64,000 bases of DNA, from positions 47 to 64,046 of the forward strand of contig JBFYWB010000111.1 in the NCBI GenBank assembly GCA_041299015.1, read 5' to 3'. Shown here piece after piece: positions 1 through 64,000 of this stretch; positions within the stretch are counted from its first letter, which is position 1; each line of letters opens with the position of its first letter. A program made the translations under genes and the position numbers. The stretch comes from Deltaproteobacteria bacterium. GTDB lineage: Bacteria > Desulfobacterota > Desulfobacteria > Desulfobacterales > SG8-13. The notes beneath the pieces were generated by a model. That model was not told the DNA's origin. It worked only from the letters and a program-made list of their open reading frames with translations, and did not search any database.

Positions 1-828
1 GTCCTCGCCCTTGACGGTTCTGGTCCGGTCTTCTCCGCTTTTAGCATGGCGATACCGGAAGGTGACCATGCCATCCCGGCAGTGCAGGATATCTTTTTCC
101 CGGATGACGCCCCGGTACAGGTAGCGGCCAAGATAGATCAGTGCCTCCTCGCCGTTGCCTGCGTCCTTGCAGTCAACCACCCACTGCTCGTGGCAATCAT
201 GGGGAACCGGCAGCTTTTCTTCGACCAGGGCCTGGAGCAGTTTAGCCCGGAAAACCTTGGCCAGTGCTTTGTGGCTGAAGAGATATTTCCCGGATTTTTC
301 CTTCCACAGCCTGGTTTTCAGGTTGATGATTGCTCCGGGCATGACCACATGGATATGGGGATGATAGTTTAGGGTTCTGGAATGGGTGCGGAGGATGGCG
401 ATGAATCCCGGTGATCCGCCGAGTTTTTTGTCGTTATTGGTGAAAGTTTTCAGGAGATCCTGCACCGCCATGAACATCAGGGCGTAGACGGTTTTCTGGT
501 GTTTCCATGCCAGATCCCGCAGCTGCCCGGGCAGGGTGAAGGTGATCAGGTAGTATTGACACGGCAGCCGTTTGTCAAGTTGGCTCTCCAACAACTGTTG
601 GCTCTCGTGGTTCTGGCAATGGGGGCAGTTTCTGGGGCCGCAGGAGTGGGGAAAATAGACCCGTTCGCCGCACTGGTGGTCCGAACAGCGGGCCAGCATG
701 TGCGGTCCATGCTCGTATCGGCATCGGGCCATGGACTCCAGAGCCTTGATATGGCCTGGAAGGAGATTTTTCTTGTAGGTGCAGAAGAAGCTGTCCCTGA
801 ACTTGTTGATGATCGTGGAGAGCAGCAT
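1..828 (-). CDS. IS91-family (Y2/HUH rolling-circle) transposase, N-terminal part; the ORF runs off the window.
   Basis: It is absent from the ORF track because it has no in-window stop. The minus-strand translation from ATG 828..826 reads MLLSTIINKFRDSFF..., then RCSDHQCGERVYFPHSCGPRNCPHCQNHES (Cys-rich Zn-binding domain), then LRTHSRTLNYHPHIHVVMPGA (HUH-type histidine motif). Confidence 0.8.
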   Translation of the reverse strand, partial: MLLSTIINKFRDSFFCTYKKNLLPGHIKALESMARCRYEHGPHMLARCSDHQCGERVYFPHSCGPRNCPHCQNHESQQLLESQLDKRLPCQYYLITFTLPGQLRDLAWKHQKTVYALMFMAVQDLLKTFTNNDKKLGGSPGFIAILRTHSRTLNYHPHIHVVMPGAIINLKTRLWKEKSGKYLFSHKALAKVFRAKLLQALVEEKLPVPHDCHEQWVVDCKDAGNGEEALIYLGRYLYRGVIREKDILHCRDGMVTFRYRHAKSGEDRTRTVKGED

Positions 829-1594
829 TATTTGCGCCCTCCCCACTTGATGTCCAGGGAGTTGACGGCCAGTCTTGCATTGTTGGCCGTCGTGGAGGTC
901 AGGTGGGTGTATCTGGCGGTGGTCAGGATGCTGACATGGCCAAGGATCTGCTGCAGCTCAAGCAGATCAACCCCGGCTTCCAGCATGTGGGTGGCATAGC
1001 TGTGGCGCAGGGAGTGGCATGAGATTTTTTTATGCAGAGGTGCTGGACAACGGACTGCATGGCGGTTTGTATGCCTCCCCTGTTCAGGGGCAGATCAACA
1101 AGGTGGACGTTTTTCAGTCCTCTTTTCCTGCTGGGGAAGAGAAACCGGGGATGCTTGTGCATGGCCCAGAACTCCCGCAGTACCTGCAAGGTCTTGTCGG
1201 GCAGCGGCACCAGCCGGTCCTTGTTGCCCTTGGCATCACGAATATGGACCCGCATGTTGCCCGCGTCGATGTCGCCAACAGCGAGCCGGATGCCCTCGCC
1301 AAGGCGCAGGCCCATGCTGTAGCAGGTAAGGAAGAAGACCTTGTAGCTCAAGATCCTCATTGCGGCAAATAACTGCCCGGCCTGCTCCACAGACAGGATA
1401 TCGGGGATTCTGGATGCCTTGGGCGGCTTGATCAGGATGATGTTCTCCCAGGGTTTGCACAGCACCTCGGAGTAGAAGAATTTCAGGCCGTAGAGGTCGA
1501 GCTTGACCGTGCTCCATGAGAATTGACACGAATTGGCCGATTCGTGTAAGACCCCTCCTGATTCTGATTGCGCAGACCCCGCGCCGATGGCCAT
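828..1594 (-). pseudogene. Tyrosine recombinase/integrase (XerC/D-like, IS91-associated), with a frame break at an A7 run and an N-terminal truncation.
   Basis: The track ORF 923..1594 carries WSTVKLDLYGLKFFY and GLRLGEGIRLAVGDID, then turns to nonsense after ...VVQHLCIKK. The -1 frame continues [43 protein letters not shown]... to a TAA at 830..828. This part holds the catalytic His/Arg/Tyr region. The break lies at the T7 run 1025..1031 (A7 in the mRNA sense). An in-frame TAA sits just 5' of the ATG at 1594, and there is no SAM-like N-domain. Confidence 0.8.
1526..1547. repeat. Perfect 8-bp inverted repeat (ACACGAAT-TGGCCG-ATTCGTGT) at the point where integrase homology ends.
   Basis: Read directly from the sequence. 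It may be an element-terminal or insertion-junction hairpin. Confidence 0.5.
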
Positions 1595-1731
1595 AAATTA
1601 ATCGGGCGTAAAGAAGCTTCTTGCTCTCTTCGAGCCGCCATCGATCATTGTTGCCTGAAGCCAACCCTTTTTACTTCGTAAGAACGACTTAACTGTTACC
1701 TACTGGCCGCCAGGGCGTCGGCCGGGATGGT

Positions 1732-2037
1732 TTATTTCCTGAAAACGGAAAACAGCTTACCGAGAACGTTTTCGCCCAGATTGGTAAGTCCCGCCAGCTC
1801 GCCCTTGTCAAGCCAGATGCCTTCACAATCCGAACAGCGGTCGATTTTGATCCCGCGATAATCGATTTCCACTAGATGCATGCCGCATTTCGGGCACTGC
1901 ATGTAATGAAGCTTCTTTAGCCCCTCCTTTTCGGAGGCGGCCAGTTTCTGCTGTTTTGCCTGCTCCAGCTTTTTCAGACGTTCAAATTCACGGAGAGCGA
2001 AATATTCCTCTTCTTTTTCTGTCGGTTGTACGGGCAC
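1732..2037 (-). CDS. Zinc-ribbon protein (zf-TFIIB-like CxxC...CxxC domain).
   Basis: 101 aa. The segment YMQCPKCGMHLVEIDYRGIKIDRCSDCEGIWLDKGELAGL matches the TFIIB-type zinc-ribbon pattern, preceded by a coiled N-terminal part. Confidence 0.8.
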   Translation of the reverse strand: MPVQPTEKEEEYFALREFERLKKLEQAKQQKLAASEKEGLKKLHYMQCPKCGMHLVEIDYRGIKIDRCSDCEGIWLDKGELAGLTNLGENVLGKLFSVFRK

Positions 2038-2833
2038 CTTGTTTCTCCTTGTGTTTGTCCGATGAAAAAATTACGTTTATACGCATTATATTTACTGGTG
2101 CCGCTATGGTGTGTCAATAAAAAAATGCAGCTTCACATTAATCCGAGTGATGCAGACGAGCATGATCGCAGCTGTCATCCCGCTTGTCATCTCTACATTT
2201 ACCAATGATGGTGGGGGAGGGACCACTCTATCTTGCATAAAAAACAGACCAGTACAGCCATCCTAAAAGGCTTCACACTTTCAACTGCACAGTCAAAAAA
2301 ATTAAATCTTTTCGCGTGCGGATGTTCAATGGAAGAAGAGATTCAGAGGGTAATATTGGCGATTAATACAATCATGAAGATTTTTTGAGTTTTTGATGGT
2401 GTTGGTCAGGTAATCGCAAACAAACTGCCCCTTATGTGATTGTGGATATATTCGCGGAGGGAGAAAACCGGATAGATTGTGCCTTGGGTCAATATCTAAA
2501 GAAAAGTTATTGCCCCGATTCAGTTGTTACTGACAGCTTATCAATCAGCTGGGTGAACTAAAACTAGCTGCTATTAGTCTGTACCGAGGCTACCGAAAAC
2601 CGCTTTAATATAGCCAACCCCTATCTCAAGGTAAGAAGAGGTTATTTTCCGGTGAAGATATCCATTAGATGGAAGAGATAGACTTCTTCGGTTCACTTCA
2701 AGCTCGATGGTTTGGGAGGACTTAAGACCGGGTTGTGGTCGGAATTTTTATCCATCGAATCGTGTTGAGACGGGAAAACCCGGGCTTTCCCCCGCAAAAA
2801 CAGACATCTTTACTCATCGAGACGTCAGGGCGT

Positions 2834-5800
2834 CTAATTCTCGGCAGCAGCGCCGAGACCGCTGACCGGTATGATGTTTTTTTCGTTCGGCTTTTCGGCT
2901 TTTTGATCGCTCTCGCGGGTGTGGTCGCGGGCGACGAGCATGTAGATCGAGGGGATGACGAAGAGGGTGAAGAACGTACCGATGGCCATGCCGCCGACGA
3001 GCACCAGGCCGATGGAGTTGCGCGCCTCGGCCCCGGCCCCGGTGACCAGTGTTAGTGGAAAGTGACCCGCGATGGTGGCCGCGGTGGTCATGATAATCGG
3101 GCGCAGACGGGTCAAGGTCGCCTCGCGTACGGCCTCTATCTTGGAACGTCCTCGCTCCTGGAGGGTGTTGGCAAACTCGACGATCAGAATCCCGTTTTTA
3201 GAGACCAGGCCGACAAGCGTCACCAGGCCGACCTGGGAGTAGATGTTCATCGTCGTCGTCCAGCCCCCGGTCCAGAACGGGACGTTCGGGTCGGGTATCT
3301 TCAAAAACGTGAAGACCAGCGCGCCGAACATGGCCAGGGGCACCGAACCGGCCAGGATCACGAAGGGATCGCGAAAGCTGTTGAACTGGGCCGCCAGGAC
3401 CAGAAAGATCAGAATGATGGCCAGAGTGAAGGTCGGGATGAACTGATTGCCTTCGCTGCGCAGCTGCCGCGATTCACCCGTGTAGTCGAGTACAAATCCG
3501 GTGGGCAGGATTTTTGCGGCTTCATCCTCTAAGAAGCGCAGGGCTTCGTCGAGCGGCCTGACCGCCACGCCGCTGATCGTTACGGCATTGAGCTGCTGGA
3601 AACGGTTCAGCGAGCGCGGAACAGTGGAACTGCGGATTTCGGCGATAGTGCTGAGCGGCAGGAGCTGGTTGTTCGGGCCGGTGACGTAGATATTTTTGAG
3701 TTGATCCGGATTGAGGCGGTCGACGCGCTGAATCTGAGGAATCACCTTGTAACTGCGGCCGGCAATATCGAATCGGTTGACGAAATTACCGCCGACCATC
3801 GATCCGATGTCGGCGCCGACCTGCTCCAGGTTAAGGCCGAGATAGGCCACCTTGTCGCGGTCGATAACGATCTCCGACTGAGGCTGATCGATCTTGACGT
3901 CGATCAACGGCGGAAAAGCAAAGAGGCCGCTCTGCATCGCCTTGAATTGGACTTGTTTTGCAAATTCCAGGATCTGATCCTCCTCGGCCGTGGATGCGAG
4001 GATGAACTCCACCGGGAACTGTCCACCACCCGGCAGGGCCGGCGGCAGCACGGGAAAGATCCGCACGCCCGGAATGGCCTGCAGTTTTTGCTGAACCTCG
4101 GGAAGGATCTCGAAAATGGTGCGTTCGCGCGCGTCCCAAGGCCTGACCACCATGCCGGAGAACCCTGAGGTCGGAAAGGTCACTTGAAAGGTAAAGTCGG
4201 TTTCCGAAACGCTCTGAAAGGCCCGGTTGACCTCCGCGGCGTAGATGCTGGTCTGGTCGAGGGTTGCGTTCGCCGACGCGTCGAGGATACCGAAGATAAC
4301 CCCCTGGTCCTCGGTCGGTGCCAACTCCTTGGGAGACATGATGAACATCGGTATCGTGAGAAGGGCCACGACGATCCAGACCACGTAGACGGCCGGGCGG
4401 TAGGCCAGGGTGACGTCGAGCAGACGGCCGTAGAAATTTCTGAAGCGTTTGAAATCGCGGGCGATTTTTCCGGCAAAGCCGTGATCTTCGATTCCCGCTT
4501 TCAGCATCTTGGAAGCCATCATGGGCGAAAGGGTGAGCGCGACGACTCCGGAGATGGTGACGGCCCCGGCCAGGGTAAAGGCGAATTCACGAAAGAGCGA
4601 GCCGGTGAGACCTCCCTGCAGACCGATGGGGGCATAGACCGCGGCCAGCGTGATGGTCATGGCGATGATGGGGCCGACCAGTTCGCGGGCTCCTATCAAG
4701 GCGGCGTCGAACGGCGACTCGCCCTCGCTGATGTGACGTTGAACATTTTCGACCACCACGATGGCATCGTCGACCACAAGACCCACGGACAACACCACGG
4801 CCAGGAGGGTGAGCAGATTGATGGTAAATCCGAACACCTGCATCAGGAAGGCCGCGCCGATCAGCGAAAGCGGGATGGCCACCACCGGGATAAACGCCGA
4901 CCGGATCGACCCCAGGAAAAGGAAAATGATGACGATGACGATCAGCAGGGTCTCGCTGAGAGTTTTGACGACCTCGCGAATGGCATTGGTGATGTAATCG
5001 GTGGCGTCGTAGGCGATGCGGGCCTGCATGCCGCTGGGAAGGTCCCTGTCGATCAATTCCATTTCAGCGCGCACGCGCTTGATGACGTCGACCGAGTTGG
5101 CGTTGGGCAGAGGCCAGATGCCCATGAAGACAGCCGTCTGGCCGGAAAAGCGTACTTCCGCGTCGTAGCTTTCGGCCCCCAGCACGATCTCGCCGATGTC
5201 TTCGAGCCGGACGATGGCGCCGTCCTGTTCGCGTATGGCAAGGCGCTTGAACTCCTCCACCGATTGCAGGTCGGTGTTGGCGGTCAAGTTGACCTGGACC
5301 AGGGAGCCCTTGGTTTGCCCGACGGCGGCGAGAAAGTTGTTGGCGGCGAGCGCCTGGCGAACCTGCACCGGGCTGATGTTGAAGGCGGCCATGCGTTCGG
5401 GCTTCAGCCATATGCGCATGGCGAAGGTGCGGGCGCCGAGAATGTCGGCGCGCTGAACGCCTTCGATGGCGGCCAGACGCGGCTGCACGCTGCGCACGAG
5501 GTAGTCGGTGATTTCGTTTTGTTCGAGAGTATCGGATGTGAAGCTCAGATAAGCCGAGGCAAATTGGCTGTCGGCCGACTCGACGTTGATGGTGGGGACT
5601 TCGGCCTCAGGGGGAAGGTCCCCGCGGACCTGATCGACTTTGGAGCTGATCTCCGCTAGCGCCTTGATCGGGTCGTAGTTGAGCTTGAGGCGCACGTTGA
5701 TGGTCGAAAGCCCCTGGGAACTCTGGGATTGGATGTAATCGATGCCGTCGGCGGCTGCGATGGCACGCTCCAGAGGCGTGGTGATGAACCCGCGCACGAG

Positions 5801-5971
5801 TTCCGCATTGGCGCCGACGTAGACGGTCGTGACGGTGACCACCGCGTTCTCGCTGCGGGGATACTGGCGGACGTTGAGCGAACGGATCGCCTGCAAGCCT
5901 GCGATGACGATCACGAGGCTGACCACGGTTGCGAGAACGGGGCGGCGGATGAAAAGGTCGGTGAATTGCAT
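2834..5971 (-). CDS. RND efflux transporter permease subunit (AcrB/MdtB-like).
   Basis: 1045 aa. The N-terminus MQFTDLFIRRPVLATVVSLVIVIAGL is typical, and the length and 12-TM architecture fit the HAE1 RND family. Confidence 0.93.
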   Translation of the reverse strand: MQFTDLFIRRPVLATVVSLVIVIAGLQAIRSLNVRQYPRSENAVVTVTTVYVGANAELVRGFITTPLERAIAAADGIDYIQSQSSQGLSTINVRLKLNYDPIKALAEISSKVDQVRGDLPPEAEVPTINVESADSQFASAYLSFTSDTLEQNEITDYLVRSVQPRLAAIEGVQRADILGARTFAMRIWLKPERMAAFNISPVQVRQALAANNFLAAVGQTKGSLVQVNLTANTDLQSVEEFKRLAIREQDGAIVRLEDIGEIVLGAESYDAEVRFSGQTAVFMGIWPLPNANSVDVIKRVRAEMELIDRDLPSGMQARIAYDATDYITNAIREVVKTLSETLLIVIVIIFLFLGSIRSAFIPVVAIPLSLIGAAFLMQVFGFTINLLTLLAVVLSVGLVVDDAIVVVENVQRHISEGESPFDAALIGARELVGPIIAMTITLAAVYAPIGLQGGLTGSLFREFAFTLAGAVTISGVVALTLSPMMASKMLKAGIEDHGFAGKIARDFKRFRNFYGRLLDVTLAYRPAVYVVWIVVALLTIPMFIMSPKELAPTEDQGVIFGILDASANATLDQTSIYAAEVNRAFQSVSETDFTFQVTFPTSGFSGMVVRPWDARERTIFEILPEVQQKLQAIPGVRIFPVLPPALPGGGQFPVEFILASTAEEDQILEFAKQVQFKAMQSGLFAFPPLIDVKIDQPQSEIVIDRDKVAYLGLNLEQVGADIGSMVGGNFVNRFDIAGRSYKVIPQIQRVDRLNPDQLKNIYVTGPNNQLLPLSTIAEIRSSTVPRSLNRFQQLNAVTISGVAVRPLDEALRFLEDEAAKILPTGFVLDYTGESRQLRSEGNQFIPTFTLAIILIFLVLAAQFNSFRDPFVILAGSVPLAMFGALVFTFLKIPDPNVPFWTGGWTTTMNIYSQVGLVTLVGLVSKNGILIVEFANTLQERGRSKIEAVREATLTRLRPIIMTTAATIAGHFPLTLVTGAGAEARNSIGLVLVGGMAIGTFFTLFVIPSIYMLVARDHTRESDQKAEKPNEKNIIPVSGLGAAAEN

Positions 5972-5991
5972 TCAGGTGATGGTGTCCGCGG

Positions 5992-7122
5992 TCAACTTTC
6001 TTCGGGTTCAGGATTGAGTTTGAATTCAGGCGTCAACGCGTTGTCCACGACGACCGACTGGCCGTTGCGCAGTTTGAAAACGCCGGTGCTCACAACCGTT
6101 TGACCTTCCTCGAGACCGGATAAGACGGCGACGTAATCGCCTTGTCGCTCTCCGAGCCGCACGAACTGTTGACGCACGGTCTTGCCGACTCGGCCGTTTT
6201 TTTCATCTTTTTGCTCTTCCACGACAAACACCGAATCGCTGTAAGGGGCGTAGAGTATGGAGGTGGCCGGGATGGCGAGCAGATCTTGGCGAACGGGCAG
6301 CACCACGGTCACGGTGACGAACATTCCCGGCCGGAGACGCTCTTCGGGATTGGTCATGGTCGCCTGCATCCGGATGTTGCGCGTCGCCGCGTCGACCTGG
6401 GGGTTGATGGCCGTGATTTTCCCTTCGAGCGCCTGTCCGGGCAAGGCATCGGCTGTCACCCGCACGCTGAGGCCGGGTCCAACCTGGGCGAGTTGCTGTT
6501 GCGGCAGGCTGAAGTTTACGAAAATCGGATCGATCGATTGGAGGGAAACGATCGGTTCACCTTCCTTGAGGACTTGACCGACGTTGACCAGGCGGATGCC
6601 GAGACGACCGGCAAAGGGCGCCCGAATGGTTTTTTTCTTGATAGTGGCCCGGATGGTGTCGGCCTGGGCCGCGGCCTGTTTGAACTGGGCTTCGGCGTTG
6701 TCGTACTCCGAACGTGAAATGGTTTTTTGGGCCAGGAGTTTACGCTTGCGGTCGATTTCGATCTCCGTGAGTGTCAGGGCCGCTTCGGCCGAACGAAGTT
6801 GCGCGGTTTCCGTGGATATGTCCTGCTGCAAAAGAAGGTCGCCGGCCTTCACCTTTGTGCCGGCCTCAAGTTCGATACGCTCCACTTTGCCGGGCAACTC
6901 CGCGGTGACGATAACGCCTTGAACCGCTTCCAGCGATCCCACGGCGGTGATAAGGGATTCCCACGTCTCCTGGCGCACGACGGCGGTATTGACCGGCTCG
7001 GGAGGTGGTGAAAACTGCTTGCCCTGGGCGATCATCCGCTCGATTTGCAGTCCCTTGATGCCGCCCAGAACGCCGATGACTGCAATCAGCCCGACGATGG
7101 TGATGATGATCCGTTTGGTCAT
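5992..7122 (-). CDS. RND efflux periplasmic adaptor (membrane fusion protein, HlyD/AcrA family).
   Basis: 376 aa with an N-terminal TM anchor, a coiled-coil hairpin (AEAALTLTEIEIDRKRKLLAQKTISRSEYDNAEAQF) and a beta-barrel C-terminal part. It lies directly upstream of the RND permease. Confidence 0.9.
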   Translation of the reverse strand: MTKRIIITIVGLIAVIGVLGGIKGLQIERMIAQGKQFSPPPEPVNTAVVRQETWESLITAVGSLEAVQGVIVTAELPGKVERIELEAGTKVKAGDLLLQQDISTETAQLRSAEAALTLTEIEIDRKRKLLAQKTISRSEYDNAEAQFKQAAAQADTIRATIKKKTIRAPFAGRLGIRLVNVGQVLKEGEPIVSLQSIDPIFVNFSLPQQQLAQVGPGLSVRVTADALPGQALEGKITAINPQVDAATRNIRMQATMTNPEERLRPGMFVTVTVVLPVRQDLLAIPATSILYAPYSDSVFVVEEQKDEKNGRVGKTVRQQFVRLGERQGDYVAVLSGLEEGQTVVSTGVFKLRNGQSVVVDNALTPEFKLNPEPEES

Positions 7123-7472
7123 ATGCGGGGTGCGTCTCTGTTGTGGTTGAAGTTCCGCTCCGAAACAGAGCCGACCACTGCAGCCGCCTGAGGGGTGCCT
7201 GTTCGACCGCTGGGCCAGCTTGATTCGAAAAGGTTACTCTAAGGACACAGGCTTCGATGTCAACGTGCCGGTGGGCCGATGGAGACGCAACGATACGCTC
7301 GACTATCGCTACCATGCCGGCAACGCGGCCAAGGCAAGCCGAGTCGGCTTTTTCAAAAACTGCTAAATCTACCGCATGTTTTTTCAGAGTACAATGACAA
7401 ATTCTTTTCGCGTGCCCGGGTAAAATGGTGTTCCGACCGCGACCGTGATCCGAGTGAACTGCCGCCCCTGTC

Positions 7473-8975
7473 TTATGAAAACAGCAGGTCGGCCCAGCCG
7501 ACGGCGTCTTTGCCGGTGCTTTTGATCCCGAACAAGGCCCGGTCGGCCGAGGCGAGCAGCCCGGTCGGGTCGGTGGCGTGTTCGGGGAAGGTGGCGACAC
7601 CGAAACTGGCCTGGAGCTTGACCGCTAGGTCTTGGCCGCGCAGGTATACCGAAGTGTTGATGCGGTTCTGGATGTTCACCGCCGTTTCCATCGCCTGGTC
7701 CTTGCCGAACCCCGGCAGCACCACGACGAACTCGTCACCCGCGTAGGCAACGGCATAAGCCGGCTCTTTTAGCGACCCTTGGATGGTGGCGGCTACTTCG
7801 CGGATGGCCCGGCTGCCGTTCAGGTGGCCGTGGGCATCCACCACATTCTTGAAAAAGTCGAGATCCATGAAAATGAGGGAGAGCGGCGCGCCGGTGGTTT
7901 TGCCGGTTTCGATCAATTCCGCCAACGAGCGGTAGAGGAAACGCCTGTTGTAGAGCCCGGTCAGGGTGTCGCGCATGGCCTGTGTGCGGAATTTCTGTTC
8001 GCTGGCCCGAAGGGCCTCTTCGGTTTCTTTGCGTTTGCTGATGTCCACCAGGGAAATGACGATCCGCGCATAGGTATCCTCATGGCCCGAAACGATCAGG
8101 GATTTGACCAATATACTCCTTTGGTTGCCTTTCAAGGTCAAAAAGGATTCTTCCCGCTCCTGGGAAATGTTCCCCTCGGCGATCATCAGGATGATGTCAC
8201 GCGCAAACCGGCTGACATCGGAAGGGGGGATCGGCATCAGCCCTTGTTTCAGCTCGCTGCGGTCATCGGCTTCGAACAACCGCACCACGGCATCATTGAA
8301 GTCGACCGTGCGTATCATCGCCATGCAGTGGGCCGCCGCCTGGGGGTGCTCCCTAAGATAGGCATTGAAGTCGCGTACGCCCGATTGCCGCAGTTCTTCG
8401 ATGTAGGCCTTGAGACGGGAGGCATCTCTTTCGATCAAGGCGACCGGCGTGGACCTGAACAACAGACGGTATCTTTCCTCGCTCTCCCTGATCTCGACTT
8501 CCGCCTGTTTCAAATCGCTGATGTCTTCGACGAAAGTCAGGACCTCTGTAATCGTTCCGTCGCCATCGGCTACCGGACAGAGACTGAAGCGCATGTGCAG
8601 GCAGTCGCCGCCCGCGGTGACACACGGATAGGCCTTGACCACGGGTTTTTTCTTTTCGATGCACCTCAGGAAATCTTTGGCAACGCCCTCATTTTTAAAC
8701 GCAGGGTGTTCAAAGATGTTCATGTCCGGCAGCCCTTCCGGAACCGGCCACTGGAGCATTTGCGCAAATCTGCGGTTGTGGCCAGTGATGCGTCCCGCTG
8801 TGTCGACGACGAAAATACCGAACGGCGCGCTGTCAGCCAGAAGACGATTGCGCTTTTCGATGGCCTTCAATGCCGCTTCCGCCCTCTGACGCCGCTGCTC
8901 GGATTCGCGCAGCCGACGACGCAAGTGCTGGATCTCGGATTGGGGTTGTTCGTTTGATTCTACTGCGCCGCTCAT
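7473..8975 (-). CDS. PAS-domain diguanylate cyclase (GGDEF domain with an AGDEF variant motif).
   Basis: The track ORF 7473..9515 is over-extended. The plausible start is ATG 8975 (MSGAVESNEQ..., AGGGG RBS about 10 nt upstream). It has two PAS-like regions, then RDTLTGLYNRRF...FMDLDFFKNVVDAHGHLNGSRAIREVA...AYAGDEFVVVLPG. No RxxD I-site is present 5 residues before the AGDEF motif. Confidence 0.88.
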   Translation of the reverse strand: MSGAVESNEQPQSEIQHLRRRLRESEQRRQRAEAALKAIEKRNRLLADSAPFGIFVVDTAGRITGHNRRFAQMLQWPVPEGLPDMNIFEHPAFKNEGVAKDFLRCIEKKKPVVKAYPCVTAGGDCLHMRFSLCPVADGDGTITEVLTFVEDISDLKQAEVEIRESEERYRLLFRSTPVALIERDASRLKAYIEELRQSGVRDFNAYLREHPQAAAHCMAMIRTVDFNDAVVRLFEADDRSELKQGLMPIPPSDVSRFARDIILMIAEGNISQEREESFLTLKGNQRSILVKSLIVSGHEDTYARIVISLVDISKRKETEEALRASEQKFRTQAMRDTLTGLYNRRFLYRSLAELIETGKTTGAPLSLIFMDLDFFKNVVDAHGHLNGSRAIREVAATIQGSLKEPAYAVAYAGDEFVVVLPGFGKDQAMETAVNIQNRINTSVYLRGQDLAVKLQASFGVATFPEHATDPTGLLASADRALFGIKSTGKDAVGWADLLFS

Positions 8976-9106
8976 GGTGACAGCCCCTTCGGTCGAAGCG
9001 GACGCCCGTTGGTTAAAATGCTTTTTCCTCCGTCTCGTTCCCATCGGGTCGCCAGTCGCGGTGGCTTCTCGGCAGCGACGACCGTTCGATGGCTTTAGGC
9101 AACTCC

Positions 9107-9646
9107 TTATGCGACCGTTTTCAACGCATCGAGGATCGTTGCGACCTCCGGGTGGTCGGCCGGGTCGGCGGCGTAGTGACTGAAAACAATTTCTCCCGCG
9201 GTGGTGATGATGAACACTCCCGGCAGCTGCCGGACATCGCCTTGGGGCAATCCCATGTGATGACCGCGGGCCATGGCCGAAACCCCCTTCAGAACGACTT
9301 CGGGCGCCAGAAAGCCCCACGGAGCCATCCGTCTGAGGTCGAATTTCCGGTAGACCATCTTGGCGGGGTCGGAAACAAGCGGGAAGGGGACATCGTATTT
9401 TGCGGCAAAGGCCCTGGATTCGGCCGGGGTTCCCATCCCCACCAGGACAACCTGCGCACCGGCTTCGTCGAAATGCTGTTTTTTCCGGCGCAACTGCGCC
9501 ACCTGTTCGCGGCAAAACGGTCAGCCGAAGTGGCGCAAGAAAACCAGCACCAGCGGTCGCTCCTGCCAGAACGCGCTGAGGCGCTTCGTCGAGTTGTCCG
9601 ACAAGGTCACCGTCAGATCATATGCTTTTGGAACATTTATTTCCAT
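9107..9646 (-). CDS. Peroxiredoxin-like (AhpC/TSA, thioredoxin-fold) selenoprotein with an in-frame TGA = Sec at 9523..9521 (U-x-x-C motif).
   Basis: ATG 9646 (GGGGG RBS 5-6 nt upstream) opens MEINVPKAYDLTVTLSDNSTKRLSAFWQERPLVLVFLRHFG-TGA-PFCREQVAQLRRKKQHFDEAGAQVVLVGMG... The track lists only the part after the TGA (9107..9502). The TGA sits where RHFGCxxC-type homologues carry the redox Cys. selA is present in this window. Confidence 0.75.
9487..9500 (-). promoter_or_regulatory. Candidate SECIS hairpin for the Prx-like selenoprotein.
   Basis: The mRNA reads GGCGC-AGUU-GCGCC, a 5-bp GC stem with GU in the loop, starting 20 nt after the UGA. The hairpin is small, so this is moderate support only. 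Confidence 0.45.
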
Positions 9647-9737
9647 TATACCCCCAGACTGTTTGTGTCTTGCACCTGTTGCCGGTCGGTCGCCGGTATC
9701 CTACGATACGACTTCACGCACCTGTTTACTAAACGAT

Positions 9738-9764
9738 ACTATAGCAGAAAGGCACCGATTTCAA
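9738..9764 (-). promoter_or_regulatory. Possible sigma-70 promoter for the Prx-like selenoprotein gene.
   Basis: Minus strand TTGAAA-15 nt-TATAGT. The spacer is shorter than optimal. Confidence 0.35.
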
Positions 9765-9835
9765 TGCGTTGATCTTTACCTGCCGCCCATGACGACACGG
9801 TTTCATCACTGGGCGGGGCCGGCCGGGCTTTTCAT

Positions 9836-9864
9836 TTGACAGTCACGACGATGCCTCCTATAGT
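9836..9864 (+). promoter_or_regulatory. Sigma-70-type promoter for the downstream solute-binding protein gene.
   Basis: TTGACA (9836..9841), a 17-nt spacer, then TATAGT (9859..9864). Confidence 0.6.
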
Positions 9865-9965
9865 AGGAACGTTTCGCGTTACAGACATCTTTTTGCGGGC
9901 AATGCCATGGTCATCCGACACCGTCAGCGGCCGTTCCTGACGGTCAATGCGTGGAGAAGCAAAAG

Positions 9966-10796
9966 ATGAAAAGGATAGGTCCTGCTTTCTTTTTGGCGCT
10001 GGTGGCGATCGTCTTTTGCGCCTGTTCGCAACACAACCTGGGAACGTTCGTCCTCACGTCGCCGTCACCCGTCCTCGATCGCATTCAGCAGCGCGGCGAA
10101 CTGGTGGTCGCCACCGCCGCCGGTATGCCGCCGCTGAACATGACTACCAGAGACGGAAAGATCATCGGCCTGGATGCCGATCTCTCCCGCTTCCTCGCCG
10201 ACGCCATGGAGGTCAGCCTGAGACTGGAACCGATGGCCTTCAGCGACCTGCTGCCGGCGCTTGAAGCCGGTAAGGTGGACATGGTCATCTCCGGCGTGAC
10301 GATAACCGTTCGCCGCAACCGCCGCGTGGCCTTCGTCGGCCCCTATTTGATCTCCGGAAAAGGACTGCTGACCCGCGAAGCCCGCCTTGCCGCCATCAAA
10401 GGCCCGGACGGCATAAACCGTGCGGAAGTCAGGCTCACCGCCCTCAAGGGCTCCACGAGTGCGGATTTCATTAAAACGGTGGCGCCCAGGGCTCAATTCT
10501 TGCCGGTGCAAACCTATGCCGAGGCGGTCACAATGGTTATCGACGGCCGGGTGGACGCCATGGTGGCCGATCAACCCATTTGCCTTGTCAGCGCAGCCCG
10601 TCATGCGAACCAGGGGCTTATGGCCCTCGTTTCTCCCCTGACCTACGAACCGATCGGTATTGCGCTGCCGGCCAACGACCCACTCTTTGTCAACCTCGTG
10701 GATAATTTCCTGACGACGCTGCGGGACAATGGCACGCTGGAGCATTTGAAACAACAGTGGTTTCAGAAGGGCGATTGGTGGGAACAGACACAGTAG
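9966..10796 (+). CDS. Amino-acid ABC transporter substrate-binding lipoprotein (SBP family 3).
   Basis: Start ATG 9966 with a GGAGAAG RBS. The signal peptide plus lipobox reads MKRIGPAFFLALVAIVFCAC. GELVVATAAGMPPLNM, DMVISGVTIT and DAMVADQP are typical of the SBP_bac_3 family. Confidence 0.88.
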   Translation: MKRIGPAFFLALVAIVFCACSQHNLGTFVLTSPSPVLDRIQQRGELVVATAAGMPPLNMTTRDGKIIGLDADLSRFLADAMEVSLRLEPMAFSDLLPALEAGKVDMVISGVTITVRRNRRVAFVGPYLISGKGLLTREARLAAIKGPDGINRAEVRLTALKGSTSADFIKTVAPRAQFLPVQTYAEAVTMVIDGRVDAMVADQPICLVSAARHANQGLMALVSPLTYEPIGIALPANDPLFVNLVDNFLTTLRDNGTLEHLKQQWFQKGDWWEQTQ

Positions 10797-11087
10797 CCCC
10801 GTTTTGCGCCCGCCCGGCGAGCGCTTGACCCGTGACCCTTTTGGCAGGACCGATCCGCCAACCCCAGGGCCGAAGCGGCTGCGGTTCGATCGATCCGGCA
10901 GTCTGCCGTCATCATCGCCCGCCGACCTTTGGCGCGTTGAGACGTTCTTTACCTTGAAATTCCGCCGCGGCGCCGGACGATCCCCAGAAACCACAACCTC
11001 CATCCACGATTGGATACTGAAATGTGCCGGCGACCCTTCCGGGGTAAGCGGTAATCAGCAAATCGGAAGAAAGTAGGAGGAAAGAGA

Positions 11088-11792
11088 ATGCAAGCACCCC
11101 TGTCCCGGTTTATGGCGTGTGTAATAACCCTGGCGGTCGCTTTCGGCACCGTTCTTTGTCCTCCGGCGACAGCGCAGGACACTTCTCAGCAGGTGCTCGT
11201 GGACCGGGCGTCGCTGACCATCGAAGGGTTTCTGAACGATCAAACGATGACGTACTTGAGGAACAATCTTAAGTATGCCAAGGGGGTTTTGATCACTCCG
11301 TCGCTGTTCAAAGCGGCATTCTGGGTCGGCGGTTCGGGCGGCCGCGGAATCCTGATGGTGCGCGACCCGCGGACCAACACGTGGAGCGGGCCGGTTTTTT
11401 ATACGATCGGCGGCGGAAGTCTGGGGTTGCAATTCGGGGCTTCCTCTTCCGAGGTGGTGATGATGGTCATGACCCAGAAAGGCATCGAATCGTTGTACGC
11501 CACGACATTCAAACTCGGCGGCGGTGTGTCGGCCGCGGCCGGTCCGGTGGGGATCGGCGCCGAAGGGGCAACGGCACCGAATCTGAGTGCGGATTTTCTC
11601 TCCTTCGCCCGTTCCAAGGGGGCTTTTATCGGGGTGTCCCTGGATGGGGCCGTGATCTCGGTCAGCGGTGACCATAACCAGGCCTATTACGCACAGCCGG
11701 TGAGACCGGTGGACGTCTTCGAGAAAAAAGGCGTCCACAATCCTGGAGCGGACAAGCTGCGGGACCGATTGGCCGATGCGTCGAAGAGATAG
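11088..11792 (+). CDS. SYLF (Ysc84/DUF500) lipid-binding domain protein, secreted.
   Basis: 234 aa with a strong AGGAGG RBS and a signal peptide. GVLITPSLFKAAFWVGGSGGRGILMVR...WSGPVFYTIGGGSLGLQFG...KGAFIGVSLDGAVI is the SYLF pattern. Confidence 0.85.
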   Translation: MQAPLSRFMACVITLAVAFGTVLCPPATAQDTSQQVLVDRASLTIEGFLNDQTMTYLRNNLKYAKGVLITPSLFKAAFWVGGSGGRGILMVRDPRTNTWSGPVFYTIGGGSLGLQFGASSSEVVMMVMTQKGIESLYATTFKLGGGVSAAAGPVGIGAEGATAPNLSADFLSFARSKGAFIGVSLDGAVISVSGDHNQAYYAQPVRPVDVFEKKGVHNPGADKLRDRLADASKR

Positions 11793-11917
11793 ATCGAAGA
11801 GGGGAGATTTCGACAGCCGTTAGCGGCAACCGTCGGCAGTGCGAAACAATCTGCAAAAGATCGTCGCGGCATCCCTTATTTTATTCCGCAGGGGGGCGAA
11901 CCGCACGCGTTCTGCGA

Positions 11918-12013
11918 TCATTGTCGATATTCCTTCATTTTGCACCGGGCGATTCCTCCGGCAATGATGTGTTGCAGAGCTTCCGGTGCATCGCTGCGGC
12001 TTTGTCTCGCCAT
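11918..12013 (-). pseudogene. N-terminal fragment of an IS200-like/REP-associated Y1 transposase (RAYT-like).
   Basis: The minus strand reads MARQSRSDAPEALQHIIAGGIARCKMKEYRQ-stop. This is a degenerate version of the usual MARxxRIxxPGAxHHIIxRGIxRxxIF N-terminus and is truncated after 31 codons. Confidence 0.5.
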
Positions 12014-12156
12014 GTTGGCGCCTTATCAACGAGTGGCTGGATCGAAAAGTATAAATGTCGAGAACGTCACCTCTTCAGCATCATTCTAAATTTTCTGCAT
12101 CGGCCAGATCTTGTGGAAGACCGGTAGCTCGTCTATTTTGCTTTAAATTTTCGAGA

Positions 12157-12291
12157 TCAATAAATCGGCTGATTTAGGTTCTCAGTCACCTGTCGAACGG
12201 AAGTCTCAAGTTTTAACCCAAGGCGAGGATCATATGTGTGTCGCGGAAAACCGCCCGGGACAAACACATCTGCGTATCGCAAAGTTGTCAT
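12157..12291 (-). pseudogene. Orphan 44-codon ORF with a strong RBS, probably the 5' remnant of a longer gene.
   Basis: GGAGAG RBS, then MTTLRYADVFVPGGFPRHTYDPRLGLKLETSVRQVTENLNQPIY-stop. It lies among other gene fragments. I make no family assignment. Confidence 0.3.
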
Positions 12292-12404
12292 GATCTCTCC
12301 TTGTTTTAAATATCAACATCAAAAAAACAGAAATTCGGGTCGCTTCCGGCACCCGAAGCCGGGTCTTGAATGGGATCGTTTTTCTTTACAGACTTTACAG
12401 ATAG

Positions 12405-14453
<2,049 letters not shown>

Positions 14454-14468
14454 GAAAAGGAGCCTGAA

Positions 14469-15218
14469 ATGAATCGGCTTGTTTTGCTGCGCCACGGCGA
14501 AAGCATCTGGAACAAAGAAAACCGCTTCACCGGCTGGACAGACGTGGCCCTTACCGATCAGGGGACACGAGAAGCCCTGGCGGCCGGCCGAACGCTTAAA
14601 AAAGAAGGCTATCGTTTCGACAGCGCCTTTACCTCGGTTCTGAAACGGGCCATCAAGACGCTCTGGCTGGTCATGGAAGAAATGGATTTGATGTGGATCC
14701 CGGTATACCGCAGCTGGCGACTCAACGAACGCCATTACGGCGCTCTGCAGGGTTTCAACAAGGCCGAGACCGCCGCCAGGCACGGCATGGAACAGGTGCG
14801 GATCTGGCGGCGCAGCTACGCCATCCGCCCGCCGGCCCTTGCGCCGGACGATGAGCGCAATCCCGCTAAGGATCCACGCTACGCCGATCTTGCCCCGCAG
14901 GACATCCCGGCGACGGAATGCCTGAAGGATACGGTGGAGCGGTTTCTGCCCTACTGGCGCGGCTCGATTGCGCCGGAGGTCGCGGCCGGCAAACGGGTAT
15001 TGATCACCGCTCACGGCAACAGCCTGCGGGCACTGGTGAAGTATCTGGACAAGCTGTCCGATGACGACATCGTCGGGCTCAATATTCCGACGGGAATACC
15101 ATTGGTCTATGAACTGGCCGACGATTTGACGCCGCTCGATCATTATTATTTGGGCGACCCCGAAGCCGTCCACAGGGCTACCCAGGCCGTGGCCGACCAG
15201 CTGAAAAAGACACCGTAA
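14469..15218 (+). CDS. gpmA: 2,3-bisphosphoglycerate-dependent phosphoglycerate mutase.
   Basis: [26 protein letters not shown]... and ERHYGALQG are the dPGM signature. AAGGAG RBS. Confidence 0.95.
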
Positions 15219-15253
15219 ACTCTTATCATCGCTGCAAATCAAGGGAGGGTGGC

Positions 15254-16684
15254 TTGGCATTACCGGGCAACAGGACCAAAATCGTCTGCACCATCGGACC
15301 GGCCTCCGATTCGCAGGATATCCTCGAACGCCTGATCCGGGTCGGCATGAACGTGGCCCGGATCAATTTTTCGCACGGTGATTTCGGCGAGCACCAAGCG
15401 GTCATCCGGCGAATTCGCGCGGCCTCGCGCGTCACGGGTCGGCGCGTGGCCATCATGGCCGATCTTCCCGGCCCGAAGATCAGGATCGGCCGTTTTGCCG
15501 AAGAGCCGGTCGATCTGAGGCCCGGCGAGATTTTTTCCCTGACCACGCAAGAGATCGAAGGGACCGTCAACAGGGTTTCGGTCACCTTCAGGGAACTGCC
15601 GCAGGCCGTGCGCCCGGGGGACCGGCTTTTTCTGAACGACGGCCTGATTCAGCTCAAGGTCCTGGAAGCGACCGGCCCGGAGGTCCGCTGCGAGGTGCTG
15701 ATCGGCGGCCAGTTGAGTTCCCGCAAGGGCCTGAATCTGCCCGGCATCGATCTGGGGATCAGTGCGTTCACAGACTACGACCGGCACTGCCTGGCGTTCG
15801 CCCTCGCCAACGGCGTCGACGCGATCAGTCAATCCTTCGTCCAGGATACCGCCGACATTACCGCCGTCCGGAAAGCCGCGGCCGATCTCGGCCATGATCC
15901 TTTCCTGTTCGCAAAAATCGAGCGCTCCGGCGCACTCGACCACGCCGACGACATTTTGCAGGCAGCCGACGGCATCATGGTGGCGCGCGGCGACCTGGGG
16001 GTGGAAATTCCGATCGCACAAATCGCGATTGTTCAAAAACAGCTCATATGGAAAGCCAACCGTCTCGGCAAGCCCGTCATCACCGCCACGCAGATGCTCG
16101 AGTCGATGACCGCCAACCGCCGACCCACCCGCGCCGAAGCCACCGATGTGGCCAATGCCGTCCTGGACGGCAGCGATGCGGTCATGCTGTCCGGGGAATC
16201 GGCCGTAGGCCTGTTTCCGGTGGATGCCGCCGAGATGCTGGCAACCATTGCGGCGAATATCGAACCGCTGCGCACCGTTTTTCCGGTGCGGGAGGCAATG
16301 TCGGCACGCGACTGCAATGAAGAGGCGAGCCTGCCCGACTTGATCGCGCGCAGTGTCGTCGCCACCTCCCAGCGGATCACCCCCGCCGCCGTTATCGTTC
16401 CGACGCACAGCGGGGGCACCGCCCGCCGCATCACGCGCTTCAGGCTGCCGGTCTGGATTACGGCGGTCAGCAGCTACGAGAAGACCTGTCAGGATCTGAT
16501 TTTCTCCTACGGTGTGTTTCCGGTTTGCGAACCGGATCACCCGACCGACTGGCGGGCATGGATCCGCAACTGGCTCAAGGTCCAAGAACTGAGCGGTCAT
16601 CTGGTGGTGATGACCGAAGGACCGTCCCGTAAGCACCCGGAACGAAACAACCGCATGGAAATCGTCGACCTGCGAAACACTTGA
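15254..16684 (+). CDS. pyk: Pyruvate kinase.
   Basis: TTG start. TKIVCTIGPAS, MNVARINFSHG, IMVARGDLGVEIP and VITATQMLESM are pyruvate kinase motifs. Confidence 0.93.
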   Translation: MALPGNRTKIVCTIGPASDSQDILERLIRVGMNVARINFSHGDFGEHQAVIRRIRAASRVTGRRVAIMADLPGPKIRIGRFAEEPVDLRPGEIFSLTTQEIEGTVNRVSVTFRELPQAVRPGDRLFLNDGLIQLKVLEATGPEVRCEVLIGGQLSSRKGLNLPGIDLGISAFTDYDRHCLAFALANGVDAISQSFVQDTADITAVRKAAADLGHDPFLFAKIERSGALDHADDILQAADGIMVARGDLGVEIPIAQIAIVQKQLIWKANRLGKPVITATQMLESMTANRRPTRAEATDVANAVLDGSDAVMLSGESAVGLFPVDAAEMLATIAANIEPLRTVFPVREAMSARDCNEEASLPDLIARSVVATSQRITPAAVIVPTHSGGTARRITRFRLPVWITAVSSYEKTCQDLIFSYGVFPVCEPDHPTDWRAWIRNWLKVQELSGHLVVMTEGPSRKHPERNNRMEIVDLRNT

Positions 16685-16701
16685 AACCGGAGATATTCAA
16701 C

Positions 16702-17331
16702 ATGCTGACTCGGTCTATTCTGAAAGCCGTCGTATCGATTGGCGTGGTGTTAACCCTTGCCTTAGGGTGCATCGGCCCTTCGCCGCGTTCCAAATATTAT
16801 CTGCTCAGCGCCTTGCCGGACCAAGCGGCTGGTGAAGCGCCGACCAAGGTCTCCGACGACCTGTCGGTCGGCCTCGGGCCGGTCTCTTTTCCCGCCTACC
16901 TGGACCGGCAGCAGATTGTTCTGCGCACCGGCCCGAACGAGATTTCGTTCTCCGAATTCGACCGCTGGGCCGAGCCGTTGAAAAACAACTTCGTGCGCGT
17001 GTTCAAGGGAAACCTGGCCGAGCTTCTGGGCACCGACCGTATTTTTGTTTATCCTTGGCCTTCCGGCGCTGTTTTCGAATTTCAGGTTTCCGCCGAAGTG
17101 ACCCGCTTCGATGCCCGCCCAGGCGACGGTGCCACGCTGGACGTGCAGTGGATGATCTCACGGGATCATGACCGGGAAGTCGTTCTGAGCCGTAAATCGT
17201 CTTTCCACGCCGACCTCAAGGGAACGGATTATAACACCATCGTGGACGCCCAGAGCCTAACACTGACCGCTTTCAGCCGTGAAGTGGCGGTTGCCCTCAC
17301 TGACGTGTTCCGCAGGGAGCATGGGCAGTGA
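16702..17331 (+). CDS. PqiC/YmbA-like (DUF330) ABC-type transport auxiliary lipoprotein.
   Basis: MLTRSILKAVVSIGVVLTLALGC lipobox, then SKYYLLSA..., VSFPAYLDRQQIV and FDRWAEPL, typical of the PqiC family. Its start overlaps the pyk stop region. Confidence 0.75.
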   Translation: MLTRSILKAVVSIGVVLTLALGCIGPSPRSKYYLLSALPDQAAGEAPTKVSDDLSVGLGPVSFPAYLDRQQIVLRTGPNEISFSEFDRWAEPLKNNFVRVFKGNLAELLGTDRIFVYPWPSGAVFEFQVSAEVTRFDARPGDGATLDVQWMISRDHDREVVLSRKSSFHADLKGTDYNTIVDAQSLTLTAFSREVAVALTDVFRREHGQ

Positions 17332-17503
17332 ACGGAGTTAAAATTCACTTGATTTTGTCGGTCAACAGGTTATATGATCATTTTAATCATCAAGGGCTCG
17401 TCAACGCGCCGGGCCGGTTTCGTACTGAAGGGAAGATCCATTTGACCAGGTGGCGCCTGCAGTTTGGGACTATGAGAACTTTTTAAGAAAGGAGGGTGTC
17501 ATT

Positions 17504-17704
17504 ATGGCCAATGGAACGGTAAAGTGGTTCAACGAAAAAAAAGGCTACGGCTTCATCGAACAGGAAGACGGAACGGATGTCTTCGTTCATCACACCGGTA
17601 TCAATGGGTCCGGTTTCAAAACACTGGCAGAAGGCGACCGGGTGACCTTTGACGTCGAGAAGGGTCAAAAAGGTCTCGCCGCCGTCAACGTGACCGTCGT
17701 TTAG
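17504..17704 (+). CDS. Cold-shock protein (CspA family).
   Basis: [30 protein letters not shown]... (RNP1/RNP2 motifs), 66 aa, AAGGAGG RBS. The track ORF start at 17450 is an over-extension. Confidence 0.95.
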
Positions 17705-17723
17705 AATTCCTTTTTCTCTTTAC

Positions 17724-17761
17724 AGGCATTTCATCGGTATTCGGGTGAAATGCCTTTTTTT
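17724..17761 (+). terminator. Rho-independent terminator after the csp gene.
   Basis: A 10-bp perfect stem AGGCATTTCA/TGAAATGCCT followed by a T7 run. Confidence 0.85.
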
Positions 17762-17881
17762 ATGGACGGAACCGTCTTTCCTCGGTTGGTTGGTGACGCA
17801 TCAAACGCCGATCGAAGTGAAAAAACCGGATTGCCGCGCCGTTTTATCGGACGGCCGGTTTCCCGCATGTCGGGTGAGCCG

Positions 17882-20452
17882 TCACCCTTTGGCTTTCTTC
17901 GCTTTCTCTTCTTCTTCGACCTGAATGACGGCGCCGGCGGCGGCCGCGGCGGATTCCAGAACCTTCGCGCGGGTGTCGGCGTCCGCGTATGCCAGCGATT
18001 TTTCGAGCTCCGGCGGCAGGGAGACGGTGACGTTGCGGTGCGCGAATTTGAGGCCGGCCTCATGAAAGGCCTCCTGCATCAACCGGTAGACCTGCTTGCG
18101 GATGACGAACTGTTCTCCGGGCGGGGTTTTGTACTTGACGCGCACGATCAGGGCCGAATCGTCCAGCTCTCTGACGCCCTGGGATTTGATGGGGGCGAGC
18201 AGCTTGGGTCCGAGTTCGGGGTCCTTCATGATCTGCATGTAAACTTTTTTCTTGACGAGTTTGCGGACCTTGTCGACGTCGGTGTCGAAGGGGACCCGGA
18301 AGTCGAGCTTGGTGATGATGTAGTCGCGGCTGAAATTCGTGACCGAACCGATGTCGCTGAAGGGGATCGTGTAGACCATGCCCCGCGGGTGGCGAAGTCG
18401 GAGTGACCGCAGGGAGATTTGCTCCACGGTCCCTTTCTGTTTGCCGGTATCGACGTAGTCGCCGACCCGGATGGCATCGTCGATCAGAAAGAACATCCCC
18501 GAGATGATGTCCTTGACCAGGGTCTGGGCGCCGAAGCCGATGGCCAGGCCGATCACGCCGGCGCCGGCGATCAAAGGGGCGATGTCGACGCCGATGGAGG
18601 AAAGGGTGATCAGCGTCACCATGATGATGATCACCGTCAGAATGAACTTGCGCAGGATCAGCAGCAGGGTGCCGATGCGCGAGCCGCCGCCGCCGCCCTC
18701 ATCGCGGTCCTCGTCGTCATCGGGCTTTTCCTGCTTGATCCGGCGATGGATCGCGGCGCTGATCACCTCCCAGGCGACGTAGCCGATAATCACGACCACC
18801 AGGATGTTGAATACCGCCGCGGTCACCTCTTTTCCGATGGGCAGATCGATGCCCCAGATGCTAAGGAGCCAGAAGGCCATCCAGGCCGCCAGGGCGGCCC
18901 GCAGCCCGGTGCGAATCACGCGCTGCATGCGCCGGACATTGACATGCCGGGTTAACTCATCTTTTTTGTCCGCTGTCGGCCCGGAGGTGGTCTGCGGACC
19001 TTCGGTGGCAATCGTCGTGGTCCGGTCCTTTTCGATACCAGGTCCCCCACCGGTCAATGGTCCGGCAGGTTTCCCTTGGGATTCCTCGGCGAAATTTTCT
19101 TTGGCGGAAGTTAATAGCGTGTCGTCGAATTCGACGCGCTCGGCCTTGCGGCCCATCCCGATGGAATTCATGGCCGATGTCAAATCACCCGGACGCTGGG
19201 CCAAGCCGAAGCCGACGTCCAGGATCTGGCGCAGCCCCCAGTCGAGAAGGACGTACAAGGGGATCAGCAGCAATGTTTTGACGCCCAGGAAGCGGGGGGT
19301 GTCCGTCAGCAGGTGGTTTGCCAGGGTGAGGACCAGCAGCAGAACGAGGCCCAGTCCGCCGAAAACGTGCCAACGGCGCGCCAGGCCGGCGCGGAGGCTG
19401 TTTTCCGGCAGTTCGTTTAAAAGGCGCGCGGCCACCTGTCGGCGCCTGCCGGCCATCATCCAGATGACCATTGCGGTGATGATGACGCCGACCAGGGCCA
19501 ATGCGGTGAAATGGGTCGCTTCGCTGGCACCGGCCAATCGGATGATGCCGCAGGTGAGGATTCCGAAGCTGCCCACCGCGGCGATGGCGACGACCCCACG
19601 ATGCAGGTAAACGGCGGCTTCATCGCTAATAGGCAGAAAGCGCAGATTTTCTCTTTGCGGTGCCAGCAGAAATTTAGATATCACGGTTACCGCCCAAACG
19701 ATCAGAAAAGCCACCAAATAGGTGGCCACCAGCACGCGCTGGGGCGTGGTGCGGTCCAGAAAAATGTAGAACAATGTCAGTGTCGCTGCGGCGAACAGGA
19801 CCATGCCGGCGATACTCATCAGGGCCAGTCCGGCCGAGGCCCCGATCCGAGAAATCCAATTGGTGCGGGGTGCGCCCGCTATACGCCTGCGGCTGCCGGC
19901 CGTCAGGAAAAGGTATCCCAGCGCAAGCCCGAAGGCCGCCGCGAAAACGGTCATGACATTGATGATGGTGCGTGCCGGATGGCTTGCTTTCTCACCGGTT
20001 CCCAGATAGGTGAAAATCGACGGCACATTGGCCGGGGCCGCGGTGGCGCCGGATTTGATGAAGGCGATCCGTTCCTTCAGCTTCTCCAACAGGTTTTTTG
20101 ACGCGTTGATGAAGCCGGCCAGCCCGCCGATGTCTTTTTCTGCCGGCGCGGCCTTCGCCGCTTCCGCAGCGGCCTGTTTTTTCAAGGACTCGATCAGCAG
20201 GCGCCGGACCTGCTCGTCGCTGAGGGCGGCCATGAAATCGTCGACCCTGTCTGCATCAATGGATGCGGGCAGTTCGACGTCCCGTTCGGATGCTCCCGCT
20301 GTCTTCGATTGTTTGGCCGCCTTTACCGCTTGCTGAGAAGCATCGGCCCGGGCTAATTCCAGAACCGGAAGCGAGATCATTGTAGTGCAGGCCATGACCG
20401 CCATAAGGCTCAGGCCTAAGAGCCCATGACAACGACGATGCGCGGTGGTCAT
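17882..20452 (-). CDS. Large mechanosensitive channel (MscK/MscS family) with a long periplasmic/TM N-terminal region.
   Basis: 856 aa. The C-terminal MscS core reads GAQTLVKDIISGMFFLIDDAIRVGDYVDTGKQKGTVEQISLRSLRLRHPRGMVYTIPFS, with multiple preceding TM helices and a signal peptide. Confidence 0.88.
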   Translation of the reverse strand: MTTAHRRCHGLLGLSLMAVMACTTMISLPVLELARADASQQAVKAAKQSKTAGASERDVELPASIDADRVDDFMAALSDEQVRRLLIESLKKQAAAEAAKAAPAEKDIGGLAGFINASKNLLEKLKERIAFIKSGATAAPANVPSIFTYLGTGEKASHPARTIINVMTVFAAAFGLALGYLFLTAGSRRRIAGAPRTNWISRIGASAGLALMSIAGMVLFAAATLTLFYIFLDRTTPQRVLVATYLVAFLIVWAVTVISKFLLAPQRENLRFLPISDEAAVYLHRGVVAIAAVGSFGILTCGIIRLAGASEATHFTALALVGVIITAMVIWMMAGRRRQVAARLLNELPENSLRAGLARRWHVFGGLGLVLLLVLTLANHLLTDTPRFLGVKTLLLIPLYVLLDWGLRQILDVGFGLAQRPGDLTSAMNSIGMGRKAERVEFDDTLLTSAKENFAEESQGKPAGPLTGGGPGIEKDRTTTIATEGPQTTSGPTADKKDELTRHVNVRRMQRVIRTGLRAALAAWMAFWLLSIWGIDLPIGKEVTAAVFNILVVVIIGYVAWEVISAAIHRRIKQEKPDDDEDRDEGGGGGSRIGTLLLILRKFILTVIIIMVTLITLSSIGVDIAPLIAGAGVIGLAIGFGAQTLVKDIISGMFFLIDDAIRVGDYVDTGKQKGTVEQISLRSLRLRHPRGMVYTIPFSDIGSVTNFSRDYIITKLDFRVPFDTDVDKVRKLVKKKVYMQIMKDPELGPKLLAPIKSQGVRELDDSALIVRVKYKTPPGEQFVIRKQVYRLMQEAFHEAGLKFAHRNVTVSLPPELEKSLAYADADTRAKVLESAAAAAGAVIQVEEEEKAKKAKG

Positions 20453-20474
20453 CGATTTCTCCTGTAGGGTATTT

Positions 20475-21302
20475 TTATTCCGAGAAAGGGATCCAGCGCC
20501 GCACGAAGTATTCGAGCTGACCGCTCATAGAGATGCTCTCGAGGAAACGGTCGGCGGATTCCTTCAGCGTGACGTCAGCTTTGCGCATGCCCCAGGCCAG
20601 ATACTCTTCGGTCAGCGGTGAGGGCAGCACCGTCAGATCCATCGATTGATTTTCCGCCAGCAGCATGAGCAGAATCGGTCCGTCCTGAATGAACACGTCG
20701 GTCCGGTTCACCAGCACGAGCGTGAGCAGCGCATTCATGGCCTCGCGGGAGCTTTGATAGGCCGTGATCCTTCGGGCGGATGCGAAGTTTCGGTTGACAA
20801 AGGCCTCACCGGTCGTACCCCTGACGACGCCGAAGTGCATCGAAGGCGCCTGGCCGACCAGACCGAAGAAAGACAACGGAAACCGATTGGCGTCCCCTTT
20901 TCGAACCATGGCCATCAGGCCTGACCGGTAATACGGTTGGCTGAAAGCGATGCTCATTCGCCGCATATCCGTGATCGACATCCCCGACATGATGATGTCG
21001 ATGCGATTTTCCAGCAGGGCGGGGATCTGGTCCTCCCATGCGAGATCCACAAAACGAAGGGTTTTGCCGATATAGCGCGCGAATTCACGCGCCATGTCGG
21101 CGTCCAGGCCGATAATCTCGCCGGCCTGTTCGAAGACAAAAGGGGGAGAGGTGGTGGTCACGCCGACCCTGAGCGTTGCGGTATCGGCCACATCCGGTTT
21201 TGAAGGCGATGGGGTGGTTTGAGCACAACCGGCCAACAGAATTGCAAAGACAAGGCCTGCGATAATACGATTCCGGCGATAGGGAATAGGTGCGGTCAAC
21301 AT
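20475..21302 (-). CDS. Amino-acid ABC transporter substrate-binding lipoprotein (SBP family 3).
   Basis: Lipobox LLAGC, then LRVGVTTTSPPFVF and IDIIMSGMSIT, the SBP_bac_3 pattern. Confidence 0.85.
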   Translation of the reverse strand: MLTAPIPYRRNRIIAGLVFAILLAGCAQTTPSPSKPDVADTATLRVGVTTTSPPFVFEQAGEIIGLDADMAREFARYIGKTLRFVDLAWEDQIPALLENRIDIIMSGMSITDMRRMSIAFSQPYYRSGLMAMVRKGDANRFPLSFFGLVGQAPSMHFGVVRGTTGEAFVNRNFASARRITAYQSSREAMNALLTLVLVNRTDVFIQDGPILLMLLAENQSMDLTVLPSPLTEEYLAWGMRKADVTLKESADRFLESISMSGQLEYFVRRWIPFSE

Positions 21303-21384
21303 CTCTTAACCTCCTTGCGCTTTTTGCGGCTCAAGTGATTCTCAACGCATACGGCCACCGACTCCTCATCATACCAAACCCGGA

Positions 21385-22377
21385 TCAACCGCCGATAGAG
21401 GACATCTGGCAGGAAACTCCGGAAGGCTCGTTGACCGCCAGATCATGGTCCGACGGTTTGTTTTCAACTGCCTGACGAAAAATCTCGGCCAGCTTCGCAT
21501 CCGATTCCCCGGCTCTGAGGGGTCCCTTCAGGTCGAGTTGGCGGTCCGACAGGAGGCAGGGGCGCAACTGGCCGCTGGCCGTCAGGCGCAGCCGGTTGCA
21601 ACTGCTGCAGAAATGGTGGCTCAAGGCGCTGATGAAACCGATTTCGCCGACGGCCCCCTCGAGTTTGAAGCGCTCGGCCGGACCATCGGCGGGATTTTTT
21701 TCGAGCGGCACCAGGGGGCCGATCTTTGCAATGCGAGCCTTTATTTCGGGAACCAAAATCGGCGGCCCGATACCGACGCGCGACTTACCGATCGGCATGT
21801 GTTCGATGAACCGGATATGATAGGCCTGCGAGCGGGTCAGACGGGCGAAATCGAGGAATTCATCGTCGTTGGTGCCGCGCAGGGCGACGACGTTCAACTT
21901 GATCGGATCGATCCCGGCAGCTCTGGCTGCCGTGATGCCGTTCCAAACCTTTTCGAAATAGTCCCTGCCGGTGATGTCGGCAAACTTATCCTTCTGCAAG
22001 GTGTCCAGGCTGACATTGATGCGCCGGATGCCGGCATCCTGAATGCAGCCGATATTTTCCTCGAGCAGCACACCGTTGGTCGTCAGCGTCACTTCTTCGA
22101 GACCGGGCAATCGGGATATGGCGGCCAGGAATTCGCAGACATCCTTGCGGACCAGCGGTTCACCACCGGTAATTCTAATCTTGGAGATCCCCAGATCGAC
22201 GCCGATCCGGACGATACGCAAAATCTCCTCGTAGCGCAGAATGTCCGTGTGGGGCAGCCGGGGGATCTGATCCGCTGGAACACAATAGACGCAGCGTAAA
22301 TTGCAGCGATCGGTGATTGAAATCCGCAGGTAGTTCAAGTGTCGATTGTAACGGTCGACAAGCCGACCAGATGACAT
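21385..22377 (-). CDS. moaA: GTP 3',8-cyclase (molybdenum cofactor biosynthesis radical-SAM enzyme).
   Basis: LRISITDRCNLRCVYCVP (CxxxCxxC), GGEPLVR and the C-terminal FCSSCNRLRLTASGQLRPCL second cluster. Confidence 0.95.
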   Translation of the reverse strand: MSSGRLVDRYNRHLNYLRISITDRCNLRCVYCVPADQIPRLPHTDILRYEEILRIVRIGVDLGISKIRITGGEPLVRKDVCEFLAAISRLPGLEEVTLTTNGVLLEENIGCIQDAGIRRINVSLDTLQKDKFADITGRDYFEKVWNGITAARAAGIDPIKLNVVALRGTNDDEFLDFARLTRSQAYHIRFIEHMPIGKSRVGIGPPILVPEIKARIAKIGPLVPLEKNPADGPAERFKLEGAVGEIGFISALSHHFCSSCNRLRLTASGQLRPCLLSDRQLDLKGPLRAGESDAKLAEIFRQAVENKPSDHDLAVNEPSGVSCQMSSIGG

Positions 22378-22409
22378 TCAGAGTGGTCCTTTGAAATTGT
22401 TCAGGCTGA

Positions 22410-22438
22410 ATTTAGCCTCGCTTTGCGAATGTGTCAAA
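22410..22438 (-). promoter_or_regulatory. Sigma-70-type promoter upstream of moaA.
   Basis: Minus strand TTGACA (22438..22433), 17 nt, then TAAATT (22415..22410). Confidence 0.5.
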
Positions 22439-22518
22439 TGGCGTCCGTCAAAATTGGAGCGATCGGTGTATATCGGGTTTGAACGCATTTTGGAGCGAGG
22501 GCGGATCTTTTCGGTTCT

Positions 22519-24063
22519 TCATCCGGCAGAGGCTTTCCGGTAGTGATCCACAATGGCTGCAACCAGTCCGGGGATCGTGAAGCTGTCGGCGGTGAGGTGG
22601 ACCTCGAATCCCTGTTCTCGGGCCGTCTCGGAAGTGATGGGGCCGATGCTGGCGATGGCGACCCCCCGGATTAACTCGTCGAAGCGGTCCTGCGGCAGCA
22701 GGGATTTGAAATTGGTCACCGTGGACGAACTGGTGAAGGTGATCATGTCGATGGATCCGGTGTCGAGCTCTTCGACGAGCCGGTCGGCGCGATCGGCGGC
22801 CGGCTGCGTTCGGTAGGCGGGCACCTCATCGACCACGGCCCCCATCTTCTCTAGCTGCTCCGGCAGGATCGGCCGTGCCTCGGCTGCCCGCGGCAGCAGG
22901 ATATTGCGGCCGGAAACGTCTTTCTTTTCGAAAGCGGCCAGCACCGATTCCGCCTGATAACTTTCCGGTACGATGTCGCTGGTCAAGCCGAATTCAAAGA
23001 GTTTTGCAGCCGTTGCCGGACCGATGGCGGCGGTGTTCACACGGCCCAGGGCTCTGACATCCCGGCCGCGGCCGAACAGCCGTTCGAAGAAGAATTTTAC
23101 GGCGTTGACGCTGGTGAAGATCAGCCAGTCGTATACGGCGATGCGATCGAGGGCCTGGTCCAGGGGGGCCCAGTCGACCGGCGGCGCGATTGCTATGGTG
23201 GGGTGTTCCACGCATTCGGCACCCAACTCGGACAGTCGCCGCGTTAGGTCGCTGGCCTGGGCCCGGGCGCGGGTCACGACGATGCGCTTCCCGAGCAGAG
23301 GGCGATTGTCGAACCACTTCATCCGGTCTCGCAAACGCACCACCTCACCGACCACGGTGATTGCCGGGGCCTTGAGACCGGCTTGCCGAACGCGATCGAC
23401 GATGTCGGTCAAGGTGCCGGAGACCGTCTGCTGGCGCGCCGTCGTCCCCCAGCGGATCAGTGCCGCCGGTGTGTCGGCCGGTTTGCCGTGCCGCATCAGG
23501 CTGGCCGTGATCTGCGGCAGGTTTTTTACCCCCATCAAAAAGACAAGGGTCCCGATCCCCTTCGCCAGCGATTCCCAGTCGATGGCTGCGGCCTCCTTTC
23601 CGGGTTCCTCGTGGCCGGTGATGAAGGCAACGCTCGACGCGTACCGGCGATGGGTCAACGGTATGCCGGCGTAAGCCGGGGCGGCTATGGCGGAGGTGAC
23701 GCCCGGCACGATTTCAAACGGGATGCCCGCATCGATCAGGACTTCCGCCTCTTCGCCCCCGCGACCGAAAATAAAGGGATCGCCGCCCTTCAGGCGCGCG
23801 ACCGTCGCACCTTCCCTGGCCTTAGCCACGAGCAGGTCGTTGATGCCGTCCTGCGAAAGCGTGTGGTCGCCGCCCTTTTTGCCGACGTAGATAAGTTCGG
23901 CATTCTCACGGACATGCCGCAGCAGACTCGGTGCGGCCAGGTAGTCGTATACGATCACATCGGCGCTGCGGATGATCTCGAGTCCCCTGACGGTGATCAA
24001 CCCCGGGTCCCCTGGACCCGCGCCCACCAGAAAAACCATGCCTTTTGGCGCCTTATTTTCCAT
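22519..24063 (-). CDS. Bifunctional uroporphyrinogen-III C-methyltransferase / uroporphyrinogen-III synthase (CobA/HemD fusion).
   Basis: Start at MENKAPKGMVFLVGAGPGDPGLITVRG (SUMT motif). The C-terminal half (RIVVTRARAQASDL...FTSVNAV...ITFTSSSTV) is HemD-like. The track start at 24201 is over-extended into hemC. Confidence 0.9.
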   Translation of the reverse strand: MENKAPKGMVFLVGAGPGDPGLITVRGLEIIRSADVIVYDYLAAPSLLRHVRENAELIYVGKKGGDHTLSQDGINDLLVAKAREGATVARLKGGDPFIFGRGGEEAEVLIDAGIPFEIVPGVTSAIAAPAYAGIPLTHRRYASSVAFITGHEEPGKEAAAIDWESLAKGIGTLVFLMGVKNLPQITASLMRHGKPADTPAALIRWGTTARQQTVSGTLTDIVDRVRQAGLKAPAITVVGEVVRLRDRMKWFDNRPLLGKRIVVTRARAQASDLTRRLSELGAECVEHPTIAIAPPVDWAPLDQALDRIAVYDWLIFTSVNAVKFFFERLFGRGRDVRALGRVNTAAIGPATAAKLFEFGLTSDIVPESYQAESVLAAFEKKDVSGRNILLPRAAEARPILPEQLEKMGAVVDEVPAYRTQPAADRADRLVEELDTGSIDMITFTSSSTVTNFKSLLPQDRFDELIRGVAIASIGPITSETAREQGFEVHLTADSFTIPGLVAAIVDHYRKASAG

Positions 24064-24991
24064 ATGCGACCAGCTTTTCCAAAACCTCTGCGGCGCCTTG
24101 GCCAAGGAGCCGTTCGGCGAGTTCGCGTCCGATCCCTTCAGCGGCCTGTGCCGGACCGCTGTGTCGATCCCGGTAAACGGTCCGGCCGTCGATATCCGCA
24201 ACCAGTCCCTGCAGGTTCAACCGGTCGCCGTCGATCGTGCCGAGGGCGGCAATCGGCACCTGGCAGCTGCCCCCCAGGCGATGCAGAAACGACCGTTCGC
24301 CCAGAACGGCCAGGCGCGTCGGCGCGTGGTTCAGTACGGTCAGCTTTTCGGCAACCCCGTGATCATCCTGCCGGATTTCGATGCACAGAGCCCCTTGACC
24401 GGCCGCCGGCAGCATGAGCCTGTCTTCGAGCTGTTCGGTGATGCGATGCGCCAGCTCGAGACGCCGCACGCCGGCGGCTGCCAGAACGATGGCATCGAGT
24501 TCTTCGGCGGGATCATCCAGTTTTCTCACGCGGGTGTCCACATTGCCCCGCAGCGGCCGGATCTCGATATCGGGGCGGGCACAGCGCAACTGGGCCGCCC
24601 GTCTCAGACTGCTGGTACCGATTCGGGCCGAAAGGGCCAATCGTGCAAACGGCGTGTCGTGTTTGGCGATGAGAACATCGGCAGGATTTTCACGGGGTGG
24701 CACCGGACCGATGCACAGCCCCTGCGGCAGTTCGGCCGGCATGTCTTTCATGCTGTGGACTGCCAGATCGATTTGACCTTGTAAAAGAGCCTCTTCGATT
24801 TCCTTGACGAACAGACCCTTGCCGCCGACACCGGCCAGCGGGACGTCGAGTATCTTGTCGCCTCGGGTGGTGATGGTGACGAGCTGGATCACAAGCGAAG
24901 GGTCGGATTTGAGCAGTTCGGCTTGAACCCAGTGGGCCTGCCACAGGGCGAGGGCGCTCTTTCTGGTCCCGATTCTGAGAAGATTTCTCAT
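24053..24991 (-). CDS. hemC: Hydroxymethylbilane synthase (porphobilinogen deaminase).
   Basis: MRNLLRIGTRKSALALWQA..., TTRGD, GGKGLFVKEIE, DLAVHSMKD and the cofactor-binding Cys region GGSCQVP. Confidence 0.95.
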   Translation of the reverse strand: MRNLLRIGTRKSALALWQAHWVQAELLKSDPSLVIQLVTITTRGDKILDVPLAGVGGKGLFVKEIEEALLQGQIDLAVHSMKDMPAELPQGLCIGPVPPRENPADVLIAKHDTPFARLALSARIGTSSLRRAAQLRCARPDIEIRPLRGNVDTRVRKLDDPAEELDAIVLAAAGVRRLELAHRITEQLEDRLMLPAAGQGALCIEIRQDDHGVAEKLTVLNHAPTRLAVLGERSFLHRLGGSCQVPIAALGTIDGDRLNLQGLVADIDGRTVYRDRHSGPAQAAEGIGRELAERLLGQGAAEVLEKLVAYGK

Positions 24992-24993
24992 GA

Positions 24994-25218
24994 TCAGTGG
25001 CCGCAGCCCGAACAACTGGTCGCCGAACATCCGCTGCACGAAGACCCGGCCGACCGGGAAACCGTCTGACCGCCGCCTTTGCTGACAAAGCCGCAGGCCG
25101 ACATCAGGCGACAGACATCGGCGCCCTTACAGGCGGGACAGTCCGGTTTCTCTTCTCCAAAGACCAGACACTCGAAATCCGCGTTGCATTTCAGGCAGTG
25201 GTACTCGTAAATCGGCAT
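24994..25218 (-). CDS. FmdB-family zinc-ribbon putative regulatory protein.
   Basis: MPIYEYHCLKCNADFECLVFGEEKPDCPACKG... is the canonical FmdB/CxxC_CxxC_SSSS N-terminus, followed by a Cys/Ser/Gly-rich tail. Confidence 0.9.
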   Translation of the reverse strand: MPIYEYHCLKCNADFECLVFGEEKPDCPACKGADVCRLMSACGFVSKGGGQTVSRSAGSSCSGCSATSCSGCGH

Positions 25219-25316
25219 GACAGTATCTCCTTGACGACAGCGACAGGGCGCGTGTTTTTAGAAAAAAGTCTTATCGAAGCGCAAACATTAAACAACCCGT
25301 ATAAAAAATCAAGGCT

Positions 25317-25898
25317 TTATACTTGGAATTGATTCGGAAAGAGGCTGCGCTCCACCAGTTCGCACAGGATGTGCGCCATGATCAGGTGAGTTTCCTGGAT
25401 GCGGGCGGTCGAATCAGAGGCCACGGTCAGCGCCAGGTCGGCCAGCGCGGCCAGTCGGCCTCCGCGGCCGGTCATCGCGATGGTGGTCAGCTTCTTTTTC
25501 ACTGCCGCCTCGACACCCCGTAAAATGTTCACCGAATTGCCGCTGGTGCTGATGGCCCAGGCGACATCGCCTTCTCTCCCCAGGGCTTGAATCTGTTTGG
25601 AAAAAATGTCGTCGAAACAGTAGTCATTGCCGATGCTGGTGAGAATCGAGGTGTCGGTCGTGAGGGCAATGGCCGCCAGGGGGGGCCGTTCGATGCCGAA
25701 GCGGTTGACGAATTCGGCGGCAATGTGCTGGGCGTCGGCCGCACTGCCGCCGTTTCCGAAGATAAGCACCTTACAGCCCCCGGTCAGGCATTCGGCCAGG
25801 CGGTGAGCGCCGGTTTTGAGCCGGTCCAGGTTGGCCTTGACGGAGCGGTCTTTGACGGCCAGGCTTTCGGCCAGGATGGCGAGGATCAGCTTTTCCAT
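25317..25898 (-). CDS. gmhA: SIS-domain D-sedoheptulose-7-phosphate isomerase (GmhA/DiaA family).
   Basis: IFGNGGSAADAQHIAAEFVNRF..., ALTTDTSILTSIGNDY and ISTSGNS. Confidence 0.85.
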   Translation of the reverse strand: MEKLILAILAESLAVKDRSVKANLDRLKTGAHRLAECLTGGCKVLIFGNGGSAADAQHIAAEFVNRFGIERPPLAAIALTTDTSILTSIGNDYCFDDIFSKQIQALGREGDVAWAISTSGNSVNILRGVEAAVKKKLTTIAMTGRGGRLAALADLALTVASDSTARIQETHLIMAHILCELVERSLFPNQFQV

Positions 25899-25901
25899 TT
25901 T

Positions 25902-27257
25902 TTAAGAGGCTTTGTCCAGCAGCCGGTCCTGGACTTCCGCGAGTTGCGCTGCGGAATCACACCCCAGATCGACGGCGGTCTGGAATTCTTTGCGGGCTTC
26001 CGTCAAGCGGTCGTCTTTCAGGTAAAGGCTGCCGAGGCGATGGTGATAGAGACCGTTGTTGGGAGCGAGTGCGACGCTGTGCCGGCAAAAAAGCGTTGCG
26101 ATATCGGCGTTTTTATCCATCGTGTGATACAGCCAGCCCAGGCCGGAGAGGGAAGCGGCGTCGTTGGCGTTGAGCCGCAGCGATTTTTTATAGGCCGTGA
26201 TGGCTTCGTCCCTTAAGTTGAGAGCGGCATAGCACTCCCCGAGAAGAGAAAAAACGGCGCTCGATTGCGGCTGCATGGCGGCGGCCGATTCGAGGTAGTA
26301 TCGACCTTTTTCAGGGTCGCCGTCTTCGAGGGAGATTCTGCCCAACTGCAATTTGACTTCGAAGAGAGTGTGGGGCCGATTGTCGGCTTCGAGCAGGTGC
26401 GTACGGGCCTTGTCGCGTTCCTTTAGGAGGAGTTGGACGAGGCCGGCATTGTAATGGGCCAGGGCCTCTTCGGCATCCAGGGTTATTGCCGCCTTAAACT
26501 GGGCCAGGGCGCTCGCGAATTCCCCGGTCACGCCATAACAAACGCCCAGGCTGTTGTGCAGGTTCGCGTTGGCCGGGTCGAGTGTCAGGGCTGTACTGTA
26601 CTCGTCGATGGCCTTCTGATACTCGCCTTGGTCGTAGAGCCGATCGCCGCTGATATTGAGGCTGATGGCATCAAAGGAGACCAAGCTGTCGGGACCGAAG
26701 AATTTTGCATGTTCGAGGGCCTTGCGGGCATTGGCGAGGATTTTGTCCTTGGAATAGTCGAGGGTAGGGAAGAAGGCCAGGCCGATCGTAACCGTGGGAC
26801 CGGCGCCCAGCTTTGTTTTGATCTCCGTTTTGATCTTCTCGAGCAGGTTCGGCGCCGCCGACGGGTTGCCGCCAGGCAGATAACATCCGAAGGTGGTTGA
26901 ATCGAGCAGCCCCCAGAGACCGGCCGTCGATCGGCAAGCCGTTTCGAGGGCGCCGGCGACAGCGGTTGGGAGGTTCGGTTCGGGTCCGACGGTTCCGCCT
27001 GCGACCGGGCAGGCGTCGATTTGGACCACAAACGCCGCAAATTCAGGGACTTCTTCCAGGCTGCTCATGGCGCGAACCAGGAGCGATTTGCCGCTGAGCA
27101 GGTGAGGATAGTTCAGCCGCAGCGCATCTGCTTTCTCATCCGGTTCGACCGCACCCGCCGATCGGGGGGCGGCGTCGGATCGGGCTTTTGAGAGGAGAAA
27201 GTTACGGGCGGCGTTGGTGTCGGGGGTCACTCGGTTCGGTTCGCGCGTCATTGCCAC
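25902..27257 (-). CDS. Degenerate GGDEF-like domain fused to TPR repeats.
   Basis: The N-terminal half is collinear with a GGDEF fold, but the signature is replaced (GLLDSTTFGCYLPG in place of GRxGGDEFxxLLPG). ARKALEHAKFFGPDSLVSFD resembles the usual ADxALYxAKxxGRNR end. The C-terminal half has about 6 TPR units. Confidence 0.7.
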   Translation of the reverse strand: MAMTREPNRVTPDTNAARNFLLSKARSDAAPRSAGAVEPDEKADALRLNYPHLLSGKSLLVRAMSSLEEVPEFAAFVVQIDACPVAGGTVGPEPNLPTAVAGALETACRSTAGLWGLLDSTTFGCYLPGGNPSAAPNLLEKIKTEIKTKLGAGPTVTIGLAFFPTLDYSKDKILANARKALEHAKFFGPDSLVSFDAISLNISGDRLYDQGEYQKAIDEYSTALTLDPANANLHNSLGVCYGVTGEFASALAQFKAAITLDAEEALAHYNAGLVQLLLKERDKARTHLLEADNRPHTLFEVKLQLGRISLEDGDPEKGRYYLESAAAMQPQSSAVFSLLGECYAALNLRDEAITAYKKSLRLNANDAASLSGLGWLYHTMDKNADIATLFCRHSVALAPNNGLYHHRLGSLYLKDDRLTEARKEFQTAVDLGCDSAAQLAEVQDRLLDKAS

Positions 27258-27271
27258 TCCTTGGTTCCTCC

Positions 27272-28687
27272 TCAGGTCAGTAGAGTTTCGAATGCGCTTC
27301 GGATGGTTTCCAAGTCGTCGTCCTGCAGGGTCCGCATGTCCATGATATACATGTCAGCCTCGATTCTGCCGATAATCGGGGGTGAATTCAGACGCAGACG
27401 TTTTTCGATCGTGTTGGCCGACAACCCGTCGATACGGACGCCCAGGCCCTTGCTGGGCAGTTCCAGCAACGGCAGCGAGCCGCCGCCGGGCCGCGAGACG
27501 ATATCCAGCAACCTGACGGTCAACCGGTTTGGCCCGGTGTTTTCCAGCAAAGTTTTCAGACATCCGGCTTTTGCTTCCAGGGTCGTGATCGGTTGCAGCA
27601 TCATGCGCAGGGTAGGAATCGCCTGCACCGCCTTGGCTTCATCCCGATACAGCCTCAGGGTGCTTTCCAGGGCCGCCAGGGTCAGCTTGTCGATCCGCAG
27701 CGCGCGCGTGATCGGGTTTTTCTTGATCCGGTCGATAACCGTCTTTTTCCCGATCATCAAACCGGCCTGGGGACCGCCGAGAAGCTTGTCGCCGCTGAAG
27801 GTGACGATGTCGGCTCCGGCCGCCGCCGATTCCTGCACCGTCGGCTCTTTGAGCAGTCCGTAACGCGAAAAGTCGATGAACGTGCCGCTGCCAAGATCCT
27901 CCATGACCGGAATCCGGTGTTTCCGGCCCAATTCGACGAGTTCCTTGAGGGAGACCTCGGCCGAAAATCCGACGACGCTGTAGTTGCTTTTATGAACTTT
28001 CAGCAGCAGGGCGGTCCGCTCGTCGATGGCGCTCTCGTAGTCCCGCAGGTGCGTGCGGTTGGTGGTTCCGACTTCGCAAAGCAAGCCCCCGCTTTTGGTC
28101 ATGACGTCCGGGATGCGGAAGGAGCCGCCGATTTCAACCAGTTCGCCCCGCGAGACGATGACCTTTTTACCGGCGGCCAGCGTCTCCAATGCGAGCAGGA
28201 CCGCCCCGGCGTTGTTGTTGACCACCATGGCCGACTCGGCGCCGCTGATTTCGCAGATGACATCCTCCACAAGGGTATAGCGGGAACCGCGACGGCCCTT
28301 GTCGAGGTCGAATTCGAGATTCGAATACCGGCGGCCGACCGTGCAAAGGTGATCGATGGCGGTTTCGGCCAGCAGCGAGCGGCCAAGATTGGTATGGATG
28401 ACGATTCCGGTGGCATTGACCGTTGTGCGCAGGTTCAGGGACAGCGATCGCCGGACCAAAGCCTTGACGTCGGTTATGACCGCCGTGTCGGCCAAAATAT
28501 CGTCGCTGCGCGCGGGGTCCTGCGCGATAATTTGCCGGCGACGGTCGCCGAGAACCGATCGAATCGAGCGGATGAGCACCGAGCGGGGGGCCCCTTCAAA
28601 AAACGGGTCGGATTTGGCGAGTTCGAGCACGCGGTCGACTCCCGGCAGATTCCGCAAGCCCTGTTTCTGATGCTGGTTGAGATTCAT
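27272..28687 (-). CDS. selA: L-seryl-tRNA(Sec) selenium transferase.
   Basis: MNLNQHQKQGLRNLPGVDRVLE..., VNATGIVIHTNLGRS, VNNNAGAVLLAL, SRGELVEIGGSFRIPDVM, KVHKSNY and FSGDKLLGGPQAG (PLP Lys). GGGAGA RBS before ATG 28687. Confidence 0.93.
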   Translation of the reverse strand: MNLNQHQKQGLRNLPGVDRVLELAKSDPFFEGAPRSVLIRSIRSVLGDRRRQIIAQDPARSDDILADTAVITDVKALVRRSLSLNLRTTVNATGIVIHTNLGRSLLAETAIDHLCTVGRRYSNLEFDLDKGRRGSRYTLVEDVICEISGAESAMVVNNNAGAVLLALETLAAGKKVIVSRGELVEIGGSFRIPDVMTKSGGLLCEVGTTNRTHLRDYESAIDERTALLLKVHKSNYSVVGFSAEVSLKELVELGRKHRIPVMEDLGSGTFIDFSRYGLLKEPTVQESAAAGADIVTFSGDKLLGGPQAGLMIGKKTVIDRIKKNPITRALRIDKLTLAALESTLRLYRDEAKAVQAIPTLRMMLQPITTLEAKAGCLKTLLENTGPNRLTVRLLDIVSRPGGGSLPLLELPSKGLGVRIDGLSANTIEKRLRLNSPPIIGRIEADMYIMDMRTLQDDDLETIRSAFETLLT

Positions 28688-28792
28688 TTCATCTCCCGGC
28701 AGACGTTCCGTTTTCACGTGGCGGGGGCGAATCAGTTGGTTTCAAACCGCATGCCCGCGACCGCCGCCGGAGGGAGACGGCCGCAAGAGTTA

Positions 28793-30145
28793 TCAGCCTC
28801 CGAACGCCGGGGTGGTTTGTGTTTCGACATCGAACAGGGTTTGCGGGATGAGATCGATGACTTCCGCGAGGTCGTCGGGCTGCAGACCGAGCCGGTGCAT
28901 TCGGTTTTCAATCGACCCGCTGCTCATCCCTTCAAGTTCGAGACCGGTATTGAATCTGGCCATGAGAAGATCGGCCAGGAAGACGATGTGCGCCAGTTCG
29001 GTATGCGGCAAGGATTTTTCGGGCTCGTGGTGATGGGCGATCGTGGTGCGTAAGGATTGCGGAAAAGACCACATTTCAGCCAGCTCGCGGCCGACCGCGG
29101 CGTGATCGGTACCGAAAATCTCCCTTTCGATTTTGATCGAGGACGCTTCCGCGCAATTCAATTTTCGGTAGAAGAGCGGATAGGCGGATGCAATGAACTG
29201 GTCGAGCACCACCTTGCCGATGTCGTGCAGCAACCCGGCCGTGTAGGCCGTCGACACCGGCACCTTACCGGTAAAATGGGCGATTTTTTCGGCGGTCAGC
29301 GCCGTGCCGACGGCGTGGTGAAACAGTCCGCCCATGCACAACGAATAGCCGTTGCCGGCGGCATCGAAAAATTCGTTGACCGCGGCCGAGATGATCATTC
29401 TGAAAAATAGGTTTTCACCGAGGAACACGAGCGCGTGGTCCAGCGATTCGATTCTGTTTGTCTTGGCAAACATCGCCGAGTTGCAGAGTTGAAGGGTTCG
29501 GGCGCTCAAGACCTGGTCCTTCTTTATTTCCGCGGCAATCGGTTGGATATCGTCGATGCCCGCGTCGATCATATGAAGGATTTTCAGAGCCACCTGCGGT
29601 ATCGGCTTGATCTTCTCCGTGGCCCGTTGGATTTCGGCCGGATCGGGCAATGGGCCGGATTGGTCGGCGACGTCCTTTGCCTGCCCCAGTGGTTCGATGC
29701 GAAAAGTCCAGTTTTCCATGTCGAGACGCAGACAACAGGTAAAGAAACCGCCGGTTTCCGAGTGGACGATCGGAATGTCTTCAGCGGCGAGAATCGATTC
29801 GACCACCTCGGCTGTGCGGCCGCCGATGTTGAGGTCCAAATCCGTCGCGTTCAGGGGGCCTACAAGCGCGCCGCCGGCAATGACCGCCGTCAGTTGTTCC
29901 CGGACGGCGCCGGCTTCATAAAGCGTCGTGAGAAAAAGGGGCATGCCGGTGCTGGCATAGCGGGCATCGGCCTGTTCCCGGCCGAAGCCCGCCGGCTCGG
30001 GCAGCAGCAGGTGAATCATTCCGCCGACGCCGCTTTTGGCATCGAACACGGCGACGCCCACGCAGGTCCCGAGAAAAGCCTGCAGCAAGACCGGTCGGGA
30101 GGGTCCCACAAAATAACCACCGGAAGGTATCGTCTGTTTTGGCAT
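28793..30145 (-). CDS. CheD-like deamidase domain fused to an HDOD domain.
   Basis: The N-terminal part reads LLQAFLGTCVGVAVFDAKSGVGGMIHLLLPEP...GGALVGP...IGGRTAEVV...ETGGFF, the CheD pattern with Cys and His retained. The C-terminal part reads IPQVALKILHMID...IAAEIKKDQVLSARTLQLCNSAMF...LHDIGKVVL (HDOD). Confidence 0.8.
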   Translation of the reverse strand: MPKQTIPSGGYFVGPSRPVLLQAFLGTCVGVAVFDAKSGVGGMIHLLLPEPAGFGREQADARYASTGMPLFLTTLYEAGAVREQLTAVIAGGALVGPLNATDLDLNIGGRTAEVVESILAAEDIPIVHSETGGFFTCCLRLDMENWTFRIEPLGQAKDVADQSGPLPDPAEIQRATEKIKPIPQVALKILHMIDAGIDDIQPIAAEIKKDQVLSARTLQLCNSAMFAKTNRIESLDHALVFLGENLFFRMIISAAVNEFFDAAGNGYSLCMGGLFHHAVGTALTAEKIAHFTGKVPVSTAYTAGLLHDIGKVVLDQFIASAYPLFYRKLNCAEASSIKIEREIFGTDHAAVGRELAEMWSFPQSLRTTIAHHHEPEKSLPHTELAHIVFLADLLMARFNTGLELEGMSSGSIENRMHRLGLQPDDLAEVIDLIPQTLFDVETQTTPAFGG

Positions 30146-30402
30146 TGCGAAGCTTATCCGATTTCATCCCGATTAGTGGTGGACAGGCACCGCCACGATG
30201 GCGCCACCATGAATTTATACCACTCAAAAGTACTTTAATTCAATAGATTTCTTTACTCAAGAGGCGTGAGCGCAAAAGGGCTTTATCTGAGCGCTGTTTT
30301 CGTTTATGGTATCGCCTGCGCCGGATGCCGGTGTCCGCTCGGCGCACCGGGCCGCTGGTGGATCCCGGTTCTTCAAGGACCCCGATGGGCAAGGAGAGGC
30401 AG

Positions 30403-31074
30403 ATGGACAGCCGCATCATCCTGCCGCTGGATCATTTTCAGTGGACTCAGGCCCGAGAGATCATGCGCCGGACCGAAGGTCTGGTGTGGGGCTACAAAAT
30501 ACGCCGCAGCGTGCTCGACCGCGGGTTGGGAATTTTGGCTGACATCAAGTGCTACGGGCGGGTCATGCTCGATTTCAAGCTCTACGACATCCCCAGCGCC
30601 ATGACCGAATCGCTGAAGCTTCACATGGCGGCCGGCGCCGACATCACGACGGTTCACTGTACTTCCGGCTACGATCCGCTCGCCCATGGCTTGCCAAAGG
30701 ATCGTATCGCCGGGGTCACCATCCTGACTTCGATGGGCCAAGAGGATTTCAGGCGCTACTATCGCGGCGCGAGCCTGCAGCAGATGGTGGCGCAGATGGC
30801 CGCCGAGGCCGTGTCGCGTTATGACTACCTCGTCTGTTCGGCGATGGATCTGGAATCGATCCGCACCCTTGACATCAAAAAGATCTGTCCCGGTATCCGG
30901 CCGAGCTGGTACCGGCAGGGCGACGACCAGACCCGGACAGCCACACCGGCGGTTGCGATCGGTCAAGGCGCCGACCTTCTGGTCATCGGTCGTCCTCTGC
31001 TTGGCGCCGACGACATCGCCGTTGCGATCGCAAGGACGAATGCGGAAATTCAGCGGGCTCTGCCGACCGGTTAA
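30403..31074 (+). CDS. pyrF: Orotidine-5'-phosphate decarboxylase.
   Basis: Start MDSRIILPLD (AAGGAGAGG RBS). VMLDFKLYDIPSAM and GADLLVIGRPL are OMPdecase motifs. The track start at 30325 is over-extended. Confidence 0.85.
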   Translation: MDSRIILPLDHFQWTQAREIMRRTEGLVWGYKIRRSVLDRGLGILADIKCYGRVMLDFKLYDIPSAMTESLKLHMAAGADITTVHCTSGYDPLAHGLPKDRIAGVTILTSMGQEDFRRYYRGASLQQMVAQMAAEAVSRYDYLVCSAMDLESIRTLDIKKICPGIRPSWYRQGDDQTRTATPAVAIGQGADLLVIGRPLLGADDIAVAIARTNAEIQRALPTG

Positions 31075-32009
31075 CGGGTCTGACCGCCGTCAAAAATAGC
31101 CCCCCGGGGCTTCTCCGGCCAGCCGAGGCGTTTTTTGCGGACCGCATCGGCCAGCTTGAAACCCAGCATTTTGTAAATCAGCTTGGCAACGGCGAAGGGT
31201 GAATTCAGATCGTAGGGGGCGGCGGCGAGTTCCACGACATCGAATGCGACCACGTTTTTGCGGTTGAATATCTTTTCCAGCAGATGCAGGGCCTCGTCCC
31301 AGGTGAAGCCGCCCGGTTCGGGCGTGCCGGTGCTGCGGATGACGCTCCAGTCGAACGCATCCACATCGATGGTCAAAAAAACCGGTTCCGGCAATTCGGC
31401 AAGGGCCGCATCGATGTCGAAGGTCCCCTTGCGGTATGCCGACATCGTGCACAAGGCCAGGGTTTCCCGTTCGACGCGCTGCGCTTCTTCCCGGGACATG
31501 CTCCGGATGCCGACCTGCAGGGTGTGCGGGGTCACTTCGCGGATACGTGCCATCACGCTGGCATGGCTGAAGCGACTGTTGTCGTAGGTGTCCCTGAGAT
31601 CGGCGTGGGCGTCGAGCTGGATCACGGAAAAAGTGCCGTGCACTGACTTCAGCGCTCGGGCAAAGGGACCGCTGACCGAGTGGTCGCCGCCGATCATCAC
31701 CACGAACTTTCCCCGTTCGAGCGGGTCGCTGGCCGACCGGTATACCACCTCCTGCACCTCGGCGGGATCTGCAGGCAGCCGAGGCGGCAGCATGGTGGCG
31801 ATGCCCATCCGGAAAGGTTCGGCTTTCAGCACTTCATCGTAGAACTCCAGTTGGTGAGATGCCGCGATGACGGCAGCCGGCGCAGCGGCCGAACCGGTTC
31901 CGTAGCTCACCCCGCCCTCATAAGGGATCGGCAGGATCACGACGCCGGCGGTGTCGAGCGCGGCGTATTCGGGGTCCGGATCGAGAAACGGCCGTGGGTC
32001 GGGTTTCAT
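31071..32009 (-). CDS. speB: Agmatinase (arginase/ureohydrolase family).
   Basis: MKPDPRPFLDP..., GGDHSVS, QLDAHADLRD and TIDVDAFDW (Mn-binding motifs). Its start overlaps the upstream gene stop (32006..32009). Confidence 0.88.
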   Translation of the reverse strand: MKPDPRPFLDPDPEYAALDTAGVVILPIPYEGGVSYGTGSAAAPAAVIAASHQLEFYDEVLKAEPFRMGIATMLPPRLPADPAEVQEVVYRSASDPLERGKFVVMIGGDHSVSGPFARALKSVHGTFSVIQLDAHADLRDTYDNSRFSHASVMARIREVTPHTLQVGIRSMSREEAQRVERETLALCTMSAYRKGTFDIDAALAELPEPVFLTIDVDAFDWSVIRSTGTPEPGGFTWDEALHLLEKIFNRKNVVAFDVVELAAAPYDLNSPFAVAKLIYKMLGFKLADAVRKKRLGWPEKPRGAIFDGGQTR

Positions 32010-33076
32010 CGGGCCTGCTCCAGCTTTTCGGCCAACTGCGGCAAGTGCGCGGCGATGTGTTTCGGCGGCCGTTTGGCGCATTTTGTCAGCACATAAGCCG
32101 CCAGGATCGGAAAGACGACACTGTACTCCCCCCAGATCTGCACCATCTTATCTTCATCCACCGAGCGGTATTTGCCCCAGGTCACCGCCTCGCTGAAGGT
32201 GCAACCGGACAGGCTGCCTTCCTTTTCGGTCGCCGTTCCGATTTGAAGCCCGCGGTCGGCGCCTTCGAAATGAACGCCAAGGATCTGACTGATGGTGGGG
32301 CTGGTCTGCTGAATAAAGTTTTTGGGACCCCCGCCGCCCAGTTCGATGAAACTGGTTTGGCCGGCGGAGAAAACGACGGCCGCCGAATCGAAGATGTCCT
32401 TTTGCGCGGAAAGGCTGATCGGCAGGCCGATGCGGTCGGTCAGGACCAGATTCATGGCGATGGAATGGTTGGCCAGTGAATCCCAGAAGATGGGGACATC
32501 ATGTTCGGCGGCCGCGGCGACAAAACTGCGTTGCGGATATTTGGCATGGCGGCCGACCCATTTCCCGAGGGCATGATTGAACTCCCAGCTGGACAGCGGT
32601 CTTGCGGCGAGCTGCTCCCGGTGACAATCCTGAACGAAGCGGCGAATGATGGCATCCTGCGCCTGGAGGGTCTCCTTATCGCGGATGCCGATGTCATAGA
32701 TGCGTGTGTCGCCGTGCTGCCGCAGTGCGGCATCGTCCCAGACCGGCGATATCGCCTTGACCGGCAGGTCGAAGGCAAAGTGAAGATCGTGGTAGACTTG
32801 GGCGCCGGTCGAACAGATGACATCGATGACGCCGGCGGCGATCAGAGAGGTGATCATACCGCCCATGCCGCCGGCGACACCGGCGCCCGCGATCCCGAGC
32901 CAGATCACGTCGTTGTCGGCGACCATGCGTTCGAATAACCGCGCACCGCGGTGAACGTTGCGGGCTTCGAAGGATATCCGGCCGAGGACATCGATCAGAT
33001 CCACGACCGACATGTTCTCGGAAAGAGCGGGCGGGACGATATCGGGATGATCCTTGAACATCGAATGGTGCGGCAT
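32006..33076 (-). CDS. Deoxyhypusine synthase-like protein (candidate homospermidine synthase-type polyamine enzyme).
   Basis: 356 aa. LGIAGAGVAGGMGGMITSLIAAGVIDVICSTGAQVYHDLH is the DHS-family NAD-binding core. Confidence 0.85.
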   Translation of the reverse strand: MPHHSMFKDHPDIVPPALSENMSVVDLIDVLGRISFEARNVHRGARLFERMVADNDVIWLGIAGAGVAGGMGGMITSLIAAGVIDVICSTGAQVYHDLHFAFDLPVKAISPVWDDAALRQHGDTRIYDIGIRDKETLQAQDAIIRRFVQDCHREQLAARPLSSWEFNHALGKWVGRHAKYPQRSFVAAAAEHDVPIFWDSLANHSIAMNLVLTDRIGLPISLSAQKDIFDSAAVVFSAGQTSFIELGGGGPKNFIQQTSPTISQILGVHFEGADRGLQIGTATEKEGSLSGCTFSEAVTWGKYRSVDEDKMVQIWGEYSVVFPILAAYVLTKCAKRPPKHIAAHLPQLAEKLEQAR

Positions 33077-33095
33077 GCGGAAGATGTCCTTTGTT

Positions 33096-33156
33096 AAACG
33101 GTTAGGCCCGTTGAGCCGGTTGGCCGGCGAACCAACTCAAACGGGCTTAACGGGCC
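33096..33156 (-). promoter_or_regulatory. Structured intercistronic spacer in the polyamine operon, with alternative stems built from repeated AACGGGC/GCCCGTT units.
   Basis: GCCCGTTGAG (33106..33115) can pair with CTCAAACGGGC (33136..33146), enclosing TTGG...CCAA. Alternatively, GGCCCGTT (33105..33112) can pair with AACGGGCC (33149..33156). Confidence 0.4.
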
Positions 33157-33184
33157 AAACTGGCGCAACCGGCTAAATCGTTTT

Positions 33185-33739
33185 TTACGTCATCAACATG
33201 ACCGCGCAGGCAATGACCGTGGTCCAGAGGCCGTTTTTGTGGCCTCTGGCCGACTGGGCGACGCTGCGGGTGACAAACAAGCGCTGGCCGACCTTATAGA
33301 CCTGCTTGCGTTCGTCCCAGGCCACGTCCGGGTCGAGCTCGATCCCCAGTGTCGACGCCAGCATGGTCGCCGCCAGGTCTTCGGCGAAGTCGGCCGATTT
33401 CTTCATGGTTTCGCCGAAGGCGTGGTGTTCGGAGATATACCCATACTGATTGTGGTCTTTGGGGCGTGCCAGGCCGACGGCGGCCGATACGAGTCGATTG
33501 GGCTCATTGGTTCCTTCACGCGCCAGAACCACGAAGGTGATCTGACCCGGTTTGAGCTCTTCGATGCCGGTTGTGCGCGCGATGATCTTGCAATCCGGCG
33601 GGAAAATGCTCGAAACGTAGACCAGGTTGCACTTCTCGATACCGGCATTGCGCAGGGCCAGCTCGAAACTCTGGAGCTTGTTGCGATGGTAGCCGACACC
33701 TTTGGTGAAAAACATGCGTTTGGGGATTAACTTGTCCAA
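33185..33739 (-). CDS. pdaD: Pyruvoyl-dependent arginine decarboxylase.
   Basis: TTG start with a GGAGGA RBS. MDKLIPKRMFFTKGVGYHRNKLQSFELALRNAGIEKCNLVYVSSIFPP contains the SS self-cleavage site of the PdaD family. Confidence 0.88.
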   Translation of the reverse strand: MDKLIPKRMFFTKGVGYHRNKLQSFELALRNAGIEKCNLVYVSSIFPPDCKIIARTTGIEELKPGQITFVVLAREGTNEPNRLVSAAVGLARPKDHNQYGYISEHHAFGETMKKSADFAEDLAATMLASTLGIELDPDVAWDERKQVYKVGQRLFVTRSVAQSARGHKNGLWTTVIACAVMLMT

Positions 33740-33787
33740 TTCGAACCATCCTCCGAGCCGTTTTTTGCGGGTTGAAATAGGCGAGCG

Positions 33788-33816
33788 AAAATACCGATTT
33801 TGGCACCGGTTGTCAA
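33788..33816 (-). promoter_or_regulatory. Sigma-70-type promoter for the pdaD / DHS-like / speB operon.
   Basis: Minus strand TTGACA (33816..33811), 17 nt, then TATTTT (33793..33788). Confidence 0.55.
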
Positions 33817-33898
33817 CCTGGGGGCACGGCCAGCAAAAAAACCGAGCGACGAGATCTACCGGCCGTCAGGGCCGCCCGGCAAGGATCGATCGGCAACG

Positions 33899-33994
33899 TT
33901 AGAAAAACGACAGCCGGCGATAGAAGATAACGCCGAGAATCAACAGGCCGAAAACCAGGACGATCATCAACTGATCGGGACTGAATTTTTTCAC
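33899..33994 (-). CDS. Possible 31-aa hydrophobic small protein.
   Basis: GTG start, VKKFSPDQLMIVLVFGLLILGVIFYRRLSFF-stop, a single TM helix with flanking positive charges. No convincing RBS. Confidence 0.2.
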   Translation of the reverse strand: MKKFSPDQLMIVLVFGLLILGVIFYRRLSFF

Positions 33995-34016
33995 GCTTTG
34001 CAACCGTCGGATGCGG

Positions 34017-35237
34017 TTAATCCTCACGGTCCAATCCGAAGGCCGAGTGTAAGACCCGGACGGCCAGTTCGGTATATTTTTCTTCGATCGCGCAGGAAAT
34101 CCTGATTTCCGATGTGCTGATCATGATGATGTTGACATTTTCCTTGGCCAGAGCATTGAACATGGTCGCGGCCACTCCGGAGTGATTGCGCATACCCACG
34201 CCGATGACCGATACCTTGGCGATGTCTTTGCCGCCAAACACCTCTTCGGCGTCGATTTGCCGGGCCACTTCCTGTTCGATTTCCATGGCGCGGCTGAAAT
34301 CGGACCTTGGGACCGTAAACGTCAGGTCCGTCTGGCCCCCGGCACGGGTGTTTTGAATGATCATGTCCACGACGATCTTTGCTGCGGAGATGGGCGTGAA
34401 GATCTTGGCGGCGATTCCCGGCTGATCCGGGACCTTTTTCAACGTAATGCGGGCCTGATCCTTATCGTGGGTCACCGCGGTGACAATCAGTTTTTCCATG
34501 CCGGAATCCTCATTCACCACCATTGTCCCCTCCTCTTCCTTAAAGGATGACCTGACGTGCACGGGAACGTTGTATTTCTTGGCGAAGCCGACCGAGCGGA
34601 TCTGCAAAACCTTGGCACCCAAGCTGGCCATATTCATCATCTCGTCGTAGGAGACGACCTTGAGCTTGCGCGCGCGCGGGCAGATGTTCGGGTCGGCGGT
34701 GTAAATGCCGTCGACGTCAGTATAAATTTCACAGGTGTCGGCCTGCAGTGCGGCCGCAATCGCCACCGCCGAGGTGTCCGATCCGCCGCGGCCCAGGGTG
34801 GTGATGTTGCCGTCCGGGTCGCAGCCCTGAAAACCGGCCACGACGACGATGTTGCGTCCGGTCATCAGCCGCCTGATGCGGTCGGTACCGATGTCGACGA
34901 TGCGCGCATTTCCGTAGTCGCAGTCCGTGTGGACTTCGGCCTGGAACCCAAGCAAAGATCGGGCCGGGTAGTTCATGGCGCACAGGGTCATGGCCAGCAG
35001 TGCGGCCGTCGTCTGCTCCCCGGTGGCCAGAAGGACATCCAGCTCACGCCTTTCAGGTTTTTCGCTGATTTGAGCGGACATCTTCAGCAACCCGTCGGTG
35101 ACACCGGCCATGGCCGAGATCACCACCACCACATCGTTGCCGTCATCGAAAGTCTTCGCCACCCGCCGGGCGACATTGTGGATCCGTTCCAGGTCCGCGA
35201 CCGATGTGCCCCCGTATTTCTGTACGATTAGCCCCAT
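34017..35237 (-). CDS. lysC: Aspartate kinase (with C-terminal ACT domains).
   Basis: [19 protein letters not shown]..., [24 protein letters not shown] and two ACT repeats. Confidence 0.95.
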
Positions 35238-35725
35238 ATTCCATCCTCACATTCTCTTGCAACATCCTTAATCATGGCGACTTCAGCCGGTCCCGTCGCC
35301 GAGATCGTCATCTGACGCACCTGTTCGCCCGTGATCTCCAAATAAACGCGAATGTGCCGCGCCGGCAGCTCCGCACCCAGCCGCTCAGCCCATTCGATGA
35401 CGGCCACGCCGGCGCCGGATAGAATTTCCGGCAAGCCGATCTCCTGGATCTCTTCCGGGTCTCGGATGCGATACAGGTCGACATGGTAGAGGCGCAATCT
35501 TCCCGGGTATTCGTTGATCAGGGTGAAAGTGGGGCTGGTAATATAATATTTGGCCGGCACTTGCAAGCCCCTGGCGATGCCCTGGGCGAAAGCCGTCTTG
35601 CCGCTGCCGAGGTCACCGCTGAGGGCGATGGTGGTTCCGGCGGGGACCTGCCGACCGAGTCTTTCGCCGAGCCTCTGGGTCTGTTCGACCGACTGCGTTG
35701 TCGTTACGAAAGAGAAGCGCTGCAT
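35228..35725 (-). CDS. tsaE: tRNA t6A biosynthesis ATPase TsaE.
   Basis: [20 protein letters not shown] (P-loop), [10 protein letters not shown] and YHVDLYRI. Confidence 0.9.
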
Positions 35726-35798
35726 TGGGCGACGGCGCTCCTTTCACGCGGACCGGCGTCGAGAGGTATCGGGCGGTTCCAGCTGCTGAAGGCCAAGG

Positions 35799-37352
35799 CT
35801 ATTGCTCCAGGCACCGCCTGATTTCAGACGGTATGCCGGAGATGACCTCTGCGGCCAAATATCCCCAAGGACCTTTGCGCACGGCCTGACGGTCCGCTGC
35901 GGCGCCATGCAAATAAACGCCGAGATGGCAGGCGGCTTCAACGGGCAGGCCTTGGGTGATCAAACCGGCGATCAGGCCGGTCAGCACGTCTCCCATGCCG
36001 CCTGAGGCCATGCCGGAATTGCCGGTCGGATTGATGAATACGAAACCGTCCGGATGGGCGATGACGGTGTGGGCGCCTTTCAGGACGAGGTGGACCTTGA
36101 AGGTTCGGGCAAATTCGCGGGCACAGGCGATACGGTCTTTTTGAACCGCGGCGACCGTTGTTTCCGCGAGACGGGCCATTTCACCGGGATGGGGTGTCAG
36201 GACGACCGGCGCCGTGCGCTGGCCCAGAATTGCGGTCGCCCCGGCCAGGTTGTTCAAACCGTCGGCATCGATCACCAGGGGCAGATTGCTTTCGACGACC
36301 AGTCGCCGCAAGAGCTCTCTGGTTTCCGGCGCCTGGCCCATCCCCGGTCCGACGGCCAGACAGCGCTTGCCGTTGAGCAAATCCCGAATCGATTCAAAGG
36401 CCGACATTCCGAGCCGTCCGCCCTCGATTTCGGGCAGCGGCGCGGTCATGACCTCAAGGGCTGTGGATGCGAGAATCGGGTTGATCCCCCTTGGTGCCGC
36501 AAGAGTGACCAGGCCGGCGCCGGCCCGCATGGCCGCCAGGGCGGCCAGGGCTGCGGCACCGGTTTTACCGGGAGCACCGGCGACAACCAGCAGGTGTCCG
36601 GTGCGGCCCTTGTGGCTGTCGGGCGGTCGCGGGTTGATGTAATTTTTGACATCCCGCTCGCGCAGCAGAAACTGTCGTGGTGCGATTTCCTCGACCACGT
36701 GAGGCGGAATTCCGATGTCGACGACCTGCAATTTGCCGCTCAGCTCGGTCCCTGGAAACTGGAAGTGGCCCGTTTTGGCGAAACCGAAGGTAACCGTGGC
36801 ATAAGCCCGGATGCAACTGCCGCAGGGTTGGCCGGTATCCGCATTCAATCCCGAGGGCACATCAACCGCGAAGACCGGCTGACCGAGGCTGTTGATGAAA
36901 TCGATCAGCTCGCGAAAATAGCCGCGCACCTCCGAGCGCAGACCGGTGCCCAGAATGGCATCGATCCAAAGATCCCGGTTGCGCATCGAGACCCTGACAG
37001 CATCGAACGCGGCCGGGTCCGGGATTTCGACGACCGGGACCCCCAGCGGGGACAACAGCTCCAGGTTGGCGGCCGCATCGCCGGAGACGTGCTCGCGGTC
37101 GGTCAGCAGGAAAACGGTGACGTCCACGCCGCGGTGCGCCAGGCAGCGCGCGATGACATACCCGTCGCCGCCGTTGTTTCCGCGGCCGGCGATGACGCCG
37201 ACCTTGCGCGACCCGATGTCGGGAAACAACTCGAGCAGAAAGGCCGTGGCCCCGCGGCCGGCATTTTCCATTAAGATCCTTCCGGGCAGGCCGAAGGATT
37301 CAATGGTCCGACGGTCCATGGCCTGCATTTCACTGGCCGTGACAAGATACAT
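35799..37352 (-). CDS. nnr: Bifunctional NAD(P)H-hydrate repair enzyme (epimerase plus ADP-dependent dehydratase).
   Basis: The N-terminal YjeF_N part has GRGNNGGDGYVIAR. The C-terminal carbohydrate-kinase part has GHLLVVAGAPGKTGAA and GNSGMASGGMGDVLTG. Confidence 0.92.
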   Translation of the reverse strand: MYLVTASEMQAMDRRTIESFGLPGRILMENAGRGATAFLLELFPDIGSRKVGVIAGRGNNGGDGYVIARCLAHRGVDVTVFLLTDREHVSGDAAANLELLSPLGVPVVEIPDPAAFDAVRVSMRNRDLWIDAILGTGLRSEVRGYFRELIDFINSLGQPVFAVDVPSGLNADTGQPCGSCIRAYATVTFGFAKTGHFQFPGTELSGKLQVVDIGIPPHVVEEIAPRQFLLRERDVKNYINPRPPDSHKGRTGHLLVVAGAPGKTGAAALAALAAMRAGAGLVTLAAPRGINPILASTALEVMTAPLPEIEGGRLGMSAFESIRDLLNGKRCLAVGPGMGQAPETRELLRRLVVESNLPLVIDADGLNNLAGATAILGQRTAPVVLTPHPGEMARLAETTVAAVQKDRIACAREFARTFKVHLVLKGAHTVIAHPDGFVFINPTGNSGMASGGMGDVLTGLIAGLITQGLPVEAACHLGVYLHGAAADRQAVRKGPWGYLAAEVISGIPSEIRRCLEQ

Positions 37353-37380
37353 GTCGGCGTCTCCCGGTAAAGGCGAAATT

Positions 37381-38100
37381 CTAGAGTTCCCTGATAAGCC
37401 GCCGCATTTCGCGCACCGCTTCTTGCATACCGATCAGCACGGCCCTGGAAACGATGCTGCGGCCGATCGTAAACACGCCGATTTCTCCGAGGCCTTCAAA
37501 CGCACCGATCGTGTTGTAGTCGATACCGCCGCCGGCCTGAACGCCGATTTTCAACCGGTAGGCCAGTTTGACGGTGTCCACGATACGGCTTAAGACCTGC
37601 TTGCGCTTGGCGATGGTCGTGGCCTCGACATACGTGCCGGTATTGATCTCTACAAAATTGACCCGGCATTGATGGGCTAGTTTTACCTGATCGGGATCCG
37701 GTTCAATGAATGCCCCGACCGGAATTCCGCTGCTGAACAGGTTGTCGATTATTTCAGCCGTGTTCGACCCGTGCACCATCAGATCCAGCCCGTCTGCGGC
37801 TGAATTGCCTTCCCGCATTTCCGGCACCAGGATAACCGCATCCGGCTTGATGTTCAGAGCCACCCCGAGCATCTCGGAGGTCGGCCCCATTTTGAATACG
37901 AAACGAGTGTGCACGACTTTTTTCAACACGGGCAGGTCGCGATCCTGAATAAAGCGCCGGTCCTCACGCAGATGGACAGCAATGCCGTCGGCACCGCCCA
38001 ATTCCGCCAGTACGGCGGCCGCAGCCGGTTCCGGAACGGTCGATCTGCCGGCCTGCCTGAGTGCGGCCACCGGATCCAGTTGCACGACCAGTTTCGCCAT
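37381..38100 (-). CDS. pdxJ: Pyridoxine 5'-phosphate synthase.
   Basis: Start MAKLVVQLDPVAALRQAG... GADGIAVHLREDRRFIQDRD, VILVPE and NFVEINTG are PdxJ motifs. The track start at 38160 is probably over-extended. Confidence 0.88.
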   Translation of the reverse strand: MAKLVVQLDPVAALRQAGRSTVPEPAAAAVLAELGGADGIAVHLREDRRFIQDRDLPVLKKVVHTRFVFKMGPTSEMLGVALNIKPDAVILVPEMREGNSAADGLDLMVHGSNTAEIIDNLFSSGIPVGAFIEPDPDQVKLAHQCRVNFVEINTGTYVEATTIAKRKQVLSRIVDTVKLAYRLKIGVQAGGGIDYNTIGAFEGLGEIGVFTIGRSIVSRAVLIGMQEAVREMRRLIREL

Positions 38101-38170
38101 CAAACCTCCTGCACAAGTTGCCCCATTCGGCGCTATGGCAGTCCGGGGTCGAGAAATCAAATTCGGTTCA

Positions 38171-38614
38171 TCAGCCGGTGGTCCGGATTAGCTCCAACAG
38201 CGCCGCACTTTTTTTCGCCATCACCCGGGCGTCAGCCTTGTTTTTCTCATGGTCAAAGCCGAACAGGTGCAGAATGCCGTGCACCAGGAGCTCGTCCAAA
38301 CGGCATTCCAGCGGTATACCGGCGGCGGCGCCTTCCCGTGCGGCGGTGTCGACCGAGATCACGACATCGCCGAGCAGCTGGGGCGACACATCGGCGAATT
38401 CGCCTGCGCGCATCGGAAAGGCGATGACATTGGTCGCTCCCGGCCGGTTAAAGTACTGTCGGTTCAAACGCGCGATGTCGTCGTCTCCAACCAGCAGTAT
38501 AGAGAGTTCCGTCTCAGAACTGTCCAAGGCGTCTAAGATGACTCGGGCTTTTTTCCGAATTTTCGCGAGGGAAATCCGGTGGTTGTTTTGGCGGTTGTCG
38601 ATCAGGATTGCCAA
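38171..38614 (-). CDS. ybeY: rRNA maturation endoribonuclease YbeY.
   Basis: The MAILIDNRQ N-terminus and the HGILHLFGFDHE zinc motif. Confidence 0.92.
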   Translation of the reverse strand: MAILIDNRQNNHRISLAKIRKKARVILDALDSSETELSILLVGDDDIARLNRQYFNRPGATNVIAFPMRAGEFADVSPQLLGDVVISVDTAAREGAAAGIPLECRLDELLVHGILHLFGFDHEKNKADARVMAKKSAALLELIRTTG

Positions 38615-40943
38615 TTTTACCCCTTTCGCCGCTCACCGCCCGCTTTTCGGGATATTCGATGCGGTGGTGATGAATGGCGTTGAGTATCTTGTTGAAGCTC
38701 TTGGCGATTTTGTGTAGGTCCTTGAGGGTCAGCTCGCAGTTGTCGAGCTGACCGTCGGAAAAAACCTTGTTGATCAAATTCTGCACAAGGCCCTGGATTC
38801 TGGAAGGCGTGGGATTGGCCAGGGTCCGCGAGGCCGCTTCGACGACATCGGCCAGCATCACGAGCGCCACCTCCCGGGTCTGCGGTTTTGGTCCGGGATA
38901 TCTGAAGTCTTCGATTTTGACGGCGTCCTCGCCCTTTTGCTGTTTGGCCTTGTCGTAGAAATAGGTGATCAGGCTGGTGCCGTGGTGTTGCTGAATCGTG
39001 TCGATGATGGCGGGCCCCAACCGGTTGCGCTGCGCAATTTCGATGCCGTTTTTGACGTGGGCCACCAGAATCAGGCTCGACATAGACGGTGCCAGCTTGT
39101 CGTGCTTGTTTTTTCCGTTATGCTGATTTTCGATGAAGTAGAGCGGTTTTTTGATTTTTCCGATATCATGATAGTAGCCGCAAACCTTTGCCAGCAGAGA
39201 GTTGGCGCCGATTTCAGAGGCGGCTGCTTCGACCATCGAGCCGACGATCACCGAGTGGTGGTATGTTCCCGGTGCTTCCATGAGCAGTTGCCTTAGAATC
39301 GGGCGATCGAGATTGGCCAGTTCGAGCAGTTTGATGTCGGTGGTGTAGTCAAAGGCAATTTCAACCAGCGGGATGATTCCCGCGGCCACGATCCCAGAGC
39401 CGATGCCTCCTGAGAATGCGAATATCCAGTCCCACAGCAGTTTTTGTCCGGACATGCGGGAAAGATAAATGTCGATGGCGGTTACCATAAACAGGTTCAA
39501 AAGGCCGAGCGCCGTGCCGGCCCGGATGAAGACCTTCCGCTCGCGGCAGTTCCGGATCCAGTAGGCGGCCATCGTGCCGTTGATCAGGAAATAAATCAAA
39601 AGGGGAAAATCGGCCTGGAATATGACGGTCGCCAGAACGGCCATGATCACGGCGCAGGGCAGGGCGAGCTCGAAACCGAGGAAAAGGCAGATGATCATCG
39701 ATCCCGCGGCCAGTGGCGTGGCGTATAGAATAGCGGCTGGGTTCAGATCTGCAGGACCTCTTTCGGATAGAGCTTCGGATAGGTAGAGCGACAGCTGTGC
39801 CATCAGGAAGAACGCCGCCAGCACGAAGGCGACGAACAACAGACGCTTGTTCTGCTCGGCGTTGGTTTGCCCGAAGCTCGGTCGAAACAAGAAAAAGGTG
39901 GCGATAAACAGGCACATCACGAGCAGGGCCGCGCCGATGCTGTTCGTGATGACGTTGTCGTTTTGCATGTACTTCTGAAATGCGTCGAGTTTCAAGAGCT
40001 GAACCTCGGTCACGCGTTCGCCTTCACGCAAGAGCATTTCTCCGGCTTTGATCTTGTAGATAACCGGTCGGATATCTCCGGCGGCCAGTTTTTTGCGCTC
40101 CTCGGTTTCGCTCCGGTTCACAGTGATGTTGGGTTGGATCAGGCGTTGCGTGAGATCGATGACAAGGCTCCGGAGAGCGTAGCTCTGGTCTTTGAGCAGC
40201 GGTTCGCCGACATTGCGAACCATCGCTCTGGCTTGGTCCAAATCTAAAAATTGTTTCAGATCCGTTATCACCCGCTCATTTTTGGTGCTGAGATCCCTGA
40301 GGACGATGCCCTTTTCGGCGTCTCTCAGCAGAATGGCTCGGTTTGACACCACCCCTTTGCCCAATATGACCGACAAGAGTCGATCGACGGCCAAGACCAC
40401 CTGATATGGAAACTCTTCCTCCATAAGAATTTTAAAGGCCTCATCGCCGATGTCGATGCCGATTTTACGCGCAAAATCCTCCTTGTGCTGCCAGATCTGG
40501 TTGTTGCCGGGCGGGTTGTCCGGTTCCTCCTGGGAGGCCGGCCGGCCGGGGGCGACGGCTTCCGTCATCTCAGCCTGAAGGTCGTCGAATGCGCCGGCCA
40601 CGCGGGCATTCAGGGTCGGCTGCAGTGCGGTGTCGTGATCGTAAACCGTCAGAATGTCTTCGGACGCCCGTCGCCGATTGGCCTCTGTGGCGGAATAGTC
40701 CTCGATAAAAAAGTCCTGTGGTGCCTTGATATTTCGTTCGGCGACATCTCCCAGTTTATAGGACGGCTGGGTCACAATCAGATGGGGGTGGAGCAGCAGG
40801 ACAAAGAAAAGCGTCAGGGCCAGCAGCAGGACCCATCGAAAACTGCGGCTTTCGTAAAACAGCTTACGAACCGATTCGGTGCGTTTTTCGATAAGGGTCT
40901 GTCGGTCTTTGACGGCGGATTTGGTTGAGGGGGTCGGGTTCAC
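38514..40943 (-). CDS. 7TM-HD (HDIG) membrane phosphohydrolase, PgpH/YqfF-like (putative c-di-AMP phosphodiesterase); the start is uncertain.
   Basis: Extracellular domain, 7 TM helices, then the HD domain (GTYHHSVIVGSMVEAAA...GYYHDIGK...QQHHGT). The track start at 41102 overlaps phoH by 137 nt. I chose GTG 40943 just after the phoH stop. ATG 41036 is an alternative. Confidence 0.8.
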   Translation of the reverse strand: MNPTPSTKSAVKDRQTLIEKRTESVRKLFYESRSFRWVLLLALTLFFVLLLHPHLIVTQPSYKLGDVAERNIKAPQDFFIEDYSATEANRRRASEDILTVYDHDTALQPTLNARVAGAFDDLQAEMTEAVAPGRPASQEEPDNPPGNNQIWQHKEDFARKIGIDIGDEAFKILMEEEFPYQVVLAVDRLLSVILGKGVVSNRAILLRDAEKGIVLRDLSTKNERVITDLKQFLDLDQARAMVRNVGEPLLKDQSYALRSLVIDLTQRLIQPNITVNRSETEERKKLAAGDIRPVIYKIKAGEMLLREGERVTEVQLLKLDAFQKYMQNDNVITNSIGAALLVMCLFIATFFLFRPSFGQTNAEQNKRLLFVAFVLAAFFLMAQLSLYLSEALSERGPADLNPAAILYATPLAAGSMIICLFLGFELALPCAVIMAVLATVIFQADFPLLIYFLINGTMAAYWIRNCRERKVFIRAGTALGLLNLFMVTAIDIYLSRMSGQKLLWDWIFAFSGGIGSGIVAAGIIPLVEIAFDYTTDIKLLELANLDRPILRQLLMEAPGTYHHSVIVGSMVEAAASEIGANSLLAKVCGYYHDIGKIKKPLYFIENQHNGKNKHDKLAPSMSSLILVAHVKNGIEIAQRNRLGPAIIDTIQQHHGTSLITYFYDKAKQQKGEDAVKIEDFRYPGPKPQTREVALVMLADVVEAASRTLANPTPSRIQGLVQNLINKVFSDGQLDNCELTLKDLHKIAKSFNKILNAIHHHRIEYPEKRAVSGERGKIGNPDRQPPKQPPDFPRENSEKSPSHLRRLGQF

Positions 40944-40965
40944 TAAACGCCCAATGCTCTGTGGG

Positions 40966-41967
40966 TTATTTCTTCGCCTCGTCCAGGTCTTCGTAGGCCT
41001 TGATGATTTCCTGCACGAGCCGGTGCCTGACGACATCGGTCTTTGAAAAAAAGACAAACCGGATGCCCTTGATCCCCTTGAGGATATTCTTCGCCTGCAC
41101 AAGTCCCGAGGGTCTGTCTGTCGGCAGGTCGATCTGGGTGATATCGCCGGTGATAACCGCCCTGGAATTGAATCCGATGCGGGTCAGAAACATTTTCATC
41201 TGTTCCGAGGTCGTGTTCTGGGCTTCGTCCAGGATGATAAAAGCATCGTTCAACGTTCTCCCCCGCATGAAGGCAATCGGCGCCACCTCGATGATCCCCT
41301 GGTGCATCAGAGCGTTAACTTTCTCGAAACGCATCATATCGTGGAGGGCGTCATAGAGCGGCCGCAGGTATGGGTCGACTTTTTCGGCCAGATCGCCGGG
41401 GAGAAATCCCAGGGCCTCCCCGGCTTCGACCGCCGGGCGGGTCAGGACAATGCGGTTGAGCCGACCTTTGTTGAGCGCTTCCACGGCCATGGCCATCGCC
41501 AAATAGGTCTTGCCGGTGCCGGCGGGTCCGATGCCAAAAACGATATCATGACTCCGTATGGCATCGATATACTCTTTTTGAGCCGGGCTCTTGGGCGCGA
41601 TGAAACTCCGTTTGGACTTGACCAGAATCGCGTCGAGAAAGATATCTTTGAGTTTAGCCCTGTCATTGCCGCTCAAGACGTTGATCGCATAGTCTATATC
41701 GTTGGGGTGGACAGGGTAGTTGGCCTCCAGGAGCCCGTATAGCTGATTCAACAGGTTCTCGGTCAGGCGAGCGGCGATCGCCTCGCCCTCGATAAAGACG
41801 GTGTTGCCCCTGGCGTTGACGTGTACCTCGAGAGCGCCGGCAATTTTTTGCAGGTTGCCGTTGTGCTCACCGAACAGCTGACGGGCCAGAGCGATGTCAG
41901 GAAAGTCCAGCTTGACCCTCAAGGGCTCGGCTTTGGAATCGGTTTCTGCGTCAGGGCGCGGTTTCAT
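40966..41967 (-). CDS. PhoH-family ATPase.
   Basis: GIGPAGTGKTYLAMA (P-loop), ILDEAQNTT and VITGDITQIDLP. Confidence 0.92.
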   Translation of the reverse strand: MKPRPDAETDSKAEPLRVKLDFPDIALARQLFGEHNGNLQKIAGALEVHVNARGNTVFIEGEAIAARLTENLLNQLYGLLEANYPVHPNDIDYAINVLSGNDRAKLKDIFLDAILVKSKRSFIAPKSPAQKEYIDAIRSHDIVFGIGPAGTGKTYLAMAMAVEALNKGRLNRIVLTRPAVEAGEALGFLPGDLAEKVDPYLRPLYDALHDMMRFEKVNALMHQGIIEVAPIAFMRGRTLNDAFIILDEAQNTTSEQMKMFLTRIGFNSRAVITGDITQIDLPTDRPSGLVQAKNILKGIKGIRFVFFSKTDVVRHRLVQEIIKAYEDLDEAKK

Positions 41968-42309
41968 TAGTTTTTCCCAATTCCGGCATCGAGACCCCCA
42001 CTATCCTCGCGCGTGTGCTCACGTCAATCGCCGATCGACTTGATTTCCTATCACATCTGTTCACTCAAATGCAAATGATCAATAATGATTTAACATCGGC
42101 CCGCCTAAAAACACCTTGACTCAAAACGACGGTCGATGTTAATTCGAGAGCTTATTTCACGTGCAGCGGTTTTTGACGGAGCGGTCGCCATCGGGTTTCC
42201 GACCCCCGAAGTCGGTCGTTCCTCTCACGGTCGATGCCACCCACGGCATCGTGCGAAGGCAACCTCGTGTACGGAGCGAAAGCCAAAGCCGACGACTCAA
42301 CAGGACGCC

Positions 42310-42837
42310 ATGAATCCGTTTGACATACTAACCGTCGTGATCTTTGCCTACAGCGCCATCAGAGGGATCTTTCGTGGTCTCATCAAAGAGATGGCCTCGA
42401 TTGTGGGGGTTCTGGCGGGATATTACGCGGCCTATTCCTACTACGACGACATCGCCGCATTGCTGTTGCGTTGGGTGACGAATACGGTGTACCTCAACAT
42501 CGCGAGTTTTCTGATTCTTTTCTGCGTTGTTTTTCTCATCGTCAGCGCCATCGGCGTGATCATCAAATATGTTCTCCGGATTGCCTTCCTGGGCTGGCTT
42601 GACCGCATCTGCGGCGCCCTCTTCGGCATGGCCAAAGCCGTTTTGATTGCGGCCGTGTTGTTGATCGTGATGACCGTTTTCCTCCCGCAGAACGCACCTC
42701 TCGTAAAATCTTCCGTGCTGGCACCGCACGTGATCACCGTCTCCGAAAAGATGGTCAAGGTCGTTCCCAAGGAGATGAAGCAAAAGTTTTCTTCCAAATT
42801 AGAGGCCTTGAAAAAGTCCTGGAAAATCAGTCCGTGA
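42310..42837 (+). CDS. cvpA: CvpA-family membrane protein.
   Basis: Start MNPFDILTVVIFAYSAIRGIFRGLIKE, the typical CvpA N-terminus, followed by 4 TM helices. The track start at 42136 is over-extended. Confidence 0.85.
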   Translation: MNPFDILTVVIFAYSAIRGIFRGLIKEMASIVGVLAGYYAAYSYYDDIAALLLRWVTNTVYLNIASFLILFCVVFLIVSAIGVIIKYVLRIAFLGWLDRICGALFGMAKAVLIAAVLLIVMTVFLPQNAPLVKSSVLAPHVITVSEKMVKVVPKEMKQKFSSKLEALKKSWKISP

Positions 42838-43655
42838 GATCGAAGACACCCCCAGCGACGAGCCTTGATCCTTTCCGGGCGCTGATGCAGCTGATTCAGA
42901 CTCTCAGGGGGCCGGACGGTTGCCCGTGGGACAAGCAGCAGACGCCCCGGTCGGCGGCGCTGTATCTGACCGAAGAGATTTATGAACTGGTCGATGCGAT
43001 CGAATCGGGAAATCCCGAAAAAATTCGTGAAGAGCTCGGAGATGTGCTGTTCCAGGTTTTTTTCATCGCCGAGCTGGCCCATGAAGCAGGTCAGTTCGAC
43101 ATCGGCGAGGTAGCGCTGCGCACCACCGAGAAAATGATCGGGCGGCATCCGCATGTTTTTGGTGCCGACCGGTTGGACAGCACCGAAGCGGTCCGTGAAC
43201 GCTGGCATCAAATCAAACAACGCGAAAAAGGGAATGCAGGCGTGACATCGGCGCTCGATTCCGTGCCGGTCCAGTTGCCGGCGCTGATAAGGGCCTACAG
43301 GATTTCTGAACGGGCTGCCCGCATGGGGTTCGACTGGCAGGACATTGCCGGGGTCATGGAAAAAGTCGAAGAGGAGTGGGCCGAGTTCAAAAATGCCCAA
43401 GGAGGCGATCATCCCGAACAGGCGGCCATAGAACTCGGCGACGTTTTTTTCACGCTGGCCAACGTCGCCCGTTTTGTTCAGATCCATCCGGAGACCGCCC
43501 TGACGGGGGCGATCAAAAAGTTCGAGTGTCGCTTCAGAGAATTGGAGAAGCGTGCCGCCGAACAGGGAGTGGCCATGCAGAGCCGCTCCCAAGCGGAACT
43601 AGATAGAATTTGGGAGCAAATCAAAACGGAGGAGGAAAGGGGCCGGATTGTTTAG
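42834..43655 (+). CDS. mazG: Nucleoside triphosphate pyrophosphohydrolase MazG.
   Basis: GCPWDKQQT, EEIYELVDAIE, ELGDVLFQV and a second EELGDV-like repeat (IELGDVFFTLANV). The GTG start overlaps the cvpA stop (GTGA). Confidence 0.9.
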   Translation: MRSKTPPATSLDPFRALMQLIQTLRGPDGCPWDKQQTPRSAALYLTEEIYELVDAIESGNPEKIREELGDVLFQVFFIAELAHEAGQFDIGEVALRTTEKMIGRHPHVFGADRLDSTEAVRERWHQIKQREKGNAGVTSALDSVPVQLPALIRAYRISERAARMGFDWQDIAGVMEKVEEEWAEFKNAQGGDHPEQAAIELGDVFFTLANVARFVQIHPETALTGAIKKFECRFRELEKRAAEQGVAMQSRSQAELDRIWEQIKTEEERGRIV

Positions 43656-43863
43656 CCGCTGTTTTTCCCAAGACCGCTGCGGCAGGGTTTTCTTTACGGT
43701 ATCCGCTGAAAAACAGATTGCCGCGGCAGCCGGCTTCGACTACTAAAACAAGGTTCCTTCAAAGTTGCTTTTCGAGTTGCGGCGCAGCGACTTGGAAAAC
43801 AGGCCGACCGCAGCCCGTTCCCACCGCCAAGCCGGCGGAATTTCCGCTTGCTGGAATTGCTGC

Positions 43864-44163
43864 TCAGGCAATCTCGCCGAAAGGAACGTATCCCGGCGGA
43901 ATCTTCTGAACGAGTTTACCCCTTCGATCGTATTTTTCGAGGACTATTATTCCTTCCTCGACACGTTGCCGGGTGGTGGTGTCGGTGTTGTCCTCATTTG
44001 ACGGCTGACCGCTTAACCCTTGGCTGTTATCGGTCTTTTCGACCGGACGTTCCCGCCTGGCTTGCATTTCTTTTTGTAACGCAACTTCTCGGCCATTGAC
44101 CGCATTGGCGAAAGATCCCCGCGTTGTCTGCTGTGCGATGGCCTCTCCGATGGCATTGATCAT
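43864..44163 (-). CDS. Small hypothetical protein with a FlaG-like C-terminal segment (tentative).
   Basis: 99 aa with a strong GGGAGG RBS. IIVLEKYDRRGKLVQKIPPGY resembles the FlaG VVKVIDxxTGEVIRQIPPEE segment. The similarity is weak and judged by eye only. Confidence 0.45.
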   Translation of the reverse strand: MINAIGEAIAQQTTRGSFANAVNGREVALQKEMQARRERPVEKTDNSQGLSGQPSNEDNTDTTTRQRVEEGIIVLEKYDRRGKLVQKIPPGYVPFGEIA

Positions 44164-44338
44164 GTCTTGCTACCTCCCGATTAGCGCACTCACCGCCTGG
44201 AATCAAGGAGTATCGGTTCCGGGTGTTAAAGGGCCGCAGGATGAGCTCATCTGACATTTCGAGGCACATCCGTTAACCCCGATCAAGGCAACAGTTCACG
44301 TTTGCCTTGTGGTGGCCGCCCGTTGCGCCGCTGCGGCT

Positions 44339-44770
44339 TCAAACGGAAAATGAGTGCGCCCTGCGATCCATCATCTTTCTGGCCAATTCTTCAAAGCGCC
44401 GGGCCAGAAAATCGGCGTCTTCCACCGATAACGTATGGGTTTTCTTTGCGGATTCACCGCGGATGACATTGTAGACGAATGTGTCATTGCGGGTGTCCGA
44501 GATTTTATTCCGGTCATTGGGTTCTTGTCCGAGGCTTTCGGTCATTGTCGGTTCACCGTCGCTCTGACCGCCGCCATTTCTGATGCGGGCGACGATGTCG
44601 GCCGCAATTCTGTCGATGAGGTTCTGCCGCGTGCCATCGGCCGATGCGGCGATGACGTCCGCATTCGGTTTGCAAGCGGGCAGGCTTTCAGAAACAGGCG
44701 CCCTGAACTTGTAGAGCTGGTCGGTGTAGATTTTGAGGACATTGTGCATCTGATCATTCGTTATGTACAT
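44339..44770 (-). CDS. Hypothetical 143-aa protein, probably in the sigma-28 (flagellar) regulon.
   Basis: GGGGTG RBS, and coding looks real. It is preceded by a FliA-type promoter (next feature). I recognise no family with confidence. Confidence 0.6.
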   Translation of the reverse strand: MYITNDQMHNVLKIYTDQLYKFRAPVSESLPACKPNADVIAASADGTRQNLIDRIAADIVARIRNGGGQSDGEPTMTESLGQEPNDRNKISDTRNDTFVYNVIRGESAKKTHTLSVEDADFLARRFEELARKMMDRRAHSFSV

Positions 44771-44836
44771 GTCACCCCACCATTGATGCCAGTCGTCTGG
44801 GAATTTCTCCCCGCCGTCAGTGATTGACTGAATTTG

Positions 44837-44864
44837 TTATCGGCCCGCCGGCTTGAAACCTTGA
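44837..44864 (-). promoter_or_regulatory. Sigma-28 (FliA)-type promoter.
   Basis: Minus strand TCAA(GG)-16 nt-GCCGATAA, compared with the consensus TAAA-N15-GCCGATAA. It lies about 65 nt upstream of ATG 44770. Confidence 0.55.
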
Positions 44865-44895
44865 ATCCTATTTTGGGTGACAGTTGTCCTCGTCG

Positions 44896-44935
44896 AAAAA
44901 CAAAAAAGGGGCCTAAATCTATAAGCCCCTTTTTT
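44896..44935 (-). terminator. Rho-independent (bidirectional-looking) terminator after fba.
   Basis: AAAAAAGGGGC-loop-GCCCCTTTTTT, with A/T runs on both sides. It lies 45 nt downstream of the fba stop. Confidence 0.8.
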
Positions 44936-44980
44936 AATAACGGATACAGTATATTATGCATACATGTTCATGTTTTGATT

Positions 44981-46267
44981 TTAATCATCGAAATTTCCCT
45001 CCAGGCCCTTGCTCGAAGGGATGGCCCGTGCCCGGTCGACGATTTTTTCAGGCGTCCATTGCGCTGGCTCTTCGATCCTTTCGGCCTTTTGACCTGGATC
45101 GCAACCGCCGGAGGTCAGAATCGCCTGAATGGCCAGAGGGGCCGTGTCGGCCGCATTGAAAACATCGACCATCAAGTGGTAGGCAAAGTCTTCTACCCGT
45201 CGAACCATGCGTTCCCGGATATCGAAGGGTTGACCGAGGAGCCTGTTTTCGAAAGGCAGATTGAGCTTTTTGTAATTACCGGGGGTTAGACCGGCGGCCT
45301 GCGCATAGGCGACCATCTGCCGCCACATGTCTTCAGAGACCCCCTGGCCCTCGATTTTGATGAAGCCGCCCTGTTCATCAAGCAGGGCGTTTCCATAGTC
45401 ATTGACCTCCAGACCCCAGGAAATCATTTGCAGGGCGGTGGCCACGTTGGCCTTGGTGGTCCGGGTGCTTTGGGCAATCTGCTTGAGACGCTCCGTGCTG
45501 TTTCCGGAGGTGCCGTGTTGGGCACCGGACACGTTGTATTTGGCAAGCGCATCGTGAATCTGCCGGGTCAGGTCGACTTGAATACCCTGTGCGCTGGCCT
45601 CGATCCCATGAGTGGTGCCGTTGTTCAGGGCGATCCAATCCGGAAGAATGCCATGGGCGTTGAGCCCCTGGATGAGAAAGAGAGCTTCCGGTACGGTGGA
45701 GAGGCCGGTTTTACCCTTGATTTCACCCACTTCGGTTTCGAGTCCGGCCCAATCCGGCACGCTTCGGTTGAGTGCAATGCTGGCAAGCAGGTTCTGCTCA
45801 TCGGGCAGATGGGAGGCATCGATGGCGATTGACGTGACTCCGGCTTCGAAAATCGTCGGGATCTCGGTTTTTGCCGCTACGACATCGGCATCGCTTTTGA
45901 TGCCGTAATGGTCGGCATGCACGGCAACGGGCACCGTGATGCCGAGTTCATTGCAGGCGGCATCCACCTGACGGGCGATATTCCAATAGTTGACGGCGCA
46001 ATAAGCGCTGGCGCCGCCCTCTGATTTTGCGATTTCAACGATGAGGGCCGCGTTGGCCCTTTGGGCGGCACGCAACACGCCCCGTATGATGAAACTGCTC
46101 CGTCCGTTGGCAGCCATGGCGATCGCCTTGCCTTTGGCCAACATCGCTCGGTCGATGAATTTGCCGCTCACGATCAGGGCTTTCGAATTGGGAAAGAGGC
46201 GTGTAATCGCAGGGGGCCGACCGATCCGCAGGGCTTCCTCGAATTCATTGGCGGAGACCTGAATCAT
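44981..46267 (-). CDS. fba: Class II fructose/ketose-bisphosphate aldolase (long form).
   Basis: 428 aa. PVAVHADHYG, IAIDASHL and GAQHGTSG are class II aldolase metal and phosphate motifs. Confidence 0.88.
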   Translation of the reverse strand: MIQVSANEFEEALRIGRPPAITRLFPNSKALIVSGKFIDRAMLAKGKAIAMAANGRSSFIIRGVLRAAQRANAALIVEIAKSEGGASAYCAVNYWNIARQVDAACNELGITVPVAVHADHYGIKSDADVVAAKTEIPTIFEAGVTSIAIDASHLPDEQNLLASIALNRSVPDWAGLETEVGEIKGKTGLSTVPEALFLIQGLNAHGILPDWIALNNGTTHGIEASAQGIQVDLTRQIHDALAKYNVSGAQHGTSGNSTERLKQIAQSTRTTKANVATALQMISWGLEVNDYGNALLDEQGGFIKIEGQGVSEDMWRQMVAYAQAAGLTPGNYKKLNLPFENRLLGQPFDIRERMVRRVEDFAYHLMVDVFNAADTAPLAIQAILTSGGCDPGQKAERIEEPAQWTPEKIVDRARAIPSSKGLEGNFDD

Positions 46268-46425
46268 TTTAAATTTCCTTTTTGAAGTTGAAACAGCCCG
46301 TCATAAGCCGTGTCGTGAAATGAACGTATCCGATGGGGAATGTGTTGATCCGTGAGAATGAATTCGATCACCTGGGCCTCAACGAGGCTCTCCAGCGGCG
46401 CGATTTTGACATACTCTTTGGTCAT
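46264..46425 (-). CDS. Possible 53-aa protein translationally coupled to fba (DUF2007-like by eye).
   Basis: MTKEYVKIAPLESLVEAQVIEFILTDQHIPHRIRSFHDTAYDGLFQLQKGNLK-stop. Its TGA overlaps the fba ATG (ATGA). The RBS is weak, and it is below the 60-aa track cut-off. Confidence 0.35.
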   Translation of the reverse strand: MTKEYVKIAPLESLVEAQVIEFILTDQHIPHRIRSFHDTAYDGLFQLQKGNLK

Positions 46426-46464
46426 GTGGGGATTTTTGGCCGCTGGAATCTCAAAGGCGCACCG

Positions 46465-47016
46465 TTAAGGAGCCGTTGATTTCGGCCCGGTCTTGTTTGC
46501 TTGGCCAACTCTGGCGTTGTAATCCTCCACATCACTGAAAAATTCTTTGCGCTTGCGGTCGTGCTCTTGTAGTTTTTCGTTCAGCTTCCTGACGCTCTCG
46601 TTGTACTGGTCCGCATCGGCCCTGTTCTTGACGGTTTTTTTAATGTCATTCAGGTCAGTATTTTCCTTAACGAGAGCTTCGTACTCGCTGGCCAATTCGG
46701 CTTTTCTCTGATCCAACATTTTTAATTGATGGTCGAAATCGTCCGTTTGAGCCTCATCAGGCGTCTTGCTCGACAGGGCTTGGTCTGATTCCGGGTTGCC
46801 GCTCGGGTCACTTCTGGCCTGTGGCACTGCTGCGGGCCGCTCAGGCCGATATTCCTCGTAGCCCTGGGCCTGTTCCCTCTGATCGGCGGGCACTTTATTG
46901 AAATCGTCTGTAAAGTGGACGTTGCCTTTTTCATCTACGTATTTGTAAAAATCCGCCGAAACCGTGCTCGCGTAAAAGAGAAAAACAAGCGGCAGAATGA
47001 TTTTAAACCATCTCAT
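46465..47016 (-). CDS. DUF4124 domain protein with a coiled-coil C-terminal region, secreted.
   Basis: Signal peptide, then ADFYKYVDEKGNVHFTDD (DUF4124 signature). Confidence 0.8.
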   Translation of the reverse strand: MRWFKIILPLVFLFYASTVSADFYKYVDEKGNVHFTDDFNKVPADQREQAQGYEEYRPERPAAVPQARSDPSGNPESDQALSSKTPDEAQTDDFDHQLKMLDQRKAELASEYEALVKENTDLNDIKKTVKNRADADQYNESVRKLNEKLQEHDRKRKEFFSDVEDYNARVGQANKTGPKSTAP

Positions 47017-47455
47017 AAAAAATAACCTCCTTTCAGGAGTTTATTATGTAAAATATAAAGTTTTAATTTAATAAATTTCTGGGCCGTTCGGGAACTGTCC
47101 AGCATCGGATAGATATCCTTTATGAATACAATGTAATCTAACATATCGAGGGCTGTTTTGCAAATATTCTCAGGTGCCGAAGGCCGGCCGCCCTATGGTC
47201 TCCTCCTACCGGCCGGGGGCGCTTGCGCACAGCGTTTCAGTCGTTTCGGCGGGGCGTGTCCCTATCGGTGCCGTCCGTCTGAGCGGACGCGTCGATGGCA
47301 CGGGGTTGTTCTATTTTGGAACGGCCCGTGATATGGTTATTAATCTTCAAGGGCTGAAAGTAAGGCTGTTTTTACCCGGCCCGACCCACCGTTAATTTGG
47401 TGTTCGACAGGTCGGCATATCTACCGTGACAGGGGTCATTCGGGGAGATGCAACG

Positions 47456-48691
47456 ATGATGACCGAACTAGAGAAGATGGAGACGTTGAGCCGTCTGGTC
47501 ATTCAACTGAACCGGGTCAGCGACCTCGATATCCTCATGGAGCATATTCTGACCGAGGCCCGTCGTTTTGTGAATGCAGACGCAGGATCGATTTACATCG
47601 TCGAAGGTCAGGTCCTGCGGTTTACGTATACCCAGAATGACACCCTGCGAAAACGGTTGTCGAAAGGAGAAAAACTGATCTACATGACTTTTTCCCTACC
47701 GATCGACGACCAGAGTATCGCCGGCTACGTCGCGGCCACGGGAGAGCCCCTGAATATCGCGAATGTGTATGACATCGAAGCAATCGCACCCTACAACTTC
47801 AGCCAGGAGTTCGATCAGGCCTCGCATTATGCCACCCGCAGCGCGCTGACCATTCCCCTGAAATCCGCCAATAACGCCATTCTCGGCATCTTGCAGATTA
47901 TTAATGCCCAGGACGACGGCCTGAACGTGATCCCATTTTCCGAAAAGGACGAAAAAATGCTGCTGCAATTCGCCAGCATTGCAGCCGTGGCTCTGGAACG
48001 CGCCCAGATGATGCGCGCCATCATCCTGAGGATGATCCGTATGGCTGAGTTGCGGGACCCGATGGAAACCGGTGCCCATGTCAACCGTGTCGGAGGTTTT
48101 GCGGTTGAAATTTATGAAAAATGGGCCGCCCGGCGCAATTTCTCGCAGAGAAAGATCGATAAAAACCGTGATCTGCTGCGCATGGCGGCCATGCTTCACG
48201 ATGTCGGCAAAGTTGCCATTTCGGACTTGATTCTCAAAAAACCGGGCCGCTTCAACAGTGATGAATACGAGATCATGAAACAGCACACGGTGCTGGGGGC
48301 GCAGTTGTTTCTGGGGCGGCAATCTGAATTTGATGACGCCGCTTCCCAGGTGGCCTTGACTCACCATGAAAGATGGGACGGTTCGGGATATCCTGGACAT
48401 GTCGATTTAGCCAGCGGCCTGCCGTTGCCCGGTCAAACCGATTCAGCCGGTCGACCACGGGGCAAGAAGGGGACCGAGATTCCCCTTTTTGGCAGAATCG
48501 TGGCGCTGGCCGATGTTTATGATGCCCTTTCGTCTGCGCGGATTTACAAGACGGCCTGGAACGAATCCGCTGTCCTGGATACTCTGGATAAAAATTCCGG
48601 ATCCCACTTCGACCCGGAACTCGTTGAGATATTTTTTTCAATCATCGACATCATCCGCTCCATACGGAACCGCTACGCGGACGAAACCTGA
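47456..48691 (+). CDS. GAF-domain HD-GYP phosphodiesterase (c-di-GMP signalling).
   Basis: N-terminal GAF domain (ADAGSIYIVEGQVLRF...), then the HD-GYP domain (HVNRV...LHDVGKVAI...HHERWDGSGYPG). ATG 47456 has a GGGGAG RBS. Confidence 0.88.
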   Translation: MMTELEKMETLSRLVIQLNRVSDLDILMEHILTEARRFVNADAGSIYIVEGQVLRFTYTQNDTLRKRLSKGEKLIYMTFSLPIDDQSIAGYVAATGEPLNIANVYDIEAIAPYNFSQEFDQASHYATRSALTIPLKSANNAILGILQIINAQDDGLNVIPFSEKDEKMLLQFASIAAVALERAQMMRAIILRMIRMAELRDPMETGAHVNRVGGFAVEIYEKWAARRNFSQRKIDKNRDLLRMAAMLHDVGKVAISDLILKKPGRFNSDEYEIMKQHTVLGAQLFLGRQSEFDDAASQVALTHHERWDGSGYPGHVDLASGLPLPGQTDSAGRPRGKKGTEIPLFGRIVALADVYDALSSARIYKTAWNESAVLDTLDKNSGSHFDPELVEIFFSIIDIIRSIRNRYADET

Positions 48692-48959
48692 CCGCGGAAT
48701 CGATCCACACGGGACAAGGGCCAACAGCGGCGCAAACTGCCCGGCGCGGGGGGAGCAGGATTTTTTGTGAGTATCAGGATAATTCCAGATCTGGATTTTA
48801 ACCTAATCCTTGAACCGCATGCCGGAATCAGGTATGCATTCACAGGGACATCGGCCCGGACAACCTTTTGGCAAGCACCGTTGGCTGCAGGTTTCGGCGC
48901 GGTGTTCCCGCAAGGGGCGCCGGGATGCCATCAAGCATAACAGAGGGACAAAACATTTA

Positions 48960-50936
48960 ATGAAAACCTGCGTATTAAAACTCATCATTCTTCTGGTCGG
49001 CGGGCTCCTGTTCTTGTGGGCCTGTGCTCCGCGACCCGTTGTGGTCACAAAACCGGCCCCGACGATGGCGTACCCCGGACAAAACACGGTACTCGAAGCC
49101 GATGCGCTTTTCGAAGCCCGAAACTACGAGAAAGCCCTCGACTACTACCGGCAATATTTAGACCAATATCCGGATGGGCCGGCCGCAGCGACGGCATGGC
49201 TTCGGATCGGCAGCCTTCAGAATGCTCTCGGCCGATACGAGTCGGCCCGGGATTCATTCAATCGCCTGCTGGCCGATTTTCCCCGCGATATGCTCGCGGG
49301 CGAGGCCAAGGTGGGAATTTTGGCATCGTATTACGAAGAGGGCCTGTTCGACAATGCCGTTCGCCTGGGCACGACGATGCTCGAGCAGACCTTGACCAAG
49401 AGTCAGAAAATGCGCACACACGAAATTTTAGGCGACACTTTTCTTGCCCGGCAGTCTCCCGAGGACGCCGTCTATCTCTACACAATGGCCTACCGTTCAG
49501 CAGAGGCGCCTCAGGCGCCGGTGATCGAGTACAAGCTGAAAACCGCCATCGGTACTTTAACGGTCAGCAATATCGTTGCCCTGCTGGGGCATGTCCAGGA
49601 TGATCTGCCCCGCAGCTACCTGGAATATCAGCTCGGGGTAAACCTGGCCGCAGAAAGCCAGTACGATCAAGCCGCAAAGGCCCTGTCAGATTTCCTGGCG
49701 GCCTATCCGGCGCACGAATACAACCAGCAGGCCCGCCGCTTATTGGAAGAGCTCTCCGGGCGAACCGTTTACAACCGAACCACCATCGGGTGTTTGCTGC
49801 CGCTCAGCGGTCGCTATCACGTTTATGGCGACAAGGCCCTCAAAGGTGTCGAAATAGCCCTGGCCCGGTTTAACCAGCAGGCCATCGGTGACCAGCCCGT
49901 GCAGCTGATTGTAAAGGACAGCGGCTCCGATCCCGCAATGCTGACCGCGGCGATCGAGGAACTCGTCCAGGCGAGGGTTGCCGCAATTATCGGACCGCTC
50001 GTCGATGCCGAGTATGCGGCCGAGATCGCCCAGAAAAACGGCATTCCCATCGTTACCTTCACCCAGAAGGAAAAGATTACGGAGATCGGGGACTGGGTTT
50101 TTCGTAATTTTCTGACGCCTGAAATGCAGGTTAAACGAATTGTCGGCTATGCCGTAGACGTGCTCGGGGCTCGTCACTTCGTCATCCTCTACCCCGATGA
50201 AAAATACGGCGCCACGTTCATGAATCTTTTCTGGGATGAGGTCATTCAGCACGGCGGCCGCGTTGTCGGTGTCGAGTCCTACGCTCCGACCCAGACCGAT
50301 TTTGCGGAACCGATCAAAAAGCTCGTCGGTCAATACCACGAGCCCCCTTGGGATTTAAAAGACATCATTCGGCCCCCGCAGGAATCCGAAATCGATACCA
50401 CCGGGGAACAGGAAAAAAGTCGCGGCGACAGAGGCCGAAGGGAGGATAAGAAGCCCGATGCGATCGTCGATTTCGACGCCATCTTCATCCCCGATGCCCC
50501 GGCCAAGGCCGGACTGATCGTTCCTCAGCTGGCTTATTATGATATCGAAAACGTGTACCTATTGGGGACAAACCTATGGCATTCGCCTAAAATGATCGAA
50601 ATGGCGAAGGATTACGTTCAGGGGGCCATTATGCCTGACGGCTTTTTCCCCGACAGCCATCACGGGCGGGTCAGGCAATTCGTTGCGCTTTTTGAGGACA
50701 CCTACGGTGAGGCGCCGGGCCTTATCGAGGCCACGACTTATGATACCGCCATGATGCTCTTTCAGATTTGTCAACATCCCGACGTTCAATCAAGGACGGC
50801 TATCAAAGAGAAACTTTTAAATTTGAGAGACTTCCCCGGCGTTACCGGTTTGACCTCATTCGACGGGCAGCGTGAGGCGTTGAAGGAGCTGAGCATGCTC
50901 AGAATCGAGGGAAACGGTTTCGTGGAGCTTAAGTAA
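48960..50936 (+). CDS. TPR plus periplasmic-binding-domain lipoprotein (penicillin-binding protein activator LpoA-like / LivK-fold).
   Basis: Start MKTCVLKLIILLVGGLLFLWAC (lipobox), then TPR-like helices and a Peripla_BP_6-like domain (IGCLLPLSGRYHVYGDKALKGVEIA...IIGPL). The track start at 48810 is over-extended. Confidence 0.75.
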   Translation: MKTCVLKLIILLVGGLLFLWACAPRPVVVTKPAPTMAYPGQNTVLEADALFEARNYEKALDYYRQYLDQYPDGPAAATAWLRIGSLQNALGRYESARDSFNRLLADFPRDMLAGEAKVGILASYYEEGLFDNAVRLGTTMLEQTLTKSQKMRTHEILGDTFLARQSPEDAVYLYTMAYRSAEAPQAPVIEYKLKTAIGTLTVSNIVALLGHVQDDLPRSYLEYQLGVNLAAESQYDQAAKALSDFLAAYPAHEYNQQARRLLEELSGRTVYNRTTIGCLLPLSGRYHVYGDKALKGVEIALARFNQQAIGDQPVQLIVKDSGSDPAMLTAAIEELVQARVAAIIGPLVDAEYAAEIAQKNGIPIVTFTQKEKITEIGDWVFRNFLTPEMQVKRIVGYAVDVLGARHFVILYPDEKYGATFMNLFWDEVIQHGGRVVGVESYAPTQTDFAEPIKKLVGQYHEPPWDLKDIIRPPQESEIDTTGEQEKSRGDRGRREDKKPDAIVDFDAIFIPDAPAKAGLIVPQLAYYDIENVYLLGTNLWHSPKMIEMAKDYVQGAIMPDGFFPDSHHGRVRQFVALFEDTYGEAPGLIEATTYDTAMMLFQICQHPDVQSRTAIKEKLLNLRDFPGVTGLTSFDGQREALKELSMLRIEGNGFVELK

Positions 50937-50957
50937 GGTTCGGGCGCGGTTCGTTTG

Positions 50958-52289
50958 TCAGTGACCGTTGCGCAGCGATCCCTGTCCGGTGGCTTCCAGC
51001 ACCGTGCGCCACAGCTTGCCGCAGGAGGTGACGTGTTTGCGCTTGCCGGCCGAGAGACTCATCGGCACGTGTACAAAGAAATTGTTCCAGTGGCTGATGA
51101 GCATTCTGGTTTTCCCAGCCATGCCGGCATGAACGGCATCGCGTCCCAAAAAACCGCAGAAGACGCTGTCGTTGGCGTTGGCCGGCAGGCTTCGGATCAT
51201 ATAACTGGGGTCGATGTACTTCAGTGAAATCTCGATTCCGCGGGATGCGAAATATGCCGTGATCCGGTTGCGCAGGAAAATTCCGATGTCCTTTAATTTT
51301 ACGTTTCCAGAGGCATCCCGTTCTTCATCGGACCCCTCGAACAACTTTTGGCCGAAACCCTCGGCCACCACGACGACGGCATGGTTTCTGAGCAACAATC
51401 GTTTTTCGAGGTTTCGCAGAAAGCCGTTCTCACCGTCCAGGTCGACCTCGATTTCCGGGATCAGGACAAAATTGACATCCTGTTGAGCAACAGCGGCCGT
51501 TGCCGCGATGAATCCGGAATGGCGGCCCATCAGCTTGATCATCCCTATTCCGTTCGGATAGCCCTTGGCTTCGTTGTGGGCCCCCTGAATCGCCCGGGTG
51601 GCAACATCCACGGCCGTGTCGAAGCCAAACGAACGCGACACCATGATAATGTCGTTGTCGATGGTCTTGGGGATGCCGATCACGCTGATTTTCAGGCTGC
51701 GCTCCCTGATCGCGTCGGACAGAGCCGAGGCGGCCCTCAGAGTGCCGTCGCCGCCGATCATAAACAGAATGCCGATGTTCATTCGCTCCAGGCTGTCCAC
51801 GATTTCATCGATCGACTGCGGTCCCCGGGATGAGCCAAGGATCGAACCGCCGGTATCCAAAAGGTTGGCAACAACTTCAGGGTTCAGGGCGATGACGTCG
51901 TGCCCGTAATTCGGGATGAACCCCTGGAGACCGTAACGAATTCCGATAATGTTGCGCACTCCGTATCCATAGTAGAGTTGCAGGACGATCGATCGGATGA
52001 TGTCATTAAGGCCCGGGCAGAGACCGCCACAGGTCACCATCGCGCACTTGAGCTTGCTGGGATCGAAATAGATTTTTTCACGCGGGCCGGCCAGTTCGAA
52101 AGAGGGCGGGTCGATTCCGGCTTCAATCAGCTGCTTTATTTTGTCGATGTCCACGTCCAGGGCCACCCGGTCGGAATCTGTGACAAAACTGTTGCAGTGC
52201 GAATTGTCGAACGGCGGGATAACCGGTGATGGTATTTTCGCGGGTCCCAGAGTGGGAATGGTGGTCTCGATGATGTCGTATTCTTCCAT
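50958..52289 (-). CDS. pfk: 6-phosphofructokinase (long ATP/PPi-dependent PFK family).
   Basis: AMVTCGGLCPGLNDIIR, MIGGDGT, IGIPKTIDNDI and MGRHSGFIA. Start MEEYDII with a GAGG RBS. Confidence 0.9.
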   Translation of the reverse strand: MEEYDIIETTIPTLGPAKIPSPVIPPFDNSHCNSFVTDSDRVALDVDIDKIKQLIEAGIDPPSFELAGPREKIYFDPSKLKCAMVTCGGLCPGLNDIIRSIVLQLYYGYGVRNIIGIRYGLQGFIPNYGHDVIALNPEVVANLLDTGGSILGSSRGPQSIDEIVDSLERMNIGILFMIGGDGTLRAASALSDAIRERSLKISVIGIPKTIDNDIIMVSRSFGFDTAVDVATRAIQGAHNEAKGYPNGIGMIKLMGRHSGFIAATAAVAQQDVNFVLIPEIEVDLDGENGFLRNLEKRLLLRNHAVVVVAEGFGQKLFEGSDEERDASGNVKLKDIGIFLRNRITAYFASRGIEISLKYIDPSYMIRSLPANANDSVFCGFLGRDAVHAGMAGKTRMLISHWNNFFVHVPMSLSAGKRKHVTSCGKLWRTVLEATGQGSLRNGH

Positions 52290-52513
52290 TTCGTTGCCTC
52301 GCAACATTGATATTCTCAGCCCGACATCATATCTTTTTCTCGGTGAAAAGCCAAACGCGTTTTGGAAATGATTCTGGCTGAGTGTTGAAGGGACTGCGGA
52401 TCGAAGGGACCTCGTATAGATGATCGTCGGTAACCTGTCAACCCTTTGAAAATTGCGACGCTATGGGTCGGTTTCGCCACCACCGCAACCTTATTCATTG
52501 TTACAAAAAAGTA

Positions 52514-52542
52514 TTGACAGGCATATGGTTGATCTGTATTAT
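52514..52542 (+). promoter_or_regulatory. Near-consensus sigma-70 promoter for the PxxKW gene.
   Basis: TTGACA (52514..52519), 17 nt, then TATTAT (52537..52542). Confidence 0.65.
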
Positions 52543-52651
52543 CAATCTCTTTTTATAATAGATTATTTATTTGGGCAGGAGGGCATCCTTCTGTCCATTT
52601 TATTGGTGGTATTCACGACATCTTTTAATATCTTAATAGGGGGTGATTCCA

Positions 52652-52936
52652 ATGATTTGTACAACCGTTCGAGAAGGCAGGGAGTGCCCTTTCATGACCG
52701 CAAAGGGCTGTTCGTACAACGGCGGGTTTTGCCATGAGATCGTGGAACAATGCAGCGGCTGCACCCGCAAGGTGGAAGTGCAGTCCAACTGGTATTGTGC
52801 GGCCTGTCCCGATCCGTCCATTAAATGGAAAATCGGTAACTGCAACCTGGCCACGCACGTCAGTTCAACCACGGTGCAGGTGAGTGCCAAAATCAATCCG
52901 CTCAAGGCCTCCAAGCGTCAGAACAAGAAAAAATAA
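52652..52936 (+). CDS. PxxKW-type cysteine-rich small protein.
   Basis: MICTTVREGRECPFMTAKGCSYNGGFCHEIVEQCSGCTRKVEVQSNWYCAACPDPSIKWKIGNCNLATH..., with 11 Cys and a P-S-I-K-W motif. A GGGGG RBS sits 8 nt before ATG 52652. Confidence 0.8.
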   Translation: MICTTVREGRECPFMTAKGCSYNGGFCHEIVEQCSGCTRKVEVQSNWYCAACPDPSIKWKIGNCNLATHVSSTTVQVSAKINPLKASKRQNKKK

Positions 52937-52956
52937 GTTTCCGATCCCGAGGCAAA

Positions 52957-52986
52957 CCCCGCTCATCGACAGAGCGGGGTTTTTTT
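52957..52986 (+). terminator. Rho-independent terminator after the PxxKW gene.
   Basis: Stem CCCCGCTC/GAGCGGGG, a 7-nt loop, then a T7 run. Confidence 0.88.
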
Positions 52987-53313
52987 AGTGCCTTGCTCAC
53001 CGGCGACACCGCAAGGCCCAAAGACCCGAAAATCAGATGTTCGGTGCTGACTGTGGGTAAAATTTATCCAACCGCGGCGCCGTCCTGAGTCGGACAACCA
53101 CCCTGCTGCCGGAACCCCTTTTTTCTTGACATTTTTCACTGTTAGACAGTAAAAACGGCCCCAAAATGAGCGCTAAGACCTTTGAATGGCGCCTCTCGAA
53201 TAATTCCGCCCCCGCATATTCCAGAAACGGCGGAGGATTGATGAACACTATCGGCGTACGGGTTGCTTCGTTACGTCATTGCCACGCGGTAACGCGTGAA
53301 CGGAGGTTATGAG

Positions 53314-54627
53314 ATGATGAATCCCATCGCGGAAGAACTTAACCGACACATCGACGACGGCAACGCCCACCTGACGGCGATGATGTCCAAAATCGGCCGA
53401 CATCTTTTCTTTCCCAAGGGGATTCTGGCCCAAAGTGCGGAGGCCAAAGAAAAGGCCTACCGGTTCAATGCCACGGCCGGCATTGCCATGGAAAAAGGCG
53501 AGACGATGCGTCTGGATTCGGTCATGCAAATGATCAACGGCCTGCGTCCCAGTGAAGCCCTTACTTATGCGCCATCCTTCGGTCTGCTCGATCTGCGGCG
53601 GCTGTGGCAGTCGAAACTGTTTGAAAAAAATCCCTCCCTGCAGGGGCGGCGGATCAGCCTTCCGGTGGTTACCTGCGGCATCACTCACGGGATCAGCGTT
53701 TTTGCCGATCTCTGGGTCGATTCGGGAGATGTGATCTTTTTGCCGGAGCCGATGTGGGGAAACTACAACATGATTTTCCAGGTTCGGAAAGGTGCCGCGG
53801 TGCTGCACTATCCGGTTTTCGCCGATGACGGAGGGTTTCATCTCCAGGCTTTCGCGGACCGGATCAAAACCGAAGCCCGACGGCGCGGCAAAATCATCGT
53901 CATGTTGAATTTTCCGCACAATCCGTCCGGATATACCGTCAGTCGGCGCGAAGGCGAGGCCATCGCCCGCATACTTCTGGAAACGGCCGAAGCGGGGTGC
54001 AATGTGATCGCCGTGACGGACGACTCCTACTTCGGCCTTTTTTACGAAGAAGACGCGCTCAAGGAGTCCCTTTTTTCGATGCTGTGCGGCCGGCATCCGC
54101 GGCTTTTGGCCGTCAAGCTGGATGGGTGTACCAAGGAGAATTTCGTATGGGGTTTGCGGGTCGGTTTCGTGACCTACGGCGGACTCGTCGAGGGCGATCC
54201 GGCGCCGGTTTACGATGCGCTGGAGCGCAAGACGGCCGGGTGCGTGCGCGGAACCATCTCAAACGCCGCCCACCTCAGCCAGTCGATCGTCCTCAAATCG
54301 ATGCTGAGCGAAAGATTTGCGGCCGAAAAAGCCGCTAAGTTCGATATTTTAAAACGGCGGGCCTTGCGGGTCAAAGCCGTTCTGGCGGACCCGAAGTTCG
54401 GCGATGCCTGGGATGTCTATCCTTTTAATTCGGGCTACTTCATGTGCCTGAAGTTAAAAACCGTCGATGCCGAAAAACTGCGCCGGCACCTGCTGAACAC
54501 TTACGGCGTCGGACTGATCGCCATTGGCGACAAAAACCTGCGCGTCGCTTTTTCGTGTATCGAGGAGGAGGATGTCACCGAGTTGTTTGACATCATCCTG
54601 AAGGGTGTTACGGATTTGAGCGCATGA
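53314..54627 (+). CDS. Class I/II PLP-dependent aminotransferase.
   Basis: 437 aa from ATG 53314 (GGAGG RBS). The fold-type I pattern is present (NFPHNPSGYT, with the Lys region in VKLDGCTKENFVWGLRVGF). Confidence 0.82.
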   Translation: MMNPIAEELNRHIDDGNAHLTAMMSKIGRHLFFPKGILAQSAEAKEKAYRFNATAGIAMEKGETMRLDSVMQMINGLRPSEALTYAPSFGLLDLRRLWQSKLFEKNPSLQGRRISLPVVTCGITHGISVFADLWVDSGDVIFLPEPMWGNYNMIFQVRKGAAVLHYPVFADDGGFHLQAFADRIKTEARRRGKIIVMLNFPHNPSGYTVSRREGEAIARILLETAEAGCNVIAVTDDSYFGLFYEEDALKESLFSMLCGRHPRLLAVKLDGCTKENFVWGLRVGFVTYGGLVEGDPAPVYDALERKTAGCVRGTISNAAHLSQSIVLKSMLSERFAAEKAAKFDILKRRALRVKAVLADPKFGDAWDVYPFNSGYFMCLKLKTVDAEKLRRHLLNTYGVGLIAIGDKNLRVAFSCIEEEDVTELFDIILKGVTDLSA

Positions 54628-54630
54628 AAG

Positions 54631-55885
54631 GTGTTGTCGGGACACCCCATGACCCTGTTTAGAGGATCGGTACCTCGCGTTAGCACATTGATCAGAAAAG
54701 GGCGATCGTTCAATTTTGCCGGTGCCGGTAAATGGACCGTCTATTTTGTTCTGATAGGCATCTGCGCCGGTTTAGGTTCGATCGTATTCCATTATTTAAC
54801 TCAGATTGGCCTTCACTTTTTCCGTGCTGGCCTTCGTGCTGGCCGGCTTAGGGGTATTTTACGTCAAGGCCTTTTACGGCACCATCGCGCTGTTCAGGAA
54901 AATAAATATTCCCAGTTACCTCAAACCAGCCCTTGGCGGTCTGTTGACCGGAATCATCGGTTTCTTCCTGCCGCAGACCCTGGCCTTCGGCTATGGTTTT
55001 GCTCAACAGGCGCTCGAGAATCAATTGACCCTCCCATTTCTACTGAGCCTGGCGATCGGAAAAGTGCTGACGACTTCCTTTTCGATCGGCTCAGGCGGCA
55101 GCGGCGGGGTTTTCGGCCCCTCGATCGTGATTGGCGGGGCTATGGGCGGTGTCATCGGAAAAACTTTCCACCATTTCATGCCGACGGTGGTGACCGAGCC
55201 GGGCGCCTTCGTGGTCGTCGGCATGGCCGGTTTTTTTACGGCCGTCTCCAATACGCCGATTTCCACGATCATCTTCGTCAGTGAGATGACAAATTCCTAC
55301 CACTTGCTGCTGCCGAGCTTGGCCGTCTGTTCGGTCACCTACCTCGTCGCACGCCGATGGACCATATTTCACCGCCAGGTCAAAAGCAGGGTCGATTCAC
55401 CGGCCCACGCCGGAGAGTTCTTCGTCGACCTTCTCCAGGCGATCCGCGTGGGCGATTTGATGGATCACGTTAAAAAAGTCCAACTGATCCCGCAGGACAT
55501 GACCTTTGCGGATTTTAAAAATTACTTTTCCAGGACCGAGCAGCATTATTTTCCGGTCATGGACCAAAACCAGCGCCTGGTGAGTATTTTTTCGATCAAT
55601 GATGTCCGAGGAGTCCTGTTTTCCCAGGAGATCGAGGAATTGGTGGTTATGAAGGACATCGGCAGCTCCGACATCATCTTCGCCACCCCAGCGGAAGACC
55701 TGAACTCCGTGCTGCAGAAGTTCACCATCAAGAATATCGACAGCCTGCCGGTGGTGGCGGACGATGACCACGGTAAATTGATCGGGATGCTGGGCAGAAG
55801 GGAAGTGATCTCATTCTACAATCGGAAGGTCCAGGGGATCAAGCGCAGCCACCGGCAGTCGGAAGAACCCGTCTCGGACGCCTGA
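54631..55885 (+). pseudogene. ClC-type chloride channel with C-terminal CBS pair, carrying an internal deletion plus a frameshift.
   Basis: Frame 1 (54631..) gives the ClC helix-B-like segment KWTVYFVLIGICAGLGSIVFHYLTQIGLHFF and then nonsense. Frame 2 (54806..55885) resumes at a region equivalent to the middle of the ClC TM domain (…GSGGSGGVFGPS…, SNTPISTIIFVSEMTNSY) followed by two CBS domains. The GSGIP and GREGP filter segments (about 150 aa) are absent. Confidence 0.7.
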
Positions 55886-56108
55886 TAAGAAAGCCTTCAG
55901 ATCAAGCCGAGAGTTCATCCGGACGCGGCGGCTTTCGGAAGCGTTTCAATCCGCATAATTTTAAAGCCGCTGCGCGCGTGAACAGAAACCGGGCCGAAGC
56001 CGGCAGCTTTTCGAGGGGCGCAGCCGAGGCCGTTTTGCGGAGGCCGCCCAACGCCGGACGACGACTGCAGGGTGCGCCAATGCCCCCTGTGCGCAACCCC
56101 CAGCCTCA

Positions 56109-56858
56109 TCATTCATAGCCGACACCCATCAGGAACAATCCGTGCGGGGGCGCCGTGGCACCGGCACGTTTACGCTCTTTTGACAGCAAGATCTCGCCGA
56201 AATTCGCCGTACCGAACTTACCGCTGCCGACCGACACCAGGGTTCCGACGATATTTCGCACCATAAAACGTAAGAAACCGTCCGCTTCGATGTCGAACGC
56301 CAAGAATTCGGCCCTCTCCTCCCTGCTAAAAAAGGCCCTGAAGACCTGGCGAACCGCGTGTGACCGCGGGCTGCCGGCGCCCTCGAACGCCGTGAAGTCG
56401 TGACGGCCGACCAGAATGGCGGCGGCCCTGCGCATGGCGTCGAGATCGAGTGGACGGCGCAGGTGCCAGGCGTACTGGCGTCCGACGGCCACCCTCAGGG
56501 GATGGTTCAAGATGCGGTAGCGATAGGTTTTACGCCTGGCATCGAAGCGGGCGTGAAACGTCGGTTCGGCCCGGAGGCAGTCGCGAATGACGATGGCATC
56601 CGGCAGAAGACTGTTGAGGGCTTTCTGGATGGTTCCGGGATCCAAACGCGTGTGGCATTTAAAACTGGCCACTTGACCTAAGGCGTGAACCCCCGCGTCG
56701 GTCCGTCCGGAGCCGATAAGCGCGATTTTCTGTCGAATCACGGTATTAAGGGCAATTTCGATTTCCTCCTGAACGGTCCTACACCCTTTTTGCCGCTGCC
56801 AACCGTGGAAGTCGCCCCCGTCGTATTCAATGGTCATCTTGAAATTGCTAAGCTGCAT
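56109..56858 (-). CDS. truA: tRNA pseudouridine(38-40) synthase.
   Basis: MQLSNFKMTIEYDGGDFHGWQRQ and GSGRTDAGVHALGQV (catalytic Asp). The start is ambiguous (TTG 56876, ATG 56858 or ATG 56837). Confidence 0.9.
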   Translation of the reverse strand: MQLSNFKMTIEYDGGDFHGWQRQKGCRTVQEEIEIALNTVIRQKIALIGSGRTDAGVHALGQVASFKCHTRLDPGTIQKALNSLLPDAIVIRDCLRAEPTFHARFDARRKTYRYRILNHPLRVAVGRQYAWHLRRPLDLDAMRRAAAILVGRHDFTAFEGAGSPRSHAVRQVFRAFFSREERAEFLAFDIEADGFLRFMVRNIVGTLVSVGSGKFGTANFGEILLSKERKRAGATAPPHGLFLMGVGYE

Positions 56859-56886
56859 GGCGGTCACCGGAAGCAACGATCAAAAC

Positions 56887-57069
56887 TCACAACCTGTCGC
56901 ACCTTATGTCGGCCAGGGCGTCGTCAAAAAATTCATCCAGGGCCTCTGAATAGGTCTGGATCCGGTGGGTGGTATTGCACGACCTGCAATACAGGTGAAC
57001 TCTTTTTCATGATTTCTGCAGTTCAAGGCGATGTCCACACTTTCGGCAGAAAACGGATAACGGTTTCAT
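56887..57069 (-). CDS. Small dual-CxxC zinc-ribbon selenoprotein candidate (60 codons, in-frame TGA = Sec at 57009..57007).
   Basis: An AAGGAG RBS lies 7 nt before ATG 57069. The ORF reads MKPLSVFCRKCGHRLELQKS-TGA-KRVHLYCRSCNTTHRIQTYSEALDEFFDDALADIRCDRL-TGA. The second CxxC needed for a 4-Cys ribbon lies after the first TGA, and a strong hairpin follows 14 nt after it. Not in the ORF track. Confidence 0.65.
56972..56992 (-). promoter_or_regulatory. SECIS-like hairpin inside the small dual-CxxC gene.
   Basis: The mRNA reads GUAUUGCA-GGUCG-UGCAAUAC, a perfect 8-bp stem with a 5-nt loop containing GGU. It begins 14 nt 3' of the UGA. Confidence 0.6.
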
Positions 57070-57424
57070 CTTCGGTCTCCTTTGCGCCAAACGAGAAAGC
57101 GGCTTCGGGCGAATCGTATGGGAATCCTGAGCGGCTGTCAATCCGGACGGCTGACCCGCAAAGCCGTGCCGTCGAAACTTGCGCGCTTAGCACACAACGA
57201 CCCGTTCCTCAAGAACTATTGCCTAACGTTCCCGCCGGAAGAAGGGTGTTTTTTTCGTTGTGGTGCAGAAAAAAATCGGTTATTTTTAAGCTACCGTAAT
57301 CACGAGAATTCAACTTCGCGGCGGGTTCGCGGTAAAGTTTTGACGGCGCCGAAGGCTGTGGGCTTTTCAGTTATTTCCCGATTCGCAGCTGTCGGAGATG
57401 TCCGATCGGGTAGGTGACAGTGAC

Positions 57425-58612
57425 ATGCAAGGGATGTTTATCATCGACGGATTCCTGGCGGCCGGTGTGGCTGCCGGACTCAAAAAAAACGGCGGGAAGG
57501 ACCTGGGGCTGATTTTTTCGATTGTTCCGGCAGCCGCAGCCGGTGTTTTCACGTGCAACCGGGTTCAAGCAGCACCGGTTATCCTGGACCGCAAGAGAAT
57601 CGCGACCGGCAAAGGCCGCGCCATCGTCGTCAACAGCGGCAATGCCAACTGCTGCACCGGCGAGCGGGGGCTGCAGAGCGCCTTGGCCATGGCCAAAGCT
57701 GTCGCCGACGGACTCGGCCTCTCCGATGAGCAGGTGCTGGTTGCCTCCACCGGTGTGATCGGCGAACAACTACCGATCCAGAAAATCAAGACGGCCGTGC
57801 CGGCGCTCCTTGACTCTCTGAAGCCCGAGGGGCTCTCCGATCTTGCCGAGGCGATCATGACCACCGACACGGTGCCCAAGCTGGTTGCCGTGAAAGCTCG
57901 GCTCGACGGAAAAGACTTTCGCCTTGCGGCCGCCGCCAAGGGCGCCGGCATGATCCGGCCTGACATGGCGACCATGCTCTGCTTTGTCCTCAGCGATATC
58001 GATCTGCCGGCGACGGTCATGCAGACGATGCTCAAGACCGCCGTCGATCGGTCCTTCAACCGTATCACCGTGGACGGTGACACGAGCACCAACGATACCG
58101 TGCTGTTCCTGGCCAACGGGCTCTCCGGTGTAACGGCCGAGACGCCCGAAGCGCGGCAGGTGGTCCAGGGCGTGCTGGACGATGCCCTGCTGCAGCTGGC
58201 ACGCCTCTGCGTCAAGGACGGTGAGGGTGCCACCAAGCTGGTCGAGGTCCATGTGCGCGGGGCGCCCTCCGACCCGGAGGCCCGCAACGTGGCCGACACG
58301 GTGGCCAATTCCAGTTTGGTGAAAACCGCGCTTTTCGGCCAGGACGCCAACTGGGGAAGAATACTGGCGGCGGTCGGACGGGCGGGTGTTCCGCTTGATC
58401 CGGATCGGGTCGACATCTATTTTGACACCGTACTGATGGTAAAAGACGGGGTCGGCCGGGGGAAAGCGGTCGAAGCCTTGGCAACGAGCGTTCTCAAAAA
58501 ACCGGAGTTCGCGATAACGATCGACCTGAAAATGGCCAATGGAAATGCATCGGTCCTGACCTGTGACTTCTCGATCGATTATGTCAAAATCAATGCCGAT
58601 TACAGGAGCTGA
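57425..58612 (+). CDS. argJ: Bifunctional glutamate N-acetyltransferase / amino-acid acetyltransferase.
   Basis: GFLAAGVAAGLKKNGGKDLGLI, NSGNANCCTG, MATMLCFVLSD (autoproteolysis ATML site) and DGDTSTNDT. The start is at ATG 57425 or 57434. Confidence 0.92.
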   Translation: MQGMFIIDGFLAAGVAAGLKKNGGKDLGLIFSIVPAAAAGVFTCNRVQAAPVILDRKRIATGKGRAIVVNSGNANCCTGERGLQSALAMAKAVADGLGLSDEQVLVASTGVIGEQLPIQKIKTAVPALLDSLKPEGLSDLAEAIMTTDTVPKLVAVKARLDGKDFRLAAAAKGAGMIRPDMATMLCFVLSDIDLPATVMQTMLKTAVDRSFNRITVDGDTSTNDTVLFLANGLSGVTAETPEARQVVQGVLDDALLQLARLCVKDGEGATKLVEVHVRGAPSDPEARNVADTVANSSLVKTALFGQDANWGRILAAVGRAGVPLDPDRVDIYFDTVLMVKDGVGRGKAVEALATSVLKKPEFAITIDLKMANGNASVLTCDFSIDYVKINADYRS

Positions 58613-58676
58613 CCCGCCGGCGCTCCCGGAACGGCTCCCGGCATCATCACCGTGCGACCACGCTTTCTGACCGACA

Positions 58677-59384
58677 ATGCCCCTTATCCGCTTGCAGAAG
58701 TTCCTTTCGACTGCCGGTTTCTGTTCCCGCCGTCGGGGAGAAGAGTTGATTCGCCAGGGGCGCGTGAGCGTCAATGGTGAGACGGTCACCCAGCTGGGCA
58801 GCAAGGTCGCGCCGGACGCGGACCGGATCGCCGTGGACGGCTTTGAGATTTCGTGTCAGCCGCAAGCCGTTTATATCGCCTTGAACAAACCGGAGGGCTA
58901 TGTGACCAGTTGCGACCACCCCGGGGAGAAAACCGTTGTCGACCTGGTCGCCGTCGCGCAGCGCGTTTACCCGGTAGGGCGACTGGACAAGGATTCCTCC
59001 GGCCTGATTCTGCTGACCAATGATGGCCGACTCCACCACCGCCTGAGCCACCCGTCCTTCGACCATGAAAAGGAGTACGAGGTGACCGTCGCCAAGCCGA
59101 TGGCGATCCAAGCCCTTCACAGATTGGCCGCCGGACTGCCCTTGATGGGAACCCGCACCCGGCCGGCCGACGTGCGGAGGCTCTCCGATCGGCGCTTCAG
59201 GATCGTCCTGAAGGAAGGCCGAAACCGGCAGATTCGCCGAATGGTCAGCAAGGTGGGCAACCGGGTCGTCAAACTCAAGCGCATTCGGGTGGCCTCCATC
59301 CGCTTGGGTCGACTGGAGAAAGGCCGCTGGCGGCACCTCAGCGAAATTGAAATCAAAAGCCTGCATGAGCTGACAAAAGACTAA
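58677..59384 (+). CDS. rRNA pseudouridine synthase (RsuA/RluB family, S4 domain).
   Basis: MPLIRLQKFLSTAGFCSRRRGEELIRQGRVSVNG (S4), VGRLDKDSSGLILLTNDG (catalytic Asp) and NRQIRRM. Confidence 0.9.
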   Translation: MPLIRLQKFLSTAGFCSRRRGEELIRQGRVSVNGETVTQLGSKVAPDADRIAVDGFEISCQPQAVYIALNKPEGYVTSCDHPGEKTVVDLVAVAQRVYPVGRLDKDSSGLILLTNDGRLHHRLSHPSFDHEKEYEVTVAKPMAIQALHRLAAGLPLMGTRTRPADVRRLSDRRFRIVLKEGRNRQIRRMVSKVGNRVVKLKRIRVASIRLGRLEKGRWRHLSEIEIKSLHELTKD

Positions 59385-59418
59385 CGCAGCGCATCGAAAC
59401 AGAGGAGAGTTCAGAACC

Positions 59419-60729
59419 ATGCTGAATTTTGACGAGTTGGTTTCCCGGCGCGAGAAAATCGCCGTGGTCGGACTCGGTTATGTCGGTCTGCCCCTGGCGG
59501 TCCATTTGTCCAGACACTTCGATGTCGTCGGCTATGATGTGAAAACCGAGCGGATCAATGAACTGGCCGCCGCGCGGGACCGGACGCTCGAAGTTCCCAC
59601 GGCGGAGCTCAAAATGACGCGGATCGATTTTACCGTCGACCCCGAGAAACTCTCGCAGTGCAGATTGATCATCGTGGCGGTTCCAACCCCCATCGATCGT
59701 TACAGAATACCGGATCTGGGTCCGCTGCGCGGCGCCGCGACAATTGTCGGCGAGCACCTGGCCAGAGGCACCTGTGTGGTGTTCGAATCGACGGTTTATC
59801 CCGGCGTCACCGAAGAGGTGTGTGTTCCGATCATCGCAGAGCGCTCGGGGTACAGCTACGGCAGAGATTTTTCAGTAGGCTATTCTCCGGAACGTATCAA
59901 TCCGGGCGATCGGGTGCATACCATCGACAAGATCGTCAAAATCGTTGCGGGCTCGGACGAACAGGCCACCGATCTTCTCTCCAGGGTGTACGGCCGCATC
60001 GTTCCGGCCGGCATTCACCGAGCCTCTTCAATAAAAGTCGCCGAGGCCGCCAAGGTCATCGAAAATACTCAGCGCGACCTGAATATCGCGTTGATGAATG
60101 AATTGTCGATGATTTTCGATAAAATCGGCATTGATACCACCGAGGTTCTCGAGGCGGCGGGCACCAAGTGGAACTTTCTGCCCTTTCGTCCCGGCCTGGT
60201 CGGGGGGCATTGTATCGGGGTCGACCCCTATTACCTGACGGTAAAAGCCGAATCCTTGGGGTATCACCCCGAAATGATCCTGGCCGGCCGCAGAATCAAC
60301 GACGGGATGGGCAAATACGTGGCGGAGAAAGCGGTGAAAATGCTTATTTCGGCCGGCAAACCGGTCCAGGGGGCTGCTATCGCCATACTCGGTCTGACCT
60401 TCAAGGAGGATGTCCCCGATCTCCGGAACACCAGAGTGGTCGACATCATTGCCGAGCTCGCCGATTACGGTGTCCGGGTTATCGTTCACGACCCGCTCGC
60501 GGACCCCCAAGAGGCGCGACGCTATTACGGACTCGATTTACAGCAGCTGGATAACATCAACGGGGTCGACGCGGTGATCATCGCGGTTATTCACGCGGCA
60601 TACCGAAAAATGGGATTGCAAAAAATTGTGGCTCTTTGCAACGAAAAGACCCCGTTGATTTTGGACGTCAAAGGCGGATTCAGTGCGGGTGAGGCCGAAA
60701 ATAAACATATCGGATACTGGCGGCTTTGA
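59419..60729 (+). CDS. Nucleotide-sugar dehydrogenase (UDP-N-acetyl-hexosamine/UDP-glucose 6-dehydrogenase family, TviB/WbpO-like).
   Basis: KIAVVGLGYVGLPLA (Rossmann fold), the GGHCIGVDP catalytic Cys, and LGLTFKEDVPDLRNT. Confidence 0.88.
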   Translation: MLNFDELVSRREKIAVVGLGYVGLPLAVHLSRHFDVVGYDVKTERINELAAARDRTLEVPTAELKMTRIDFTVDPEKLSQCRLIIVAVPTPIDRYRIPDLGPLRGAATIVGEHLARGTCVVFESTVYPGVTEEVCVPIIAERSGYSYGRDFSVGYSPERINPGDRVHTIDKIVKIVAGSDEQATDLLSRVYGRIVPAGIHRASSIKVAEAAKVIENTQRDLNIALMNELSMIFDKIGIDTTEVLEAAGTKWNFLPFRPGLVGGHCIGVDPYYLTVKAESLGYHPEMILAGRRINDGMGKYVAEKAVKMLISAGKPVQGAAIAILGLTFKEDVPDLRNTRVVDIIAELADYGVRVIVHDPLADPQEARRYYGLDLQQLDNINGVDAVIIAVIHAAYRKMGLQKIVALCNEKTPLILDVKGGFSAGEAENKHIGYWRL

Positions 60730-60785
60730 GTTTTATGGTTGCACGGCGCATTTCTGCGCGCCAGTTCGACGTAACCCATGCGGAA

Positions 60786-60812
60786 GAAAAAAAGAGGCAA
60801 CGGAGTGTCGCC
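60786..60812 (-). terminator. Rho-independent terminator after the lytic transglycosylase gene.
   Basis: The minus-strand mRNA reads AGGCGAC-ACUCC-GUUGCCU (7 bp including one G-U pair), followed by a C and seven U residues (CUUUUUUU). Confidence 0.65.
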
Positions 60813-60824
60813 TGACTTCCGGCC

Positions 60825-62711
60825 TTAATCGATGTAGAGTTGCTGGCCCGGGAAAATTTTGCTGGTGCTGGAGAGTTGATTGATATCCAGCAGCCGGTTC
60901 AGGTTCATATTGTGCTGCTGTGCGATGGCAAAAGCGCTGTCTCCGTGCCGGACGCTGTAAACACGATAACTTTGGCCAGCCGACGGTTTCGTCGGGCGGC
61001 TCTGTTCGTTGCCGGGGAGTTTGAGAACCTGACCGATATAGAGTGTGGCGGAGTTAAGGTGATTGATTTCCTGAATTTTTGTGGTGGTTGTCCCGTAGCG
61101 TTTGGCGATATTCCACAGGTTGTCGCCGAGGGCCACCTTGTGGGTTTCCGCCACCAGCACCTTGGTGGTTGAAGTAAAGGCTTCCTGTTGACGGCGCCCA
61201 GTCGTGGGGATTTTCAGCAGACGACCGGCGACAATATAATGCGAGTGCCGCAGATTATTGGTCTGCATGATGGTGTTCACTGGGACGCGGTATTTCCCGG
61301 CAATGGACGACAGCGTTTCTCCGCGAAGCACGCGATGATAGACGACTGTGCGGGGGCTCGGCGGAGTGGATTCGGGTAGGCTGTCCAATTTAGCCGTCAG
61401 CGCCTCGGCGGTTCCGGCCGGCACCTTGAGAAGGTACTTGTCCGGCGGCACGATTTTATAGCGCAGCTCAGGATTGAGGGCCGACATCAGGTCTTCCGTA
61501 ACGCCGATGCCGAGAGCGACGTGTCTCAGATGGACCTGTTTGGTGATTTCAATCTCCTCGTATTCTACAGGGGAGTCGAGTTGAACATCGTTCAACCCGT
61601 AGCGGTCACTGTTCTCGATGATGTAAAGGGTCGCGAGAAACCGCGGCACGTAACGGGCCGTTTCGCGTGGCAGGCGTTCGTAAAGGTCCCAGAAGTTGTC
61701 GAGATAGTTGACATTCTGCTCCCTGATGACGCGCAGCACCCGATTTTCGCCGCAGTTGTAGGCGGCCAATACGGTGGTCCAGTCACCGAAGATCTGGTGC
61801 AGTTCCTTAAGGTAAGCGATCGCCCCGACGGTTGCCTTGTCGGGGTCCAGGCGCTCGTCGATGTATTTGTCCCGGCTGAGTCCGAATTTATAACCGGTCG
61901 ATGGAATGAACTGCCACAGACCGAGAGCCCGGGCTTTTGACAAGGCATTGACCTTGAACCCGCTTTCGATAAGCGGCAGCCAGGAAAGCTCGACGGGCAG
62001 GCCGGCCTCGTGCAGGGAGGCAACGATCTTGGGCCGATACCGGCCGGAACGCCGGTAAGATTCGATGAAAAAGTTGCGTTCAGACCCGGTGGTAAAACTG
62101 AGTATTTCCGCCTGGACATGGCGGTTGATCTCTATCGGGATCGCATTGTGATTTCCGCTGACGACAATGTTGCGGGACGCATAGATTTCGAGAATCCGCT
62201 TGGATATCAAAAATCGCAGGTCCTCTTTTTGTTGGACGAGCTTCGGGCGGTCGGACGTGTCCACATCGAGAATCAAGGCATAGGCTTGATCCAAAACTTC
62301 AAGGGCGTTATCCAATTCACCTTTTTGCCAGAACTCCTGCGACACGTCGCAATAGCTGAGGGCTTCGTCCAATACCTTCTGCACCGATTTCTCGGGTGCC
62401 GACAAATCCGGCGTGCCCGGATTGTCCGATTCCTCGACGGCCGTTTCTTTGTCGGTCAATTCTTCGAGTGCCGCAGCCGCGGTCTTTTCGTTCTGATTGC
62501 TTGAAGGTGCCGCTACACCGGTATCGGATTTCGAGAAGAAGCCGGGGCGTTTAGCGGCCGCCCCGCCGTCCGCCTGCTGCTGGACCGGATCTGATTGACC
62601 GTTGGAGGGACCGGAACGCGTATCCGAGCGAGACGAGGCACAACTGGTAAGGATCGATAATAAGAACAGGACGGCAACGACGAGGTGCAACTGAACTGAT
62701 TTTGATTTCAT
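60825..62711 (-). CDS. Membrane-bound lytic murein transglycosylase (MltD-like) lipoprotein with C-terminal LysM repeats.
   Basis: Start MKSKSVQLHLVVAVLFLLSILTSC (lipobox). The SLT domain has ESGFKVNALSKARALGLWQF and AAYNCG. Three LysM-like repeats follow (YHRVLRGETLSSIAGKY, HKVALGDNLWNIAKRY, YSVRHGDSAFAIAQQH). Confidence 0.9.
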   Translation of the reverse strand: MKSKSVQLHLVVAVLFLLSILTSCASSRSDTRSGPSNGQSDPVQQQADGGAAAKRPGFFSKSDTGVAAPSSNQNEKTAAAALEELTDKETAVEESDNPGTPDLSAPEKSVQKVLDEALSYCDVSQEFWQKGELDNALEVLDQAYALILDVDTSDRPKLVQQKEDLRFLISKRILEIYASRNIVVSGNHNAIPIEINRHVQAEILSFTTGSERNFFIESYRRSGRYRPKIVASLHEAGLPVELSWLPLIESGFKVNALSKARALGLWQFIPSTGYKFGLSRDKYIDERLDPDKATVGAIAYLKELHQIFGDWTTVLAAYNCGENRVLRVIREQNVNYLDNFWDLYERLPRETARYVPRFLATLYIIENSDRYGLNDVQLDSPVEYEEIEITKQVHLRHVALGIGVTEDLMSALNPELRYKIVPPDKYLLKVPAGTAEALTAKLDSLPESTPPSPRTVVYHRVLRGETLSSIAGKYRVPVNTIMQTNNLRHSHYIVAGRLLKIPTTGRRQQEAFTSTTKVLVAETHKVALGDNLWNIAKRYGTTTTKIQEINHLNSATLYIGQVLKLPGNEQSRPTKPSAGQSYRVYSVRHGDSAFAIAQQHNMNLNRLLDINQLSSTSKIFPGQQLYID

Positions 62712-62946
62712 AGCCCGAAGTCTTTTGGAGTCCGAAAATGGTATGGTTTGAAAACCAGTGAAATTAAAAGAATGCGCGTCGCTGGAACGATCCGTGACGC
62801 GCATTAGTCCAGATGTCCATGTGATAAGTATACCATACAAGTTTGAGTGATCAAATACCTTTTTACCGCTCGCTCGATGCCTTCTGCGCCGGCAGGGACG
62901 GTGCCGGTTGACTTTCCAAACGTTAACGCGTCAGGTCATTTTTTTG

Positions 62947-62975
62947 TTGACATAGATTTGAGCCTAAATTATACA
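62947..62975 (+). promoter_or_regulatory. Possible sigma-70 promoter in the AT-rich region upstream of the tRNA cluster.
   Basis: TTGACA-17 nt-TATACA. It lies about 315 nt upstream of the first tRNA, so its assignment to the tRNA operon is uncertain. Confidence 0.35.
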
Positions 62976-63289
62976 AAAAAGTTTTATCGAGGGCTAAAAA
63001 CGATCGGCCTTCTGGCTCCGTCCTTGTGGGCGAGAGGCATTTTTCAAGTCCGGCAACAAAATATCGTTGCAGAAAGCGGCTTTTGATTTAATTTCAATAT
63101 ATTAATTCAAAAAAGGAATTCATCTCGCTTAATTTGGCGTATGAAGTGCCATAAAATCAAAAATTATTGTTGATATTTAAAAAGAAAACGTTTAGGAAAG
63201 GAAGTTATTTTAATTCTGGGCTCGTGTCAGTAGCCTCTCTTGTATGTTTGACGACTTGACATTGCTATATCGCTGTTGTTGATTGCCGA

Positions 63290-63365
63290 GCCAGAGTAGC
63301 TCAGTCGGTAGAGCAGCTGATTTGTAATCAGCGGGTCGCGGGTTCGACTCCTGTCTCTGGCTCCA
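63290..63365 (+). tRNA. tRNA-Thr (anticodon UGU).
   Basis: Acceptor GCCAGAG/CTCTGGC, D-arm TAGCTCAGTCGGTAGAGC, anticodon loop TTTGTAA, T-loop GGTTCGACTCC, encoded CCA. Confidence 0.95.
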
Positions 63366-63376
63366 GTCATGATCGA

Positions 63377-63461
63377 GGTGGGGTTCCCGAGCGGCCAAAG
63401 GGAACAGACTGTAAATCTGTCGGCGAAGCCTTCGGAGGTTCGAATCCTCCCCCCACCACCA
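63377..63461 (+). tRNA. tRNA-Tyr (anticodon GUA).
   Basis: Acceptor GGTGGGG/CCCCACC, anticodon loop CTGTAAA, long variable arm, T-arm GGAGGTTCGAATCCTCC, encoded CCA. Confidence 0.95.
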
Positions 63462-63631
63462 ACCTTAATGCAAGTTGGATGTAGGAGATTTCGATTCCGC
63501 AATCGAAGTCGTTAACAAACTACACGGCTTCCCGCATCGGTTTCACGCGCAAGCCTTTTTGGAGGCTAAGTAAGTCACCATTTCCGTTGTGCGTTGGGGC
63601 GATATGGACCTAACGGTGATTGGATTATCGG

Positions 63632-63707
63632 GCGGGCGTAGCTCAGTTGGTAGAGCTTCAGCCTTCCAAGCTGAATGTCGCGAGTTCGAATCTCGTCGCC
63701 CGCTCCA
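63632..63707 (+). tRNA. tRNA-Gly (anticodon UCC).
   Basis: Acceptor GCGGGCG/CGCCCGC, anticodon loop CTTCCAA, T-loop GTTCGAATC, encoded CCA. Confidence 0.95.
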
Positions 63708-63771
63708 CCCCGACAAGCCGGCAATCCGAGAGAACCGCCGACAGCGAAGCATGTCGCGGCGCGCCCTTCGA

Positions 63772-63848
63772 GCCCACGTAGCTCAGTAGGTAGAGCGCTT
63801 CCTTGGTAAGGAAGAGGTTCACCGGTTCGATTCCGGTCGTGGGCTCCA
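63772..63848 (+). tRNA. tRNA-Thr (anticodon GGU).
   Basis: Acceptor GCCCACG/CGTGGGC, anticodon loop TTGGTAA, T-arm CCGGTTCGATTCCGG, encoded CCA. Confidence 0.95.
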
Positions 63849-63971
63849 TACCATTCTTATTTTAGGTTTCAGGGTGTAAGAGTCCTTTAAGGATTGCCTT
63901 CGCTGACCAAGATGGGACTATTTTGCCAATCCAGAGTGTTTTGAATACCAAAATCAGGGGAGGACCAAGAG

Positions 63972-64000
63972 ATGGCGAAGCAGAAGTTTGAGCGCACCAA
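63972..64000 (+). CDS. tuf: Elongation factor Tu, first 9 codons (runs off the window).
   Basis: ATGGCGAAGCAGAAGTTTGAGCGCACC translates to MAKQKFERT, preceded by a GGGGAGG RBS. Its position after the Thr-Tyr-Gly-Thr tRNA cluster matches the tufB arrangement. Confidence 0.85.

Follow-up and report, generated by a model that had tools for sequence, protein, structure and literature searches.

An unannotated UGA-containing gene of the SelL-related redox protein family in an uncultured Desulfobacterales bacterium

Relation to described Prx-like and SelL-related proteins

Eukaryotic SelL is found in fish and marine invertebrates. Its two Sec residues lie two positions apart and are both served by one SECIS element (PMC3316567), and it was termed "a Prx-like protein" in the study that found Prx-like 1-3 to be abundant in marine metagenomes (PMC2398784). 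The same study lists the known Sec-peroxiredoxins as TxxU proteins and the "Prx-like" selenoproteins as UxxC proteins (PMC2398784 Table 2). Prx-like UxxC selenoproteins of Deltaproteobacteria have been in print since the 2000s, and one catalogue places the "Prx-like thiol:disulfide oxidoreductase" (PF00578, UxxC/UxxU) in its high-confidence set of predicted selenoproteins of prokaryotes (PMC13188914). The family has an NCBI model of its own, NF040769 ("SelL-related redox protein"); it is already in the selenoproteome catalogues (PMC13188914) and is the equivalent of the catalogued Prx-like UxxC/UxxU entry (PMC13188914; PMC1976440; PMC2398784).

The gene described here lies on the minus strand of the window (the whole 64,000-nucleotide stretch analysed) and is a new, unannotated member of this known, curated family; it represents no new kind of system. 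To our knowledge, no biochemical function has been reported for any bacterial NF040769-type member. We are highly confident that 9646..9107 is one intact gene whose UGA is decoded as Sec and whose product, a cytoplasmic selenoprotein of 179 residues with a thioredoxin fold, belongs to the SelL-related/Prx-like2 family. In the Pfam and NCBIfam profile searches, which were run on the product with Cys substituted at the TGA, NF040769 was matched at 170.9 bits against a curated whole-protein cut-off of 120, over profile positions 3-172 of 173 (170/173); the score in the six-frame genome search was 161.9 bits. AhpC-TSA (72.7 bits, gathering score 26), AhpC-TSA_2 (71.7 bits) and Redoxin (57.9 bits) were matched as well. 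The equivalog models for PrxQ (27.3 bits vs 260) and thiol peroxidase (25.4 bits vs 140) scored far under their cut-offs, as did that for ResA.

The protein has the length and the thioredoxin fold of the NF040769 family, and the U/C-x-x-C/U motif that defines the family at the beta-1/alpha-1 junction is present as U42-P-F-C45. Sec usage in Deltaproteobacteria/Desulfobacterota is also common to both, and we see no essential difference between the protein and the family, to which it adds a sequence that had gone unannotated in a lineage of uncultured Desulfobacterales. With eukaryotic SelL it shares the Prx-like2 superfamily and the active-site position, but SelL carries UxxU (diselenide) whereas the motif here is UxxC (UPFC), and the SECIS of SelL is of the eukaryotic kind and lies in the 3'-UTR, whereas that of the window gene is bacterial and lies in the coding sequence directly past the UGA. 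The closest relatives are all from metagenome-assembled genomes of uncultured Desulfobacterales or "Deltaproteobacteria", and a tree of 110 sequences places the protein in an all-Sec UPFC clade of 14 sequences (SH-aLRT 95).

The UGA codon and its SECIS hairpin

The features of the locus, together with the one trans-acting part of the Sec machinery that is encoded inside the window, are as follows.

9107..9646, minus strand: complete coding sequence of the predicted selenoprotein, 179 codons including Sec42, stop TAA at 9109..9107; based on translation, the NF040769 match, collinear orthologues and a structure model of pLDDT 95
9521..9523, minus strand: UGA codon, predicted to be read as Sec (U42), which opens the U-P-F-C redox motif; column shared with 21 TGA-bearing homologues, Cys in relatives
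9512..9514, minus strand: TGC codon of Cys45, which presumably acts as the resolving Cys in UxxC; TGC in 12/12 close orthologues
9651..9655, minus strand: Shine-Dalgarno-like GGGGG, read from the sequence, with a 4-nt spacer to the ATG at 9646..9644
9486..9501, minus strand: bacterial SECIS core hairpin UGGCGC-AGUU-GCGCCG, 6-bp stem, loop AGUU at 9495..9492, 25 nt from UGA to loop
9736..9764, minus strand: sigma-70-like promoter match TTGAAA-17-TAGTAT, 9/12, about 90 nt 5' of the start; weak, a consensus match only
27287..28657, minus strand: selA (selenocysteine synthase), TIGR00474 603 bits vs cut-off 267.9

From ATG 9646 the frame runs through 41 codons (MEINVPKAYDLTVTLSDNSTKRLSAFWQERPLVLVFLRHFG) to the TGA at 9523..9521 and continues with PFCREQVAQLRRKKQ…, giving a protein with the N-terminus MEINV… and the redox region …LRHFG-U-PFC-REQ…. 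The 131-aa ORF at 9107..9502 (GTG start, table 11) is the tail of this frame, and the original description of the ATG, the GGGGG, the TGA and this ORF is exact at its coordinates. There is no frameshift and no stop besides the TGA within the 179 codons. Orthologues are collinear with the protein along its full length, and their starts are equivalent in position to ATG 9646.

A six-frame search of 61 related genomes returned 23 homologues, 21 of which have exactly one in-frame TGA, and in all 21 (29-85% identity) it stands in one common column, …[FL]RH[FLY]G-U-x-x-[CA]…; a column shared in this way across homologues makes the TGA more than a chance occurrence. Among 401 genomes of the phylum, 14 of the 15 hits above the NF040769 cut-off carry it. 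The residue opposite U42 in other homologues is Cys, never Trp or Gly. The context …FLRHFG-C-PFC-[RK]E… occurs in at least 53 Cys homologues of other phyla, Armatimonadota, Chloroflexota and Bacteroidota among them, and these are single full-length proteins; the scan pattern used to collect them favoured Cys codons, which leaves the proportion of Cys forms without meaning but the Sec/Cys correspondence direct. Four paralogues (L038, L041, L059 and L069) also have Cys at the TGA column. The family alignment contains only four invariant columns, F36, R38, U/C42 and D164, and the column that had been expected to hold Cys or Sec is one of them. Position 45 is variable, with Ala replacing Cys in one clade and Sec replacing it in L053.

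The codons upstream of the TGA had been expected to show conservation and a coding signal in relatives, and they evolve as coding sequence under purifying selection: dN/dS over the 36 aligned codons 5' of the TGA is 0.05-0.45 in 10 of 11 orthologues (L030 was excluded, being saturated at synonymous sites). On the 3' side dN/dS is 0.16-0.32, with dS up to saturation.

In this metagenome-assembled genome (3.1 Mb in 138 contigs, about 91% complete) the Sec-decoding machinery extends beyond selA (G000:C74:27333-28703 in contig coordinates, with a window offset of 46), as the original prediction demanded. It includes a tRNA-Sec with anticodon UCA (74.7 bits, also called by ARAGORN), SelB (profile match of 376.6 bits) and SelD (371.2 bits; G000:C116:16160-17086, L015), and this SelD is a selenoprotein too, its TGA falling on the canonical site (…TVKGAG-U-ASKLPPG…).

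A small hairpin, GGCGC-AGUU-GCGCC at 9500..9487, had been noted 20 nt past the TGA and is present as described; with its flanking U·G pair the stem has 6 bp (9501..9486), and the hairpin folded alone has an energy of -10.1 kcal/mol. The published bSECIS model consists of a loop of 3-9 nt with G in its first two positions followed by G/U, a stem of 4-16 bp, a distance of 16-37 nt from the UGA and an MFE of at most -7.5 kcal/mol (PMC13188914 Fig. 2). All four features of this model are found here, with a 4-nt AGUU loop having G at position 2 followed by U, a stem of 6 bp, a spacing of 25 nt and the energy given above. Codons +8 to +11 (GCG CAG TTG CGC) are without synonymous variation in 12 close orthologues, and nowhere else in the gene is codon entropy as low (permutation p=0.0004).

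In 18 sequences drawn from several clades, pairing reaches 92.9% in a 7-bp stem (columns 22-28 with 33-39, numbered from the first base of the UGA), and compensatory changes are seen at 4 of 7 stem pairs (21 cells), with stem variants such as GUGGCGC/GCGCCGC, AUCACGC/GCGUGAU, CUCUCGC/GCGGGAG and UCUCAC/GUGGGA, and the loop is AGUU throughout except for one GGUU. None of 500 shuffles reached the observed values, and sliding the partner strand by 1-3 columns lowered pairing to 18-65%. At least 6 of 7 pairs form in 25 of 26 type-1 Sec forms, as compared with 6/7 in one of 69 Cys forms and 7/7 in none of the 69. The Cys form L081 has the identical peptide (CPFCREQVAQLR), yet only 2 of its 7 positions are paired, and the RNA constraint is thereby separated from the protein constraint. 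The actinobacterial Sec form L084 (UPSCREHLGQLAG) is paired at 7/7 with an unrelated stem, CUCGGCC/GGCCGGG, and shares the AGUU loop. Folded as a single sequence, the 81-nt region gains no energy over its shuffles (z=+1.26), and support for the SECIS thus rests on the comparative data. A Rfam gathering-threshold scan of the window returned four tRNAs only and no SECIS family. The MFE fold prefers a competing hairpin, GCCGC-GAACAG-GUGGC (columns 11-15 with 22-26); it shows 0 compensatory changes in 12 sequences and is 65.6% paired over 18 sequences, which is shuffle level, and was rejected. The hairpin noted originally is the SECIS core by its fit to the published model, its frozen synonymous sites, its covariation and its absence from Cys forms. 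With its AGUU tetraloop, its fixed offset and the covariation behind it, it could allow automatic recovery of Sec members of the SelL-related family.

Three other accounts of the TGA have to be weighed against decoding as Sec. That it is a nonsense mutation inactivating a CxxC Prx-like gene, as would befit a pseudogene, could be read from the fact that table 11 yields only the 131-aa tail ORF and from the truncated public annotations of the relatives. We regard this as next to impossible, and it is refuted by the conservation of the TGA: a decaying gene does not account for one column in 21 homologues of widely differing identity, purifying selection on both sides, a covarying SECIS downstream and a frame without frameshifts or further stops. 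The TGA might instead be a true stop; the functional product would then be the 131-aa protein that starts at GTG 9502, whether or not the 41 upstream codons yield a peptide of their own. The GTG-initiated ORF does exist, and many database entries are called as a short ORF of this type. Such a product would be without strand beta-1 and the whole redox motif, including the invariant F36, R38 and U/C42, the upstream codons would have no reason to be coding-like (dN/dS down to 0.05), and GTG 9502, itself part of the conserved hairpin, is not preceded by a Shine-Dalgarno sequence. The Cys homologues, moreover, are single full-length proteins, and we consider a true stop extremely improbable.

Equally to be considered is read-through of the UGA that relies for the most part on a near-cognate tRNA for Trp, Cys or Arg, or that follows from a reassigned code (table 4 or 25). 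In its favour, some gene callers gave the relatives P0012, P0022 and P0048 a W at the site, but the W codon checked in P0012 is TGA. Genome-wide reassignment of TGA is ruled out by stop-codon usage, as more long open frames end in TGA than in either of the other stop codons (561/1054), and frames of more than 1000 codons (1045 aa) that stay open under table 11 likewise exclude a reassigned code. The homologues have Cys rather than Trp or Gly opposite U42, and SECIS and the complete Sec machinery are both present, which together make this account very improbable. Five independent lines of evidence, namely the conserved TGA, the Cys counterparts, the coding character of the upstream codons, the SECIS and the full Sec machinery, concur in supporting the original prediction of a U-x-x-C selenoprotein, and the in-frame TGA almost certainly encodes an active-site selenocysteine.

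Gene callers had been predicted to truncate the gene, and this was borne out in the databases, where 114 of the best 120 homologues are N-terminally truncated calls of 109-136 aa; the three full-length calls with W at the Sec site are the proteins named above. Throughout the clade, the entries in public protein sets are interrupted at the UGA, and the catalytic half of the protein and the selenium dependence of these Desulfobacterales are consequently invisible to standard pipelines. The main value of the present analysis is a correction of annotation, and knowledge of selenoprotein biology is unchanged by it.

Fold, proposed chemistry and gene neighbourhood

An AlphaFold model built from a 30-sequence family alignment has a thioredoxin fold (pTM 0.90, with the pLDDT given above) and places U42 between strand 32-36 and helix 43-54. 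This strand-helix junction is the classic active-site position of the thioredoxin fold. The protein has no signal peptide, as its model is folded from residue 12 on and its N-terminus is hydrophilic. The best PDB neighbour of the model is the human prostamide/prostaglandin F synthase PRXL2B (TM 0.77/0.84, rmsd 2.3 Å), followed by Bcp/PrxQ, ResA and AhpE. Sequence comparison too picks out PRXL2B (PDB 9us9/9usa) as the best PDB match, with E=3.4e-8 for 9us9 across residues 22-174, and the catalytic C44-x-x-C47 of the human enzyme lies opposite U42-x-x-C45. The two proteins are only 21% identical, however, PRXL2B has Cys rather than Sec, and a bacterium of the sulfate-reducer type is not expected to contain the PGH2 endoperoxide on which PRXL2B acts. 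The correspondence observed with PRXL2B, whose CxxC pair reduces an endoperoxide in a thioredoxin-dependent reaction, is one of fold and motif.

Canonical peroxiredoxins (PrxQ/BCP, AhpE) and ResA have the fold in common with the window protein (Foldseek E about 1e-10 to 1e-11). The PxxxTxxC of PrxQ (5enu) maps to R38-x-x-x-U42-x-x-C45, with Pro at R38, Thr at U42 and the peroxidatic Cys at C45. The canonical PxxxT/SxxC signature is replaced by a thioredoxin-type UxxC, and since the alignment to PrxQ puts Sec in the Thr column and C45 in the peroxidatic column, the protein is, on alignment grounds, not a canonical peroxiredoxin. In ResA and PRXL2B, U42 aligns with the N-terminal Cys and C45 with the second Cys of the thioredoxin-type CxxC. 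The Sec context had originally been described as that of a CxxC or a peroxidatic Cys; the CxxC part of this description holds, while the peroxidatic part does not, the peroxidatic column being that of C45. The UxxC motif is of the same type as the CxxC of ResA, but ResA is exported and membrane-anchored whereas the window protein has no signal peptide.

The following sequence of events may be proposed. SelB bound to Sec-tRNA(Sec) would be recruited by the SECIS hairpin at 9501..9486 within the coding sequence, and the Sec that it carries would be inserted at the UGA (9523..9521) instead of termination taking place. In the model, Sec42 lies at the N-terminus of helix alpha-1, directly past strand beta-1, where a thioredoxin-type CxxC has its nucleophilic Cys, with Cys45 one helical turn beyond it. 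By analogy with CxxC enzymes of the thioredoxin fold and with PRXL2B, the selenolate of Sec42 would attack an oxidised substrate, which may be a disulfide (as in ResA/TlpA) or else a peroxide or endoperoxide (as in PRXL2B), Cys45 would resolve the intermediate to give a selenenylsulfide, and a thioredoxin-type reductant would regenerate the enzyme. We infer Sec42 to be the attacking nucleophile, a role that fits the invariance of U/C42 and the existence of a UxxA clade that retains Sec alone. What the analysis establishes is the structure of the gene, the correspondence of Sec with Cys, the SECIS, the decoding machinery and the fold; selenium incorporation, the substrate and the reductant are proposed.

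The downstream neighbour on the same strand, 131 nt away at 7473..8975 (minus strand), codes for a PAS-domain GGDEF-type diguanylate cyclase, and no terminator-like site occurs between the stop of the selenoprotein gene (9107) and the start of the PAS-GGDEF gene (8975). The pairing is kept in 3 of 5 same-genus orthologous loci, the gene being lost in L021. Based on the missing terminator and the partly retained pairing, one might imagine that the selenoprotein is no housekeeping reductase but senses the redox state for the diguanylate cyclase, or relays it to that enzyme, and Se-dependent thiol/selenol chemistry would then be linked to c-di-GMP signalling; we think this very unlikely. A divergent solute-binding lipoprotein gene is located at 9951..10796. 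The gene neighbourhood gave no conserved functional partner, the solute-binding and PAS-GGDEF genes being syntenic only within the genus.

Sec, Cys and SECIS variants across the family

Five Sec/Cys switches are counted on the 110-sequence tree, whose backbone is weakly supported, and at least two of them are forced by the starred branches. Outside Desulfobacterota, a 6.5-kb locus of a Thermoleophilaceae MAG (L084, DATNBJ010000091) holds both a Sec form (UPSC) and a Cys paralogue (CPFC), and the two group with another actinobacterial Cys form (support 99), which indicates, at the level of the tree, a separate Sec/Cys switch or else a transfer.

One clade of related Desulfobacterota (L031, L032, L034, L035, L058, L061, L065 and L066) has kept Sec but has Ala in place of the resolving Cys (UxxA). 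Its SECIS, here called type 2, is (G/U)CAGC-AGGUN-GCUG(C/A) and lies about 9 nt nearer to the UGA than type 1. Type 2 forms a single derived clade (support 96) and its sister, L054, has type 1. Relocation of the element within the Sec lineage is the more economical explanation for this arrangement, and an independent origin of the two SECIS types is disfavoured by the nested position of type 2. Three members of the UxxA clade begin with a signal peptide of the lipoprotein type (L031, …LTGCS; L032, …AAGCS; L034, …ASGCS), which suggests that they are exported one-Sec enzymes. Taken together, the two SECIS architectures and the UxxA clade with lipoprotein signals could mark an undescribed class of exported one-Sec enzymes.

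Another desulfobacterotal homologue (L053, G149:C38:17397-17903), one of the TGA-bearing hits above the cut-off and the sole relative in which UxxU was seen, has two TGAs, in a U-I-P-U motif with the SelL-type diselenide arrangement, and a single type-1 SECIS hairpin, UCGCGC-AGUU-GCGCGA, downstream of both. A close homologue on a 668-bp contig (L145, ENA k141_134153; protein P0083) has TCA (Ser) instead of TGA, with its SECIS hairpin still intact at 7/7 pairs, two of them G·U; the TCA would reflect a sequencing error or else a change from Sec to Ser of very recent date. Finally, a distant AhpC/TSA-type paralogue (L039, G057:C224:6834-7268) has an in-frame TGA at the CxxC position (…YRGGW-U-PYC-N…) and a hairpin of its own, UGGAGCU-GGA-GGCUCUG, and probably belongs to a different Prx-like selenoprotein subfamily.

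What the first reader, a model, noticed from the sequence alone, without database searches (positions are those of the whole stretch)
56887..57069. Unannotated 60-codon dual-CxxC zinc-ribbon gene with an in-frame TGA and a strong SECIS-like hairpin
Upstream of truA the minus strand has no ORF of 60 aa or more, yet ATG 57069 is preceded by a textbook AAGGAG. It opens MKPLSVFCRKCGHRLELQKS, then TGA (57009..57007), then the same frame continues KRVHLYCRSCNTTHRIQTYSEALDEFFDDALADIRCDRL to a second TGA at 56889..56887.
- Stopping at the first TGA leaves only one CxxC. Reading through completes a four-Cys ribbon (C8, C11, C27, C30).
- Exactly 14 nt after the TGA there is a perfect 8-bp hairpin, GUAUUGCA-GGUCG-UGCAAUAC (56992..56972), with G/U in the apical loop. 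This is the geometry expected for a bacterial SECIS.
- selA is 28 kb away in the same window.

I recall that RefSeq has a family named for small dual-CXXC (seleno)proteins, but I cannot verify membership from here. In this sequence the Sec lies between the two CxxC motifs rather than inside one, which is unusual for redox selenoproteins. This leaves its chemistry open.
Basis: partly seen in the sequence, partly recalled or inferred. Interest (0 to 1): 0.72.

Follow-up and report, generated by a model that had tools for sequence, protein, structure and literature searches.

The report
Missed small selenoprotein gene, known family
This is a real 60-codon gene for a tiny selenocysteine-containing metal-knuckle protein that automatic gene callers miss because of its in-frame UGA; it belongs to a family predicted in 2007 (OS_HP3 / NCBIfam NF041197) whose function is still unknown.

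Summary
The minus strand at 57069..56887 carries AAGGAG, ATG, 20 codons, TGA, 39 more in-frame codons and a stop. An 8-bp hairpin starts 14 nt after the TGA.

The read-through peptide scores 62.7 bits (cutoff 40) against NCBIfam NF041197, "dual CXXC motif small (seleno)protein". This family is OS_HP3 of Zhang & Gladyshev 2007.

- All 25 related loci I fetched (23 distinct coding sequences including the window, down to 33% pairwise identity) keep TGA in the same column, with no indels and an invariant C-terminal RCDR motif.
- No full-length Cys form appeared in two very large protein collections.
- The hairpin meets all four published bacterial SECIS criteria. It is paired in 99.2% of cells, shows compensatory changes at three pairs, and resembles the E. 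coli fdhF SECIS apex.
- Its upper stem is made of the two Cys codons of the second CxxC.
- selA is in the window.
- The downstream half has no start codon of its own.
- The sequence is identical in three independent assemblies, and nothing is called there.

Verdict: a genuine selenoprotein gene and a new member of a known, uncharacterised family. Modestly new points are the apparently obligate Sec, the SECIS written into the CxxC codons, and a conserved operon-like link to truA.

The parts
57113..57141 (-). Sigma-70-like promoter: TTGACA (57141..57136), 17-nt spacer, TACGAT (57118..57113)
   Evidence: 10 of 12 consensus match, against 0.4 expected sites in shuffles. Both hexamers are conserved in the eight close-clade sequences aligned.
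57077..57082 (-). Shine-Dalgarno AAGGAG, 7 nt before the ATG
   Evidence: Read directly from the sequence. Purine-rich GGAGG/GGAAGG occupies the same place in relatives.
56887..57069 (-). Selenoprotein coding sequence: 60 codons plus stop. ATG 57069, Sec-UGA as codon 21, terminal TGA 56889..56887.
   Evidence: Translation. NF041197 hit at 62.7 bits against a 40-bit cutoff. Same architecture in 25 related loci. Identical in three independent assemblies.
57037..57048 (-). First CxxC knuckle (C8, C11; CRKCG)
   Evidence: Invariant Cys columns. Codon usage is mixed UGC/UGU.
57007..57009 (-). In-frame TGA, predicted selenocysteine codon (U21), preceded by Q-K-S
   Evidence: TGA in this column in 23 of 23 distinct sequences. 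R or K at position -2 in 21 of 23.
56972..56992 (-). SECIS hairpin: 5' arm 56992..56985, loop GGUCG 56984..56980, 3' arm 56979..56972. It starts 14 nt after the UGA, and the loop begins 22 nt after it.
   Evidence: Fold. Alignment: 99.2% of cells paired, three pairs with compensatory change, 0 of 500 shuffles as good, slid controls 16-57%. RNAalifold predicts the same helix. All four bSECIS criteria from PMC13188914 are met. The apex matches the verified E. coli fdhF SECIS.
56977..56988 (-). Second CxxC knuckle (C28, C31; CRSC). Its codons UGC-A...UGC-A form the upper four base pairs of the SECIS stem.
   Evidence: Cys codons here are UGC in 45 of 46 cases, and the one UGU keeps a G-U pair. 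At C8, C11 and C57 the ratio is 48 UGC to 21 UGU.
56890..56919 (-). Conserved acidic C-terminal tail, ALADIRCDRL, with invariant C57 (56901..56899), D58 and R59
   Evidence: Invariant columns L52, C57, D58 and R59. This half carries a mean net charge of -4.3, against +5.2 for the N-terminal half.
56109..56876 (-). truA (tRNA pseudouridine 38-40 synthase), 10-28 nt downstream on the same strand. Probable start is ATG 56858. Likely co-transcribed.
   Evidence: TIGR00071, 193 bits. No terminator-like site between the two genes on this strand. truA lies downstream of the small gene in 22 of 23 informative loci.
27272..28717 (-). selA (selenocysteine synthase), evidence that this organism decodes UGA as Sec
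   Evidence: TIGR00474 equivalog, 603 bits against a cutoff of 268.

Best explanation
Window 57069..56887 (minus strand) is a genuine, expressed gene for a 60-residue selenoprotein of the OS_HP3 / NCBIfam NF041197 family, 'dual CXXC motif small (seleno)protein'.

How the UGA is decoded.
- Transcription starts from its own conserved sigma-70-type promoter and probably continues into truA.
- The ribosome starts at ATG 57069 behind AAGGAG.
- At codon 21 (UGA, 57009..57007) the mRNA hairpin at 56992..56972 acts as a bacterial SECIS. It recruits SelB carrying Sec-tRNA(Sec), so selenocysteine is inserted instead of termination.
- The upper stem of the SECIS is built from the two UGC-A Cys codons of the second CxxC motif. 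The same 21 nt therefore encode a metal knuckle and the recoding signal, which explains the fixed x6 spacing between Sec and that CxxC.

The product (inferred, not shown).
- A basic rubredoxin- or zinc-ribbon-type knuckle domain, with C8, C11, C28 and C31 binding one metal ion.
- Sec21 sits in the basic turn between the two knuckles.
- An acidic C-terminal tail ends in the invariant RCDR motif.
- My best guess is that the tail folds back so that Cys57 and Sec21 form a reversible selenenylsulfide, or a shared ligand site. The protein would then be a small redox or chalcogen/metal-handling module.

What is shown: the gene, the conserved UGA, the conserved and covarying hairpin, family membership, and the truA linkage.
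What is inferred: SelB-dependent Sec insertion, metal binding, the Sec21-Cys57 pairing, and co-transcription with truA.
For: - Sequence features are as described.
- NF041197 scores 62.7 bits against a 40-bit cutoff, and 55.1 bits with X at the Sec position.
- The family is listed as a selenoprotein family (OS_HP3) in PMC1976440 and PMC13188914.
- All 25 related loci from Desulfobacterales, Desulfohalobiaceae and other MAGs and metagenomes keep TGA at the same column, with no indels in the core from the first CxxC to the stop (N-terminal leaders vary in length) and an invariant C-terminus, down to 33% pairwise identity.
- Third-codon-position substitutions dominate on both sides of the TGA.
- The window has no ATG, GTG or TTG in frame between codon 1 and codon 60. 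The conserved C-terminal half can therefore only be translated through the UGA.
- Hairpin: 99.2% of cells paired, three pairs with double-sided changes, slid controls 16-57%. RNAalifold agrees independently. A loop G is invariant. All four published bSECIS criteria are met. The apex UUGCA-GGUCG-UGCA compares with fdhF UUGCA-GGUC-UGCA.
- Cys codons in the stem are fixed as UGC.
- selA is in the window.
- A conserved promoter lies upstream.
- The sequence is identical in three independent assemblies.
- TGA is also the normal stop codon of this gene in most homologues, so UGA is not globally reassigned.
Against: - No experimental evidence of Se incorporation for any family member was found in the searchable literature.
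- No Cys-containing homologue was found. The usual Sec/Cys-pair criterion therefore cannot be applied.
- selB, selC and selD are not in the window (one search finds no tRNA-Sec).
- The single-sequence hairpin energy is unremarkable (z = -0.05).
- The compensatory changes fall into only about three clades, so independent events are few. The stem lies in coding sequence, which constrains it as well.
- The functional part (metal site, Sec21-Cys57 pair) rests on sequence pattern only. Zn-ribbon Pfam models score just below threshold (24.0 against 25). Structure prediction could not be run.
Confidence: 0.9

Rival explanations
1. Translation stops at UGA 57009..57007 and yields only a 20-residue micropeptide or leader. 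The conserved downstream sequence and hairpin would be an untranslated regulatory leader for truA, for example an attenuator or stability element.
For: UGA is a normal stop in these genomes and terminates this very gene in most homologues. The hairpin energy alone is ordinary. truA follows within 10-28 nt.
Against: The 39 downstream codons have no stop and no indel in 23 distinct sequences. They show third-position substitution bias and amino-acid-level invariants C28, C31, L52, C57, D58 and R59. The hairpin has no U-tract and was not reported as a terminator on this strand. In many relatives a 305-aa transporter gene separates it from truA, which does not fit a truA leader.
Confidence: 0.04
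2. The UGA is read through, but by something other than Sec-tRNA(Sec). Near-cognate Trp or Cys insertion, or a local recoding event, would give a non-selenium 60-residue protein.
For: No direct proof of Se incorporation exists. One database protein (P0023) shows W in this column.
Against: P0023 is most simply a TGA translated under genetic code 4 by a gene caller, though its contig could not be retrieved. The hairpin fits the SelB-type SECIS model on all four criteria and mimics the fdhF apex. selA is present. If Cys or Trp served as well, sense-codon variants should exist, yet none was found in 5.8 billion or 1.84 billion proteins.
Confidence: 0.04
3. The locus is a pseudogene, a sequencing error, or a chance ORF. 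The real feature would be the 204-aa plus-strand ORF at 56685..57299, or nothing at all.
For: A 204-aa ORF on the opposite strand covers the region. Public gene calls place no gene here.
Against: The sequence, including the TGA, is identical in three independent assemblies. The TGA is conserved in 25 other loci. The plus-strand ORF has no Pfam match, and no antisense ORF of 100 aa or more overlaps the homologous gene in L002.
Confidence: 0.01
4. Alternative function within the main explanation: the small ORF is mainly a selenium-sensing translational leader. Whether ribosomes pass the UGA, which depends on the Sec-tRNA(Sec) supply, would set translation of the coupled downstream gene, truA or the Mem_trans transporter.
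For: Operon-like spacing is tight. Stop and start overlap by 1 nt in L015/L016 and L023/L024, and the gap in the window is 10-28 nt. The linkage to truA is nearly universal.
Against: The strong amino-acid conservation of the C-terminal motif and of all five Cys points to selection on the protein itself. In L007 no truA lies within 3 kb downstream.
Confidence: 0.07

Closest known systems
OS_HP3 / NCBIfam NF041197 'dual CXXC motif small (seleno)protein' (Zhang & Gladyshev 2007, PMC1976440; listed in PMC13188914, PMC9312934 and PMC12013277, the last of which reports an OS_HP3 gene in Desulfosarcina widdelii PP31)
   Same: Scores above the curated HMM cutoff. About 60 aa, two CxxC motifs, Sec between them preceded by a basic residue at -2, a SECIS-like hairpin after the UGA, a Desulfobacterota host, and no Cys homologues (the 2007 paper also lists none).
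   Different: Nothing essential. The window has K-S-U where the review gives the motif as RxU. Its closest relatives carry an extra Mem_trans gene before truA. It is a member of this family.
E. coli fdhF SECIS (SelB-binding mRNA hairpin)
   Same: It lies immediately 3' of the Sec-UGA inside the coding sequence. The apical element is nearly identical: fdhF UUGCA-GGUC-UGCA against the window's UUGCA-GGUCG-UGCA, with the fdhF sequence verified in 5,413 genomes. The loop starts with GGU.
   Different: The loop is one base longer and lies 4 nt further from the UGA (loop GGU at +26..28, against +22..24 in fdhF). There is no bulged U in the stem. Here the stem is formed by the two Cys codons of a CxxC motif. 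SelB binding was not tested.
Zinc-ribbon / rubredoxin-knuckle small proteins (RNA polymerase Rpb9/RPC10 N-ribbon, Rpb12, YfgJ; Pfam PF07191)
   Same: Two CxxC knuckles 16 residues apart in a stretch of about 35 basic residues. Weak profile matches: PDB 5fj8_I at E = 0.0036, 3j0k_L at E = 0.003, and PF07191 at 24.0 bits.
   Different: All matches are below the curated thresholds. None of these proteins has a Sec or Cys in the inter-knuckle turn, or the acidic RCDR tail. The metal (Zn or Fe) is unknown.
MsrB1 (SelR) and Rdx-family (SelW/T/H) selenoproteins. The MsrB1 comparison rests on my own knowledge.
   Same: MsrB1 combines a structural Zn(Cys)4 site made of two CxxC motifs with a separate catalytic Sec and a resolving Cys. 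That is the same logic I propose here. The Rdx models give near-threshold hits on residues 27-57 (PF10262, 22.0 against 22.6 bits).
   Different: There is no significant sequence similarity. At 60 aa the protein is too small for either fold. In the Rdx family Sec lies inside CxxU, whereas here Sec is outside both CxxC motifs. This is an analogy only, not membership.

Membership tests
NCBIfam NF041197 dual CXXC motif small (seleno)protein (= OS_HP3) | HMM score at or above the curated cutoff of 40 bits over the full model | tested here: met
   62.7 bits with U replaced by C, and 55.1 bits with X. Residues 8-60 cover model positions 1-53 of 53.
NCBIfam NF041197 dual CXXC motif small (seleno)protein (= OS_HP3) | Small protein (about 60 aa) with two CxxC motifs and a Sec (UGA) or Cys between them | tested here: met
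   The layout is CxxC-x9-U-x6-CxxC-x24-RCDRx. 25 related loci have identical spacing.
NCBIfam NF041197 dual CXXC motif small (seleno)protein (= OS_HP3) | Sec motif given as 'RxU' in the review table (PMC13188914) | tested here: inconclusive
   The window reads K-S-U. The -2 residue is R or K in 21 of 23 distinct sequences and H in 2. This is a conservative variant of the listed motif.
Bacterial SelB/SECIS-dependent selenoprotein gene | In-frame UGA conserved among homologues, with coding conservation on both sides | tested here: met
   TGA in 23 of 23 distinct sequences. Third-position substitution bias on both sides, and no stops or indels downstream.
Bacterial SelB/SECIS-dependent selenoprotein gene | bSECIS consensus: 3-9 nt loop on a 4-16 bp stem; G in the first two loop positions; 16-37 nt from UGA to loop; MFE of -7.5 kcal/mol or lower (PMC13188914, Fig. 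2 legend) | tested here: met
   5-nt loop GGUCG on an 8-bp stem, 22-nt spacing, and -9.6 to -9.7 kcal/mol. bSECISearch itself was not run.
Bacterial SelB/SECIS-dependent selenoprotein gene | Hairpin conserved in homologues with compensatory substitutions | tested here: met
   99.2% of cells paired, three pairs with double-sided changes, 0 of 500 shuffles as good, slid controls 16-57%. RNAalifold gives the same helix. Caveat: there are few independent clades, and the stem is coding.
Bacterial SelB/SECIS-dependent selenoprotein gene | Sec machinery in the genome (selA, selB, selC, selD) | tested here: inconclusive
   selA is present (TIGR00474, 603 bits). No tRNA-Sec is found in the window. selB and selD were not found among the ORFs I scanned. 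The rest of the genome is not available.
Bacterial SelB/SECIS-dependent selenoprotein gene | Cys-containing homologues aligned with Sec (the usual prediction criterion, not strictly defining) | tested here: not met
   Only 32-44 aa C-terminal fragments were found in the 5.8-billion and 1.84-billion protein collections. No full-length Cys form appeared. The 2007 paper also lists none.
Bacterial SelB/SECIS-dependent selenoprotein gene | Selenium actually incorporated at the UGA position | not testable with these tools
   This needs 75Se labelling or mass spectrometry. No such data for this family were found in the papers searched.
Four-Cys zinc ribbon | A curated zinc-ribbon model above its gathering threshold | tested here: not met
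   The best is PF07191 Zn_ribbon_6 at 24.0 bits against a cutoff of 25. TIGR02605 scores 15.9 against 31.3. PDB profile hits reach only E of about 0.003. The pattern fits, but membership is not proven.
Four-Cys zinc ribbon | Ribbon fold with the four Cys around one metal | not testable with these tools
No full-length homologue was available to submit.
Rdx (SelW/SelT/SelH) family | CxxU redox motif in a thioredoxin-like fold, with a model score above threshold | tested here: not met
   PF10262 scores 22.0 against 22.6, and TIGR02174 scores 14.1 against 34.2. Sec is not inside a CxxC/CxxU motif, and the protein is shorter than the domain.

The most novel reading that the evidence does not exclude
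The family could be an obligately selenium-dependent, basic metal-knuckle protein that works together with TruA on tRNA, or that makes truA or transporter expression depend on selenium. Sec21 in the basic turn and Cys57 in the acidic tail would form the reactive pair. That would be a new kind of link between selenium status and tRNA modification. It would also be a rare case of a SECIS written into the codons of a metal-binding motif.
Probability: 0.12. Interest if true: 0.6.

Novelty: new member of a known kind. Interest (0 to 1): 0.3.

Why it matters
**For annotation.** This is a clean example of a real gene that ORF-based callers miss. Nothing is called here in the organism's own assemblies. 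In relatives, only a 35-39 aa C-terminal stub is called, sometimes under the correct family name. The locus is a useful test case for selenoprotein-aware annotation. deep-Sep is reported to have missed a member of this same family (PMC12013277).

**For biology.** The family has been known since 2007 but remains uncharacterised. The comparative data here add three testable points.
1. No Cys form is detectable, so selenium seems indispensable. This is unusual, since nearly all selenoprotein families have Cys versions.
2. The SECIS upper stem is made from the second CxxC's own codons, which is a compact dual code.
3. The gene is almost always followed by truA.

None of these overturns current understanding.

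Tried and rejected
- A single-sequence protein search with U replaced by C found nothing, because of the word-index limit.
No full-length Cys homologue was available to submit instead. The Sec21-Cys57 proximity idea is therefore untested.
- An exact look-up of the protein written with U was rejected as not a protein sequence.
- Rfam found nothing at 56800..57450, even at E up to 10. I did not check whether Rfam holds a bacterial SECIS model, so this negative may say little.
- The contig encoding P0023, which has W at the Sec column, could not be retrieved.
- A scan of the window for other long frames interrupted by one TGA gave only adjacent same-frame genes or noise. No second selenoprotein was found.
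- The 204-aa plus-strand ORF over the locus was considered and rejected. It has no family match, and no antisense ORF of 100 aa or more overlaps the gene in L002.
- Rdx/SelW-like and generic Zn-ribbon memberships were considered, but all scores were below threshold.
- The L025 row in the promoter alignment used wrong coordinates and should be ignored.
- My first regular expression for the codon analysis had a wrong spacer length. It was fixed.

Full report
**1. Observation**

On the minus strand, AAGGAG (57082..57077) lies 7 nt before ATG 57069. Translating 57069..56887 gives MKPLSVFCRKCGHRLELQKS-TGA-KRVHLYCRSCNTTHRIQTYSEALDEFFDDALADIRCDRL-TGA. The in-frame TGA is at 57009..57007. The perfect 8-bp hairpin GUAUUGCA-GGUCG-UGCAAUAC occupies 56992..56972, 14 nt after the TGA. 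No minus-strand ORF of 60 aa or more lies between truA (56109..56876) and argJ (57398..58612). selA is at 27272..28717 (TIGR00474, 603 bits).

- Counting Sec as residue 21, the second knuckle is C28/C31.
- There is a fifth Cys, C57, which turns out to be invariant.
- The hairpin is not exceptional on energy alone (z = -0.05 against shuffles). Significance has to come from comparison with homologues.

**2. Family**

With U replaced by C, the peptide scores 62.7 bits against NCBIfam NF041197.2, 'dual CXXC motif small (seleno)protein'. The curated cutoff is 40 bits, and the score with X is 55.1. Residues 8-60 cover the whole model.

A 2026 review equates NF041197 with 'hypothetical protein OS_HP3' and gives its Sec motif as RxU. 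OS_HP3 was predicted by Zhang & Gladyshev in 2007 from the Olavius algarvensis symbiont metagenome. That paper lists two TGA-containing members, no Cys homologue and a SECIS-like hairpin. The family is also reported in cultured Desulfosarcina, where the deep-Sep predictor missed it. I found no experimental work on it.

**3. Homologues**

Scans of genome and metagenome contigs, plus contigs encoding fragment hits, gave 25 related loci. Counting the window, these make 23 distinct coding sequences, down to 33% pairwise identity.
- Every one has CxxC-x9-TGA-x6-CxxC-x24-[RS]CDRx-stop.
- There is no indel in that core, from the first CxxC to the stop; the N-terminal leaders vary in length.
- The invariant residues are C8, C11, U21, C28, C31, L52, C57, D58 and R59.
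- Substitutions concentrate at third codon positions on both sides of the TGA.
- In the window, the only in-frame ATG, GTG or TTG codons are codon 1 and codon 60. The conserved C-terminal half can therefore only be made by reading through the UGA.
- Most homologues, like the window, end in TGA, so UGA is not globally reassigned.

Two profile searches of 5.8 billion proteins returned only 32-37 aa fragments. An exhaustive phmmer search of 1.84 billion representatives returned only 35-44 aa fragments. These are the C-terminal half, called from whatever start codon happens to be available. No search returned a full-length Cys form. One fragment has W at the Sec column. This is most simply a TGA translated under code 4, but I could not verify it.

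**4. The hairpin as a SECIS**

In all homologues a hairpin starts at the same register, 14 nt after the UGA. On a 16-sequence alignment:
- 99.2% of cells are paired.
- Three pairs show double-sided changes: UA/CG, AU/GC/UA and UA/CG.
- 0 of 500 shuffles reach the observed pairing or covariation score.
- Sliding the 3' arm by 1-3 columns drops pairing to 16-57%.
- RNAalifold predicts the same helix independently.
- The second loop base is an invariant G.

All four published bacterial SECIS criteria are met: loop of 3-9 nt, stem of 4-16 bp, G in the first two loop positions, 16-37 nt from UGA to loop, and MFE of -7.5 kcal/mol or lower. Here the values are a 5-nt loop, an 8-bp stem, GG, 22 nt and about -9.6 kcal/mol.

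The apex UUGCA-GGUCG-UGCA is nearly the E. coli fdhF apex UUGCA-GGUC-UGCA. I verified the fdhF sequence against 5,413 genomes.

The upper stem consists of the two Cys codons of the second CxxC (UGC-A...UGC-A, a self-complementary tetramer). Those codons are UGC in 45 of 46 cases, and the single UGU keeps a G-U pair. At C8, C11 and C57, UGU makes up 30% of codons. This is RNA-level selection laid over protein-level selection, and it explains the rigid Sec-to-CxxC spacing.

Caveats: the sequences fall into about three clades, so independent compensatory events are few. The stem is coding, so part of its conservation comes from the protein.

**5. Expression context**

A sigma-70-like promoter (TTGACA, 17 nt, TACGAT; 57141..57113) scores 10 of 12. 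Both hexamers are conserved across the close clade.

truA follows on the same strand after 10-28 nt, with no terminator-like site between them. truA lies downstream of the small gene in 22 of 23 loci that have enough sequence to judge. The arrangement varies:
- sometimes with a 1-nt stop/start overlap;
- sometimes with a 305-aa Mem_trans transporter gene in between (or a 72-aa ORF in L014, or an unidentified gap of about 0.9 kb in L012);
- only L007 lacks truA downstream.

Divergent argJ upstream is shared with L002 and with L023-L025, but not by the more distant clades, where a Cofac_haem_bdg gene sits upstream. The truA linkage therefore outlasts the rest of the neighbourhood. All loci are from Desulfobacterota-type organisms, so inherited gene order cannot be excluded.

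**6. Not an error, and truly unannotated**

The 183-nt coding sequence and its 301-nt surroundings are identical in three independent assemblies from different sequencing runs. In those assemblies the gene calls go straight from truA to argJ, leaving a 540-nt gap. NCBI records for relatives carry the family name on 35-39 aa stubs, or call them hypothetical.

**7. Mechanism**

*Shown:* a conserved UGA-containing reading frame, a conserved and covarying SECIS-type hairpin, selA in the genome, and family membership.

*Inferred from the established bacterial Sec pathway:* SelB carrying Sec-tRNA(Sec) binds the hairpin and inserts Sec at codon 21.

*The protein (inference only):*
- Residues 5-38 are basic (mean family charge +5.2). 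They resemble zinc-ribbon or rubredoxin knuckles only weakly. PF07191 scores 24.0 against a 25-bit cutoff, and RPC10 and Rpb12 ribbons reach E of about 0.003.
- In those alignments the Sec falls in the turn between the two knuckles, flanked by R or K.
- Residues 39-60 are acidic (mean -4.3) and end in the invariant RCDR.
- I therefore propose a metal(Cys)4 scaffold that presents Sec21. The acidic tail would dock on the basic turn, so that Cys57 can form a selenenylsulfide or share a ligand site with Sec21.
- MsrB1 (Zn(Cys)4 plus a separate Sec and resolving Cys) is an analogy from my own knowledge, not a relative.

I put about 0.3 on this functional picture and 0.9 on the gene being a true selenoprotein gene.

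**8. Rivals**

| Rival | Probability | Main evidence against |
|---|---|---|
| Termination at the UGA, with an untranslated truA leader downstream | 0.04 | Protein-level conservation downstream of the UGA |
| Read-through by something other than Sec | 0.04 | SECIS fit, selA, and no sense-codon variants |
| Pseudogene, sequencing error, or the antisense 204-aa ORF | 0.01 | Replicate assemblies, 25 homologues, no family match |
| Selenium-sensing leader role for the coupled downstream gene | 0.07 | Protein conservation; may be an add-on role rather than the main one |

**9. Verdict**

The locus is a genuine but routinely missed member of a selenoprotein family that was predicted in 2007 and has a curated NCBIfam model.

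Novelty: a new member of a known kind.

Points that go beyond what I found in the literature:
- the apparent absence of any Cys form;
- the SECIS built from the CxxC codons;
- the conserved truA linkage;
- the conserved charge dipole with invariant Cys57.

Interest: 0.3.

Noticed in passing
window 54631..55885 (+): The ClC/CBS chloride-channel gene convergent with truA is a short form. The 359-aa ORF matches only positions 165-346 of Pfam Voltage_CLC, plus two CBS domains. An overlapping 217-aa ORF in another frame has a membrane-like start but no family hit. Independent assemblies call the same 353-aa product, whereas relative L025 has a ClC of at least 616 aa. This looks like an N-terminal deletion or a truncated paralogue rather than an assembly error.
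   Followed up: partly
P0002, P0019-P0021, P0001 (relatives): NCBI records annotate only 35-39 aa C-terminal fragments of this family. Some carry the correct name 'dual CXXC motif small (seleno)protein' and others 'hypothetical protein'. The UGA-spanning full-length product is systematically missing from public protein sets.
   Followed up: yes
P0023: A 44-aa database protein reads MKRTWQQVNLYCRSC..., with Trp exactly at the Sec column and a variant C-terminus, IPCNRL. This is probably a TGA translated under genetic code 4 by a gene caller. Its contig could not be retrieved.
   Followed up: partly
L002 3187..4104, L015 1586..2503, L025 3118..4035: In the window's closest relatives and in one distant clade, a 305-aa Mem_trans (PF03547, AEC-type transporter) gene sits between the small selenoprotein gene and truA. 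It often starts within 0-4 nt of the small gene's stop. The window lacks it entirely, with only 10-28 nt between the two genes.
   Followed up: partly
window 25902..30145 (-): selA (27272..28717) is not flanked by selB. Its neighbours are a TPR-repeat protein (25902..27257) and a CheD-like/HDIG fusion protein (28793..30145). No tRNA-Sec is found anywhere in the window.
   Followed up: partly
window 63290..63848 (+): A cluster of four tRNA genes: Thr-TGT, Tyr-GTA, Gly-TCC and Thr-GGT. This is an ordinary arrangement and is unrelated to the finding.
   Followed up: no
window 56685..57299 (+): A 204-aa ORF runs antisense across the truA start, the small gene and its promoter. It has no Pfam match, and no antisense ORF of 100 aa or more overlaps the homologous gene in relative L002. 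A naive longest-ORF caller could pick it and mask the true gene.
   Followed up: yes
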